A stretch of 64,000 nucleotides of DNA from Leucoraja erinacea (Eukaryota), in NCBI RefSeq assembly GCF_028641065.1, contig NC_073380.1:104408001-104472000 (forward strand), written 5' to 3'. The notes under the pieces were generated by a model. That model ran no database searches and was not told where the DNA came from. It worked only from the letters and a program-made list of their open reading frames with translations. This document shows, piece by piece, positions 1 to 64,000 of this stretch. Both the position numbers and the translations under genes were made by a program. Position 1 is the first letter of the stretch. Every line of letters begins with the position of its first letter.

Positions 1-234
1 CTAAATCGCTGTGTTGCTTCTCTGGTGAGTTTGTTCTACAGCTTGAGCCAGATATACTCAGAGCTAAAAGCAGGGCTCTGTGATGCTGGCAGAAGTGTAT
101 GATACATGGAATATGGTCTTGGTGATTATTGACTATTCTATGGGGTATCTCGCCCAACTCACATACAGATCCCTATTTGATTATGAGGCAGAGTACTAAG
201 AGCCAATTAGTTTTGGTGTGCCATTGGTATAGTA

Positions 235-518
235 TGATAGGTTACGATACAATATGATAAAACTTTATTCATCACTGGAGAGAAATGGGTCTGCCAACAG
301 TCACAACACACAATAAGGTGCAGGAAAACATGAATTTAAATTAAATTTAGAGTGAGAAAAAAAGAAATAGTCAAGCTACTTTTGGCTGGCTGCTGTGTGC
401 ATAGCGCCTTAAACAAAACAAATAAATAAACAAACACAGACGTATCCCCTGGGCAGAAGATTCTAAAACTAGAGTGCCCCACACCGGGGCCCCCTTTGTT
501 CTCCCTTCGTCCCCCATG
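235..518 (-). mobile_element. 3' fragment of a non-coding non-LTR (SINE-like) element
   Basis: On the minus strand a GT-rich tract ends in AATAAA plus a short (TATCA/TATCG)-type tail. It abuts and appears to truncate the 3' end of the neighbouring LINE. Confidence 0.4.
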
Positions 519-1975
519 CCGATCCAACTCAGTATCCTGTACCTGCCTTCTCTCCATACCCCCTGATCCCTTTAGCCACAAGGGCCACATCTAACTCCAT
601 CTTAAATATAGCCAATGAACTGGCCTCAACTATCTTCTGTGGCAGAGAATTCCAGAGATTCACCAATCTCTGTGTGAAAAATGTTTTCCTCATCTTGGTA
701 CTAAAAGATTTCCCCCTTACCCTTAAACTGTGACCCCTTGTTCTGGACTTCCCCAACATCGGGAAAAATCTTCCTACATCTAGCCTGTCCAACCCCTTAA
801 GAATTTTGTAAGTTTCTATAAGATCCCCCCTCAATCTTCTAAATTCTAGCGAGTACAAGCCGAGTCTATCCAGTCTTTCTTCATATGAAAGTCCTGACAT
901 CCCAGGAATCAGTCTGGTGAACCTTCTCTGCACTCCCTCTATGGCAATAATGTCCTTCCTCAGATTACGAGACCAAAACTGTACGCAATACTCCAGGTGT
1001 GGTCTCACCAAGACCCTGTACAACTGCAGTAGAACCTCCTTGCTCCTATACTCAAATCCTTTTACTATGAATGCTAACATACCATTCGCTTTCTTATAAC
1101 CATATAACAATTACAGCACGGAAACAGGCCATCTCGGCCCTACACTTCACTGTCTGCTGCACCTGCATGCCTACTTTCAATGACTGGTGTACCATGACAC
1201 CCAGGTCTTGTTGCATCTCCCCTTTTCCTAATCGGCCACCATTCAGATAATAGTCTACTTTCCTGTTTTTGCCAGCAAAGTGGATAACCTCACATTTATC
1301 CACATTATACTGTATCTGCCATGCATTTTCCCACTCACCCTGCCTATCCAAGTCACTGTGCAGCCTCCTAGCATCCTCCTCACACATAACACTGCCCCCC
1401 AGCTTAGTGTCATCCGCAAACTTGGAGATGTTGCATTCAATTCCCTCGTCCAAATCATTGACATATATTGTAAATAGCTGCAGTCCCAGCACTTAGCCTT
1501 GCGGTACCCCACTAGCCACTGCCTGCCATTGTGAAAAGGACCCGTTTACTCCTACTCTTTGCTTCCTGTTTGCCAACCAGTTCTCTATCCACATCAATAC
1601 TGAACCCCCAATACCATGTGCTTTAAGTTTGTATATTAATCTCTTATGTGGGACCTTGTCGAAAGCCTTCTGAAAGTCCAGATATAACGCATCCACTGGT
1701 TCTCCCTTATCCACTCTACTGGTTACATCCTCGAAAAATTGTATAAGATTCGTCAGACATGATTTACCTTTCATAAATCCATGCTGACTTTGTCCAATGA
1801 TTTCACCACTTTCCAAATGTGCTGCTATCCCATCTTTAACAATCGACTCAAGCATCTTCCCCACTACCGATGTAAGGCTAACTGGTCTGTAATTCCCCGT
1901 TTTCTCTCTCCCTCCCTTTTTAAAAAGTGGGTTACATTAGCTACCCTCCAATCCTCAGGAACTACTCCAGAATCT
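519..1975 (-). mobile_element. CR1-clade LINE (HER1-like), 5'-truncated, RT region disrupted
   Basis: Minus ORFs 1493-1864, 1094-1492 and 529-1110 give QHGF..GKSC, YLDFQKAFDKV, SGVPQG, KFADDTKL and LVRPHLEYCVQFWS. There is a stop after VPQG and a small insertion at 1096-1144. Confidence 0.95.
1096..1144 (-). mobile_element. 49-bp 3' tail of another CR1-type element inserted in the LINE
   Basis: The minus strand reads GGCCGAGATGGCCTGTTTCCGTGCTGTAATTGTTATATGGTTAT. It is absent from the homologous site in the other copy at 41281-41310 and is flanked by CTT on both sides (1093-1095, 1145-1147). Confidence 0.7.
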
Positions 1976-2389
1976 GTCAGCACTTACCACAACAAGGAAA
2001 ACTCTTGTCTCCTGCCCTTGTAAACTAGCCCCACCCACCTATGGCGACTCCACTTTCTGCTCCGTCCTTAACCATTTGATCTCCTTAAAGTCTTTTTTAA
2101 TCTTTCCTCCACCATTATGTGTAGACTTGCCTAATGATAAAGTCATTCATAGGATAAAAGTGGAAAAAATATGAATCAAAGTCACCTATAATCCTCTAAT
2201 GGTTAGAAAGCTAGTTCCCAATGTCATCACATCTTTTTGGTCAGTTATCCTCTATCTTTGTGAAGGATTGGGGCACAGATTTCTCATGGTTAATATAAAT
2301 AAAACAGACATCAATAAGGCTGCTGGGAAGACACTCTGGTTGCAAAGATATACAGTGATAAATTCTCCATGGATACTAGGGGCTCCGCA

Positions 2390-3187
2390 TTGATATTAAC
2401 ATGTCTTATTTTTATTTTTAGTCTGTTTTAAAAGTGTGATTTGGAGGATTCTTTATTTTTTTTATGTGGGGGAGGGTGGTAGGATAAGGGGGAAACTGTT
2501 TCTAAGTCACTTCCTGGCTGGACGTGCCTATTCTCCGAGTCGCGTCCAGTAACGGTTATGTGATGTGAATAAAATAGTAGTAAAGACACAGTGTGTTCAT
2601 GACTCCTCTTTACAGTGCAGCACTGGATTCAATGCAGAGCGGGCGGATGCCTATCTGGATCGCCGTTTGAAGCTTCGGAGTGCTGGACCTGCTGATTCAA
2701 CATCTCGGAGCTGGGGTTTGGAGAGCTCCCAGCGCGGGCGGCGATGACCAACATCGAGGAGTCCTGGGACCCTTTGCCGAGGGCCGCCAGCGTTGAATCT
2801 CCGACCAGCGCGGCCTGTGGACTTCGAGAGCCGCGGACTCCAGTAAGAAGTGGCCGATTCGAACGTCCAAGCCATTGAGGTGGTTCTCCCGTTCCGACGT
2901 CGAAGTTCCATCATCCCGGCCTGAGGGCCTGAACATCGGGCCGCCCGTGGTGGCGAATACGAGGGGTTTGGGAGCCCCCCCCGACTGCAGGTGAACAACG
3001 GAGGTGGATGACTGAATTTTAGAACCTTCCCTCACAGTGGGAAACTTTGATCCCGCTGTGTGGGGATGTCTGTGCTAAAGTCTATCGTGTTCCGTGCTCT
3101 TTATTATTCTTATGGCTGTATGGTGGCCACACATTTCACTGTACCAATTGGTACATGTGACAAATAAATGTATCTTGTATCTTGTAT
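2390..3187 (+). mobile_element. GC-rich non-coding non-LTR element (putative non-autonomous partner of Rex1/Babar)
   Basis: Several blocks match the reverse complement of 36692-37573, e.g. GGCCTGAACATCGGGCC and GGAGAGCTCCCAGCGCGGGCGGCG. It ends in two hairpins, AATAAA and a (GTATCTT)n tail. Confidence 0.75.
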
Positions 3188-3559
3188 ATTGACTTCCATG
3201 TAAGTTTCAGCTTATCACTACTTTCAGTCATAACCTGGGTCTATGCTCCCTGGCTTTACAACCTCAATCACAGCTTCAGTTCTGCACAGACCACTGAGAT
3301 ATCTCATAGCAAACAGTATTCACTACAGAAGAGACATCTGGAGGAATGCATTGTATTGTCAATTACTCAGCTGACATTGTGGGTACATGGATCAGATAAT
3401 GCCCCAACAGAAAATGAGAATTTAGTGTGTGCATGCCTGCCTTTGCCCCATTACACATAATTGTCCTAGCTCTGTCCTCCTCTATATATAGGGAGCATTC
3501 CAACTAGTACGATACTAACCAATGCATTTTACAAGTTAATGTTTGGAAAATATATGCCA

Positions 3560-3950
3560 TAGTCATACAGATTGGGGACAAAAAACTTACAGCCCACGTA
3601 TCCTGCTCTGCCCATTAGACACCAATTTATACTGATCTTAAACTAATCATATTGTAATTTCCCCAACTTGCCATCAACTCCTCTGTCCCCAGATTCTACC
3701 AATCACCAACACGATGACTATTCGATGACTTCCTTCCACTTTGCTGCCCGCCCTCCCAATCATGATGTTAGGTACAATGGTTCATTCACATACTAGTCCA
3801 CACATTCTGGGAAATGGAGGGAGCCCGGGACAATCAGGGGAAAGTATATCATCATCGAGAGAATAAACCAACTCCAAACCGTCAGTGGGAATCAGCATTG
3901 GACGACTGGTGTTGTGATGCAACAGCTCTCTTGGTGTGACTCTCTGTTTC
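3560..3950 (-). mobile_element. degraded HE1-like tRNA-derived SINE
   Basis: Weak similarity to the better copies at 20195-20530 and 46943-47237 (CCCAGATTCTACC, GCAGCTCT..TGTG.CACT end). Confidence 0.4.
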
Positions 3951-4439
3951 CCCAGATTGGGCAGTTTTCATTATGGAACTTTGATGGGTAGGCAATGTGC
4001 TGGTTTGTGATTAGATTTGGAAGCTCATGGTTAGGTTTTATTAGGTTTCCAGCCTATGTACCAAGGCCCTTCATAAATACCATTGTGTTAGATGTTAAAT
4101 CTTCTCCATTAAAATGTCTGCATGCATAATATAAATTTCACAGGATTTGTCAATTTTAATATTTATATTTTTTCACTGATATCATTGGCATGTTATGACA
4201 CAGAACAAATGTTTGATATTTCCTCTCTATTTAACTCTCATTTTCCAGCTGTGTTAGTGACCCTAATTTACATTTATGTCTTATGATTTAAATTTGCTAA
4301 CACTACATCTGTAAGTCAATTTGACTATTAGATGGCCTGATAGATGTCCATAAAGTATGCAAGAACTCAAATAGAATATTAAATCAGTTGAGTGGAAAGG
4401 AAATATTAGGTACATTATCCCTAAATAACTATTGCACAT

Positions 4440-4910
4440 GCTTCAGAAAAGTATTCCTTTTCCCATACTCCCATATTTGATGACTTCCTTCCACTTTACT
4501 GTCGGGCCACTCAATTGTGGACATTCTATTGCTCACACTTGTGTTGCTAGTCCTTCTCTCTCCCACAAAAAGGATAGGATACTTTCCTCACAGTCAGTCT
4601 TCATGTACAACAGATCATCCTCCAACATGATGCCACCACCAAACCCATGTTCTCCTCCCTTTTCAATATACCAAATGGACAGTTCAACTTGGGAACCTCG
4701 CATTTACTTCTCCATTTAACACCTATAGCTTCTTATAATGTCTACCGATGCACTCACGGGAAATGCAAAACTGTCATATTACATCTTTCTACTCAGAATT
4801 CTAGGGATCCAAGGCAAGCACAGGTTTACATGTATTTCTATTTTGTTAATCTACATTATTTTGCTCCTCACAACATGGTATCCTCTACTTTGGTGTATCC
4901 AAAGTTAGAT
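4440..4910 (+). mobile_element. highly degraded Penelope-like ORF remnant
   Basis: Remnants resemble the Penelope C-terminal region (AGGATAGG..TTTCCTCAC, CAACAGATCATCCTCCAACAT, CAGGTTTACATGTA..TCT...AATCT). No open frame. Confidence 0.4.
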
Positions 4911-5450
4911 TGGGCGGCTGCATTGTCCCAGCGGCTGCTCCAACACCAAGAGCCCGCCGGGGCTCCAACACCAAGACCCGGTGCTTGGCCTTGCATCACC
5001 CGGCGTGGCTTTAATGGCTGCGGGACATATAACATCGCCCGCTGGGGGCTTTGACTCTGTCTTTGACTCTGACATGGGGAGGGAGAGGGGAGTGCAGGGG
5101 AGAGATATGTTTTTTTTTGCTTTCCTTCACAGCGAGGAGAAGATTGTATTGTATTGTATTGTATTCAAATTTATTGTCATTGTCTCAATTTGAGACAACG
5201 AAATGAAATTCCCTTACAGGCAGTATCATAAAAAAAATTAAAACATAATAAATAAATAATAAAACATATTAAAAATAAAATTGAAATTGAATTAAAAATG
5301 CGCTGTGAAGGGTGTTTGTGTAAATTGTGTTGTGTCTTGGGTCTTTGTCGTTTTGTATGTATGACTGCAGAAACAACATTTCGTTTGGACCTTAACGGGA
5401 TCCAAAAGACAAATAAATTGTATTGTATTGTATTGTATTGTATTGTATTG
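4910..5450 (+). mobile_element. GC-rich non-coding element (same 3' architecture as 2390-3187) with a nested reverse insert at about 5143-5297
   Basis: The hairpin CCTTCACAGCG...CGCTGTGAAGG is interrupted by a reverse-oriented 3' end nearly identical to 36692-36830. The element ends in AATAAA plus (TTGTA)n. Confidence 0.7.
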
Positions 5451-6074
5451 TGTTGGTGTGTGCCACTGCCAGCAAGTCAGTGGTGGGCTCCAGACCTCCC
5501 AGTTGCCTCACCGGCTAATTTAGAAACCTTAAAACATGAGTGGAGTTCAGCCATTTTCAATCCCAAGCAGCTGCCTAAGAATAAGAAGAAAACATAAGGC
5601 GTATCAGGTTAATTCTCTGCTCTATGCATGTTTCATTCTCTTACTCCAGAGTCTCCTTTTTCACTCTACTCTGCCCTCAGATAATCAGCATATCCATTAC
5701 TTACATTAAATTTCAGGATTTCAGTATCTGCTGCAACATGGGACCACATCAGATGGACATATAGAAACCACAGTGGAGACAGTAGAGACACTATATTCAT
5801 TACTAACCAGTAACAAGAGGATAGTAAGCAATAAAGGCAACCCATTTGAAAGAGAGTTAGAAAATAGAAACATAGACCATGTAGTGAAGTGGGAGTGAAA
5901 GGAAAGATGTTACCATCACCCTTGAAATCCCAATGCATAGAATATCCAAAGATTAGTTGTCAACAAGGAAGATCAAACTTGAAAATGGATTTCTTGGGAA
6001 TTGCACAAGAAATGCGTGCACATAATTTGCACCATGATTATTGCATTGGCAATCCTTGTGTTAAAATTACTAGA

Positions 6075-6410
6075 AGTAGAGTCAGGACCTTTTTCCCAGG
6101 TTGGCAATGTCCATACTAGAGGATATAGCTATAAGATGAGAGGTGAAAAGTTTAATAGAGATGTATGGGGCAAGTTCTTCACACAGAGAATGGTAGGGGC
6201 CTGGAACACACTACCAGGGGAGGTGGGGGAATCAAATATGATTGTGGGATTCATAAGGCTTTAAGATAGGCACATGGAAGTACAGAAAATAGAGGGATAT
6301 GGATCATGAACAGGCAGATGAGATCACCTTAACATGGTATCATGTTCGGCTGAAACATTGTGGGCAAAGGGCCCGTTCCTGTGCTGTACTGTTCTATGTT
6401 CTATGTTCTA
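6075..6410 (+). mobile_element. CR1-type LINE 3' fragment
   Basis: Translates TRGYSYKMRGEKFNRDVWGKFFTQRMVGAWNTLPGEV and ends GGGCCCGTTCCTGTGCTGTACTG(TTCTATG)n. Confidence 0.85.
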
Positions 6411-7394
6411 ATCCAAACATCTCTAATGAACTGAGCCTTCTGCTGCCATTGTCAAGCTCAGTATCACTGCCTTCATTTTGCATGATCAAACTAGACTTGT
6501 AACCTGGACAGTAACCTAGACATTTGTTTCATTTCCAATTGCTTTACCAACAATTTCCCAAGAAACCTTCTTTATACACCCACCCCTGCAATTGCTCTCC
6601 AAGAAAATTCCCCTTGATATTACTGTCTAATAATCAGTATCTACCTCTGAATTGGCGACAATGACGTTAACTCTCTTTGCCTCCTCTCTGATATCCACTT
6701 TCTTTACAATGTTCCTTGCGGCATGCTTCCAGGTGCTGCCATTCGCTTGGGAACTGGGTCCCAGAGTATTGGCACGGCCTATCACTGCCAGCACAAATTT
6801 GGCAGGCTGTCTTGCCAGAACTGCTGACAAAGCTCCAGGGTCAGGCCCATGGGCTATCAGAACGGCCATTTAAGTTGAAAAACTTTGAAAGTCTTTGAAA
6901 ATCACAAACATTCAAAATGAATTAGGAAAATAATGTTACAACAATTAAAATTACTGAAATTATTTTAAAAGTTACATGGAACTAAACACATGTGCATACA
7001 TAATTAAGAGCAATGGGAAACACATTAACAATAGCAGGTAGTTCTGCTATTATGCATATTTCCATAACGTGTGTACAAATTATGAAAAATGGTTTCGAAC
7101 CAAAAAGGGTGGGAAGAAAAACTTTTTGCATGTAGCTTCCCTGCAGTAATCTGACACAGTTGTCTCTGAAGAATACAGTTGTTAGTATCACAGTGGGTGG
7201 ATGTAAAAATTGACAAGCAATCGTGTTTATTGACATTTTTGCAATGATTCTTCATGAGACAATATAACATACAGCCTTTAGTGTTGTTAGTGTGCAGTAA
7301 CAAAAATAATAAGCCACTTTTATTGTTGAGTATCCTGCAGGGAAACAATAACTTTATTATTGCAAGGCTGAAACTCTCTCACATATGTGAATTG

Positions 7395-7555
7395 GAAGGT
7401 TAATTGGCTTCTGCAACTTGCCCCTGGTGAGTATGAAGTGGATGAGAAAGTGGGATAATCTGGAATTTGTGTGAATGAGTGATCAATGGTCAGTGTGGAC
7501 TCGGTGGGCCAAAGAGTCTATTTCAGTGCTAAGCTGAACTAAAACTAGACTAATC
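7395..7555 (+). mobile_element. HE1-like SINE 3' fragment
   Basis: GGTTAATTGGC...TTGCCCCT...GATCAATGGTCAGTGTGGACTCGGTGGGCC, with a CTAAA-type tail. Confidence 0.65.
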
Positions 7556-8029
7556 AAGCAAAGATTCGGCAACTGGATTTCTTGACCTAAGAACTGAGAG
7601 ATCTCTGCAAGTTAATCTAGTCTAACTCGGTGAGGACTTCATCGGGTTAAACCCTACAACATGAACCACTTCTTATAGCTCAGGAATCACCTCTGGCAAA
7701 GTCAGATATTAAGGATGAAACTCTTCACCATCTTAATTGTGCCTGTATAGTCCTTTATAGGTTAAGTAAAAAGATATTTGAAAATCAGGAGTGCAAACCT
7801 GACATATAACAATGGTCGACCAGGAAGAAGTGACATCTGCCTCCAACATGCTGAGTGTTGGAGCACCTACAGCAGGCACTGGGAAAATACCACCGATGCT
7901 GTCTCCACAGAATACCTCTAAATCACTGGAAGGAAAAGCAAATCAATGTCAGTTCCCAATTCTGAGGCCCATTTACTTTGTTACATTGAGCAGCCAACTC
8001 CATTCATTTGTTGGACCCTAGACCTCTGA

Positions 8030-8412
8030 AACAGATACAAAATGCTGGCGTAACACAGCGGGTCAGCCAGCATCTCTGGAGAAAAGGAATAGGTGATGTT
8101 TCAGGTTGAGACCCTTCTTCAGACTGAGAGTCTGGGAAGGTAGAAACTAGAGATACGAAAAGTTACAGAACAAATCAGAGCTGGCACCGATATCTAAGGA
8201 AAGATGGACCCCCAATCCTCCATTGTTGGCTGTGAAAGAGGTGATAATGAAGGGTTATGAACAGTGAAACTAGCAGGACGTCAGGGTGGGGAAAGGATGA
8301 GAGAGAGAGAAGGCAAGGGTTGCTTGAAATTGGAGAAATCAATGCTCATACCATTGGGTTGTAAGCTAACTAAGCAATATAAGAGGTACTGTTCCTACAA
8401 TTTGCGTATGGA
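8030..8412 (-). mobile_element. Penelope-like element 3' end / pLTR
   Basis: Matches 60840-61135. The minus strand has CTGAAGAAGGGTCTCAACCTGAAACATC and a C-terminal remnant like KL.EQ.L..CL.SLQPNGMSIDFSNFK. Confidence 0.85.
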
Positions 8413-8477
8413 CTGAAACACTTTGATCTAAAATCTGCACACAGGCAGAGATTATTAAACAGCCAAAAGGATTAAGG

Positions 8478-8975
8478 ATGTTTCTGGTCGCTCTGCGGAC
8501 TAACATCGTGGAGCTGGAGGCTTTGCTTGGGTCTGACTTGGAGCCCCACTGCGGGACGTGGACTTACCATTGGTGCCTATTCCTTGCCTGGGATCGACGC
8601 TCCAACTGCAACCTGCAGATTTTAACATCAAGGAGCTCGCAGTCTTGGGTAAGAGACCGACACCAGGAAGCACCAAAAGCCACAAGATGTTCAACTAACC
8701 CAGACCCGGGATAGATCGCCCAGCGTGGGAAGCTGTGATTCCACCCCGATGCCGGAGCTTGATCGCCCCAAAGAGGAGGACCACTGTCGGCAACAGACAA
8801 AGACGGGAGAGATTGAACTTTTTATCGCCTTCCATCACATTGAAGAATGTGGAGGAGTCACTGTGGTGGATGTTTATGTTAAAATGTATTGTGTGTGTTC
8901 TTATGCTTTTTATTGGTAAGATTGTAGGGAAAAACAAATTCCTTGTATGTTGCAAAACATACTTGGCTAATAATA
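8478..8975 (+). mobile_element. GC-rich non-coding non-LTR element with Rex1/Babar-like 3' tail
   Basis: Hairpin TCCATCACATTGA...TCACTGTGGTGGA. Its tail CAAATTCCTTGTATG...ATACTTGGCTAATAA resembles the Rex1/Babar tail at 21567-21600. Confidence 0.7.
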
Positions 8976-9156
8976 ATAATACATTTTATTTTCGGGCGCC
9001 TTTCAAATCTCAAGGTCACCTTACAAAGATCAAACAGAAGAGAAAAAAAAACATATAGTTGGAGAAAAATAAATAATAAAGACATCATCAATACACAAAT
9101 TAAAGATAGAAATCGCTGCAAAGACACAAAATCAAAAAAAACAAAAAAAACCACAA
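8976..9156 (-). mobile_element. 3' end of an L2-type LINE/SINE, reverse orientation
   Basis: The minus strand ends TGTAAGGTGACCTTGAGATTTGAAAGGCGCCCGAAAATAAAATGTATTATTATT, a typical L2-clade tail. Confidence 0.65.
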
Positions 9157-9179
9157 TGTAGGCAGTCTGAATGGTAATA

Positions 9180-10315
9180 CAGGTGCACAACCTTTTATCC
9201 GGTGTTCCGGAAACCGAAAAACTCCGAAAACCGGCCATTTTTTCCAGATGTCGTCTGCGCACCAAAGCTCGCGTTTGGCGCCAAACTTGACCCGAAACGA
9301 CCCACGGTCAACCCAGGTCTGTACTACTGTAGCGGCTGCCTCCTCCCCGGAGACCAGGAGACGCTTAAACATCTGTAAATCATTGCCTAAATGTTAGTCA
9401 GTTAGCTTGGAGGGCTTTTATGTGAAGGGGGGGTGAAGGGGTAAACTTTAATTCTTAGTCCCCTACCTGGTCGGAGAGGCGGGGAGCGGTCAATGCCTTA
9501 CCGGGTTGCCGTGCAGTAAGCTCCGCAGCGCTGTTGCCGGTGGGGCTGCGGGCGGCGCCGGTTGTAGCTCCGACCCCGGCAACTCTACCCCTGGCTGCGA
9601 GGCGCTCCAAATCCAGCGTGGCCCGCGGCCGGACTCCCCAGCTCCGCGAATGTCGGGAGTCGGCGGCGTCGCAGCGCTGGGATAGCAATGCCTTACCGGG
9701 TCGCCGTGCGGCAAGCTCCGGAGCGCTGTGGCCGCCGACTCCCAACGTTCGCGGAGCGTCGCTGGATTTGGAGCCGCGCAGCCAGGGGTAGAGTTGCCGG
9801 GGTCGGAGCTCCAACGGCGCCGCCCGCGGCCGGACGGAGCCCCCAGCTCCGCGAGGTTGGGAGTCGCCGACCAGGTAGGGGACTAAAAATTAAAGTTTCT
9901 CCCTTCACCCCCACTCCTCCACCACCACCACATAAAATCCCTCCAAACTAACTGACTAACATTTATGCAATGATTTACAATGATTCACCCGGTCTCCGGG
10001 GAGGAGGCAGCCGCTCCAGACTTTTCAAGCCGCCTGCGCTACCTACCTAATCTACGCTAAAAATCTTCCATTCGGAAATCCGAAAATATCCGAAATCCGA
10101 CAAGTGTCTGGTCCCAAGGCTTTCGGATAAAAGGTTGTGCACCTGTAATTTTTGCAAGGATATACGATCAGATTTTCCGGGCAGGAGGCAGCCGCTCCAC
10201 CCATAAATGCTCTTACCTAATCTACGCTAAAAATGTTCCATTCGGAAATCCGAAAATGTCCGAAATCCGACAAGTGTCTGGTCCCAAGGCTTTCGGATAA
10301 AAGGTTGTGCACCTG
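9180..10315. mobile_element. Tc1/mariner (pogo/Tigger-type) non-autonomous DNA transposon (MITE) with duplicated right end
   Basis: TIR CAGGTGCACAACCTTTTATCCG at 9180, with its reverse complement ending at both 10145 and 10315. TA flanks at 9178-9179, 10146-10147 and 10316-10317. Long internal inverted repeats and no transposase. Confidence 0.9.
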
Positions 10316-10427
10316 TAGTTGCATCCCTCATTGACTGTTTTTGCACAAACTGGGAATGCCCTATTTTGCATGCTTTGTACCATCTCTAGACCGAAATGAC
10401 TGCTTGTCGCATAGCTCTGTATCGTAC

Positions 10428-10641
10428 TGTGGCGGCTCCTAAGGGTTGTCCCATTATACTGCCGAACCCCTCGGCACAGGAGTGGTGCAGTCCGGAGGCG
10501 GTCCTTAGCCGGAGGGTATAAAAGGCAGGGTTTGGGTGCCATCTTCCCCTGGTTTCGTCTTCCCCTGAACCGGGAAGAAATAAAGCAAAGTGCTTCTCAA
10601 ACTGCGGACTACTTGCCTCATTTTGAGACCCACGCACTACA
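10428..10641 (+). repeat. 5' LTR
   Basis: TGTGGCGG...CACTACA with TATAAAA and AATAAA. It differs from the 3' LTR at 3 positions by my reading. Confidence 0.97.
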
Positions 10642-10642
10642 T

Positions 10643-10657
10643 TGGTGACCCCCGACG
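10643..10657 (+). promoter_or_regulatory. primer-binding site, tRNA-Trp-like
   Basis: TGGTGACCCCCGACG lies 1 nt after the LTR. The complement of the tRNA-Trp 3' end is TGGTGACCCCGACG, so this copy has one extra C. Confidence 0.85.
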
Positions 10658-10670
10658 CTCCATTGGCATC

Positions 10671-11624
10671 ATGATGGAGACCGAACATAGCCCTACCTCC
10701 TCACACGCCAGCCCGACCCTGTCTCTGGACGCGGTCTACGTGAAACTGCCCAGCTTCTGGACCACACCGCCGCTCATCTGGTTCCAGCAGGCGGAGGCCC
10801 AGTTCAACCTGCGGGGCATCACGGTCGATGCCACCCGCTTCTATTACCTGGTGGGAGCCCTCGACCAGGATGCGGTGGAAGAAGTATCGGACTTCCTCGC
10901 AGCCCCCCCGGACAATGATAAATATCTCGGCCTGAAACAGCTCCTGCTCCAAATTTACGGACTAAGTAGGATGGAGTGTGCTGGTAGGATCCTGCATATG
11001 GGGGGCCTGGGCGACCGGCGGCCATCTACCCTCCTAAAGGAAATGGTGGCGTTATTAGACGGGCACACGCCGTGCCTGTTGTTTGAGTACACTTACCTGC
11101 ATCTGCTGCCGGCCTACATTCGATTGCAACTCACCGACGCCTCGTTTGCCGACCTTCGGGCCCTCGGGAGGCGCGCCGACGCCATGTGGATGGCGCGCCC
11201 TGATGACGTCAGCGCGCTGGGCGTCAGCAGAGACGAGGTCGCGCTGAGGTCGACGCGCCCGGATGACGTCAACGCGCTGGCCGTCGGCAGGCACGCCGGT
11301 GACGTCAACGCGCTGGCCGTCGGCAGGCACGCCGATGACGTCACCCCAGCAGCTCCCGATTTCCTCCGGTGGGGCGGGGGAGCTGTGGAAGGAGTGACAG
11401 CTCCAGCCCGACGGCCAGCACGATTACCCCCAGCGGCAGTGAGGGGTACTGCACCTGCAGTCCAGCGCCAGCAAGCTGCAGGCACCACCAGCAGGGGCAG
11501 GCAAGCTCCAAATAGCACGAACACAAGGAGCTGGTGCTATTTCCATCAGCGCTGGGGTGCTGCAGCACGACAATGCCGCCAGCCATGCACATTTCCGGGA
11601 AACGCCTGGGCCGGCTGCCAATAG
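10671..11624 (+). CDS. gag: Gypsy Gag
   Basis: First ATG after the PBS. N-terminal [19 protein letters not shown] motif and C-terminal [19 protein letters not shown] Cys/His motif. Confidence 0.92.
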
Positions 11625-14600
11625 TCCCCGCGGTGGCCGGCCAAATTCACCGCCTTTTCGCTTGGGATCGGCGCTCCGGGACCCGCTTCCTCGTGGATAC
11701 AGGAGCGGAGCTCAGCGTCCTGCCCCCTTCGCTGGCCGACATTCGTTCCGGTAAGCGGGGGCCCGTCCTCACCGCAGCGAACGGCAGCCCCATCCGCACA
11801 TATGGACTGCGCATGGTTCCCATCGTGCTCGGCTCCTGCCATTTTTCATGGAACTTTACCGTTGCCGACGTCTCCCAACCATTGCTCGGGGCCGATTTTC
11901 TCCGGACGCATTCCCTCATGGTGGACGTCGGGCGTCAGCGTTTGGTCAACGCCACTACAATGGAGCCGATCACGTTGCGCTTGGGTCAACCGGTGGGACG
12001 GCCACTGGCGTTCGTGGACTCCCGATACGCACGAATCTTGGCTGCGTTCCCGGACATTCTCACTCCGCAGTTTCATTCAGCAACCCCCAGCCACGGAGTT
12101 GTACATTATATCCCGACTACCGGCCCACCCCTCCATGCACGAGCACGACGGCTGCCACCAGATAAACTGCGTCTGGCACGGCGGGAATTCCGCACGATGG
12201 AGGCCTTGGGGATCGTCCGCCCTTCGAGCAGCCCTTGGGCGTCCCCACTCCACATGGTCCCTAAGTCAAGCGGGGGCTGGCGACCTTGTGGGGATTACCG
12301 ACGGCTGAACGCTGCAACAACAGCGGATCGATACCCCGTTCCCCACATCCAGGACTTCACGGCCCATTTGGCTGGGGCCACATTTTTTTCAAAAGTGGAT
12401 CTGGTGCGGGGTTATAACCAGATCCCGGTTCACCTGGATGACGTACCCAAGACGGCTATCATCACGCCATTCGGGCTTTACGAGTTTACTCGGATGCCGT
12501 TCGGCCTCAAAAACGCTGCACAGGCCTTTCAGCGCCTCATGGACGGGGTTTGTCGTGACCTCGAATTCGTGTTCGTGTACCTGGACGACATCCTGGTGGC
12601 CAGCCGCTCGCAGCAGGAACACTGCGCTCACCTTCGACAGCTCTGTCAGCGGCTCAGCGAGCATGGTTTGGCCATCAACCTGGACAAGTGCCGTTTTGGT
12701 GTCAACGAAATTGACTTTCTCGGCCACCGCGTGACTGTGCAAGGCGCGGTTTTCCTGCCTGACAGGGTTGACGCCGTCCGTCGGTTTCCCCGCCCACGCA
12801 CGGTGCGCGGCCTGCAGGAATTTGTCGGCATGGTGGCATTCTACCATCGTTTCGTGCCATCCGCGGCCCACATCATGTGGCCACTGTATCAACCTCTTGC
12901 GGGTGGGCAGCAGAAGAGCGTTGAGTGGACCCACGAGGCGGAGGCAGCTTTCGACGGCGCGAAGGAGGCCCTTGCTCGGGCCGTGCTGCTGGTGCACCCG
13001 CGGGAAGATGCCCCGACTGCTCTCACTGTGGATGCCTCGGAGTCGGCAGTTGGTGCTGTACTGGAGCAGCTGACGGGCGGAGTTTGGCGGCCTCTGGCCT
13101 TCTTCAGTCGGCACCTCAACCGCGCGCAGACCAAGTACAGTGCGTTCGATCGTGAGCTCCTGGCTCTGTACCTGGCTGTGCGCCATTTTCGTTACTTCCT
13201 GGAGGGCCGCCCGTTCACCGCCTACACCGACCATAAGCCGCTCACTTTCGCCCTGCAGAAGGTTTCCGACCCCTGGTCCGCACGTCAGCAGCGGCAGTTG
13301 GCTTACATCTCCGAGTACACCACAGCCATCCGCTACGTCAAGGGGAAAGAGAACCGGGTGGCCGACGCATTGTCCCGCCGTGCTATAAATGCCGTGTTCG
13401 AGGTGGCGCCCGGATTGGACTATTCTGCTCTGGCGGCGGCACAGCTCATGGACGACGAGGTGCCCACCTACCGGACTGCCATCTCCGGACTCCGTCTTGA
13501 GGATGTCCCTCTCAGTCCTGGGGGTATGACAATCCTGTGCGATGTGTCGTCCGGTCAGCCGCGCCCCATCGTCCCTGCCACCTGGCGCCGGAGAGTGTTC
13601 GAGGTCATCCACGGACTGGCTCACCCATCAATCCGGGCGACAACGGCACTTGTGGCAGCTCGCTTCATGTGGCACGGTCTGCGCAAGCAAGTTGCCCATT
13701 GGGCTCGCACCTGCATCCCATGCCAGACAGCAAAGATCCAGCGCCATGTCCGCGCACCTCTCCAGGAGTTCGGTCTACCTCACCGGCAGTTCGACCATCT
13801 CCACGTGGACATTGTGGGGCCCCTTCCACCGTCCCGGGGCATCACCCACCTTTTGACCATGGTGGACCGCTTCACGCGGTGGCCGGAGGCCATTCCGTTG
13901 GCTGACACCTCATCGGCTACGTGTGCTCGTGCGTTGTCCGCGCACTGGATTGCTCGCTTCGGGGTGCCGGCGCACATCTCCTCCGACCGGGGGCCACAGT
14001 TCACCTCCGAGCTGTGGTCAGCCATGGCTCGCTTGCTGGGGGTGCAGCTGCACCACACCACGGCTTACCACCCGCAGGCTAACGGTCTGGTGGAGAGGTT
14101 CCACCGGCAGCTGAAGGCGGCATTGAAGGCACGACGCACCGGCCCGGACTGGATGGACGAGTTGCCGTGGGTCATGCTGGGCATCCGGACCGCTCCCAAA
14201 GAGGACTTGGCCTCATCATCGGCGGAGCTGGTGTACGGGTCGACACTCACAGTGCCCGGGGAGTTTGTGCCGTCGGCGCCGGAGCAGCAGGAAACGCCCT
14301 CCTCCACCCTTCAACGCCTTCGCGAGCGAGTTGGCAGGCTCGCACCCGTCCCGACATCCCGCCATGGGACATTTCGCCCACACGTGCCAATGGCCCTCAC
14401 GGACTGCCCATACGTCTTCCTGCGCCGCGATGCCCGCCGGACGCCACTCCAGAGGCCGTACGAGGGCCCGTTCCGGGTGCTGGAACACGGGCAGTCGACT
14501 TTTGTCCTGGACATGGGGGGCCGGCCGGAGGCCGTGTCGATTGACCGTTTGAAGCCGGCGCACCTGGACATTGACCAGCCGGTGCTGGTTGCTCAACCTC

Positions 14601-14803
14601 GGACCCGAGGGCGTCCCCCCTCACGACTCCCTCCACCTGTCACTCCACCTGTCCTCCCGCCGGCCCCTCGACCTGTCCCTCCACCTACTCCCCCGCAAGC
14701 CCCGGGATCTGCTGACTTCCGCACGCGGGCCGGCCGGGCCGTGCACCCGCCGGTGCGTTTTGTGCCTCTGGTTCTGGGGGGGGGGTCCTGTGGCGGCTCC
14801 TAA
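11597..14803 (+). CDS. pol: Gypsy Pol (protease, RT, RNase H, integrase), reached by predicted -1 frameshift
   Basis: Uninterrupted ORF with [55 protein letters not shown] and EGPF. A proline-rich tail ends at a stop inside the 3' LTR. Confidence 0.96.
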
Positions 14804-15002
14804 GGTTCGTCCCATTATACTGCCGAACCCCTCGGCACAGGAGTGGTGCAGTCCGGAGGCGGTCCTTAGCCGGAGGGTATAAAAGGCAGGGTTTGGGTGC
14901 CATCTTCCCCTGGTTTCGTCTTCCCCTGAACCGGGAAGAAATAAAGCAAAGTGCTTCTCAAACTGCGGACTACTTGCCTCATTTTGAGACCCACTCACTA
15001 CA
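14789..15002 (+). repeat. 3' LTR
   Basis: Near-identical to 10428-10641 and preceded by a G10 PPT at 14776-14785. Confidence 0.97.
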
Positions 15003-15795
15003 GTACCCTTAATCGGTAAACACGGTATGCAGCTTGCAGAGTGACTAGAGCCGCCTTTTGCATCAATACATGCTTTCTTGTAATGCACATTCTTATGAAT
15101 GACTTAATACAGCGTGCTGCCTTGGTTTTCTCTACCAATACTCTGGCTTTGATCCCGCGGTATAAAGCCTGAATACACACCACTGCTTCTCTCAAAGTCT
15201 TATACTGTCTCACCTGGACATCTCTTGCATCATAATATGCACATTCTTAAAGCCTGAATACAGCGTGCACCATGGCTTTCTCTCAAAGTATTAGCCTGAA
15301 TACACACCACTGCTTCTCTCAAAGTCTTATACTGTCTCACCTGGACATCTCTTATCTGGCATGCTCTGTATCGTTGCTGTACCGCAATGGCAGACCATCG
15401 TAGTTTCTTAAAATACTGACGCTGTTTATACATCTGATAATAAGTCTGTATGACCTTGACAGATTTGTGCATGCCCCACAGTTGCCTTCGAACAAGCATT
15501 CCACGGTAGGTTGCCTGAAGCAGTACAACGCTCTGCGTACCTTAATGTAAGTTTTGCGATCACTTTCCATTTGAAGGTGTGCCCTATAATGGGTTTGTGC
15601 TATTATAGCTGCCAATGTCATTGTCTTGTATTGACGCTATACTCTGTGCCTTCTAAATGCTGCTTGTATTACCGTTGCTGCCTTCTGTTTGTTCTGGATT
15701 TCTCTCCGTACCTTCATACCCATGAATGCAGCTTGAATATCTAGGGTTACCCTTTGGATGGCAATTTCTCTTTTCCTTTGACTTCTGCCACTTTG

Positions 15796-15942
15796 CATTT
15801 GCCCTTTGTCCCTTAACACTTGACCTGTGTCATTTTGCACTTGACTTGTGTCCCTTTGCACTTGACCTTTGTCCTTTTGCACTTGACCTTTGTCCTTTTG
15901 CACTTGACCTTTGTCATTTTGCACTTGACCTTGGTCCTTTGA
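15796..15942. repeat. 7 x 21-bp tandem repeat (CACTTGACCTTTGTCCTTTTG)
   Basis: Units start at 15796, 15817, 15838, 15859, 15880, 15901 and 15922. The minus strand encodes (QKDKGQV)n in the IQ frame or (TKVKCKR)n in the Gag frame. Confidence 0.95.
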
Positions 15943-16250
15943 GGGACTCTCACTGCCCTCTTTAGTTCAGGCTCCTTGCCTCTGGGTACGCTTGGAGGTT
16001 TTGGCGAGAAATGAGCCATTAAAGCCTCCTTACACTCCTCATACATTTTATCCGTGGGCACTGCTGGCAACAGCAACATACGTAAGGTGTGATAACCCTC
16101 TCTTCCTAAGCCTAATATGAACCATGCTCTCTTCTTCTCCTCTGCAGCAATATCATTGGAAATGAAACAAGCCTCCAAGACCTTGGTCCATTTCTCAAAA
16201 TTACACCCAGAATCTAACTGGGGCACGTTTCCTACAATTTGAAAAGCCAT
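15943..16250 (-). pseudogene. gag: Gypsy-type Gag N-terminal domain of a second, older LTR element
   Basis: MAFQIVGNVPQLD...WTKVLEACFISNDIAAEEKKRAWFILGLGREGYHTLRMLLLPAVPTDKMYEECKEALMAHFSPKP follows the pattern W..LE.YF.ANDI..EKKRA.LL..G...Y..LR.L..P..P..K.Y.E....L..H..PKP of vertebrate Gypsy Gags. Confidence 0.85.
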
Positions 16251-17562
16251 GCTACCTGTTGCTATTCAGGTGCACTATCTTCTGTTCTCTCACTGTGTAT
16301 TCTGCACTAGACTTAATCCTTCTACACACTAAGAAGTGATCCAGCCCACTGACTATTACTAATTCTTATAATAATAGATTTATACTATTAACCAACATTT
16401 CATGTTAATAGACATTTAGAACATTTTAACCATATTCCTGCTATGCACACAGATTTACTATTAATAACAGTGACCAATGTATTACATCCAATAAGTCCCG
16501 CTTTTACTGTGAAGGAATAGCGAATAACGCATTACATTCTACAGTCCTGCTTTTACTTTGAAGAATTTCACCGGTTCAGTTTGTCGGCCTATGGACTCCG
16601 GTGCCTTCTCGAGCTGTCCCCACCGGTACGTTTGCTGCTGGCCTCGCCAGACCTCCACTTTTGCTGATTTTGCTGGCTCCTCCGGGCTTCACCGTTACTT
16701 TTGCTGCCGCTGGCATGCTGCCAAGTCGACTACTGCTGCTCTGCTGACTTGCCTGCCCGCTGGCTCCACAGCCCTCACGACCAGGCTGACTCTACTCCCG
16801 ACCGGGCTGAAGTGCTTGAGTGCTGTCCTGCTTCTCTCGTGCGGACCCACTCTTTGCTCGGGGCTGGACTACCTCTCACGTCCGGGCTTTCCCCCTCCGC
16901 CAGTCCACTTCTCTTGTGCAGCCGGACCCTATTTTCTGCTCACGGTCGGGCTGACTCTACTCCTGACCGGGCTTTCTTTCACGACCGGTCCGCTTCTCTC
17001 GCGGCCAGTTTTCTTTTACTCTGCCAGTCCGCTTCTCACGCGTGGCCGGGCTTTTTTTCCGCGCTGCTGGTCCGCTACTCACGTGGCCAGCTTTCTCCCT
17101 CGACCAGGTTGACTCTTCTCCCAGCCGGGCTGACTCCGTTTCGTCGGTGGCTTCACTGGACCTGTCCGTGACCTACCCGGTACTAGGCCCTCACTTGACG
17201 TCGTTGGCGGCTCCTGGGCCTGGCTGTGGGCTACACAGCCCTGGAAAACGTCCGAAGTCAGTGGCAGCTGCTGGGCCTCTTCTGCCCCTTTTGCCTTGGC
17301 TGCACAGCCCTGGAAAATGTTCCAGGTAAGTTGACACCATCGCTGTCCTGCTGATGAGGCTTCCAGCTTTCGGCTGTTTTCTTTGGTGACACTTACTTAC
17401 TGCCCCACTTGTTTTCCTTGCTTCCTGTTCCGACCTTTCTTTTCTTTGGCGCCAATTCAAAACCATTTGGCTCCAAATCTTTTGGCTTGGTGCCATTCCA
17501 CTTTGTTTCCCAACACAACCTGCCTTCTTTCCTTTTCTGTTCTTTTATCCTCTTCGTGCTGT

Positions 17563-17824
17563 TGTAGTGTTTTGGTATAACAATTCACCTAAAACTTATA
17601 CAAAGACTATTCAGCTTGAGGAATTTGACAAAAGGAAAACTCAGTCTAAAATGAGTAACAATCCGAAGGACGCCATCTTGCCACGTAGACACAACATAGA
17701 GATAGCCTGACAAAACTCGCCGACTTGTACAGCTGATGTTTTAAATGCAGTCCCCGGCATAGAGGGATCTGCAGGCCTCTCTTGTCCAGCTCGCAAACAA
17801 CTGCGACACAACTCCGTATCTACA
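17563..17824 (-). repeat. candidate 5' LTR of the Gag-ASPM chimeric element
   Basis: The segment has TGTAG...CTACA inverted termini and is followed on the minus strand by CACGAAGAGGAT, resembling the tRNA-Ser PBS TGGCGACGAGGAT. No partner LTR was found in the window. Confidence 0.55.
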
Positions 17825-18064
17825 GTTTAAACTGTTAAACAATCCCACGTGTTGCAAAACAGTCCTGTGGGTGAGTTGACAAACTCTATCCCATCCTTGT
17901 CACCAATTGTAGTGTATTTTGGGTACTGGAACTGACTCAAAAGAACTCTCAGATACAAGAGTAAACTAACTAGCTTCTTTATTGTAGGACACCACCATGA
18001 GTCTCTCCCAGCGCATGTCCCCTCGCACAAGACATAACATATGCTAATTACATTATATCCATTG

Positions 18065-18172
18065 CATCACCCATTCCTTCTCTCCAGAGATGCTGCCTGT
18101 CCCGTTGAGTTATTCCAGCATTTTGTGTCTACCTTTGATTTAAGCCAGCATCTGCAGTTCTTTCCTACACAT
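18065..18172 (+). mobile_element. Penelope pLTR fragment
   Basis: CATCACCCATTCCTTCTCTCCAGAGATGCTGCC...CCAGCATTTTGTGTCTACC...GCATCTGCAGTTC. Confidence 0.8.
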
Positions 18173-20194
18173 CTTTGGATAGTTACAGTATATAAAGGAT
18201 TGAAATATGGAACATTCTAAGCGCCTTGTCATTTGAATGCTGAATTACAGCTAGTCACCAGCCATTTGACATATATTATAAAATCATACATCCCTGGGTG
18301 TTTATGAGCTTTGCACTTTAGTAAAGCAAACCATGCATCCTGAACCTTGCAAATTATGATTCTTAGAGAAACAATTCAACCTGAAGTTTAGCTATCAGAT
18401 TTAATTTGACTCCTTTTCACATACTTAAATGATGTGAAATATAATTTGGCAACGCTTACTGCCATTAGGTTTCTTTACTCAGACCTTGTCATTAGTTTCA
18501 ATACACAGATAATAAAAAACGCATGCATTGCTGTCAAGAATACTATTTAATGCTTGCAGTGTCAGATGGAAGGTATAATTAGGACTCCAGAGAACTATAC
18601 TGAATGAAAATATTGAGCTTTATTTAGCAAATAATAATTTAGTTTTCTCTTGCAACAGTAGAATAATCTGCTTTTGCTAGCAAATAAGATTAAGCATCAT
18701 CAAGTCATAGGATCATGCAATTATGGAAACAGGCCATTCAGCCCAACTTGTCTATACTGTCCAGAGGGCATTCTTCCACATTAATCCCATTTCCCAGTTT
18801 TATAGCCAGTTGTACTCCATACCCTTCAACGTCTAGAATGGTTAAGTAAATTTGTTGTCCATCACATTGTACAGTTGTTTGATGAATAATTTAACTAGTT
18901 CATGTGAAACATCTTTGTCCAGCTATGTCAGTCTCTTTTAATGTTCAACCTACATATTTTAAAACAATTATTCATTTATTACAGTCTTTTCTGCAAAGGG
19001 AATTGAAATTTCAAAAGGAAATTATAATAGAAGCTCTAATTTTTTATACTTTATCATGTAATGTAAACTTACCACCACACATACATCTACTAACATTTTG
19101 CTGCATTGCATTTGTTAGCACCAATAAACCATTTTAAAACATTATATCAACAAATTATCAAACAGAAGCAAAGAAGAATAGAAAACATGCAGGAGGATAT
19201 TGAGTAAAACAGACTGAATGGGTCAGGTTGCACCTGCAAAGGGAAAATTTACGGATTACATTTTTGGCCATCTCTCCCTTCTTCAGACTGAGAATGTACA
19301 ACTAAAGAAAGCTAAGATGGGGTGAAACAATATCAGGATTTATATGTTATAATCATATGTATGGTATTGGGCAAGTTGGGGTGGCAGTGGAATGGGCAAC
19401 AGGATGCCATTGTATGTCATTGAACCCAAAGGTGAGTATAAAGGTGAGCAGACATGATAAGTGATGGCACACCAGTAGCTACTTTGGATGAGCTGTATGA
19501 GTTTGCAAGTTGGCACGGTGGACATTGAAATGCTCAAGTTTGAGAAAGGCAAAGGTACAGAAGAGAGTTCCTTCTATGAATGGGTGAGTAGCTTGAGGGA
19601 GCGATGTTGCACAGATGGAAGTGGCAGCCATTGAAAATATAGAACGAGGGGTTGAAAATAAAGCTTGGAGTTTATTACAAGATTTAGTTTCCTCAATGGT
19701 TAATAACCAACGTTAATTAACCAATGGTTAATAACCAGTTGCCCACGACTGAGTGAAACAAGCTCTGTGTCAACATCCATAATAGAACACAGATGTGCTC
19801 ATAACTTGGCAATTTCCCATTGAATACTGTGACACAAGCTCCAGTTCAGTCAAGCATTGGGCACACTGCATCTGCATTCTGCTGCTTAGAGTATCTGTTG
19901 GGATTAAAGATAACTTGCTTCCACTCCAGCACAAGGGTTGTGCCGGGGTTATTAAGGCCAAAGAGGGAACAGCTAACTTCCAGAGAAGAACCAGGGAATA
20001 ACTGACACAAGAAAAAGTGTGTGAGGCCCTCCGATCCTTCCGTTGCTTTAGCAGGATTTCTACGTGATCCTAGTGTACGACCTGAAGACTGAATGTCTCA
20101 TCCCCATGTTGGCAAAAACAAGACGAAAAGAACAGACATACTGTAGGCGAGGCTGCCATTGAAGTGCCACCCAGTGGATATGGAAACATATTGT

Positions 20195-20532
20195 TAGCAT
20201 GGAAACTGACCCTTTGGCCAACCAAGTCCACACCGACCATCATTTATCCATTTACACTAATTTTACACTAATCTAATCCAACTTTATTCTCTCCATATTG
20301 TCAGCAATTCTCTCCCCCCCCCAGATTCTACCACTCACCTATGTACAATGGTCAATTTACAACCAGCCAATTAACCCATCAAGCTGCACATCTATGGGAT
20401 GTGGGTGAAACCCATACTGTGGCAGGCACAGCAATGCAAACTCCATACAGTTTGAACTCAAGGTCAGGATTGAATTAGTGTCTCTGGTGCTGCGAGGCAG
20501 TTGCTCCACAATCTGTGTCACTGTGTTGCCAC
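20195..20532 (-). mobile_element. HE1-like tRNA-derived SINE
   Basis: Co-linear with 46943-47237, with a tRNA-like head on the minus strand and a CR1-type tail. Confidence 0.65.
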
Positions 20533-20674
20533 TCATACAATCAATTACAGCTTCAAAGTGAAATTAAATAGGCACTTAAGAGAAAATAGATTTTAGGAAT
20601 ACAGCAAAAGGGAAGCAGTGGACTGACTGGAGTGTTCTAAAAGGAGCCAACATTGACCTAAAAAACAGAATTAT

Positions 20675-21620
20675 GTCAGTTCTATATGGCCATTGTAGAG
20701 TCTGTCCTCACCTTCTCAATCATGGTCTGGTTTGGCTCAGCCACCAAGCATGACATCCGGAGGCTGCAATGAATCATCCGATCAGCTGAGAAGGTTATTG
20801 GCTGCAACCTTCCCTCCATTGACGAACTGTACACTGCAAGGGCCAGGAAGCGAGTGGGTAAAATCATCTCTGACCCCTCTCACCCTGGCCACAAACTCTT
20901 TGAATCACTTCCCTCTGGAAGGCGACTCCGGACTGTCAAAGCTGCCACAGCCAGATATTAAAACAGCTTTGATTCCACGAGTAGTAGCTCTACTCAATAA
21001 CCAAAAATCTGTAACCTCCTTTTGCTCTAGTATTTTATTTAAATCACATGTTTAATCGATAATGTTTTATTATTAATGTTTAATGTTTGATGTGTTATTC
21101 CTTACTGTCACTGTATGTCATGTTGTCACTTGCGGAGCAAAACCACCAGATTCAAAAACAGCTTTTCCCCTCAGGCCATCAGACTACTCAACACACTTAA
21201 GAAAATTCCATGAACAGTACCCAAACAAAGACAAACAAACTGTGAAAATAACTTTGGCTCAATGTCTCCAGTACGAAATTTGTACTTTTTCTATATTGCA
21301 CCTTTCACTGTTGCACCCTTTTTTAAAATACCTCAAAGTTTTTTGCTACATTTTGGCACACTGTGAATATTTTAATATTTTAAATAATGTATGTCTATTG
21401 TCTATTTATTGGTATGTTGTCTGCCTGTGTTTTTAATATTACTTGCACATTTGGAGTATGGGGAAACGTAATTTTGATCCGCTGTGTAACTACTGTTGCA
21501 TAATTGAATTGACAATAAAGTTTACTTTGAACTTTGAACTTGAACTTTGTGGGCGGAGCACCAAGGCAAATTATTTTATATGAATACTTGGCTAATAAAC
21601 ATGCATTAATTCATTCATGT
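20675..21620 (+). mobile_element. Rex1/Babar LINE 3' fragment with a second Rex-like 3' fragment nested at about 21140-21550
   Basis: Translates FYMAIVESVLTFSIMVWFGS...IISDPSHPGHKLFESLPSGRRLR. The nested piece ends in (TTGAAC)n and GCGGAGCA recurs on both sides of it. Confidence 0.85.
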
Positions 21621-22230
21621 CATATGGTCATAAGGGATAGTAGGATAATTAGGCCATTTTGTCCATCAAACCTACTCCACCATTCAATCATGGCTGATCG
21701 ATCACTTCCTTCTAATCCCATTTCCTGCCTCCTCCCGATATCCCCATAACCCTTGACACCCATACTAATCAAGAATCTATCTATCTCTGCCTTAAAAATA
21801 TTCATTCACAGCCTGCACAGCCTTTTGTGGCAAACAATTCTACAGATTCACCACCCTCTGACTAAATTAATTCCTCCTCATCTCCTCATCTACTTTAATT
21901 CCTTTAAATCTGAGGCTATAAACTCCGGTCCTAGACTCTGACATTAGGGGTAACATCTTCTCCACATCCACTCTACCTAAGCCTTTAACTATTCAGTAAG
22001 TTTAAATGAGGTCCCTCCTCATCCTTCTCATACGTTAACCCACTCATTCTTGGGATAATTCTTGTTAACCTCCCCTGGATCTTCTTCAGAGCCAGCACAT
22101 CCTTCCTCAGATATGGTGCCCAAAATTGCTCACAAAACTCCAAATGCGGCCTGACCAGCACCTTATAGAGCCTCAGCATTACATCCCTTTTTTTCTATTC
22201 TAGCCCGCTTGAAATAAATACCAGCATGAC
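21620..22230 (-). mobile_element. CR1-type LINE 3' fragment
   Basis: Minus ORFs read LRLYKVLVRPHLEFCEQFWAPYLRKD and IFKAEIDRFLISMGVKGYG. Confidence 0.9.
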
Positions 22231-23777
22231 ATGTTCAGAAGGCTTCCCATTGTCGGTCTACAATGCAGTTAGACTGAAGTACCCTTTGTAACAATATTAC
22301 TGAAAAGTTTCTGAAATCAAAACAACAATATCCATGAAGAAACACGGACAAATTAAATCAGAAGCACTTAGGTTGAAATATGGACTCAATCACCTCACCT
22401 CTCTTCTTTTCATATTGTTTTAAATACATCGCTGCACATTTGAATCAAAGAGAATTTTCTCTGACAGCAGATCATAAGAGAATGAATCTGTTGTCAAAGC
22501 AGTACATACCTTAGGCAATTACAAACTTGAAGAGAAACCGCCAGTTCATTTTCATTGTCAGTGTAGAGCAGCCTGGGTTAATTTGGAACTTGAAGATGAG
22601 AAGATTAGCCCAACCCAATGCAATTTCAAGACTAGCATATTGCTTGCCTAAACCTATGAATAGGAAGTTGAAGCTCAACTTTAAGCTGATTAGAGATTTG
22701 TTAGCGAATAAATCAACAATACCTATGCCTCCTTTTTATGTTTTGGATTTACAGGCATAATTATGAATGCAAATAAGTTAAAAGTAGAGGTGGATGCTAA
22801 TATGATCATTATAAAATATAACAAAAATCTAATTGGACAGTGTTTGACAATTGCCATGTAAATGTATTGATGTCTTCACCTTTGGATTCATATAGATTTT
22901 TTTCCCCTCAGTCAATACTCAACAACTGAATCCAACATCAAAGCCAACGTCCAATATATCACTTGCTGCTTAGGAAATAGTACCAGCAAAGCTGAAATTC
23001 AAGTTGACATGCTTCACTATCTGCATTTGTTTCCCTATCTGCATTTTAAATGGATTGATTGCCATACGAGTGTTTTTTTTTGTCTGATATAAAGCTAAAG
23101 AGGAACAAAGATTAACAATAAGAATAAATATTACAGGCAAAATATTTATTTTAAAATATAGTCAGGAACTAATGGGCATGATAAAATTGATAATCCCCAA
23201 GTAATACTTTAGATGAGGGAGTATGTTACTTAAGTAGACAAACCACGATTAAGGTTTTAGTACATTCAGTAATTTTGTGAAGGAGTCTCACGAGCAAAGG
23301 CATCCCACAAAACAAACACAATTCAGCATTTGAAATAAATATGGTTAATTAATCATGGAGTGTACTCTCTGTTCATTAGCATGTCCAGGTGTCAACCGGG
23401 TGGACTAAATTCATTCTTGACAAGGTGAGTAGGCACCTCCTTATAACATCAACATTGGCACCATAAGGATAGCAGTTCTCATGGGCAATCACCAGGGCAC
23501 TAAATGGAATTTATTTCTGTGTGGATGCTGAGACTTGATGCTGACGCCGACCATGTGCTTAAAATGTGTAGGAAGGAACTGCAGATGCTAGTTAATACCA
23601 AAGGTAACCAATGCTTGAAATGCCTGTAGTGGTCAGAAAATGTAACAGAAGGCTGGGTCTCTAAATTCAGATTAATTGTTACATTTTGTCAGGCCTCTGA
23701 CATTGACGTAGATCATTGACCCAATGTTTCCAATATTTACCAATTCCATCCAATTATGGAGGCAACTTATAGTGGTC

Positions 23778-23968
23778 AACATAGAAACATAGACATAGAA
23801 ACATAGAAATTAGGTGCAGGAGTAGGCCATTCGGCCCTTCGAGCCTGCACCGCCATTCAATATGATCATGGCTGATCATCCAACTCAGTATCCCGTACCT
23901 GCCTTCTCTCCATACCCCCTGATCCCCTTAGCCACAAGGGCCACATCTAACTCCCTCTTAAATATAGC
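23778..23968 (-). mobile_element. HER1-like LINE 3' end
   Basis: (ACATAGAA)n tail plus a 3' UTR nearly identical to the other HER1-like copies. Confidence 0.9.
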
Positions 23969-24412
23969 AATTAGTCTACCAAGCAGTCTACCAAGCAGCC
24001 TACCATTGGGTTGTGGGAGGTAACTAATGAATCTAGAGAAATCCATGCAGTCACAAGGAGAACTTGCAAATTTCGCACAGACAGTATCGGATGTGATGAT
24101 TCAGCCCAGTTTGCTGCAGCTATTATGCAGCAGCTCTACAGGCTGCAACACTATGCCACCAGATGGAAAAGGTGTGCAGAGAAATCGGCACTTGACATGT
24201 ATTTAAAATAAATGTTGAAATAAATGTCCTTACACCAGTGTAACCAATTTGAGCAACACTTTAGTGTTTTGCCATTCAGCTACGATAGTCCAAGCTCCCA
24301 AACATATGTTCAGTTACATTCTCCCTGGCACAATAGCTTGCAAACTAGACAATGAATACTTAGCTGGTGTTATGACTACATCATTCTTGGATGTAATATA
24401 TGACCAAGTATT

Positions 24413-24530
24413 CCAGTCTCAAGAAGGGTCTAATCCAAAATGTTATCTGTCCATTCCTTTCCCAGATACTGCATGACTTGCTGAGTTCCTCCAGCATTTG
24501 CTCAAGATTCCAGCACCTGCAGATTCTTTT
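24413..24530 (+). mobile_element. degraded Penelope pLTR
   Basis: CAGTCTCAAGAAGGGTCTAATCCAAAATGTT...GCTGAGTTCCTCCAGCATT. Confidence 0.7.
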
Positions 24531-25974
24531 GTTACAAGGTAGTTCCATTCATCAAATTTACTTATATGTTGATTTATCTCTGCCACTTCAACATGTTCAT
24601 TGATTTATGAACATTTAAAAAAATTAGCACTGACAATTGGACATGCGAATCAAAAAAAAAACCACAATGGATTTTAGAAATCTGAATTGAAAAAAAACAG
24701 AGAATGTTGAAAGCACTCGGTATCTCAGTGGCATATGTGAAAAGTGAAAAGAGTTACTATTTCAGATATTAAATCTGTATGTGGAACTGAGAAAGCGGAG
24801 AAGAAGGTAGTTTTTAAGCAGAGAAAGGGTTGGCAAGGGATGGATAGACCCAAACGAGTATCTCTGATATGGTGAAACCAAGTGTGGCAACTAGAAGCAG
24901 ATAATGTGTTTCTTATTTCAGATGTGTGGGGACATACTCCATAGACTAGGCTATAGAGAAAACAAAGTTTAAGTCATAGATGAATAGATTGCCAAAATTC
25001 CCTTTATTCTACCCATTCTTCTTCCATTTTCTCTGCTACCAAAAACTAACTTGTTTTCACTGTCTCTCAGTTCTGACAAAGGGTTTTGGAAACAACTGAA
25101 TCCAGTACATTCAGCGGAGCTATGCTACATTTGCATATTGTTAAAATGGTAATGAACTTGCCATGCTCATGCCATGTATTATGCATTCCGAGGCCTCTTC
25201 AGCCCTGCATCACCAAGGTTTGAAGGGCCAGTGAAAGGGTTTACAAAGACCAGTATCTTAACAGGGAGAAATTGTGGAGAAAAATGTCAGAATATTTATG
25301 AAACATTGTCAACTAATGCCTACATAAGTAAAACAGCCGCATACTTACATGACAGTAGAATTTGGTGAGGAAACAATTGTGTTCCACTGAACAAGGAAGA
25401 ATCAAAAGAGATATTTGGTCAAATTGAATCTGAGATAATATGTCACTATCCAAGTTTCTATCCATGAGCAGGAGCTGAAGATGTGATTGATTGAAGGATG
25501 CTCATTCAAGCAACAGTGATAGAAAGCCTTTGAGAAGGATATCAAACTGTCTGGACTGCTTCAGTAAGGAAGTTCATTGTCGCTTTCAAAGAATGGAGCA
25601 GCTGATATAGAAAGACAAGCATTCTGCTGAGGAGAAAACAAACTGCATGTCAGAGCATTTCACTCAAACCCATCAACAGAAAATAATTACTGACATCAAT
25701 GAGGTAAGCAGAACTTAAAGCAATGTTTCTTATGGTGGTGACAGCTATGTCAACAAAGTGAAATGTCTTGCTTAAAGAAGGCAATGAAAAGGAAGTGGAA
25801 CATCCACATTGTAAAATTTTGTCATTCAGCCATCCCAATGCATTCAAACACATCAAAGGAAATGTTGAAGACAGCACAGAGATCAACAGTAATTCTGATG
25901 GAACCAAATTCATTGATGGGTAAAAATGGGCATATGTAACGTGCTTCAAGCACCAGTTGATAAAAATGCTAAAG

Positions 25975-26270
25975 GCAAAGTGCTGGAGTAACGCAGCGAA
26001 TCAGCAGTTTCTGTAGAGGGGATAGATAGGAATCGGAGACACAGGAGACAGCTCAGTGCCTTTCTTCATAGAGCTTGTGGTAGGGGAACGAAAGCTGGAA
26101 AAGAACTGGGGGTGGGTCAATGCCTGGCAAGAGATAGGTGTATATGGGTGAGGGTGTTTGATTGGCAGATGGGTGAAGTACGAAGCTGGAGGTGTGAAGG
26201 AGACAACAGGATGTCAAATAAGCAGAGTGGTGGAGGGTAATGTAAAGCCAGAGGGAGGGACAACAAACAT
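25975..26270 (-). mobile_element. Penelope pLTR fragment
   Basis: AAAGTGCTGGAGTAACGCAGCG...GAAAGCTGGAAAAG...TGTAAAGCCAGAGGGAGGGA, co-linear with 30722-31050. Confidence 0.7.
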
Positions 26271-26309
26271 TCAACAGCCTTCAGTATTGTCCCTCCCTCT
26301 GTTAGTCAG

Positions 26310-26787
26310 GAAACATAGAAACATAGAAATTAGGTGCAGGAGTAGGCCATTCGGCCCTTCGAGCCTGCACCGCCATTCAATATGATCATGGCTGATCATC
26401 CAACTCAGTATCCCGTACCTGCCCTCTCTCCATACCCTCTGATCCCCTTAGCCACAAGGGCCACATCTAACTCCCTCTTAAATATAGCAAATGAACTGGC
26501 CTCAACTACCCTCTGTGGCAGAGAGTTCCAGAGATTCACCACTCTCTGTGTGGAAAAAAGTTCTTCTCATCTCGGTTTTAAAGGATTTCCCCCTTATCCT
26601 TAAGCTGTGATCCCTTGTCCTGGACTTCCCTAACATCGGGAACAGTCTTCCTGCATCTAGCCTGTTCAACCTCTTAAGAATTTTGTAAGTTTCTATAAGA
26701 TCCCCTCTCAATCTCCTAAATTCTAGAGAGGATAAACCAAGTCTATCCAGTCTTTCTTCATAAGACAGTCCTGACATCCTAGGAAAT
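26310..26787 (-). mobile_element. HER1-like LINE 3' fragment
   Basis: Minus ORF MSGLSYEERLDRLGL..RRLRGDLIETYKIL, with an (ACATAGAA)n tail. Confidence 0.92.
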
Positions 26788-27554
26788 ACTAGGCCCTTTC
26801 TTTGCAACTATACTATAATACTATAACTTTCACAGACCTGAGATTGTTTGGTTTGAAAATAACTTCCAAATCATGAAACATTCAGTTATAGTGATGTTCA
26901 ATTGAGCTTTGCTGCAACTTTGGCCCTACACAATAAAGATATCACATCTGATTTTCCTCCAATCAACACCACTAAATGTGAAGAAGTGGCTATAAAACAG
27001 CATGTACATTGTGTGAGCATGAATGCAGTGTGCAAGATAACAGTACAGAATTGTATCAAAGCTAAAAGGAAACAAGGTGTTGCTGTATCATTGTGTGTGT
27101 GAGAGAGACAGCAATCCATTCACAACAATGAAATCACCCTCACATGACATTTATACACTGCCAACCAGCACAAACATGGTTAATTGATGATTTCACCTTC
27201 CTTACATCTTGTGCTACAGGTAATCACATTGTCATTCAAAAGTAGGTAAATTAACATGTTGAAAACATTGTTCAAGGAATCATGAAAATTTAACATTTTT
27301 TAACAAGGACGTTCCTAGGAGGAACACAAAATCAGCAAAAGTCAAAACTTTTCAAACTTATAAGAATCCATTTGAGTTTCCACAAGGGCAATTGATTAAT
27401 ATTTCTGATGATTTTCAGATCAACACCCTGCGATCATTTACTTGTAATTATAATTAGCTGTGGTAGGTTAACCACCGTATAAATTGTCAGTTCAACGAAT
27501 TCAAAAGCTAGCATTCTAAAGTTTTATTAAATCTTTTGTGCTCTGCAAACTGTG

Positions 27555-27648
27555 CAGAAAGGCCTAGACCTGAAACGTCACTCATTCCTTCTCTCCAGAG
27601 ATGCTGCCTGTCTCGCTGAGTTACTCCAGCTTTCTGTGTCTATCTTCC
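27555..27648 (+). mobile_element. Penelope pLTR fragment
   Basis: GACCTGAAACGTCACTCATTCCTTCTCTCCAGAGATGCTGCC...CCAGCTTTCTGTGTCTATC. Confidence 0.8.
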
Positions 27649-28439
27649 CAATAACAGACTATTGTTTAACAATGATAACTTCAGGAAGTTCCAAGTGGAT
27701 AAATTGTGCACATCTCAAAATCACATCTCAAACACCACAGAATAGGTTTATGTGAAGGCTAAAGAGATGTAGCCACATAAATAAGAACTTTATATTGTTG
27801 TGGAACAACAGAGCATTTTCACTTTCAACACTTGAAATTATGTGAACATAATCTATGCATGCACAATAATCACAGAAGCATTTCAGTGTACAGACTTATA
27901 CACCGAAGCAACTTTTAAACAAAGTTTATGTTTTTATTAAAGACCTTTTCACAGTATTTGGACAAGTTTATAGCTACCTGTAAATCCCAGAGAACAGTTA
28001 ATCACATGGAATAATCCTCAAAGGGTTGATAGCATTTAAGTAACAATTATGATTCACAACAAGTTTACATCTAGCACTGCCAGCTACAAACATCTCAGCA
28101 CGTGCACACATGAGATATTATGTGAAATAATAATCAATCTTGACACGAGCATGACAAAGTAAAGCAAAAAAAAAGTTGAAAATAAATGCAGAGTAACTCA
28201 TGGAATACAAATCTACACTCTGACAGCCTGGGGATTCTGTTCTTATGAAAATTGATAACAACGTAGGTTAGTACATAATTCCATGTTACTACACAGCAAA
28301 CCAAGGTCAACTGAATCTCAGTTGAATTACAGTGTGCAGTCGTTTGTGCAAACCCAGAGGCCAAGTTATACGACATCATTGAAATACTCAAGAGGATGGG
28401 TCATCTACAAGATAAAGTTCTACATCAAGCTGCTCCTGC

Positions 28440-28870
28440 TGTATCAAGCTGCCATCTAACCATAATGTTTGTTGGTGAGTCCCTGGAAAATATAACCACT
28501 TCCTATATCTCAGGAGCCACCTCCCATGATGAAATTGATGATATGATATGATGATATTTTACTCAATCAAGCGAAAGGGTGCTTGAATTATAAAATCTCA
28601 TATATAGCACAAATCTCGTGGTCTATCAGTCAGCAGCGATCTTTGACCTTCCGCATGTTTCTGAAACCAAGATGACCTGAAGTGTGTACATCTCAAAGTT
28701 TTGGAGAAATGCCAGCAACAGAGTCTCTGCAAAATCTTCCAAATTCACCGCAAGAGTGAGCAATTAAATGTCAGTGTGCTCTACCAATCCAGCAACATCA
28801 GTCTTGAGACCTTAGTTACACTCACTGAGCAGGCCACATTATTCTCAAAACTAACGCCAGACTCCCACAC
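28440..28870 (+). mobile_element. degraded RTE-clade LINE fragment
   Basis: Remnants HF.YL.SHL and LKVLEKCQQQSLCKIFQIH....NVSVL.Q.SNIS.E resemble the RTE C-terminal region. Confidence 0.65.
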
Positions 28871-29144
28871 TAGATACTGTGACAACACGTCCTCCCCAAG
28901 GCTGGTTCAACCCCAGTCACTGGCAGACAGGCCAGGAGGAGCCAACGGTAACAACCATCAACAATGTTTGGTTGCTGGGAAATACTGGGCTGAGCTGAGG
29001 CCATAGCCACAGGACCGACAGCTGCGTACAAGTAGCCAGTATTGGATCAACTCACCCGCACCTCGCCAGCCCTCCTCCTTAAAACCAAGGCAGCCACGGC
29101 CAGAAGAGGGGAGAGGAGAAAATTGATGACTTCCAATCGCCTGA

Positions 29145-29283
29145 GGTAGACATAAATGCTGGAGAAACTCAGCGGATAAGGTAGCATCTATGGAGCGAAG
29201 GAATGGGTGATGTTTTTCGGGTTGGGACCCTTCTTCAAACCCGACCCGACCCAAAACATCACCTATTCCTTCGCTCCATAGCA
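29145..29283. mobile_element. fold-back pair of Penelope pLTR fragments
   Basis: TATGGAGCGAAGGAATGGGTGATGTTTT is followed by its near reverse complement AAAACATCACCTATTCCTTCGCTCCATA. Confidence 0.8.
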
Positions 29284-30721
29284 TTGTTTAATGATATTTA
29301 CATTAATCATTAAAACCCTATTAACAGAGAGAAATGCAGGATGTCACCTAATCAAGGGATGGCTAAACAACATACTGCCCTTGCAAGAACTGTGCGAGAG
29401 ACGAGGGAATTAAACTGAAAAATGAGACTGAGAGAAGATAAAGACGAAGTGACATTGACCAAATGTCTAGGATGACTGGATTAGTCAGGCGGTGACCGAG
29501 TCTGATGTTGATTAAAGGAAAAATAAGGATACATTGTGTACATTTGTGATGTGCAAACTGAAACAACACTTGGGTTGGAGAAATCAAAAGAAAGCGAAAG
29601 GGAGCCTATCATTTGATTATATGAATATTTACAAACTCTCCGTCAAATGACTGAATCTTCGATCACTATGTATTCCATTGGCAAACTGTGTAAATTGGTT
29701 ATCTGCAAACAGATAATATTTGTAATCTGAAAGTGAATTAGGTTGACATGACTCTGAGCTGTTGATTATTTAAAATAAATGTTCTTCTGGGAATTTGTTG
29801 TAAATTGTCCTTAACTAGTAAGGTGCATTTCTTCAGCAACTACCAAAGCATTAATCAGACTCCCTGCCACAGCACATTAGTAGCCAGTATCAGAGTGACA
29901 ATGGCCTCTTCAATTATTGTTGTCTGCATGCTCGGACCAGTATCAGCTCAACAATGGAACTGCAGCATACAGATGAAAGGATTACACATGGACTGACTAA
30001 TTCCCGCTAACTTCCAAATGTCTTAGTTTAGCCTACAGTTAAACTTAGACATGGGCAAAGCATGGGTTCTCCACCAGATTGCCCCCGGTCAGTCATCAGA
30101 CCCAGCAAAGAAGTCGACTGTGAAAAACTAGGAAATGTAGTGCCTTGTCAGAACATCATTTCCAGAGGGCAAATATTCACATCAAAATTCAACACAGGTT
30201 TCAGGTGTTGTCCTTCCAGGTGTACAATAACCACAGCATCAAAGTGCATCAAATGGTTTAGATTGCAAATCAGTGCAGCTGCAAGATTTATGTGGATAAA
30301 AGAAAATACTTCAGAAATTTGAAACACCAACAGCAGTGATTACTTTGGATGGTCCAACTGTGGGTAATGAGGCCTTGCTTAATTAAGCAGAAGTGAATAG
30401 CATGAGCATGTGTCTGATCCACATCTACTAAAACAATTTCTCGATCTATAATACAAGGAAAGTGGGATGCCAAAAGAAATGCTTTGAACATACCCTCATT
30501 GCACTGTCAGAATATTTGGCATTGACATTGCATACTGGGAGGCCTAGGTCCAAAACAAGATTACCTGACTGTAAAAAAAACACACACAAAGATATAAAAC
30601 AGAAAATCTCATCAGAACAATAATGAGCTTACCCTGACTTATACAACCTGTAATGATTAGCAACATATCTGAAGCTCAGGGGTTGTGTTCCTAAATCACC
30701 AACAGAGAAAAAGTGTCTCTA

Positions 30722-31390
30722 GGAGACACAAGGAACTGCAGATGCTGCAGTCTTCAGTAAAAAATAAAATGCTGGAGGAACTCAAGCAGCCGCTGCGGAG
30801 GGTAGATAGGAAGGAATGGATAGGTGACATTTCAGGTTGGGGCCCTTCTTCAGACTGATTGTAGTGGAGAGGTGAAAGCTGGAAAAATGTGGGGGTGGGT
30901 CAAAGCCTAGCAGGTGATAGGTGGATACAGGTGAGGGAGGGTTTTGATTGCCAAATTGGAGGAGGTAAAAAAAGAGGCAATGGGTCAGATGGCAAGAGAA
31001 GAGGTGTGAAATGTAAAGCCAGAGGGAGGGATATGTGTGGAAGGGGAGGGAACGGAACGGGACGGGACGGGACGGAACGGTTTGAAGGGGGGTGGAATCA
31101 TGGGAGATCTGAGTCCACACCAGAGTGGGGAGGACAAAGGAAGGAGAATGGAGGGGGGAGAGGAGGGGAAGGGGGATGGGAAAGGGTGGATGTTACCTAA
31201 AATTGGAGAATTCAATGTTCATATCATAGTGTTGTAGGCAGAATATGAGGGTCTGTTCCTCTAGTTTGAGTGTGGTGTCACTTTGGCAATGGAGAGGCCC
31301 AGGACAGAAGGTCAAGATGGGAATGGGAAGGGTAGTTAAAATGGTTAGCAAATTAGAGATTCAGTTAGCCTTGGCAGACTGAACGATTGC
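30722..31390 (-). mobile_element. Penelope 3' end/pLTR with (GGAAC/GGGAC)n microsatellite
   Basis: The minus strand has CTGAAGAAGGGCCCCAACCTGAAATGTC and an ORF-end remnant like KLEEQ..I...MNIEFSNFR. Microsatellite at about 31047-31080. Confidence 0.85.
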
Positions 31391-32042
31391 CCACAATCTA
31401 CAGGGTTTGTCCCTGGTTATTCTTAAGAGCAAAAATGGGCTGATATCAACAATTAAAATGGGCTTAATCAAGTCACACCTTCGACTTAACACAATAATAA
31501 AATCAATTCATGTGAATAGTTTTAATGATGTGAATGTGTTGGATGAAATGTGATGTGGTATTTTCACTAAATTGTGCACATAAAGAAAATCATGATCAAT
31601 CCATATGAATTGTGTTTTGAAGTCTAAGTGATTGCAAAGATCTATAGATCAGTGAGATCTGTTCATGAAAAATAACTTGAATGTTTCAGCGTCTTCTACA
31701 TATTCAGAGCCCAATGTACAACATCGTGAATGAAATATTTCTGAAAATTTGGGCAAGCATTCCGGCAGTTGATCTGCAGCAAAATAGTTAATTGAAGCTC
31801 ACCAATTAATATATTCTGGTGATGTTTGGTGAGAGAAAAAAGTGCCCAGTTCTTCTGGAGTAGGCATATGTTTGATCAGCTAAAGCATGCTATTGAGCTC
31901 ATATCAACATCAACTCCAAAATAATTTATTTGGAACAGGGTGTGTGGAACAGGAGGAGGGTGAGTTCAAAATAAAATGGGATTCCTAGTATGTATTACCC
32001 GTGGACCTTCAATAGGTACCACAAAATCACAAATCAATACTT

Positions 32043-32335
32043 AATAGACAATAGACAATAGACAATAGGTGCACGAGTAGGCCATTCGGCACTTCGAGCC
32101 AGCACCGCCATTCAATGTGATCGTGGCTGATCATCCCCAATCAGTACCCCGTTCCTGCCTTCTCCTCATATCCCCTGACTTCACTATTTTTAAGAGCCCT
32201 ATCTAGCTCTCTCTTGAAAGCATTCAGAAAACCCACCTCCACCGCCCTCTGAGGCAGAGAATTCCACAGACTCACCACTCTGTGTGAGAAAAAGTGTTTC
32301 CTCGTCTCCGTTCTAAATGGCTTATTCCTTATTCC
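32043..32335 (-). mobile_element. CR1-type LINE 3' fragment, (AATAGAC)n tail subfamily
   Basis: Tail AATAGACAATAGACAATAGACAATAGGTGC followed by a CR1 3' UTR. Confidence 0.88.
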
Positions 32336-33150
32336 TAAATGGATAAACCTTTAATGGACAAACCTTACAGATAGTTGTTATAAGCTACAACAATTGAAAA
32401 CAAAAATGAATCTCTCCATCATAGATAGATCTTGAAACAAACAATATCAACAATCTGAATTTGTGTAGCATCTTGACACCAGTAAAATGGTGCTTCATTG
32501 CAGCATTTTCCAGCAACCTTATAATAAATTGAGCCAGACAGGAAAACATTAGGATGTTCCAAAAATAAGAAATGTCTCAAATTTAAAGAGAAAAGGGGAT
32601 GGCTTTTTATAAGAAGTGAATTGCAATCCTTCTAAATCCGTACCGGGTTAAGCAGAGTTTGTTCCTGTGAACTCTTCCTAACCCAACCAGTTCACGTTGG
32701 AAATGTGGCCAATATAGAGTTTTCACACCAGAAGATGCCTGTAGCAACCAGCAATCCATTCCACCAGTCTCCAAAGTCCTTGTTCATATGTACAGGCTGC
32801 ATATAAATTTGGTGTCCTTTGGCTGGAGAGACGCTTTATTGTAAGGCATCCAAGATGCATTCATAGATGTATGTCACATTGGGACATTGTCAGATTTACA
32901 GCATTGTGGCCTGGACTACCTACAAGGGCATCCCTAACCATAACAAAGAGAAACCATATACTGTCCCCACAATACCCATCAAATTCACTGACAGGATAAG
33001 CAAACTGAATTCAGCATCCACTTCCAGGCCAACATCCCTGCCTTGAGCACCTAATTATATTCAGTTAAGTTGACACACAGACTAACCAGGGCTTGAAGGG
33101 CCCCCTCTTTTCTATATTCTTATTTCAGTTCTATGCCTGTATTTCAATAT

Positions 33151-34061
33151 TCTGTACTATTATTAAAACTCTCATCTTGTCCTCTGCCGGTTTCCTTTTA
33201 CTTTTTAGAAATTTGCGCAAAAATGGTACCCAATATCGCTAGGATTTTTCGCCACCTTACTCAACGTTCTCCTCTGCTCCAATCGCACCAAGTTTTGTTC
33301 CGATCAGTGGAATATTACAAAAGTTATGAAGGTTTAAAAAATGATGAGATCAGCAGATTGGTCTTCTTGCCTGTCAGTTGCCATGAAGGTAACGCCCCTT
33401 CCGGCACCCACTGTCAATCACCGAGGCGAGGAGTATAAAGCTCCAGAGGCGGGGCTGAGTCAACAAGCTGTGCTGATTGAGTCCACAAGCTGTGCTGAGT
33501 GAGCCCGCAAAAGTGGAGTCGTGGAAGCCGCAGAGTGAAGCCGGGAGGTGCTGTGTGGTGCTGCGGCTGGTGTACGCTGAGTGGAGTCACACACCCCTCC
33601 ACAAACCCACACCCCCCTTCCTCCACCCCTGTTTCCCCTCTCCCTCCTTCCCCACACACCCCCCCCTCCCCCTGACACAACCACACCCCCCCCCTTTTTA
33701 ACCACTCCCCCCCCCCACACACACCAACACCCCCCTTCCCCTCTTCCCCACCCCCGTTCCCCCACCCCCTCCTCCTCACACCCCCCACACACAACTACAC
33801 CTCCCTTTAACCCTCCCCTGTTCCTCCTGCCTTCACCCCCACCACACACCACCTCAACCCCCCCCCCACACTCCCCTCCCCCATACTCCCCTCCCCCACA
33901 CCCCCCTCCCACACACCCCTCTCTCCACCACACAACCTCTCCCCCACACCTCCCCCCCCCTCCCCCACACCCCCCCCCTCCCCCACATCCACTCTCCCCA
34001 TACCACACCCCCCCCTTCCTATACCACAATCCCCCCTCCCAACCGGTCCCACTTAGTCTAG
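33151..34061 (+). mobile_element. non-autonomous Helitron-like element
   Basis: The 5' end is TCTGTACTATTATTAAAACTCTCATCTTG and the 3' end is GGTCCCACTTAGTCTAG followed by T. No TSD. The 5' part is homologous to 63481-63760. The sub-terminal hairpin is only half preserved. Confidence 0.65.
33590..34040. repeat. C/A-rich low-complexity tract (G-rich on minus strand)
   Basis: About 450 bp of C runs separated by A/T. Confidence 0.95.
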
Positions 34062-34509
34062 TCCTAACATTCCTAACATTTATTTTCAAAACACAAGCTC
34101 ACTTCAACTGACAGTTGTATTCATATTGTGTTCCAATTTTTGAAGTCTGCCTTCAGACCATTGAATCGATCATTAACAGTGAATAAGCTACTTTTAGGAA
34201 ACGTGGAGTGCAACTCATGCTATTAGATTAAGTAAACTTAACTTTTGCATCTGTGCATAAGCTAATTGCAAAATGGTTCTATTCTGCCATGACTCGGAGC
34301 ATAAAGCTGCAACATGTGAACATTTGGGATGCAGGAAACAGTGACTTTACTCTAAGCATTAGTATTCGCTGTCAGAGATTCTGATTTTTAAATTAGATGC
34401 TTAGATGAATCTCTCAGCTTGGATGCTAACGATCCCTTGGCACTTTGCAAAGAAGATACTGGTGTCTTGGCTAACATTTATATTTCAGAAAGCATCATTG
34501 AAAATTGTA

Positions 34510-36606
34510 TGGCTATAAGGCATTTAAAGACTGCATGGATGAACTACAAAAATTGTTCATCCCAGTTTGGCAAAAGAATAAATCAGGGAAGGTAGTGCAT
34601 CCATGGATAACAAGGGAAATCAGGGATAGTATCAAAGCAAAGGATGATGCGTACAAACTAGCCAGAAAAAGCAGCATACCGGAGGACGGGAGAAATTCAG
34701 AGACCAGCAGAGGAGGACGAAGGGCTTAATTAGGAAAGGAAAAATGGATTATGAAAGAAAACTGGCAGTGAACATAAAAACTGACTGCAAAAGTTTTTAT
34801 AGATATGTGAAAAGAAAGAGATTAGTTAAAACAAATGTAGGTCCCTTGCAGTCAGAAACAGGTGAGTTGATCATGGGGAACCAGGATATGGCGGACCAAT
34901 TGAATAACTACTTTGGTTCCGTCTTCACTAAGGAAGACATAAATGATCTGCCGGAAATAGCAGGGGCCCGCGGGTCAAAGGAGGTGGAGGAATTGAGTGA
35001 AATCCAGGTTAGTCGGGAAGTGGTGTTGGGTAAATTGAATGGATTAAAGGCCGATAAATCCCCAGGGCCAGATAGGCTGCATCCCAGAGTACTTAAGGAA
35101 GTAGCTCCAGAAATAGTGGATGCATTAGTAATAATCTTTCAAAACTCTTTAGATTCTGGAGTAGTTCCAGAGGATTGGCGGGTAGCAAACGTAACCCCAC
35201 TTTTTAAGAAGGGAGGGAGAGAGAAAACGGGGAATTACAGACCAGTTAGCCTAACATCGGTAGTGGGGAAACTGCTAGAGTCAGTTATTAAAGATGGGAT
35301 AGCAGCACATTTGGAAAGTGGTGAAATCATTGGACAAAGTCAGCATGGATTTACGAAAGGTAAATCATGTCTGACGAATCTTATAGAATTTTTCGAGGAT
35401 GTAACCAGCAGCGTTGATAGGGGAGAACCAGTGGATGTGGTGTATCTGGACTTCCAGAAGGCTTTCGACAAGGTCCCACATAAGAGATTAATATACAAAC
35501 TTAAAGCACATGGCATTGGGGGTTCAGTATTGATGTGGATAGAGAACTGGCTGGCAAACAGGAAGCAAAGAGTAGGAGTAAACGGGTCCTTTTCACAATG
35601 GCAGGCAGTGACTAGTGGGGTACCGCAAGGCTCAGTACTGGGACCCCAGCTATTTACAATATATATTAATGATCTGGATGAGGGAATTGAAGGCAATATC
35701 TCCAAGTTTGCGGATGACACTAAGCTGGGGGGCAGTGTTAGGTGTGAGGAGGATGCTAGGAGACTGCAAGGTGACTTGGATAGGCTGGGTGAGTGGGCAA
35801 ATGTTTGGCAGATGCAGTTTAATGTGGATAAATGTGAGGTTATCCATTTTGGTGGCAAAAACGGGAAAGCAGATTATTATCTAAACGGTGGCCGATTGGG
35901 AAAGGGGGAGATGCAGCGAGACCTGGGTGTCATGGTACACCAGTCATTGAAGGTAGGCATGCAGGTGCAGCAGGCAGTAAAGAAAGTGAATGGCATGTTG
36001 GCTTTCATAGCAAGAGGATTTGAGTATAGGAGCAGGGAGGTTCTACTGCAGTTGTATAGGGTCTTGGTGAGACCACACCTGGAGTATTGCGTGCAGTTTT
36101 GGTCTCCAAATCTGAGGAAGGACATTATTGCCATAGAGGGAGTGCAGAGAAGGTTCACCAGACTGATTCCTGGGATGTCAGGACTGTCTTATGAAGAAAG
36201 ACTGGATAGACTTGGTTTATACTCTCTAGAATTTAGGAGATTGAGAGGGGATCTTATAGAAACTTACAAAATTCTTAAGGGGTTGGACAGGCTAGATGCA
36301 GGAAGATTGTTCCCGGTGTTTGGGAAGTCCAGGACAAGGGGTCACAGCTTAAGGATAAGGGGGAAATCCTTTTAAAACCGAGACGAGGAAAACTTTTTTC
36401 ACACAGAGAGTGGTGAATCTCTGGAACTCTCTGCCACAGAGGGTAGTTGAGGCCAGTTCATTGGCTATATTTAAGAGGGAGTTAGATGTGGCCCTTGTGG
36501 CCAAGGGGATCAGAGGGTATGGAGAGAAGGCAGGTACGGGATACTGAGTTGGATGATCAGCCGAATGGCCTATTCCTGCACCTAATTTCTATGTTTCTAT
36601 GTTTCT
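34510..36606 (+). mobile_element. CR1-clade LINE (HER1-like), 5'-truncated, young
   Basis: Contains an open 543-aa RT frame, a 3' UTR and a (TTCTATGT)n tail. Confidence 0.97.
34744..36375 (+). CDS. LINE ORF2 reverse transcriptase domain (partial; lacks endonuclease, frameshifted at both ends)
   Basis: KSPGPD, NYRPVSLTS, QHGF, LDFQKAFDKV, GVPQGSVLGP, KFADD. Confidence 0.9.
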   Translation: MDYERKLAVNIKTDCKSFYRYVKRKRLVKTNVGPLQSETGELIMGNQDMADQLNNYFGSVFTKEDINDLPEIAGARGSKEVEELSEIQVSREVVLGKLNGLKADKSPGPDRLHPRVLKEVAPEIVDALVIIFQNSLDSGVVPEDWRVANVTPLFKKGGREKTGNYRPVSLTSVVGKLLESVIKDGIAAHLESGEIIGQSQHGFTKGKSCLTNLIEFFEDVTSSVDRGEPVDVVYLDFQKAFDKVPHKRLIYKLKAHGIGGSVLMWIENWLANRKQRVGVNGSFSQWQAVTSGVPQGSVLGPQLFTIYINDLDEGIEGNISKFADDTKLGGSVRCEEDARRLQGDLDRLGEWANVWQMQFNVDKCEVIHFGGKNGKADYYLNGGRLGKGEMQRDLGVMVHQSLKVGMQVQQAVKKVNGMLAFIARGFEYRSREVLLQLYRVLVRPHLEYCVQFWSPNLRKDIIAIEGVQRRFTRLIPGMSGLSYEERLDRLGLYSLEFRRLRGDLIETYKILKGLDRLDAGRLFPVFGKSRTRGHSLRIRGKSF

Positions 36607-36691
36607 AAGTACTTCTTCAATCATTTGCTCCACATTTCAGAAATAGTTAGTTGGTCGTAAAGCACTTGGTAACATCCTAATGTATAAAATA

Positions 36692-37573
36692 TTGTATTGT
36701 ATTGTATTCAAATTTATTGTCATTGTCTCAATTAGAGACAACAAAATGAATTTCCCTTTACAGTCAGTATCATAAAAATAAATAAATAATAAATATTAAA
36801 ACATATTAAAAAAATAAAATAGAATTTAAAAAAAAGCACAAACACAGAAAGTCCACGACACAACACAACACAGTGGCACCAAGGTGAGGAAGGCACCATT
36901 GTCCAGCCAGCCTCCCCTCCGATCTTCCCAGATGTTCATCCGTGGTTGGGGCCTTCCGAGCACCCGCAGTCGCCGCCCCGGGTGGCCCGATGTTCAGGCC
37001 CTCACGCCGGGCTAGTGGAACGCCGACGCCGATCCCCGACGGTGAACATCCTCCTCCTCAGCGGCCCGGACCTCCTGATCAGCCGCCTCCCGCAGCCGGA
37101 GTCCGCAGCTCCCGAGTCCGCAGGTCGAGCCGGGCAGAGTCGCAGGACCCCACGATGTTGATCAGCGCCGCCCGCGTTGGGAGCTCCGCAAACCGCAGCT
37201 CCATGATGTCGGTGCAGCAGGTCCAGCACTCCGGGCTCCAGACGGCGACCCCCGGTAAGGCATCGCCAGCCCCGCGATGTTCCCGCGCTGTCCCGCCGCT
37301 GCTGGAGCTCCGGTCGATCCCGGCAGGAAAGGCCGCGCCAATCCAGGGAGGACGCTGGGGGGGGGGGGGGGGGGCGAGGACGCGACTCAAATAATAGTCG
37401 CGTCCTCTCCAGGAAGCGGCTGAAGGACGGCATCCCCCGCACCGTGCCCTCTTCCCCCACATAAAGACATTAAAAAAATCATAAAAAACACACATCAACA
37501 TAACTAAATAAACAAAAAAAACAAAAAGATACCCGGCTGAAGGTGGAGGCTGCTGGCACCAGCACCACCGGAA
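36692..37573 (-). mobile_element. apparently full-length (about 880 bp) GC-rich non-coding non-LTR element
   Basis: The minus strand starts CTTCCGGTGGTGCTGG and ends with a hairpin, GACAATAAA and (AATAC)n. Homologous to 2390-3187. Confidence 0.8.
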
Positions 37574-37774
37574 GTACAATATGATACAATAAAAGGCTGT
37601 TATATGGTGGAGAATCAAGGAGCAGATCTCGCAAGGAAGAATATATTAATGAGACAATTAACAATAATATGTTAAATTTAAAAAAAAGTGTAAATCAACA
37701 ATTAGAAGTTGAATTCAAAAAGTTTAATAAAAGGAATTTGAATACCAATAGAGACAATCTAGTATTGATAAAGA

Positions 37775-38030
37775 GCTTTTCATATCCTCAGAATATCACA
37801 AATGCTTCATGGGCAATAAAGTATCTTTGAAGTGTAGTCACTGTTTATAAAGACATAACCAAAGCAGGCAAAATGCATGTAGAAAGTGCAAACTGTCAAT
37901 TTTATGGCATTAGTTCAGGGTAAAATGCTACGCTGCAGAGCAGAAAAAATAATCTATTTTTCTATCATGACACATGGACTCTAATTGACCTTAAAGACAT
38001 CTCTGTTAGTTCAGCACTATTTCGGTGCCA
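37775..38030 (-). mobile_element. ancient Deu-domain-type SINE (SacSINE/AmnSINE-like) remnant
   Basis: CCTCAGAATATCACAAATGCTT...AAGTATCTTTGAAGTGTAGTCACTGTT resembles the 3' part of these SINEs in reverse. Confidence 0.5.
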
Positions 38031-38086
38031 ACAAAACTACAGTGTTGATTTGAAATATATTGGACAATAAGAGAACATTCAGCTCA

Positions 38087-38246
38087 TTGTGGCCCTTGTG
38101 GCTAAAGGGATCAGGGGGTATGGAGAGAAGGCAGGTACAGGATGCTGAGTTGGATGATCAGCCATGATCATATTGAATGGCGGTGCAGGCTCGAAGGGCC
38201 GAATGCCCTACTCCTGCACCTATGTTCTATGTTTCTATGTTTCTAT
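38087..38246 (+). mobile_element. HER1-like LINE 3' end
   Basis: TGTGGCCCTTGTGGCTAAAGGG...CCTACTCCTGCACCT plus (TTCTATGT)n. Confidence 0.9.
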
Positions 38247-39029
38247 TGTGTCCATGTTATTTAAATCTTCCAGGGACTTGATTCTGGAACCTCTAACCTT
38301 CTGATTCACGAGAAAACTTTCAAAAAGCCATGATGCCAATATTAGCTTCATTAGCATCAGTCCAAGCAACTATATTAATTGTTCTAATAGCGATAATGAT
38401 TTAATTTTGTTCCTTTTTGATACAGTGACAATCTCAATTATATTAATAGACCCATTATATATTGCTGTAATATTTTGGAACATAGGTGGACTGTTGGACA
38501 CTGATCGTGAATATCAATTAAGTTGTTGAGGCCGAGCGAACTCAAATAATACTGATTTCCTTTTATCTCTGTGGACTGGACTATTACGAAAGAGCAAAAT
38601 GATAAATATAATTGCAAAGGGCAATGAAATGTTAGAACCGTCTCAAGGGAGTTTTAATAAAACAGGGGGGGAAGTGGCATAAAACTCCAGCTTAATTGCA
38701 GATGAGTATTTCTTTAAATACAGGATTGACACATGGGTCAGAACTCACTGCTATTCCCACTCCGACTGATACATGAAGGAACATTAGTGATTCATGATGG
38801 TTACACACAAAAGCTGGAGAAACTCAGCGGGTGCTTAAAAACTTAGTGATTCATGATGTGGGCCATGAGAAGTAATGCCCTGATGCTGAATGGTTAGGTA
38901 TTTAGAGGTAGGAGCTGGCTTAATTTACTCCTTTCAGGCAGAATTTTACCTGCCCACAAAATCGCTATGAAAGTAATTTGACTGCTGACTAAACCATTCC
39001 CCGAGGCACTCTATTCCTTCCACGAGACT

Positions 39030-39925
39030 CAAGAGTCAAAAGTCAAGGGTGTTGAATTGTCATATGTACTGGCAGTAGAATTCAATAGAAACAATAGAAT
39101 TCTTACTTGCTGCTGCTTTAAAGGCACATTAATGAAACAACATAAAAAATAAATACATAGTAAAGAATAATAGATTAAATTAATAACAGTAATATCATGC
39201 AATAGTGCAAAACCAAAGTCCCCAGTACAACCAAAAATGTAATCCACAGAAGATCAGAATGCCTGGTCATGATTGGTGATGAGCTGTGTTCAAAAGCCTA
39301 GGAAGAACTAGGAAGAAGCTCTTCTTGAAACTGGTGATTACTGTTTTCAGACTCGCGTGCCTTCTTGTGGATAGTAATAGTGGAATGAGAGTGTGGCCAG
39401 GGTGGTGTGAGTCTTTGAAGATATTGGCTGCCTTTTAGAGGCAGCACTTCTTATAGATCCATTTGATGGGGATGGGTGATGGGGCGTGCAATGCCTACTA
39501 CTTAATGCATCTCTTTCATTCCTGGACATGCAGGTTTCCAAATAAGACCATGATGCAACCAGTCAGTATGCTCTCTAGCATACACCGACAGGACTTTGAT
39601 GTGTTTCAGTAACATGTGTATACCGAACACCCTCAATCTTCGAAGGATGTGTTGATTGATTAGTCGTCTGTGTGATTGTATCAATGTGTTGGCCCAGGAC
39701 AGATTTTCAGAGATGTGCAGATACAAGAGACGAGGAGACAGGTCCATAGATCTAGTCGTGAAGACAGGTCCATAGATCCTCAACTTTCCTTTCTTAAAGT
39801 CAGTAATCTGCTCCTTGGTCTTCCTAATGTTGAGAGCAAGATTGTTATGAAACCAATCAATATGATTATCAACCTGTCTCCTGTACTCCGAGTTGTGGCC
39901 ACCATGTATTCATCCAACACTAGAG
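39030..39925 (-). mobile_element. degraded Rex1/Babar LINE fragment
   Basis: Minus remnants HISENLSW..., LRRLR.FG, ESILTGCI..W.G and IFKDSHHPGHTL. Confidence 0.75.
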
Positions 39926-40646
39926 TTTATAATCTTACCCATATCCATAGTCTCGACCCGAAACATCCCCCATTTCTTCGCTCCATAGATGCTGCCTCAC
40001 CCGCTGAGTTTCTCCAGCCTTTTTGTCTACCTTCCATATCCACTCAGTCACCAATGACATTCAATCACATGCAGCATTGCACATTATTCTATTTAAAACA
40101 TTCCTTAACATTCTTCCTCTACTTGCAGGAGAGGGCACAGTACATCAAGGGACTGGCTCACACTGCATTGGCTCCAGTAAGAGAAAAATTTGGATTGTCA
40201 ACTGATGAATCAGACATCATAAGTGAGAAGGAGCAGATGGGGGAATCAGAGACATCAGTAGAAAGTGTAGGTTGGAGGCAGCACGGCCTTGCAAGCCCTC
40301 AGCTGGATGTATCTCAGAGGCCAATATAATCCAAAGTCTTTCAAAACAACACCAAAGATGTAATGATATCCTGGCAGATGTACTTGTCACTTCAGGAGGT
40401 TCAGGAGGTTGAAGAAATCAGTGGTTTGGTATCTTGTTATCACCTTTCCGATTATGTCATCTTGCATATAAAGGTTAGCCAGCATCATGAAGCATAGAAC
40501 TTAGTATCAAAGTGGTGCACATAAACTTTCTCTAAGTCCCTGCCATAATGAATGGCGTGTTTAATTTTAGTCTTTATCATTCAGTGCCCAGTAATCATCA
40601 GCAAAGTGCTCAGGATCTCAAAGTCAACAGGGAAATACAAGAAGTA

Positions 40647-42570
40647 ACATAGAAACATAGAAAATAGGTACAGGAGTAGGCCATTCGGCCCTTCGAGCCT
40701 GCACCGCCATTCAATATGATCATGGCTGATCATCCAACTGTACCTGCCTTCTCTCCATACCCCCTGATCCCTTTAGCCACAAGGGCCACATCTAACTCCC
40801 TCTTAAATATAGCCAATGAACTGGCCTCAACTACCTTCTGCGGCAGAGAATTCCAGAGATTCACCCCTCTGTGTGAAAAATGTTTTCCTCATCTCGGTCC
40901 TAAAAGATTTCCCCCTTATCCTTAAACTGTGACCCCTTATTCTGGACTTCCCCAACATCGGGAACAATCTTCCTGCATCTAGCCTGTCCAACCCCTGAAG
41001 AATTGTGTAATTTTCAATAAGATCCCCCCTCAATCTTCTAAATTCAAGCAAGTACAAGCCGAGTCTATCCTGTCTTTCTTCATGTGAAAGTCCTGACATC
41101 CCAGGAATCAGTCTGGTGAACCTTCTCTGTACTCCCTCTATGGCAAGAATGTCTTTCCTCAGATTAGGAGACCAAAACTGTACGAAATACTCCAGGTGTG
41201 GTCTCACCAAGACCCTGTACACTGCAGTAGAACCTCCCTGCTCCTATACTCAAATCCTTTTGCTATGAATGCTAACATACCATTCGCTTTCTTTACTGCC
41301 TGCTGCACCTGCATGCCTACCTTCAATGACTGGTGTACCATGACACCCAGGTTGTATTGTATTGTATTGTATATCTTTATTGTCATTTCCTGAGTATTCA
41401 CATACCCAGAGGAAACAAAAAAACGTTGCTCAACCAGTGTCCATTCAGTGTGCATTAGAAATAAATATAAATAAAAATACATCTATCATGAACAAATTAA
41501 CACTCTACTAAACATTCAACAGGCGTTCCGATCGGCAGCGGCACAACAGTGGCTCTGCTGCAGTGTGTGCAGGTTGGTGGTTGGTGCGCGATACTTTGGC
41601 GGGGGGGCAAAGTCCGTTTAGCAGTCTTATAGCCTGTGGGAAGAAGCTGAGGAGCATCCTGCTGGTTTTGCAGCTAATGCTCCTGTACCTCTTCCCAGAT
41701 GGCAGGATGGAGAAAATGTCATGCGATGGGTGGTAAGGGTCTTTGATGATGGAGATGGCTCTGCTGATACATCTCTTCCTGTATATGTCCAGCAGGAAGG
41801 GGAGTGGAGCACCAATAATCCTGCTGGCGGTCTTCACAATCCTGTCTAGTTGGTGCCGTTCGTACGCCTTGCAGCTCCCGAACCAGGAAGTAATGCCATA
41901 GGTCAATGTGCTCTCGACAGTCCCCCTATAAAAAGTCCGTAGGTGTGTAGTGGGGAGACCTGCTTTACGTAGTCTTCGGAGAGGGTGTAGTCGCTGCTGG
42001 GCTCTCTTGACCAGTGCTGTGGTGTTGGCCGTGGACGTCAGGTCATCAGACAGATGTAGTCCTAGCAACTTCACGCTGCTGACCCTTTCCACATCAGCTC
42101 CGTCGATGTGCAGAGGTGTATGGTGTTGTTTCCCCGCCCTCCTGAAGTCAACCACCATCTCCTTAGTTTTTCCCACGTTAAGAATGAGGTTGTGGGATTT
42201 GCACCAACCTGTGAGCAGCTCTACCTCCATCCTGTACGCCGACTCATCATTGTCACTGATGAGACCCACTACTGTTGTGTCATCAGCGAACTTGTTGATG
42301 AAGTTGTTGTTCAGTCTAGCAGTACAGTCGTGTGTCAGCAGACTAAACAGCAGCGGGCTTAGGACACAGCCTTGGGGTGAGCCAGTGCTCACGGCTATGG
42401 TTTTTGATGTCCTACTGCCCACCCTGACTGTCTGCTGCCGTTGCGACAGAAAGTTCAGGACCCAGTTGCATGTGCCAGCATCAACCCCCAATAGCTCCAA
42501 CTTCTCCACCAGCTGCTGCGGAATGATTGTATTAAAAGCAGAGGTCTCGTTGCATCTCCCCCTTTCCTAA
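40647..42570 (-). mobile_element. HER1-like LINE 3' fragment interrupted by a Rex1/Babar insertion
   Basis: CR1 sequence runs 40647-41352 and resumes at 42542-42570. AGGT is duplicated at 41349-41352 and 42542-42545. Confidence 0.92.
41353..42541 (-). mobile_element. Rex1/Babar LINE, 5'-truncated, open RT C-terminal frame (41508-42509)
   Basis: [47 protein letters not shown] and LPSGKRYRS, with a hairpin, AATAAA and (TACAA)n tail. Confidence 0.95.
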
Positions 42571-43724
42571 GTAGGGAGAGAAATGTTGGTGAATAAGGCA
42601 TGGAATAGGGGACTGCTAATAAATTCTTTCCATTCACGCGTGAAATTAATTAAATTAATTTAATTATGCTGGGGAAGATCAATTAATGTAATTGTTAACC
42701 CAAATTAAATATAATAGCAACTATTATATTACAACCCAAATGGAATATTTCTGGACCACGCCATATCATGGCAGGAACTTTTCAAGAACTTCCATTAGAG
42801 ATTTGCACCAAGACTAACGATACAGTTCCAACACTTGATAATGTTGACAGCAGTGCAGCATTGTTTTTCCAGAACTGCAAATTGCTATTCAGCCACGTTG
42901 GTCCAAATTTTCACTCACAGACCAACAACATATTAATTTAGCATTTTCTAGGCCTCCCCATTTATATGCGCACTCAAAATCCATCTATTTTCAAAACTAC
43001 TCCATGGTAATTTAAAGGCTGCAAGATTATTTTAAAGACTATTCACAATCAAATTTACATTTCCTTGGACATTCCCAGCATAATTAGATATCGTTGATGG
43101 ACATCTGCAATGATCTTCAGTACTAGATTCATGGAGCGGATGTGCATGAGTGTATGGAAGATTGGACCCATCAAGGGCGTGCTGGAATCAATGCATATAT
43201 CTGGCTTCTAAAAGGAGTAGCTCCCAATGATATCTAATGGCCTCTTAATATCTCAGATGGACGCTCACAAAGTGTTTGAGTTATTCTGACATTCAAAGTC
43301 ATAATCATAGCCGCACTCAACTTCCTAGACTTGACAATACTGTTCTGAACTTACAAAAGAAAGCTTACATCAGGCACACACACACACACCAGTAGTTGTG
43401 CTCACAGATGCCACAACATAGAGGGTGGATGCAAATCTCAAAAGTGCTAAGTGGAATCTACAATGACTAAATTGTTGTCTACCAAACATATACATTTTAT
43501 TTAAACTGCTAAAGTTGGAAGTCTGACACAAATGCAGAAAACGTTGAATGCTACTTCTGCTAAATGTTTCCAGCATTTTATGTTTTATCTTTCGCCATTT
43601 CTAACATTAAAGACCAGATTATCAGACATATTACAAATGAAAATATACTAAGAATGGCAAAATGTTATGAAGTTAGCCACAATGCTGTTTGATGGACTAA
43701 TTAATATAGGTATTACAGACTTTA

Positions 43725-43907
43725 AGACTTTTACCTTCCATCACAGTGAGGAGGTGCTTGGTGAACTCACTGTGATGGATGTTAAATGTGTGTTTATTGT
43801 GTGTTTTTGTTATTTTTATTATATGTATGACTGTAAGGCATCGAAATTTCATTCAGACTGAAAGGTCTGAATTACAATAAAGGATACTTTGAGTTGACTT
43901 TGACTTC
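43725..43907 (+). mobile_element. 3' end of the GC-rich non-coding family
   Basis: Perfect 14-bp stem TCCATCACAGTGAG/CTCACTGTGATGGA, second hairpin TTCAGAC..GTCTGAA, AATAAA and a TTGAC-type tail. Confidence 0.7.
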
Positions 43908-44617
43908 TTACAATGGTGTGACTTTAATAATGGAAAATCACATAGTTTGACCCCATCACTGTAAAATAAATAGGCAATTCATATTTCAATACCAAGGATG
44001 GTTTGGGATCTTTTTACAATACAACATTATTGAAGTATCCTTCCAGTTATTGGAGATCATTCATGTCAGTTGATTAGATGGCTGCAGGAAAAGGTTGCAA
44101 GGACTGTGGTGTTTTGACAGAGACAATGTTCTATATTCAATGAAGGCAAAGGCTATGAGTACTATTGACATGAAAGACACGTGTGCCTTTCATGACAATA
44201 GTGACTATACTGACATTGAAAACATCAATGAACCTGGGGTTAAGTGGATGGGGTTATATTTTGAAGAAAACAGATTATTTCCCTTCTATTATTTGTTCTC
44301 TCTCTCTCTGTTTTGTGAAGCATGAGTCTTCTGCTTTGTTGTAACATGTCTCCAGACACAACTATGCATTAGTCTCCATTCTCTAGCATGAAATATGCTA
44401 AATACTCATGCAAGGATCCATAAGATTTACTTAGCGTGAAAATATATATTTCAATATATGCATTAAACCAGCAGACAAAAGTAATATAAATGGAAATAAA
44501 ACATATATGAATGCAAGGGGGGCAAGGGAGGGAGGATGGTGTGATTGTGAAGCATGCCTAGAAAAGCTCTGCAGATAATGATTAAACACTATGTCTATAT
44601 ACTTATAAAAACTTTCC

Positions 44618-44933
44618 AAATATTGATCACACCTTGTGAATGTACACCCATTACAACTACAGGCATTGATCACAACCCTTGAATGTATAAAATCTGCAGA
44701 TATCAATCACAGCCTGTAACTGCACACTAATATAAACACTGCACATATATCAATCATAGTCCAATTGTATGCCCCATAAAAGTCTGCTGATATCAGTCAC
44801 AGTCTGCGAAAGTGTACTCAGTAAATGCTGCAGATTTCAATAATAGCCTGTGTATGTGCACCTATAAAAACACTGCAGATATCAATCACAACCTTTGAAT
44901 GGACTTTTATAAATCGCTGCAGATATCAATCAC
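44618..44933. repeat. degenerate minisatellite, about 45-bp unit (core CTGCAGATATCAATCACAGCCT), about 8 copies
   Basis: The core (G)ATATCAATCAC or a close variant recurs at regular spacing. Confidence 0.85.
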
Positions 44934-45224
44934 TGGCATGCTCAAATATATGTTAGCGAGTACATCATGGTCCAGAAAATGTTTTATTGCTTTTTAATAT
45001 TGTAAAATCACTATTGCATGTCATTGTCTGTCATTGCTTTTAGACGTCCTATAAATATTGTGATATTTAATTAGATTCCAAGAAAAGTATTATCAGATTG
45101 TCCTTTGATGTATGATGTCAGCTGTAGTATACAGTAAGCACTTATTATAACTTATTGGTGGGGGGGGCGGTATGGTGTCCATTGTTTCCAGATGTCCACT
45201 ATATATGAATGTAATATATGGCAT

Positions 45225-45970
45225 TTCTGGGTGAAAATGTTTTACTCACCTCAGTCCTAAATGGCCTACCCCTTATTCTCACCCCTGGTTCTGGACTCCC
45301 CCAGCATGGGAAACATTTTTCCTGCATCAAGCCTGACCAATCCCTTAAGAATTTTATATGTTTCTATAAGATCCCCTGTCAGTTAATACGCCCAGTTGAC
45401 CAATTCTTTCATCAAATTTCAGTCCCTCCTTTCCAGAAATTAACGTGGTGAATCTATGCTGCACTCCCTCAATAACAAAAATGACTTTCCTCAAATCAGG
45501 CGACCAAAACGGCACACTATGCTCCAGGTGTGATCTCACCAGGGCCCTGTCCAACTACAGTGGGACCTCCTTGCTCCTAAACCCACAATGAAGGCCATCA
45601 TGCCATTAGCTTACTTCACTGCCTGCTGTACCTGCATGCTTAATTTTAGTGACTGGTGTACAAGGACACCCAGGTCTCATTGCACCTCCCCTTTTCCTAA
45701 TCTGACACCATTCAGATAATAATGTGCCTTGCTGTTCTTACCACCAAAGTGGATAACCTCACATTTATCCACATTATACTGCATCTGCCATGCCCACTCA
45801 ACCAACCTATCCAAATCGCCCTGCAGCCTCATAGCATCCTCCACGCAGCTCACATTGCCGCCCAGCTTTGTGTCATCCACAAACTTGGAGGTGTTACATT
45901 TAATTCCCTCATCTAAATCGTTAATATATATTGTAAATAATTGGCACTGAGCCTTGCGGCACCCCACCAG
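45225..45970 (-). mobile_element. older CR1 LINE RT fragment
   Basis: QLFTIYINDLDEGIKCNTSKFVDDTKLGG and LVRSHLEH..FWSP.LRK. Confidence 0.92.
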
Positions 45971-46942
45971 TCAAAACAAAGGTTTACTGTATTTTGCCCT
46001 GCTGGCCTCCAGAGGAATCTCACTATTGTCAGCTCTCATGGTTATGAGATCAATGTCAACCCTAAGCAGAAGATATTCACAATCCCAGCTACTGGGGAGA
46101 GAGCTACCACTTCAAGAATGGATAATTTAATGATTGGACAAGAAAGGGAGTCGGAAGGACTGGTGGAGAACAATACCTACAAGTTGATGTTCTCTACTCA
46201 AGGGGAAAAAGGAGACCCAGGCCATGACCTCCTGTCATTGTCAGGGAGGTCACGGTGAGTAGTACAGGATGAGTGTAGCAAATTTTGTTCTACTTCAGAT
46301 TAAGCCTCATTTCACCTAAACAGCACAGTATTATAAGCAGCACTGTATTTGCCTATATCTATAAGCAAGCCAAGTAATTGTTCCTTTGTTTACATTAGTA
46401 AAAAAAAACAAGAAGAAAATTATAAACAGTCATACTGTACATTTTTGTATGATTTGAAAACATTCCAGTCATTTAGCTCATTGGCAAGTTGGCAACTTAA
46501 GTTGCAGTTGTAGAGGCAAGCTATAAGAAGCAAGGTAGCCAATTTACACACAAAAAAATCATCGCAAACAGCTATCATATAATGAATTATAATGATATTT
46601 TTTATTTTGTCAGTGCAGGTAGGAGGATCAATATTAGACACGGCATTGGGAAGAATGCCTTTGGTCTTCTTTAGAAAGTCCAATCAGGTCATCAGAAAAG
46701 TTGGAGTTGCAAGCAAAGTTTTATTAATTAGTTGTTGCTGTGATCCAGTTCACGAATGATAGTTATCTTTTTGTGCCTACATTTGACTGGTTCTGGAGTT
46801 TGTGGTCAATCTAATATTCTCCCAGTTGATAACTCACTTTCTGCACTCTCTTAAAGCTCATGTCCCTCGTCATCTGTTTTTCTTGGTATCTCTCTATTTC
46901 AAATTAATCTTACGTTCCTCAGATTTCTGATATCTTTGGGAG

Positions 46943-47237
46943 TTACAGCATGGAAACAGGTGATTTGGTCCACCAGGTCCGTGCCAACCAAAGATCACCC
47001 CTTACAATAGCATTATCCTTCACACTAGAGACAATTTACCAAATGTTCACCAAAACCAATTAACTTACAGATCTGTACACCTTTGGAACATGGGAGGACA
47101 TTGGAGCACCCAGAGAGAACCCACATGGTCACAGGGAGAATGTACAAACTTTGTACAGACAGCACCCGTAGTCAGGCTTAAATCTGGTTCTCTGGCACTG
47201 TAAGATGGTAACTCTACTGCTACACCACTGTACCCCC
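46943..47237 (-). mobile_element. HE1-type tRNA-derived V-SINE
   Basis: The minus strand has a tRNA-like head (GGTACAGTGGTGTAGCAGTAGAG), a central TTTGTACATTCTCCCTGTGACCATGTGGGTT block and a CR1-type tail CCTGTTTCCATGCTGTA. Confidence 0.8.
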
Positions 47238-47545
47238 CATATTGGTGTCCATTATATCTGACCATTATATCACAACCTCAGCTGGACAGCTAAGGCAATA
47301 TGTGCCAACAATTGTGCCAATTTATGTGCCAACAATATTTGTTTTTAATGTTAGTAAGTTGCTGCCTTTTTTTTAGAAAGAAAGCATAAGGTAGGACAAT
47401 CATTCCAAAGAAGTTAGTGATTCATATCTCAGCAGAAACATGCTGCTGGACATCTATACAGTTGCTATGTACGTATTAACCTCGGCCTCCATGCCCACTC
47501 TGCGATTAACGGAAATCCACCCGCCATAATTATTAGCTAGAATAG

Positions 47546-50500
47546 AATAGTAAGATTAAACGAGAACTTACCAGTTTGAAGTTTGATCTGTATTTTATGA
47601 GGAGGAACGTTGAGGGAATACATGAAAGAAACCCGCTACGACGCATGCGTGTCATCCTTCAAAGCAGCGGTGTGAGGTCACAGATACCCTATATTGACCT
47701 AAAATAGCAAGATTATCAAAGAGATACCAGCTCAAGATTTGACCCTATGAGGGTGGGAGCGGAGGGCATGTATTCCCTCAACGTTCCTCCTCATAAAATA
47801 CAGATCAAACTTCAAACTGGTAAGTTCTCGTTTAATCTTACTATTTTACTTCGGAGTCACGTGAGGGACTCCATGAAAGATTTCAAAGCTCTGTGACCTT
47901 ATGCCGTGGAAACGAGTCCATGCTTCACAACTGCCTTGGTAGTTAGAGAGAAATTGTTAATTATATTCAAAGCATTCATACCAATTATTTAATGGAAATG
48001 ATAAATAATATCGAATTAATTGAAATCATAACCCTGTATTCTTCAGGGATAAATTATCATACAGAACTTAAAATTGGTCCCCGAAAACACGTTCCATACT
48101 GCTAACTGGTTTGTTAACATTTCTGAAACGTATTCTCCAACAACCATCCTGCAATCCTGAGGATTTGGTCCATGGATACATCAAGGCGTTTTGCTGCAGA
48201 TGTAGCTGCAGCCCTGGTGGGGTGAAAATTAAATATGTTATTGTCCACTCCCGCCTATCAGACCATTTCGCGGTGGCAGAAATATGGGATACGAGTTACA
48301 CTCTATGGTACAGTATCTTAAAGCTGATTAAACGCCAATTCCTTGCCTCTGATAGCCTTTTTTCTTACTGTATAACAAAACCGTACTTTACTATACAGAG
48401 GCATTGTCCTCCGGGTAGGCCATCAATTCTATGACCTGCCCCGCTAATCCTGGTCTATTTTGTTTAATAATACGGTCCTGGATCACAAACCTCAATCTTC
48501 GTGCCGCAATAGTGAAGCCATCCAGTCTTACTTTTAGCAATAACTGGAGCTTATACACTGTGACTAGCGCTATCAGCATACCATTTCTAGTTAGTTATCC
48601 AGATTTAATGCTGTAGCCAGCGACCAATTCCTTAGCAAGATCAAAGCCACACTTACATTCCAAATATAGTTATGTTACTGTTTCTTGCCATTAATAACTT
48701 GACAATGCACTTTCGGCATTATTCACAGTGCTGAAACACAGTCCTCCATATTGCAGGCTGGTAAGCAACTGTAGCACCCCCGGAACATCCTTATTTCTGT
48801 GGTCCAGAAAGTTATCATGGCAGTAATTAGTCCATTTTAATAGGACCTAAATACTGTTATAGAGTAGACCTTCTTCGTGCTGCTGTGATCATGTCCACAG
48901 TTCTATCGATAGCCCCATGTCCCATAGCGGTGTTATAGAGTCTACAACCTACTAAATCAATATTTTCTATGACATGGATAGCTATCCTCAGTTACTGGAT
49001 GCACCAGCAACTTAGGACTACGGCTATCGTTATACATAGTTCCAGCACCATGTCCTGTACCCCGGGAAAACCATAGTTGGGTAAGCCAATCAGGTACTAA
49101 GACATCCCCAATGCCGATTCCTGTTGAATGTCCCTTCGTACCCCAAATTTATAACTAGACAAGGAGGTAATACATAAATGGAAAACCCCTCCCCTAGTGC
49201 AGTGAAAACAGCATCTGTAGCTTCTGCCTCAGGATCTGGTATCAATGATACATACCTCGGTAACTGGTGATTTAACCCCGGATGCAATTCTAATATCCGG
49301 CCTTACCTACTTTACTGATTTTAGCAAATACCATCTATCCAACATCCATTTAGTACTTCCAATAATTTTTCGTGGCCTGGTGTCTGCCACTGATTTAGTA
49401 TCCCTGGTAGATATGTAGCCCATAACCAAATATTCCTTTGGACACACCATTCCCAACTTTAATTTGCCAATTCATCACAAGCTGGTGATATCTTTCCACC
49501 CATATGACTTAAATATGCCATCACCGAGGTATTATCTATCTACCATCTAGCATGCTGCAGTTTCATTCCTGAGCAATAAGATTTTTGCCCATGAAATGCA
49601 CTTAACATTTCTAACCCTTAGTGTTATGTAGGTTAGCTTCTTATATATTCCATCTCCCCCATAGCTCGAGATGGTATCAGTTGTACCATAACCAATTGCA
49701 CTGGCGTCTGTTTGTAATAGCACAGACGGGTTGTGAATAACTATTGGGTTTGGAGCAATACTTAACATTGTGTTCCCCACATTGTAATTCTTTTATAGCT
49801 TCTATCATTTTTCCCATTGGCCAAAATAAATGACCTCTATAATATATGCACCCATTAAACTCTGTGGCTTTCCATATTAGTAAAGTCATTAACATATTAA
49901 ATGTGTTAATGGTGTCAATTTTGACTTAAGTGGATGGATAATGAATCCCAGCTGTTCAAACAATTGATTAGTGGCAACCACTGCCTAACCTGCCAATTCA
50001 TAAGTTATTCCCACAATAAGGATATCATCCAACTATACCATTACTCTATGATTTTGGTGTTGCAGCAGTCCCAACGCTGGTTTAAAATTTTTCCCCCTGT
50101 TGGATATTGAGTAGCAAGGATCTTAAAGATTAATACTTGCCATACAGTAGCCTGCTGAACACTAAGTCTTTAGCACTGCTAAAAATATCCATTTTTAAAA
50201 TGAATATATTGCACAACATTGTGAAGTATTGATAATCCATAATAATACGGCAACCCCCATCTTTCTTATTTCTAATAAAGATATTTGAGACAAATCCTGT
50301 TGTTCAGGTTTGGTTTATTCCATTACCAGCATGTATATCTGTCCGGTATATGTTGTACTGGAGGGTTTTGTTTGTGTAGAAACTCTATCAGATATCCCTT
50401 AAAACTGCTAAGGATATATCTGTCCATAGATATATTACACCACGCTTCAACATGAAGTTGCAATATCCCTCCAACTTCCGTGCTCCCTATTAATGCTGGA

Positions 50501-52488
50501 GCCCCAAATTCACCTACCTCCATGGTATTGGTGGTAACCAAGTTATTTTTCTTGGTTTCATATGCGGTTGTGGAGAGCCTAATGGTTAATGTTACTTATG
50601 CATCTTCCACAGTGGTCGTCCCGGCCCAAACCCTAAACAGGACGCTGCTGCTGGGTACCTCTGCCCAATTCTTTGTAGTATAATACAAAAACACTACCTC
50701 TCTTAGGATGCACATGAGGTTAATGTCTTCCCCAGATAACCTTTGGATGCTTTAATCAGCCCCAAAGTGAAGCCTCCTCGCCAATTCTTTACCTGTTTAG
50801 ACAGGTCTCCCCCCCCCCCCCCAAATAACGGGGTGTATAGCCCTTTGCTTACATAGTATAGCGAACTAGGGTCTAGAGCTGGCTTAATGGCCCTTCAAAC
50901 TGCACATTCCAAAAAAATAGTGCTAATGGCATCCTTGTGGTCACTAATATTGTACACCTTATTTAACATGCGGGCCAAAGCTGTTATGCCCGCCATGAGA
51001 CCTTTCAGAGTATTACGGATTTTCCCAACTCCTAACGGCCTTCCCAACATGTCTGCAAATGCACCTGTAACAATGGCTACATTAAGAGCACCACAATATT
51101 CCGGGGTATAGAAGCCTTGCCAACACTTCAGCAAAAATATTAGCTTGAAGTTGATGGGTGGACACACAGTCCTTCAATACTCACAGCCATCCTCTCGCAA
51201 TCATTCTCCGTGAGTTCTGCTGGCAGTACTGCTCATCATGTTCGGCAGGTTGTTTTCCCCCCCTTCAATAGGGGACAGTGGCTCCATCACCTGCTCAGGC
51301 TTTACCCCGTCAGACCTTCCATACCCTCCTAAGAGGCGTCCGACATTTCATGCAGCCCATATGGGAAACTGCTGTGGGACTTATATTATTATTTGCCCAC
51401 TGTGGCTACCTCCAATCCCGGAGCCTGCCAATATGGAGAATTTTACTCCAGCAAACCGCTCCAGCCGACTTACATGCTCTCGGGCACTCGTCGTCGCGGG
51501 TGCTTAATATATGGGACCGCTCCTGCCGACCTTGGTGCTCTCGGGCACTAGTCGCACGCGGTATATCCCACAGCCCGTCCCCATGCCTACGGGCACTGGA
51601 CCGTTCCCCATGGTCCTGGTCCTCACGGGCACCTCTACCCATTTAGGGTGAAGTTTGGCACTCGCTCCCATCTGGGAGATGCTGGTGCCGACATTTATAG
51701 CTGGCTGCTGCTGGTCATTAAACAACAGCCCTTCAGCTCTATACTGACATCAGTCGGTGGCTCCCTGCTGTTCAGCATCCCACCAGTAACCACCTGTGGC
51801 TGTGGCCTGCCTTCCTTAGGTGGCTCCCTGCTGTTCAGCAACACACCAGTCTCTTCAGAATACAGCAAGCACTCTGGAAAAAGCACCAAAAAAGGTAAGG
51901 GAAATTTGTTCTTACCTGTACTGGTTTTCAGCCTGCCGTTTTCGGAGGAACGTCCTTCCTCCCGCAGCCCCACGGACCCCGTAGCACAGGTCCATGGGCT
52001 GCTGTTCCCGATGTCTGCTCTCTCTCTCTTCCGGGTGGTGCAGCTGCTTTAATCAGCTGCGGAGCGCCGAACGACTGCGTCTAAAAATAGACCCGACTTG
52101 GTCTAGAAACTCCCCGGGCCGTGTAGCTTAGTTTCCCGCCCGGCAGCAGTGTCTTGCCGGTGCGGGGAGCAACGTCGGGCACAGCTGTTCTGTGCTAAAA
52201 ATAGCCGTTAGGGAAACCTCTCCGGAGGGTTCCCCGCTAACGGCTGCTGCTGGCTGGTTCTGGCTGCAACATTTCTACAGTCTCCCTCCAGCTCCTGCAG
52301 CTTCTTGTATTTCCTACCTGCAAGGTAAGTGGAAAAATTTTGCAGTCTCTTACCTGCTTCTTTGCCTTTCTCTCTAGGGAGACGTCGTCTCCCACTTCTG
52401 ACTCCTTCAATGCGTGTATGCGATATGACACGCATGCGTCGTAGCGGGTTTCTTTCATGGAGTCCCTCACGTGACTCCGAAGTAAAAT
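47546..52488 (-). mobile_element. DIRS1-like tyrosine-recombinase retrotransposon; termini complete, ORFs decayed
   Basis: 35-bp ITR core (47621-47655 / 52425-52459) and an ICR at 47767-47880 complementary to both ends. Minus-strand remnants: RT (VMV*LDDILI, about 50030), RNase H (LQTDAS, about 49710), methyltransferase-like (NHQLPRYVS..PDPEAEATDA..Y.LPP, about 49200) and YR (TRAAATSAAK..AGW, about 48190). Confidence 0.95.
47767..47880. repeat. DIRS internal complementary region (ICR)
   Basis: 47767-47845 is the exact reverse complement of 47546-47624. 47843-47880 is the exact reverse complement of 52451-52488. Confidence 0.95.
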
Positions 52489-52994
52489 TACAAATAGAGA
52501 TGGTCATTAATTAATTCACTGCAAACTGCCTCAGGTAAGAATAAATCAAAAGTAATCACATCACCATCATTAGTTTTATAGGGTGAATAGCATCATGCAT
52601 TGAGGGAACAAAATTAATTGGTATTAACTACAAAGAAGAAAAACATGCTTCTAAAGAGCACTTTTGAAAATTTGGATGCACAACATTGTGTTTCTTTAAA
52701 CTATGATTTATTTTTAACGTCGACACTCTTATGATGTAGGAAATGCAGCAATATATACCACAGTCAGGTACCTCAAATGGCATTGTAATAATAATCAGAT
52801 ATTTCATTTTAGTTGGTAGAATGATGAATATTAATGAGAACACTAGGATAACTCTTCTTCTTTTCTCTGAATTAATGTCCTGTTGTCTTTTGACAAGGGA
52901 GGATTTTTCCCTTGCTGTGCAAGACTATTATCATTGGAAAATCATCTATCATATACATACTGCAGGCCACTATTAATGAGAGACCAGATGAGAC

Positions 52995-53535
52995 TAGTAG
53001 CAGCTGTATAAGGTCAGAAGCTGGGTATTTTATAACAAGTGACTCGCCTGCTAACTCAGAACTTTTCTAAACTTAATAAGGCACAAGTGAAGTGTGTGAT
53101 AGAATGCTCTTGACTTGCTTGGATGATTGCTCTTCCATTAATATCAGGAAGATTGGCACCATTCAGGATGCAGCAGATTGCTTGATGGACAGACTTTCCA
53201 TCACCTAAGGTGGTTACTCCCACCACTACCAAGTTACCATGGCTGCAATGTGTACTATCAATAAGCGACTATCCAAAGCTTTTTCAACACCATTTCACAC
53301 CTCCACACACAAGGCACATGGGAATGCTACCATGTGTATATTTCCCTCCTGACATTTAACTGGCCGTTCAAGACTGTGCCAAAATCTTGGAACTACCCAT
53401 GGAAGCATTGCGAATATTTTTTGCATATGGACACAGCAATTCCAGAAGATTCTCAGCAGTAAAATGAGAGACGGGCAATACATGTACTGTCCTTGTCAGC
53501 AATGTCCACATCCCATGAATGACTAAAATAAATTC
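52995..53535 (+). mobile_element. old CR1/L2-type LINE 3' fragment
   Basis: AAGGCACAAGTGAAG.GTGTGAT.GAAT..., ending GGGCAATA.ATG...CCACATCCCATGAATGA. Confidence 0.65.
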
Positions 53536-54419
53536 ACACTTAAAGGAAAGGGTGTTTGCTACGAGCTGCTATATTTCTCATGCTGCACCATTCCTTCGTT
53601 GGGGTGCTATGTTCGATTTTTGTGTTTAAATCTCTGGCAATCTTGAACACAGAAATCTTCAGAGTGAAAGGTGTTATCCACTAAACCATGTATGACAGAA
53701 TGATCTGAGCTCAGTAAACTGCCACATAAAATTAATTGTGACCTTTGTTCAAGAAGGTAAATAGACTGAAGAAATGTCAATGCTCTCCTTTAACTTCAGG
53801 TTTCTAGTATCAGTCACAGGCAATGTGGCCACTTTATATTTGATTTATGTTATTACAAGTAGTTGCACTTTTTCTCATGTTTTCATACCATGAATTGGAT
53901 ATAACACAAATGATGAATTAGGGAACACTATTTGTATTATGCAGGCTGAATTGGAGATAAGGCAAAGTTTGAGCAGACACTTGAGAACCAATTACTTTGG
54001 ACAATGCCAAGTCGAAAAAAAACTGCTTTGATAAAACAGTCTAATGTGTTTCCTCGTAATTTCCGCGCAGTAATCAAACACCATGTCACAAGAATACAAT
54101 CTGTCAGTTTTATCATGGTGGGGGGGGGGAGACGGCATAAAAATTTGCAGGCAATCACCTGACATGGTTCAATGACACTCAATTGAACGGTGTAACAAAG
54201 AGCTTTTTGTATTTTTAGCTTTTATAGTAACAAAAATAAACTTGTAGCTATTAAAAATAAATAGTTTTGAGAATCCTGTGAGAGAAACATTTTAATTGCG
54301 AGTTTGAAATTCTCAACCCGCAACCTCCTTTTCCCCATTGTCGCAACTGTTTTCATCCCAAGGTTTTCCATAACATGAGGAATCCTAGAAATGCAACTGT
54401 TACATTGGGGCTGACTCAC

Positions 54420-54760
54420 TAAGTAACTGCCTTAGATACAAGGTGGAACATTTGCAATTCTACAGTTTTCGGGCATCACTACAAATCTACCTATGTTCTG
54501 AAGATCCAGAGTATCTGAAATCCTCACCTCTTCACAATCTAGGATGTATCTTAACAGAGCCAAATGATTCATCCACTTAATGTACAGATAAACTTTCTAG
54601 TACCTCCCCCTTTTCAATTTTTAGCTTGTAATATCTCAACCACATCTTTTGTTGAGACTGCAGTGGCATATTCTTTCTTGCTAACAACCAATGTGAAATA
54701 TCCATTGTGTATCTCAGCCCTCTGCCTCTGTGTGTGGATTTCTTTCTGGTCTCCAGGCAA
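54420..54760 (-). mobile_element. degraded CR1 ORF2 fragment
   Basis: Minus remnants resemble YFTLV.SKKE, EVLE.L..KVD.S.G...IHPR and W.IANV.PL. Confidence 0.55.
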
Positions 54761-54854
54761 CCTAATTTTTCTTACAGCCCTCTTTCTGTTCACATCCATA
54801 TGCACATCCAGCCACTGGTCCGTTAGTCGGGATGTGGTCACAGTGGTGACTACT

Positions 54855-55190
54855 TGTAGTGTAACTTTACTAACAGACTTGTTGGACTGTTACTTGGAGT
54901 GTTATTTATTAGCTCTACATGGTGTCATAGTTTCCAAACAATTTTGGCTCAATCATTTAAGAAGCCTGACCCCCTAGTTTTCGATGCTGACCTGAGTGAG
55001 CCTTAGCGGATTTTTGATAGGGATTTCAATGTCTACATTCAAGCTGCTCATCGCGGAGCGCCACAAGAGCAGATAGCTACTGTACTTCTCAACGTTGCGG
55101 GATCTGAAGCTATCCAACAAGCCGAGCGGTTCCACTATGCACCGACTGTGATGGATGACGACAATGTGGTGATCACTGCTGAAGAGACTA
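54855..55190 (+). mobile_element. Gypsy LTR end, PBS-like site and Gag N-terminal remnant
   Basis: CTACA|TGGTGTCA at about 54915-54927, then PLVFDADLSEP*RIFDRDFNVYIQAAHRGAPQEQIATVLLNVAGSEAIQQAERFHYAP. Confidence 0.65.
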
Positions 55191-56457
55191 TAGGGCCTGT
55201 GTCATATCAATGTCGCCAGTAGATTTTGAACAGATTGGCGACTTCCGGCCACTTATAGCATGAGGGGAACTTTAGCCTCTTCTGGGTATTTTCCACCTTC
55301 GTTTGCGAGGATTCCCTTGTATCCATATGCATTTATTCCAGTACGTTCCACAGACATTCTTTTAGAATTTTGAAGTTGGTTACACTGACCACTGGTACTC
55401 TCTTTCATAGAGAGAGGATTTTTGGACAGCCATGACCATGGGCTGCAACCAGAGTTTCCCGAAGAGACCTTCGAATATAAAGCTCTTTTTGCTGGAGCAT
55501 AACCTGCTGGAGCTGTGCTCAGCAGCCTTTCTTGGCTTTATGCCTTGGGGCATGCTTTCCAATACCACCAACCTCAGAGTCAACCTCTGCCTCAGGATAT
55601 AAAGCTCCTTTTGCTGGAGCATGTCATGCTGGAACTGTGCTCAGCAGCCTTTCTTGGCTTTATGCCTTGGAGTATGCTTTCCAATACCACCAACCTCAGA
55701 GTCAGAACAAAACTGCCCTGGTAGGCTCAACCTCCTTCATGAGGGAGACATTACGCAGCCCGTCTACAGGTATTGCTGCCGTGGTCCCTCAAGAGGACCA
55801 GTGGATATAAAGCTCCTGTTCCTACAGTCTATACAGCCCTTACCTGAAGCTGCTGCTACGGCCCATGGGGTGACCTCTTGGGTATGAAGCTCCTCCTGGG
55901 GCCTGTCGTGATGGAGCATCCTTCCTATCAGGTGCTCCATCTTACCAGACGTCCACAGACGTCGTTTTTATTGGGAGGTGTATCCTCCTAGCCCGATTCA
56001 CGGGCTTGCTTTTGAGTGGTTTCCCCCCCCCCCCCCCCCACAGGATTATCCACGGTGCAGTCAGCACCCTGATGCCGCAAGGACTTACCCCTCCACGGGA
56101 ACCTCCGCGGTCTGGAAGCCGCTGACTGCCTTGTCAGCGGCGGGATTAACGCACCCAACGTCCGCCGGCTACCGTGTTTGCGGTCTGGACCGGGTCTTCC
56201 CACAGCCCAATGCCGGTTTCCCCGTGGCTCGACCGGACTGCGCTACTATATCCAGCAGGAAACCGCTGTAAGAAGAGGTTCCTGCAGGAAAAACACAACC
56301 TAGTACGTATTGAAACTTACCTGCAGGTTTAACTTACCGCTGGCAGGAATGAGTTGCCTGCCAGTCCAGTGTTTTGCCAGTGCAGATGACGTAATGATAC
56401 GCATGCGGACTGGTGGGGCTTCTTCACGGAATCACTCACGTGACTCCGAAGTAAAAT
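55190..56457 (-). mobile_element. second DIRS-related element, 5' terminal part
   Basis: Ends in CTCACGTGACTCCGAAGTAAAAT (to 56457), the same terminus as 52466-52488, preceded by CGCATGCG. The interior differs from the first copy and the left boundary is uncertain. Confidence 0.7.
55476..55704. repeat. about 120-bp tandem duplication
   Basis: ATATAAAGCTC.TTTTGCTGGAGCAT...CCAATACCACCAACCTCAGAGTCA occurs twice, with a partial third start near 55805. Confidence 0.9.
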
Positions 56458-56789
56458 GTAGGTCTGTTCTACCAAACACTAACACACATACGTTATACAC
56501 CACTCGGATCTATAATCCAGACCGGGTTTTACCTTACCCGAGGAGCATACAGGCACAACAATATGCTTGTAGTTCCAATAACCAGGCAAACATGTCCAGA
56601 CATTATGGATTTGGTAAATGCCATATTATTTTACATAAAACACATTCATTCCATACCTTCAAACATTAATTCTTTACATATTTCTTACTACTCCCTTCAT
56701 AATGAATTCTAGCATTTTCTTACCAACAGATGCCGTTCCCTATTTTCCTTCTCCATCTTTTCCTGTCTGAAACCATTGGATTTGCAATC

Positions 56790-57182
56790 CAAGATAGACA
56801 CAAAATGCTGGCGTAACTCAGCGGGATAAGCCGCAGCTCTGGAGAGAAGGAATAGGTGACATTTTGGGTTGAGACCCTTCTTGAGACCAAATTTTGTGTC
56901 TATCTTCGATTTAATCCAATATCTGCAGTTCTTTCCTACACTTGGATTTGCAATGTTCCATCCTAATAAAACACTGCCAGAAGGGAAGGAATCTGTGAAG
57001 GTTACAGATGAAGCATCTGTGCATTTACCCATGGGCCTCTAGAATAAAGGTCAATTGCTTTTTTGGCCTTTCAACCATATCAGTCAACAGTAGTTAGACA
57101 CGAAATGCTGGAGTAACGCAATGGGACAGGCAGCATCTCTGGAGGGAAGAAATGGGTGATGGTTTGGGTCCAGACCCTTCTT
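56790..57182. mobile_element. Penelope pLTR fragments (inverted pair plus a third copy)
   Basis: AGATAGACACAAAAT at about 56792 and its reverse complement ATTTTGTGTCTATCT at about 56890. Another minus copy lies at 57095-57182. Confidence 0.8.
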
Positions 57183-57649
57183 TTTGTTAATATAAATAGT
57201 TTTATCTTAATCTTATTTCTAATCTTTTACTCTTACGATTTCTCTGCAATTAAGAAGAAGAGAAAGATATAGAAACAGGAAGGTTTACAGTGGGATCTCC
57301 AGGGCTTTGGGTCTTGGGCTCTGACAATTCTACCTCCAGGCTGACTGAGCCAAAGGATGGTGTATTCATCCCTTCCATATTCAAGTCGTATATCAGTCAG
57401 AAGTAGTTGTAACCTGAAATTACACAGACAGCTAAACACAATATAAGCTCCCAAATCATTCCTTTGGAAGTTCAACAAATACAATGACATGCTGAACGAC
57501 AAGGAGATATTGGTGCGGATGACAAAATACTTCACCAAAAAGATGGACGTCAAAGAACATCTTAAAGCAAAGTGAAGCTATACTACAACAGGGGGGTGAA
57601 AATGAGCCAAAGGGTGATGTATTCATCCCTTCCATATTCAGGTCATATA

Positions 57650-57877
57650 NNNNNNNNNNNNNNNNNNNNNNNNNNNNNNNNNNNNNNNNNNNNNNNNNNN
57701 NNNNNNNNNNNNNNNNNNNNNNNNNNNNNNNNNNNNNNNNNNNNNNNNNNNNNNNNNNNNNNNNNNNNNNNNNNNNNNNNNNNNNNNNNNNNNNNNNNNN
57801 NNNNNNNNNNNNNNNNNNNNNNNNNNNNNNNNNNNNNNNNNNNNNNNNNNNNNNNNNNNNNNNNNNNNNNNNNNNNN
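57650..57877. other. assembly gap (228 N)
   Basis: Run of N. Confidence 1.
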
Positions 57878-58284
57878 CAACATTGGACAAACTGCTTGTC
57901 TGCTATTTTTGTTGCTGTTTTCATCCTTGGAGTTTTCATCCGACGAGCAATAGAAGACCTCATCGGATCTTCCAAAACCTTACCTGTTGTTAAGTTGTAA
58001 AGAATAAGCTAGATATGTCTCCGCCGACTTAATCCTCATAAACAATCAACCTGTTAGTCATAGAGATGCATGGCACAGAATGAGGCCTTTCAGCCCATCA
58101 CATTCATGTTGACCATTTGGTACATGTACACTAATCCCATTCGCAGCATTTGGCCCATAATCTGTCCTTGCGTATTCAAGTGCCAGTCTAATTATCTCTT
58201 AAATGGAGTGGATGAATCTGTTTCTATCACCTCTCCCGCAGTGCATTCTAGATATTAATGCCTTTCAATATGAAAGACATTCAA

Positions 58285-58748
58285 GAGTGATGAGCATTTC
58301 ATGGCACTAGGCCTGCACATTAACAGGAATTTAGAATGATGAGGGGAGAACATCATTGAAACTTACCAACTATTGAAAGGCTTGGAAAGAGTGGATGTGG
58401 AGAGGATGTTTCCACTAGTGGGAGAGTCCAGAACCAGAGGTCATAGCCTCAGATTAAAGGATGTTCCTTTAAGAAGGGGATGAGGAAGAATTTATTTTGT
58501 CAGAGGGTGATGTATTTGAGGAATTATTTGCCACAGAAGGCTGTGGAGGTCAGGTCAATTGATATTTTTAAGGCTGATAGATTTTTGATTAGTATGGGTG
58601 TCAAGGATTATGGAAAGAAGGCAGGAGAATGGTGCAGGAGAAAGGAGGGGGAGATACTGTAGATCAGCCATGATTGATTGGCGGAATAGAATTGATGGGC
58701 CAAAAGGCCAAATCTGCTCCTATCACATGACCTTATAACTTATGACTT
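58285..58748 (+). mobile_element. CR1-type LINE 3' fragment
   Basis: MRKNLFCQRVMYLRNYLPQKAVEV..IFKA, with a TTATGAC-type tail. Confidence 0.88.
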
Positions 58749-59324
58749 TCCCCTAATTTCCTCTTTAAAACACCTTCCTCTCATTCTAATTCTTGTTTCA
58801 GATATCTCTCTCTAAATATAGTTCTTTCATTTCTTTCAGTCTTTTTATCGTTCATTTTTACAGTCATGTTTGTAAAATGCTGTTGTGTAGATTGCAACCT
58901 GCCTCCAGTTTACTTATTGTGAATAAATCCTTTTAATTAGGGAAGTCTATTTCTGATTGTTCTTCAGCGCCTGTTTACATTCTCTCAATTAGTTTATATC
59001 AGGAATATATTAGCTTTAAACCCATGCAAGAGTCAAAGCAGCCCATATGGTATTAGCGTTATTAATGAATATGTTCAAAACTTCATCTAGGATTTAATGA
59101 TGCTTCTTCACTTGCTTTTCAAAAAATAATATGATCAGGACACGGAGGGTTTGAAATATAAAGCGTGCAGAGGGATGAAAGAAACCAATATAAATCCAAC
59201 ACATTGTAGAATAATAAAGATGGGAATGTATTCAATAATGCTGGGCTTTTGTTACTCATTTACATCGGACACAAACAAAGGCTGATTCAGTGTGCATTGT
59301 AACAGTGACATTGATGAGGCAGGG

Positions 59325-59517
59325 GATGCTGGCTTACAAAAACAAAGTGCTGGAGTACCACAGCAAGTTAAATAGCTTCCCTGGAGAACATGGATAGGTG
59401 ATGTTTCAAGTGAGATCTTTCAGATGTCTGAAGAAGGATCTCGACCTGAAATGCCATCTTTCCATTTTCTCCAGAGAAGCTGACTGACCTTTAAGTTACT
59501 CCAGCACTTTGTATCTT
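59325..59517. mobile_element. inverted pair of Penelope pLTR fragments
   Basis: AAAGTGCTGGAGTA at about 59345 and TACTCCAGCACTTTG at about 59497. The plus copy carries CTGAAGAAGGATCTCGACCTGAAATGCC. Confidence 0.75.
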
Positions 59518-59816
59518 TTTTCAAGTGACATTAAATTTGTCTCCACCATAGATTCCTACACTATTGTTGATGATACAAAGAAAGGTGGAGAGGCGGGTAG
59601 TGCAGAGAATGCAAGGACTTGTCTTACCTCAGTCGCTCCATCATCTCACCTGTCTGATCAGGTACAAAAGTTTGAAAACACATACCTCTGGATATTGCGG
59701 TTTTCACGCAATTGTACGGTCCTGTCACCAACTTGAGTGCGGTCCCGACTTCCCATCTACCTCATTGGAGACCTTCGAACTATCTTAATTTGGACTTTGT
59801 TAGACTTCATCTTGTA

Positions 59817-64000: not shown

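Follow-up and report, generated by a model that had tools for sequence, protein, structure and literature searches.

Host-gene capture by LTR elements is already known. In acutely transforming retroviruses, which are defective and helper-dependent, the N-terminus of Gag continues in frame into coding sequence taken from the host. In LTR-mediated retroposition, as set out in the parts of Tan et al. 2016 (PMC5131818) drawn on here, a host mRNA substitutes for part of the internal ORFs, with microsimilarity at the switch points, several parental genes per element and sense transcription, and the retrocopies undergo more rounds as non-autonomous elements; the cases are young, and the frame was lost in 14 of 21 older ones. 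The same portion cites maize Bs1, an LTR element with pieces of several unlinked cellular genes. CrocERV29 (KIT-ligand) and CrocERV31 (nectin3) are retroviruses with one captured gene each, in which the host mRNA, taking the place of env or sitting between env and pol, was amplified to 6-9 copies with purifying selection on its ORF (PMC4299795, in the excerpt used, which also mentions the acutely transforming gag-onc retroviruses).

The element described here lies in a window of 64,000 nt from Leucoraja erinacea (NC_073380.1; the whole stretch of DNA analysed, to whose positions all coordinates refer). It is a truncated, minus-strand copy of a non-autonomous Ty3/Gypsy LTR retrotransposon family in which part of Gag is joined to pieces of ASPM and TLK2 (Table 1). 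This skate family shares with the retrocopies of Tan et al. 2016 the substituted internal ORFs, the microsimilarity at switch points, the several parental genes, the sense transcription and the further non-autonomous rounds, and differs in that its two-gene Gag fusion has lasted through at least four successive groups under purifying selection. Like CrocERV29 and CrocERV31, as portrayed in the excerpt of PMC4299795, it is a vertebrate LTR retroelement amplifying a selected host ORF; unlike them, it is Ty3/Gypsy, with two genes joined to half a capsid. Bs1, as cited in PMC5131818, is alike in its multi-gene cargo but is a plant element. Unlike the gag-onc retroviruses, the skate family is without env and without a kinase domain, and it is long-lived in the germ line; membership of the acutely transforming class was rejected because the parent is Gypsy and not orthoretroviral. 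In the literature searched, we found no element in which a Gag fusion with two host genes stayed under selection through several bursts, and no report of the element itself, for which a name may already exist in Repbase/Dfam.

Table 1. Parts of the window copy and of the insertions within it (window positions)
Feature	Position	Strand	Remarks
5' LTR	17908..18066	-	family LTR 162 bp, TG...CA; paired in other copies
Primer-binding site (PBS)	17888..17905	-	TGGTGACAAGGATGGGAT in window copy; TGGCGACGAGGATGGGAT in most sister copies
Leader	16251..17887	-	includes 17824-17563 block
Gag capsid N-terminal domain (NTD), 85 codons	15996..16250	-	alignment to parent Gag
Gag-derived linker	15942..15995	-	frame of window copy broken near 15953
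21-bp repeat, QKDKGQV-like, 7.2 copies	15791..15941	-	unit from start of ASPM piece
ASPM IQ-array segment 1	15294..15805	-	83% to host ASPM exon, host columns 4-515; Pfam IQ; overlaps last 21-bp unit
ASPM IQ-array segment 2	15003..15226	-	host columns 456-679; preceded by local duplication in window copy
Younger unrelated Gypsy element inside IQ array	10428..15002	+	GTAC TSD; gag and pol frames open
ASPM IQ-array segment 3	10316..10427	-	host columns 676-785; 83-97% to sister copies
Non-coding TA-flanked element with terminal inverted repeats, inside IQ array	9180..10315		
Final 23 nt of element in window copy	9157..9179	-	22/23 nt match copy L046

An earlier note on this DNA had proposed that a non-autonomous LTR family carries a Gag-ASPM(IQ) fusion, and this is supported. 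The ATG start of Gag at 16250 is borne out, the seven 21-bp repeats it counted are present, and three of the four IQ-region frames tested for the tandem IQ motifs exceed the Pfam cut-off. The frame change that it placed between Gag and the repeat is real in the window copy and absent in the natural copy L048, with 14 of 46 same-subfamily copies reading the Gag-repeat junction in one frame. The copy is dead, as had been thought, with a stop and a frameshift in IQ segment 1 and two insertions; both of these were correctly recognised, and their bounds are now redrawn. It stops at 9157, beyond which a search of the whole window found no more family sequence and no 3' LTR, in agreement with the note; about 1.1 kb of family sequence (ASPM tail, TLK2 exons, PPT and 3' LTR) is absent. 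ASPM had been named correctly but as the sole cargo, and the spliced TLK2 exons also carried by the family are lost from this copy. The block at 17824-17563 that had been taken for the LTR occurs once in every element, within the leader, and is ruled out as an LTR; the PBS-like site beside 17563 is a decayed relic, and the true PBS, which we take to be of tRNA-Ser type, lies next to the true LTR. This block terminates in an older LTR-end relic together with the decayed PBS, and its conservation, seemingly high, is ordinary (divergence 2.4-2.7% vs 1.9-3.3% in the coding part).

The family element is about 4.2 kb long, with 162-bp TG..CA LTRs, a PBS, a PPT and 5-bp TSDs. Searches returned 268-448 first-look candidates, and about 70 copies were checked. 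The same Gag-IQ junction recurs at all 40 loci scored (268 candidates), and the paired LTRs and TSDs that the note had named as a check are present in sister copies: among 33 subfamily A copies with two LTRs called, 16 have exact 5-bp TSDs and 22 have TSDs with at most one mismatch, in a count from which row L060 was removed as an artefact and in which some LTR ends are mis-snapped. The PPT AAG(T/C)TAAAGGGGGAGCAG adjoins the 3' LTR, and the PBS TGGCGACGAGGATGGGAT the 5' LTR, in most copies, and LTR-LTR identity within copies has a median of about 96%. Subfamilies form a ladder-like succession with star-shaped bursts, LTRs differ from one subfamily to another, and the Gag-ASPM-TLK2 fusion is maintained across at least four successive groups comprising dozens to hundreds of copies. 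The frame is intact through TLK2 exon 2 in none of the 66 copies examined, the longest open frame among the 150 of 448 Gag candidates scored is 564 aa, and the chimeric protein is absent from 18 database hits.

The fusion carries about 345 codons of the ASPM IQ array, whose ASPM identity, suggested earlier, is established by the match to the host exon (83-86% nucleotide identity). Host ASPM lies on another contig (C10), with the sole ASH-domain match in the genome and collinear ASPM exons, and the window was therefore rejected as the true ASPM locus; the window itself has neither an ASH nor a CH domain and no flanking exons, and ASPM proteins match only its IQ pieces. The multi-copy junction likewise speaks against an ASPM pseudogene hit by a single LTR fragment, and that reading was rejected. 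Hence none of the three outcomes preset as counting against the fusion (a non-ASPM best match and these two alternatives) was found. The donor block at +45966 is best in all five copies, by a margin of just 0.5-1.6 points, and among the internal repeats of ASPM it alone extends collinearly to +46990. The captured piece falls inside one large exon and so carries no information on splicing. The 21-bp repeat was amplified from the 7-codon unit at its start, with two units in the old copies L122 and L129 and 4-21 motif hits in subfamily A. IQ motifs are kept (Pfam E 2e-21 in copy L104), so that the array retains putative calmodulin-binding motifs, and the rod is basic (K+R 23%, D+E 3%).

The five TLK2 exons span 7.5 kb of the host locus and are contiguous in the element; thus the captured sequence was a spliced mRNA. 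TLK1 was rejected as the donor (identity 73-81% vs 79-100% for the TLK2 exons). Because capture begins at TLK2 residue 193, the first coiled coil probably lacks a part, presuming the TLK2 coiled-coil boundaries that we adopted; complex prediction with two copies of the TLK2-derived fragment scored 0.12 and carries no weight in either direction. The fusion junctions are in frame and, by eye, show microhomology: CCARCAG at Gag/ASPM, TGTG at ASPM/TLK2 and a GAT-ACACA-like stretch at TLK2/parent 3' end.

Parent copies L114 and L115 encode RVT_1, RT_RNaseH and Integrase_H2C2, in that order, and have leader, Gag start and 3' end in common with the chimera, whose Gag is cut at the linker between the NTD and the capsid C-terminal domain (CTD), so that the parent's CTD and zinc knuckles are missing. 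In the predicted structure of parent Gag (pLDDT 96.5; an initial fold from 12 sequences had 41.9), residues 5-88 correspond to the Arc N-lobe and Ty3 CA-NTD (Z 6.4) and residues 85-165 to MLV CA-CTD (Z 10.9, rmsd 1.8, 78 aligned). A PDB sequence search gave no match below E 0.02, and Foldseek none at E<=0.001, its highest-ranking rows all being capsids. The close relatives that encode pol are broken copies, as judged from 97 scored candidates out of 11255. The subfamily B LTR is 95% identical to the pol-bearing copy L141 across 110 nt, and copy L125 is a parent/chimera recombinant, both consistent with co-packaging; for the A-type LTR there was no pol-bearing match among ten compared (best 82%).

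The fusion frame has been under selection during replication. Among fixed changes, counted since the oldest copies with three segments pooled, 37 of 103 are synonymous vs 26.1 expected (p=0.006), and stops number 0 vs 7.1 (P=0.0008). Variants in at least four copies are synonymous in 32/69 vs 19.1 expected (p=0.0002), and private variants are neutral (236/1009 synonymous vs 240.8; 63 stops vs 66.6). With CpG columns removed the signal stays (p=0.019; 0 vs 6.8 stops). ASPM and TLK2 exons 1-2 have no fixed frameshifts vs 93 frameshifting private indels, and structural changes are in frame: a 72-nt duplication in 45 of 50 copies measured, a 126/129/132-nt duplication in 9 of 12 subfamily B copies, and deletions of 12 and 3. 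Constraint is strongest, among the cargo, in TLK2 exons 1-2 (14 fixed synonymous changes against 8.0 expected, p=0.01, with 7 against 3.3 among shared ones) and weak in ASPM alone (20 vs 15.2, p=0.10, omega about 0.7), where IQ core positions changed in 4/28 vs 78/294 (p=0.18, not significant). Fixed Gag changes look neutral (3 synonymous vs 3.0 expected, total 11), and Gag variants in at least four copies are synonymous in 11/13 vs 4.0 expected. In TLK2 exons 3-5 constraint was not detected and fixed frameshifts occur; 18 subfamily A copies have in common a stop 18 residues past HGASFTEQW.

Since the frame stayed free of stops as the family spread, the element's own copying was probably aided by the hybrid protein. 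We favour, at a probability of roughly 0.55, the reading that this non-autonomous Gypsy fusion of capsid NTD, ASPM IQ array and TLK2 coil aided the packaging of its own RNA by a pol-encoding relative. Reverse transcriptase would have jumped from parent Gag, just past the zinc knuckles, onto ASPM mRNA, then to TLK2 mRNA and on to the parent 3' end; the CTD, already missing in the oldest copies seen, would have been lost first, and the zinc knuckles afterwards, with expansion of the 21-bp unit. The retained NTD may join the helper particle by co-assembly, and the TLK2 coil may stand in for the lost dimerising CTD; the basic IQ rod may bind calmodulin or else hold RNA in place of the lost nucleocapsid. 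In the portion of PMC6023931 used, CC1 is needed for TLK2 dimerisation, and in that of PMC4674283 calmodulin is bound by the C-terminal half of fly Asp, which is rich in IQ motifs. Both findings support this model, as do the selection on the frame, the Gag cut at the NTD-CTD linker, the in-frame structural changes and family RNA, which shows a sense bias in each of three raw RNA runs. Counting against it are the weak constraint of ASPM alone, the IQ core positions that are not significantly better kept, the neutral fixed Gag changes, the unconstrained TLK2 exons 3-5 with their fixed frameshifts, the stop common to 18 subfamily A copies, the lack of an intact copy among 66, the absence of a chimeric protein from 18 database hits, an RNA depth that is lowest along the element in the IQ region, and the lack of an A-type LTR on the ten pol-bearing copies compared. 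A run-index search listed no RNA run as containing the family; DNA-type or unlabelled runs under four organism labels contain 34-40% of the words searched. That a Gypsy parasite thereby rebuilt its Gag from host parts, hijacking helper capsids and reaching the germ-line spindle/TLK-bound chromatin, is a tentative thought, and we hold it to be doubtful.

The open frame might instead serve the RNA alone, by sparing it nonsense-mediated decay or by coupling packaging to translation, with the cargo residues nearly irrelevant. The lack of stops and frameshifts as the strongest signal, an ASPM omega that is not significant alone, an IQ core not preferentially kept and an extreme C-terminus free to vary all fit this possible but unlikely account, against which stand the synonymous excess in TLK2 exons 1-2 and in Gag variants in at least four copies, and the domain-exact cut of Gag. 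A rather improbable alternative is that the fusion acts on the host, the TLK2 piece docking TLK1/2 and the IQ array calmodulin or spindles, so as to steer particles to germ-line chromatin or bias cell division, in the manner of transduced oncogenes. ASPM and TLK2 are both cell-division genes, and constraint within the cargo peaks in TLK2 exons 1-2; in the portion of PMC6023931 used, TLK1 and TLK2 associate through CC1, and in that of PMC4674283 the C-terminal half of Asp, besides binding calmodulin, weakly decorates spindles. Yet the donors may just be abundant germ-cell mRNAs, and the first coiled coil is probably incomplete.

A single intact host-adopted copy, e.g. a capsid-binding restriction factor, could instead be the source, with the scattered copies as its by-products. 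A capsid domain with a coiled coil resembles capsid-derived restriction factors, and the scoring took in just 150 of the 448 Gag candidates; the ladder-like subfamilies, star-shaped bursts, subfamily-specific LTRs, absence of intact copies among the 66 and the 564-aa maximum make this scarcely credible. That the host pieces are a neutral stuffer, with few replication cycles explaining the open frame, is very improbable and already largely refuted: 14 of 17 young LTR-mediated retrocopies are in frame without selection (PMC5131818, in the part drawn on), but here about 100 fixed substitutions brought no stop (7.1 expected) and no fixed frameshift, and several rearrangements are in frame.

Host genes picked up by LTR elements mostly decay; the skate two-gene fusion stayed in frame. 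Selection on it is measurable over successive amplifications against a built-in neutral control, the private changes, and its stepwise history can be followed within a single genome through two captures, domain deletions, repeat growth and a change of LTR. ASPM and TLK2 are neurodevelopmental genes, and their many look-alike copies will confound annotation and read mapping in the skate genome and its relatives. With this family it becomes testable whether a non-autonomous element can gain, at the level of protein, from host coding cargo.

The junction that runs from Gag through a 21-bp repeat into IQ motifs, predicted by the earlier note to be multi-copy, was matched at 40 of 40 scored loci (268 first-look candidates); the Gag piece as query gave 448 candidates (150 scored) and the LTR gave 393 (40 scored). 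Host cargo is present in about 70 of the copies examined, which were drawn from 39 other junction loci, 33 chosen Gag hits, 5 top loci and 16 further loci. Copies are about 4.2 kb long, with 162-bp LTRs, a PBS and a PPT. The paired LTRs and target-site duplications (TSDs) sought in that note were also found: in 33 copies of subfamily A with two called LTRs (row L060, an artefact, left out), median LTR-LTR identity is about 96%, and a 5-bp TSD is exact in 16 and has at most one mismatch in 22. PPT-side sequence lies upstream of the 5' LTR in L036, L043, L056, L058 and L062, which suggests tandem copies with a common LTR.

The suspected ASPM origin of the IQ cargo is borne out by about 1,040 nt that match the large exon of host ASPM on contig C10, a gene with collinear exons marked by the single ASH match in the genome. 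This cargo contains 10 IQ-like motifs; its identity to the host exon is 83-86% for subfamilies A and B, against 87-93% for older copies. Towards its 3' end the family frame matches TLK2 (58% to a skate TLK2 across 163 residues); TLK1, considered as donor, is more distant from the cargo. Within the element, five exons from the host's TLK2 locus (contig C27) lie contiguously, so mRNA was what was captured; at the protein level the host exons are 90-100% identical to skate TLK2 P0015, which marks the host as skate-like. The host ASPM large exon itself is broken, at a short duplicated stretch, into open frames of 898 and 1096 aa, through either a misassembly or a genuine frameshift allele. The exon also contains four copies of an internal repeat of about 657 nt, 92-94% identical, in which IQ motifs have recently expanded in tandem.

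The Gypsy parent loci L113-L118 have the LTR, leader or Gag start in common with the family and then continue into full Gag and protease, with RT, RNase H and integrase carried by L114 and L115. The parent Gag is predicted to fold as a two-domain capsid (pLDDT 96.5), in which the Arc N-lobe and Ty3 CA-NTD are the structural matches of residues 5-88, and CA-CTDs those of residues 85-170; the chimera retains exactly residues 1-85. In the old copies L122 and L086, Gag sequence of the knuckle region is still present ahead of ASPM and the Gag-to-ASPM switch point CCARCAG is visible. ASPM passes to TLK2 at a common TGTG, on a Cys codon in both genes, and 3' of the TLK2 cargo the parent's 3' end resumes. 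The 21-bp unit stems from ASPM codons for ARSQMQM; L122 and L129 have two units, and motif matches number 4-21 in subfamily A and 5-20 in B. LTR-mediated gene capture in which microsimilarity and several parental genes are involved, comparable to the skate family, is already described in PMC5131818, as are crocodilian ERVs with host ORFs under selection, a second parallel, in PMC4299795 (on TLK2 and Asp function: PMC6023931 and PMC4674283). No published report of a Gag-ASPM-TLK2 element was found in the literature searched, repeat databases being outside its scope.

In the window copy the Gag start, the IQ motifs and two interrupting insertions stand as previously read, and the repeat, put at 7 units, measures 7.2 copies; the LTR candidate at 17824-17563 proved to be leader sequence. 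The inserted Gypsy element, whose LTR repeats are 98% identical, is unrelated to the element it interrupts. The inverted-repeat element is presumably Tc1/mariner-like from its TA flanks; sister copies L061 and L066 carry an insertion of it as well. Beyond 9157 no more of the family element occurs anywhere in the 64-kb window. Upstream, a common short interspersed repeat seems to have been the insertion site of the family element; the other half of this repeat and the second TSD were not found nearby.

Features of the window copy and of related loci
Feature	Coordinates	Strand	Remarks
Family LTR, window copy	18066-17908	-	
Gag start	16250	-	
21-bp repeat		-	7.2 copies
IQ motifs		-	
Younger Gypsy element	10428-15002	+	open gag 346 aa, open pol 1095 aa, GTAC target duplication
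TA-flanked inverted-repeat element	9180-10315		internal duplication
Last matching bases of family element	9179-9157	-	
Short interspersed repeat	18067-18172		
228 N	57650-57877		sole masked or gap stretch of window
Host ASPM exon split	G000:C10 about 56973880		inside L075
Host ASPM internal repeats	G000:C10 56974029-56976460		L075
L125	G000:C1:30213400-30220400		

Rooted on host ASPM, the ASPM-piece tree, built from copies with >600 aligned bases, has the shape of a ladder that leads from old copies by way of intermediates to two bursts, A and B, each star-like. The subfamily-B LTR is 77% identical to that of A and 95% over 110 nt to that of the pol-bearing L141. L125 is a recombinant element in which full Gag and the start of protease are followed by the tail of ASPM and by TLK2 exons; both features fit a proposed exchange with helpers inside particles.

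A single natural frame spans Gag and the IQ array in 14 of 46 A copies, 4 of 14 B copies and all 4 older ones. ASPM continues into TLK2 in 33 of 46 A copies, 6 of 14 B copies and, by this strict pattern, 0 of 4 older ones; in none of 66 copies is the frame unbroken from the ATG to TLK2 exon 2, the longest being 559 aa. Each variant in 46 A and 13 B copies (L121, a near-duplicate of L119, omitted) was assigned to a class, column by column, by comparison with the most frequent codon, and expectations were matched to the base change concerned. Synonymous changes make up 37 of 103 fixed changes (26.1 expected, p=0.006; stops 0 vs 7.1) and 32 of 69 variants in at least 4 copies (19.1 expected); in 2-3 copies they are 68 of 233 (62.4 expected, not significant; stops 5 vs 18.1), and among private variants 236 of 1009 (240.8 expected; stops 63 vs 66.6). 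The pattern persists after removal of CpG columns. Constraint is clearest in TLK2 exons 1-2 (omega about 0.4) and weak in ASPM (omega about 0.7, p=0.10); in Gag, fixed changes are neutral and shared ones strongly synonymous (11/13). In ASPM and TLK2 exons 1-2 every shared indel has a length divisible by three, except for a single +1 call at the repeat junction, which is regarded as an artefact of alignment since 14 A copies have an open frame across it. Past TLK2 residue ~281, where fixed frameshifts and a stop common to 18 A copies occur, the frame is free of constraint.

Raw RNA reads from three runs under two organism labels, mapped to copy L045 at 90% likeness, covered 30 of 30 bins in each run, with 647, 1230 and 1288 reads, counts that are family-level, not locus-specific, and to which short host TLK2 exon reads may add. 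Sense exceeds antisense 5.9, 7.1 and 7.5 to 1, strand direction resting on the usual library conventions; reads span the PPT-LTR boundary, and depth is minimal over the IQ array. Selection worked during replication, not after insertion, and therefore the element was the beneficiary. That the frame was maintained for the RNA alone is a less likely alternative, a fusion directed at host TLK or calmodulin is rather unlikely, neutral cargo seems very improbable, and a host-adopted copy as source is the least probable reading of all. We propose instead, with a probability of roughly 55% and inferring every step, that the fusion protein would favour packaging of the element in cis: the capsid NTD would join helper particles, the basic IQ rod would take the nucleocapsid role, and the TLK2 coil may replace the dimerising CTD.
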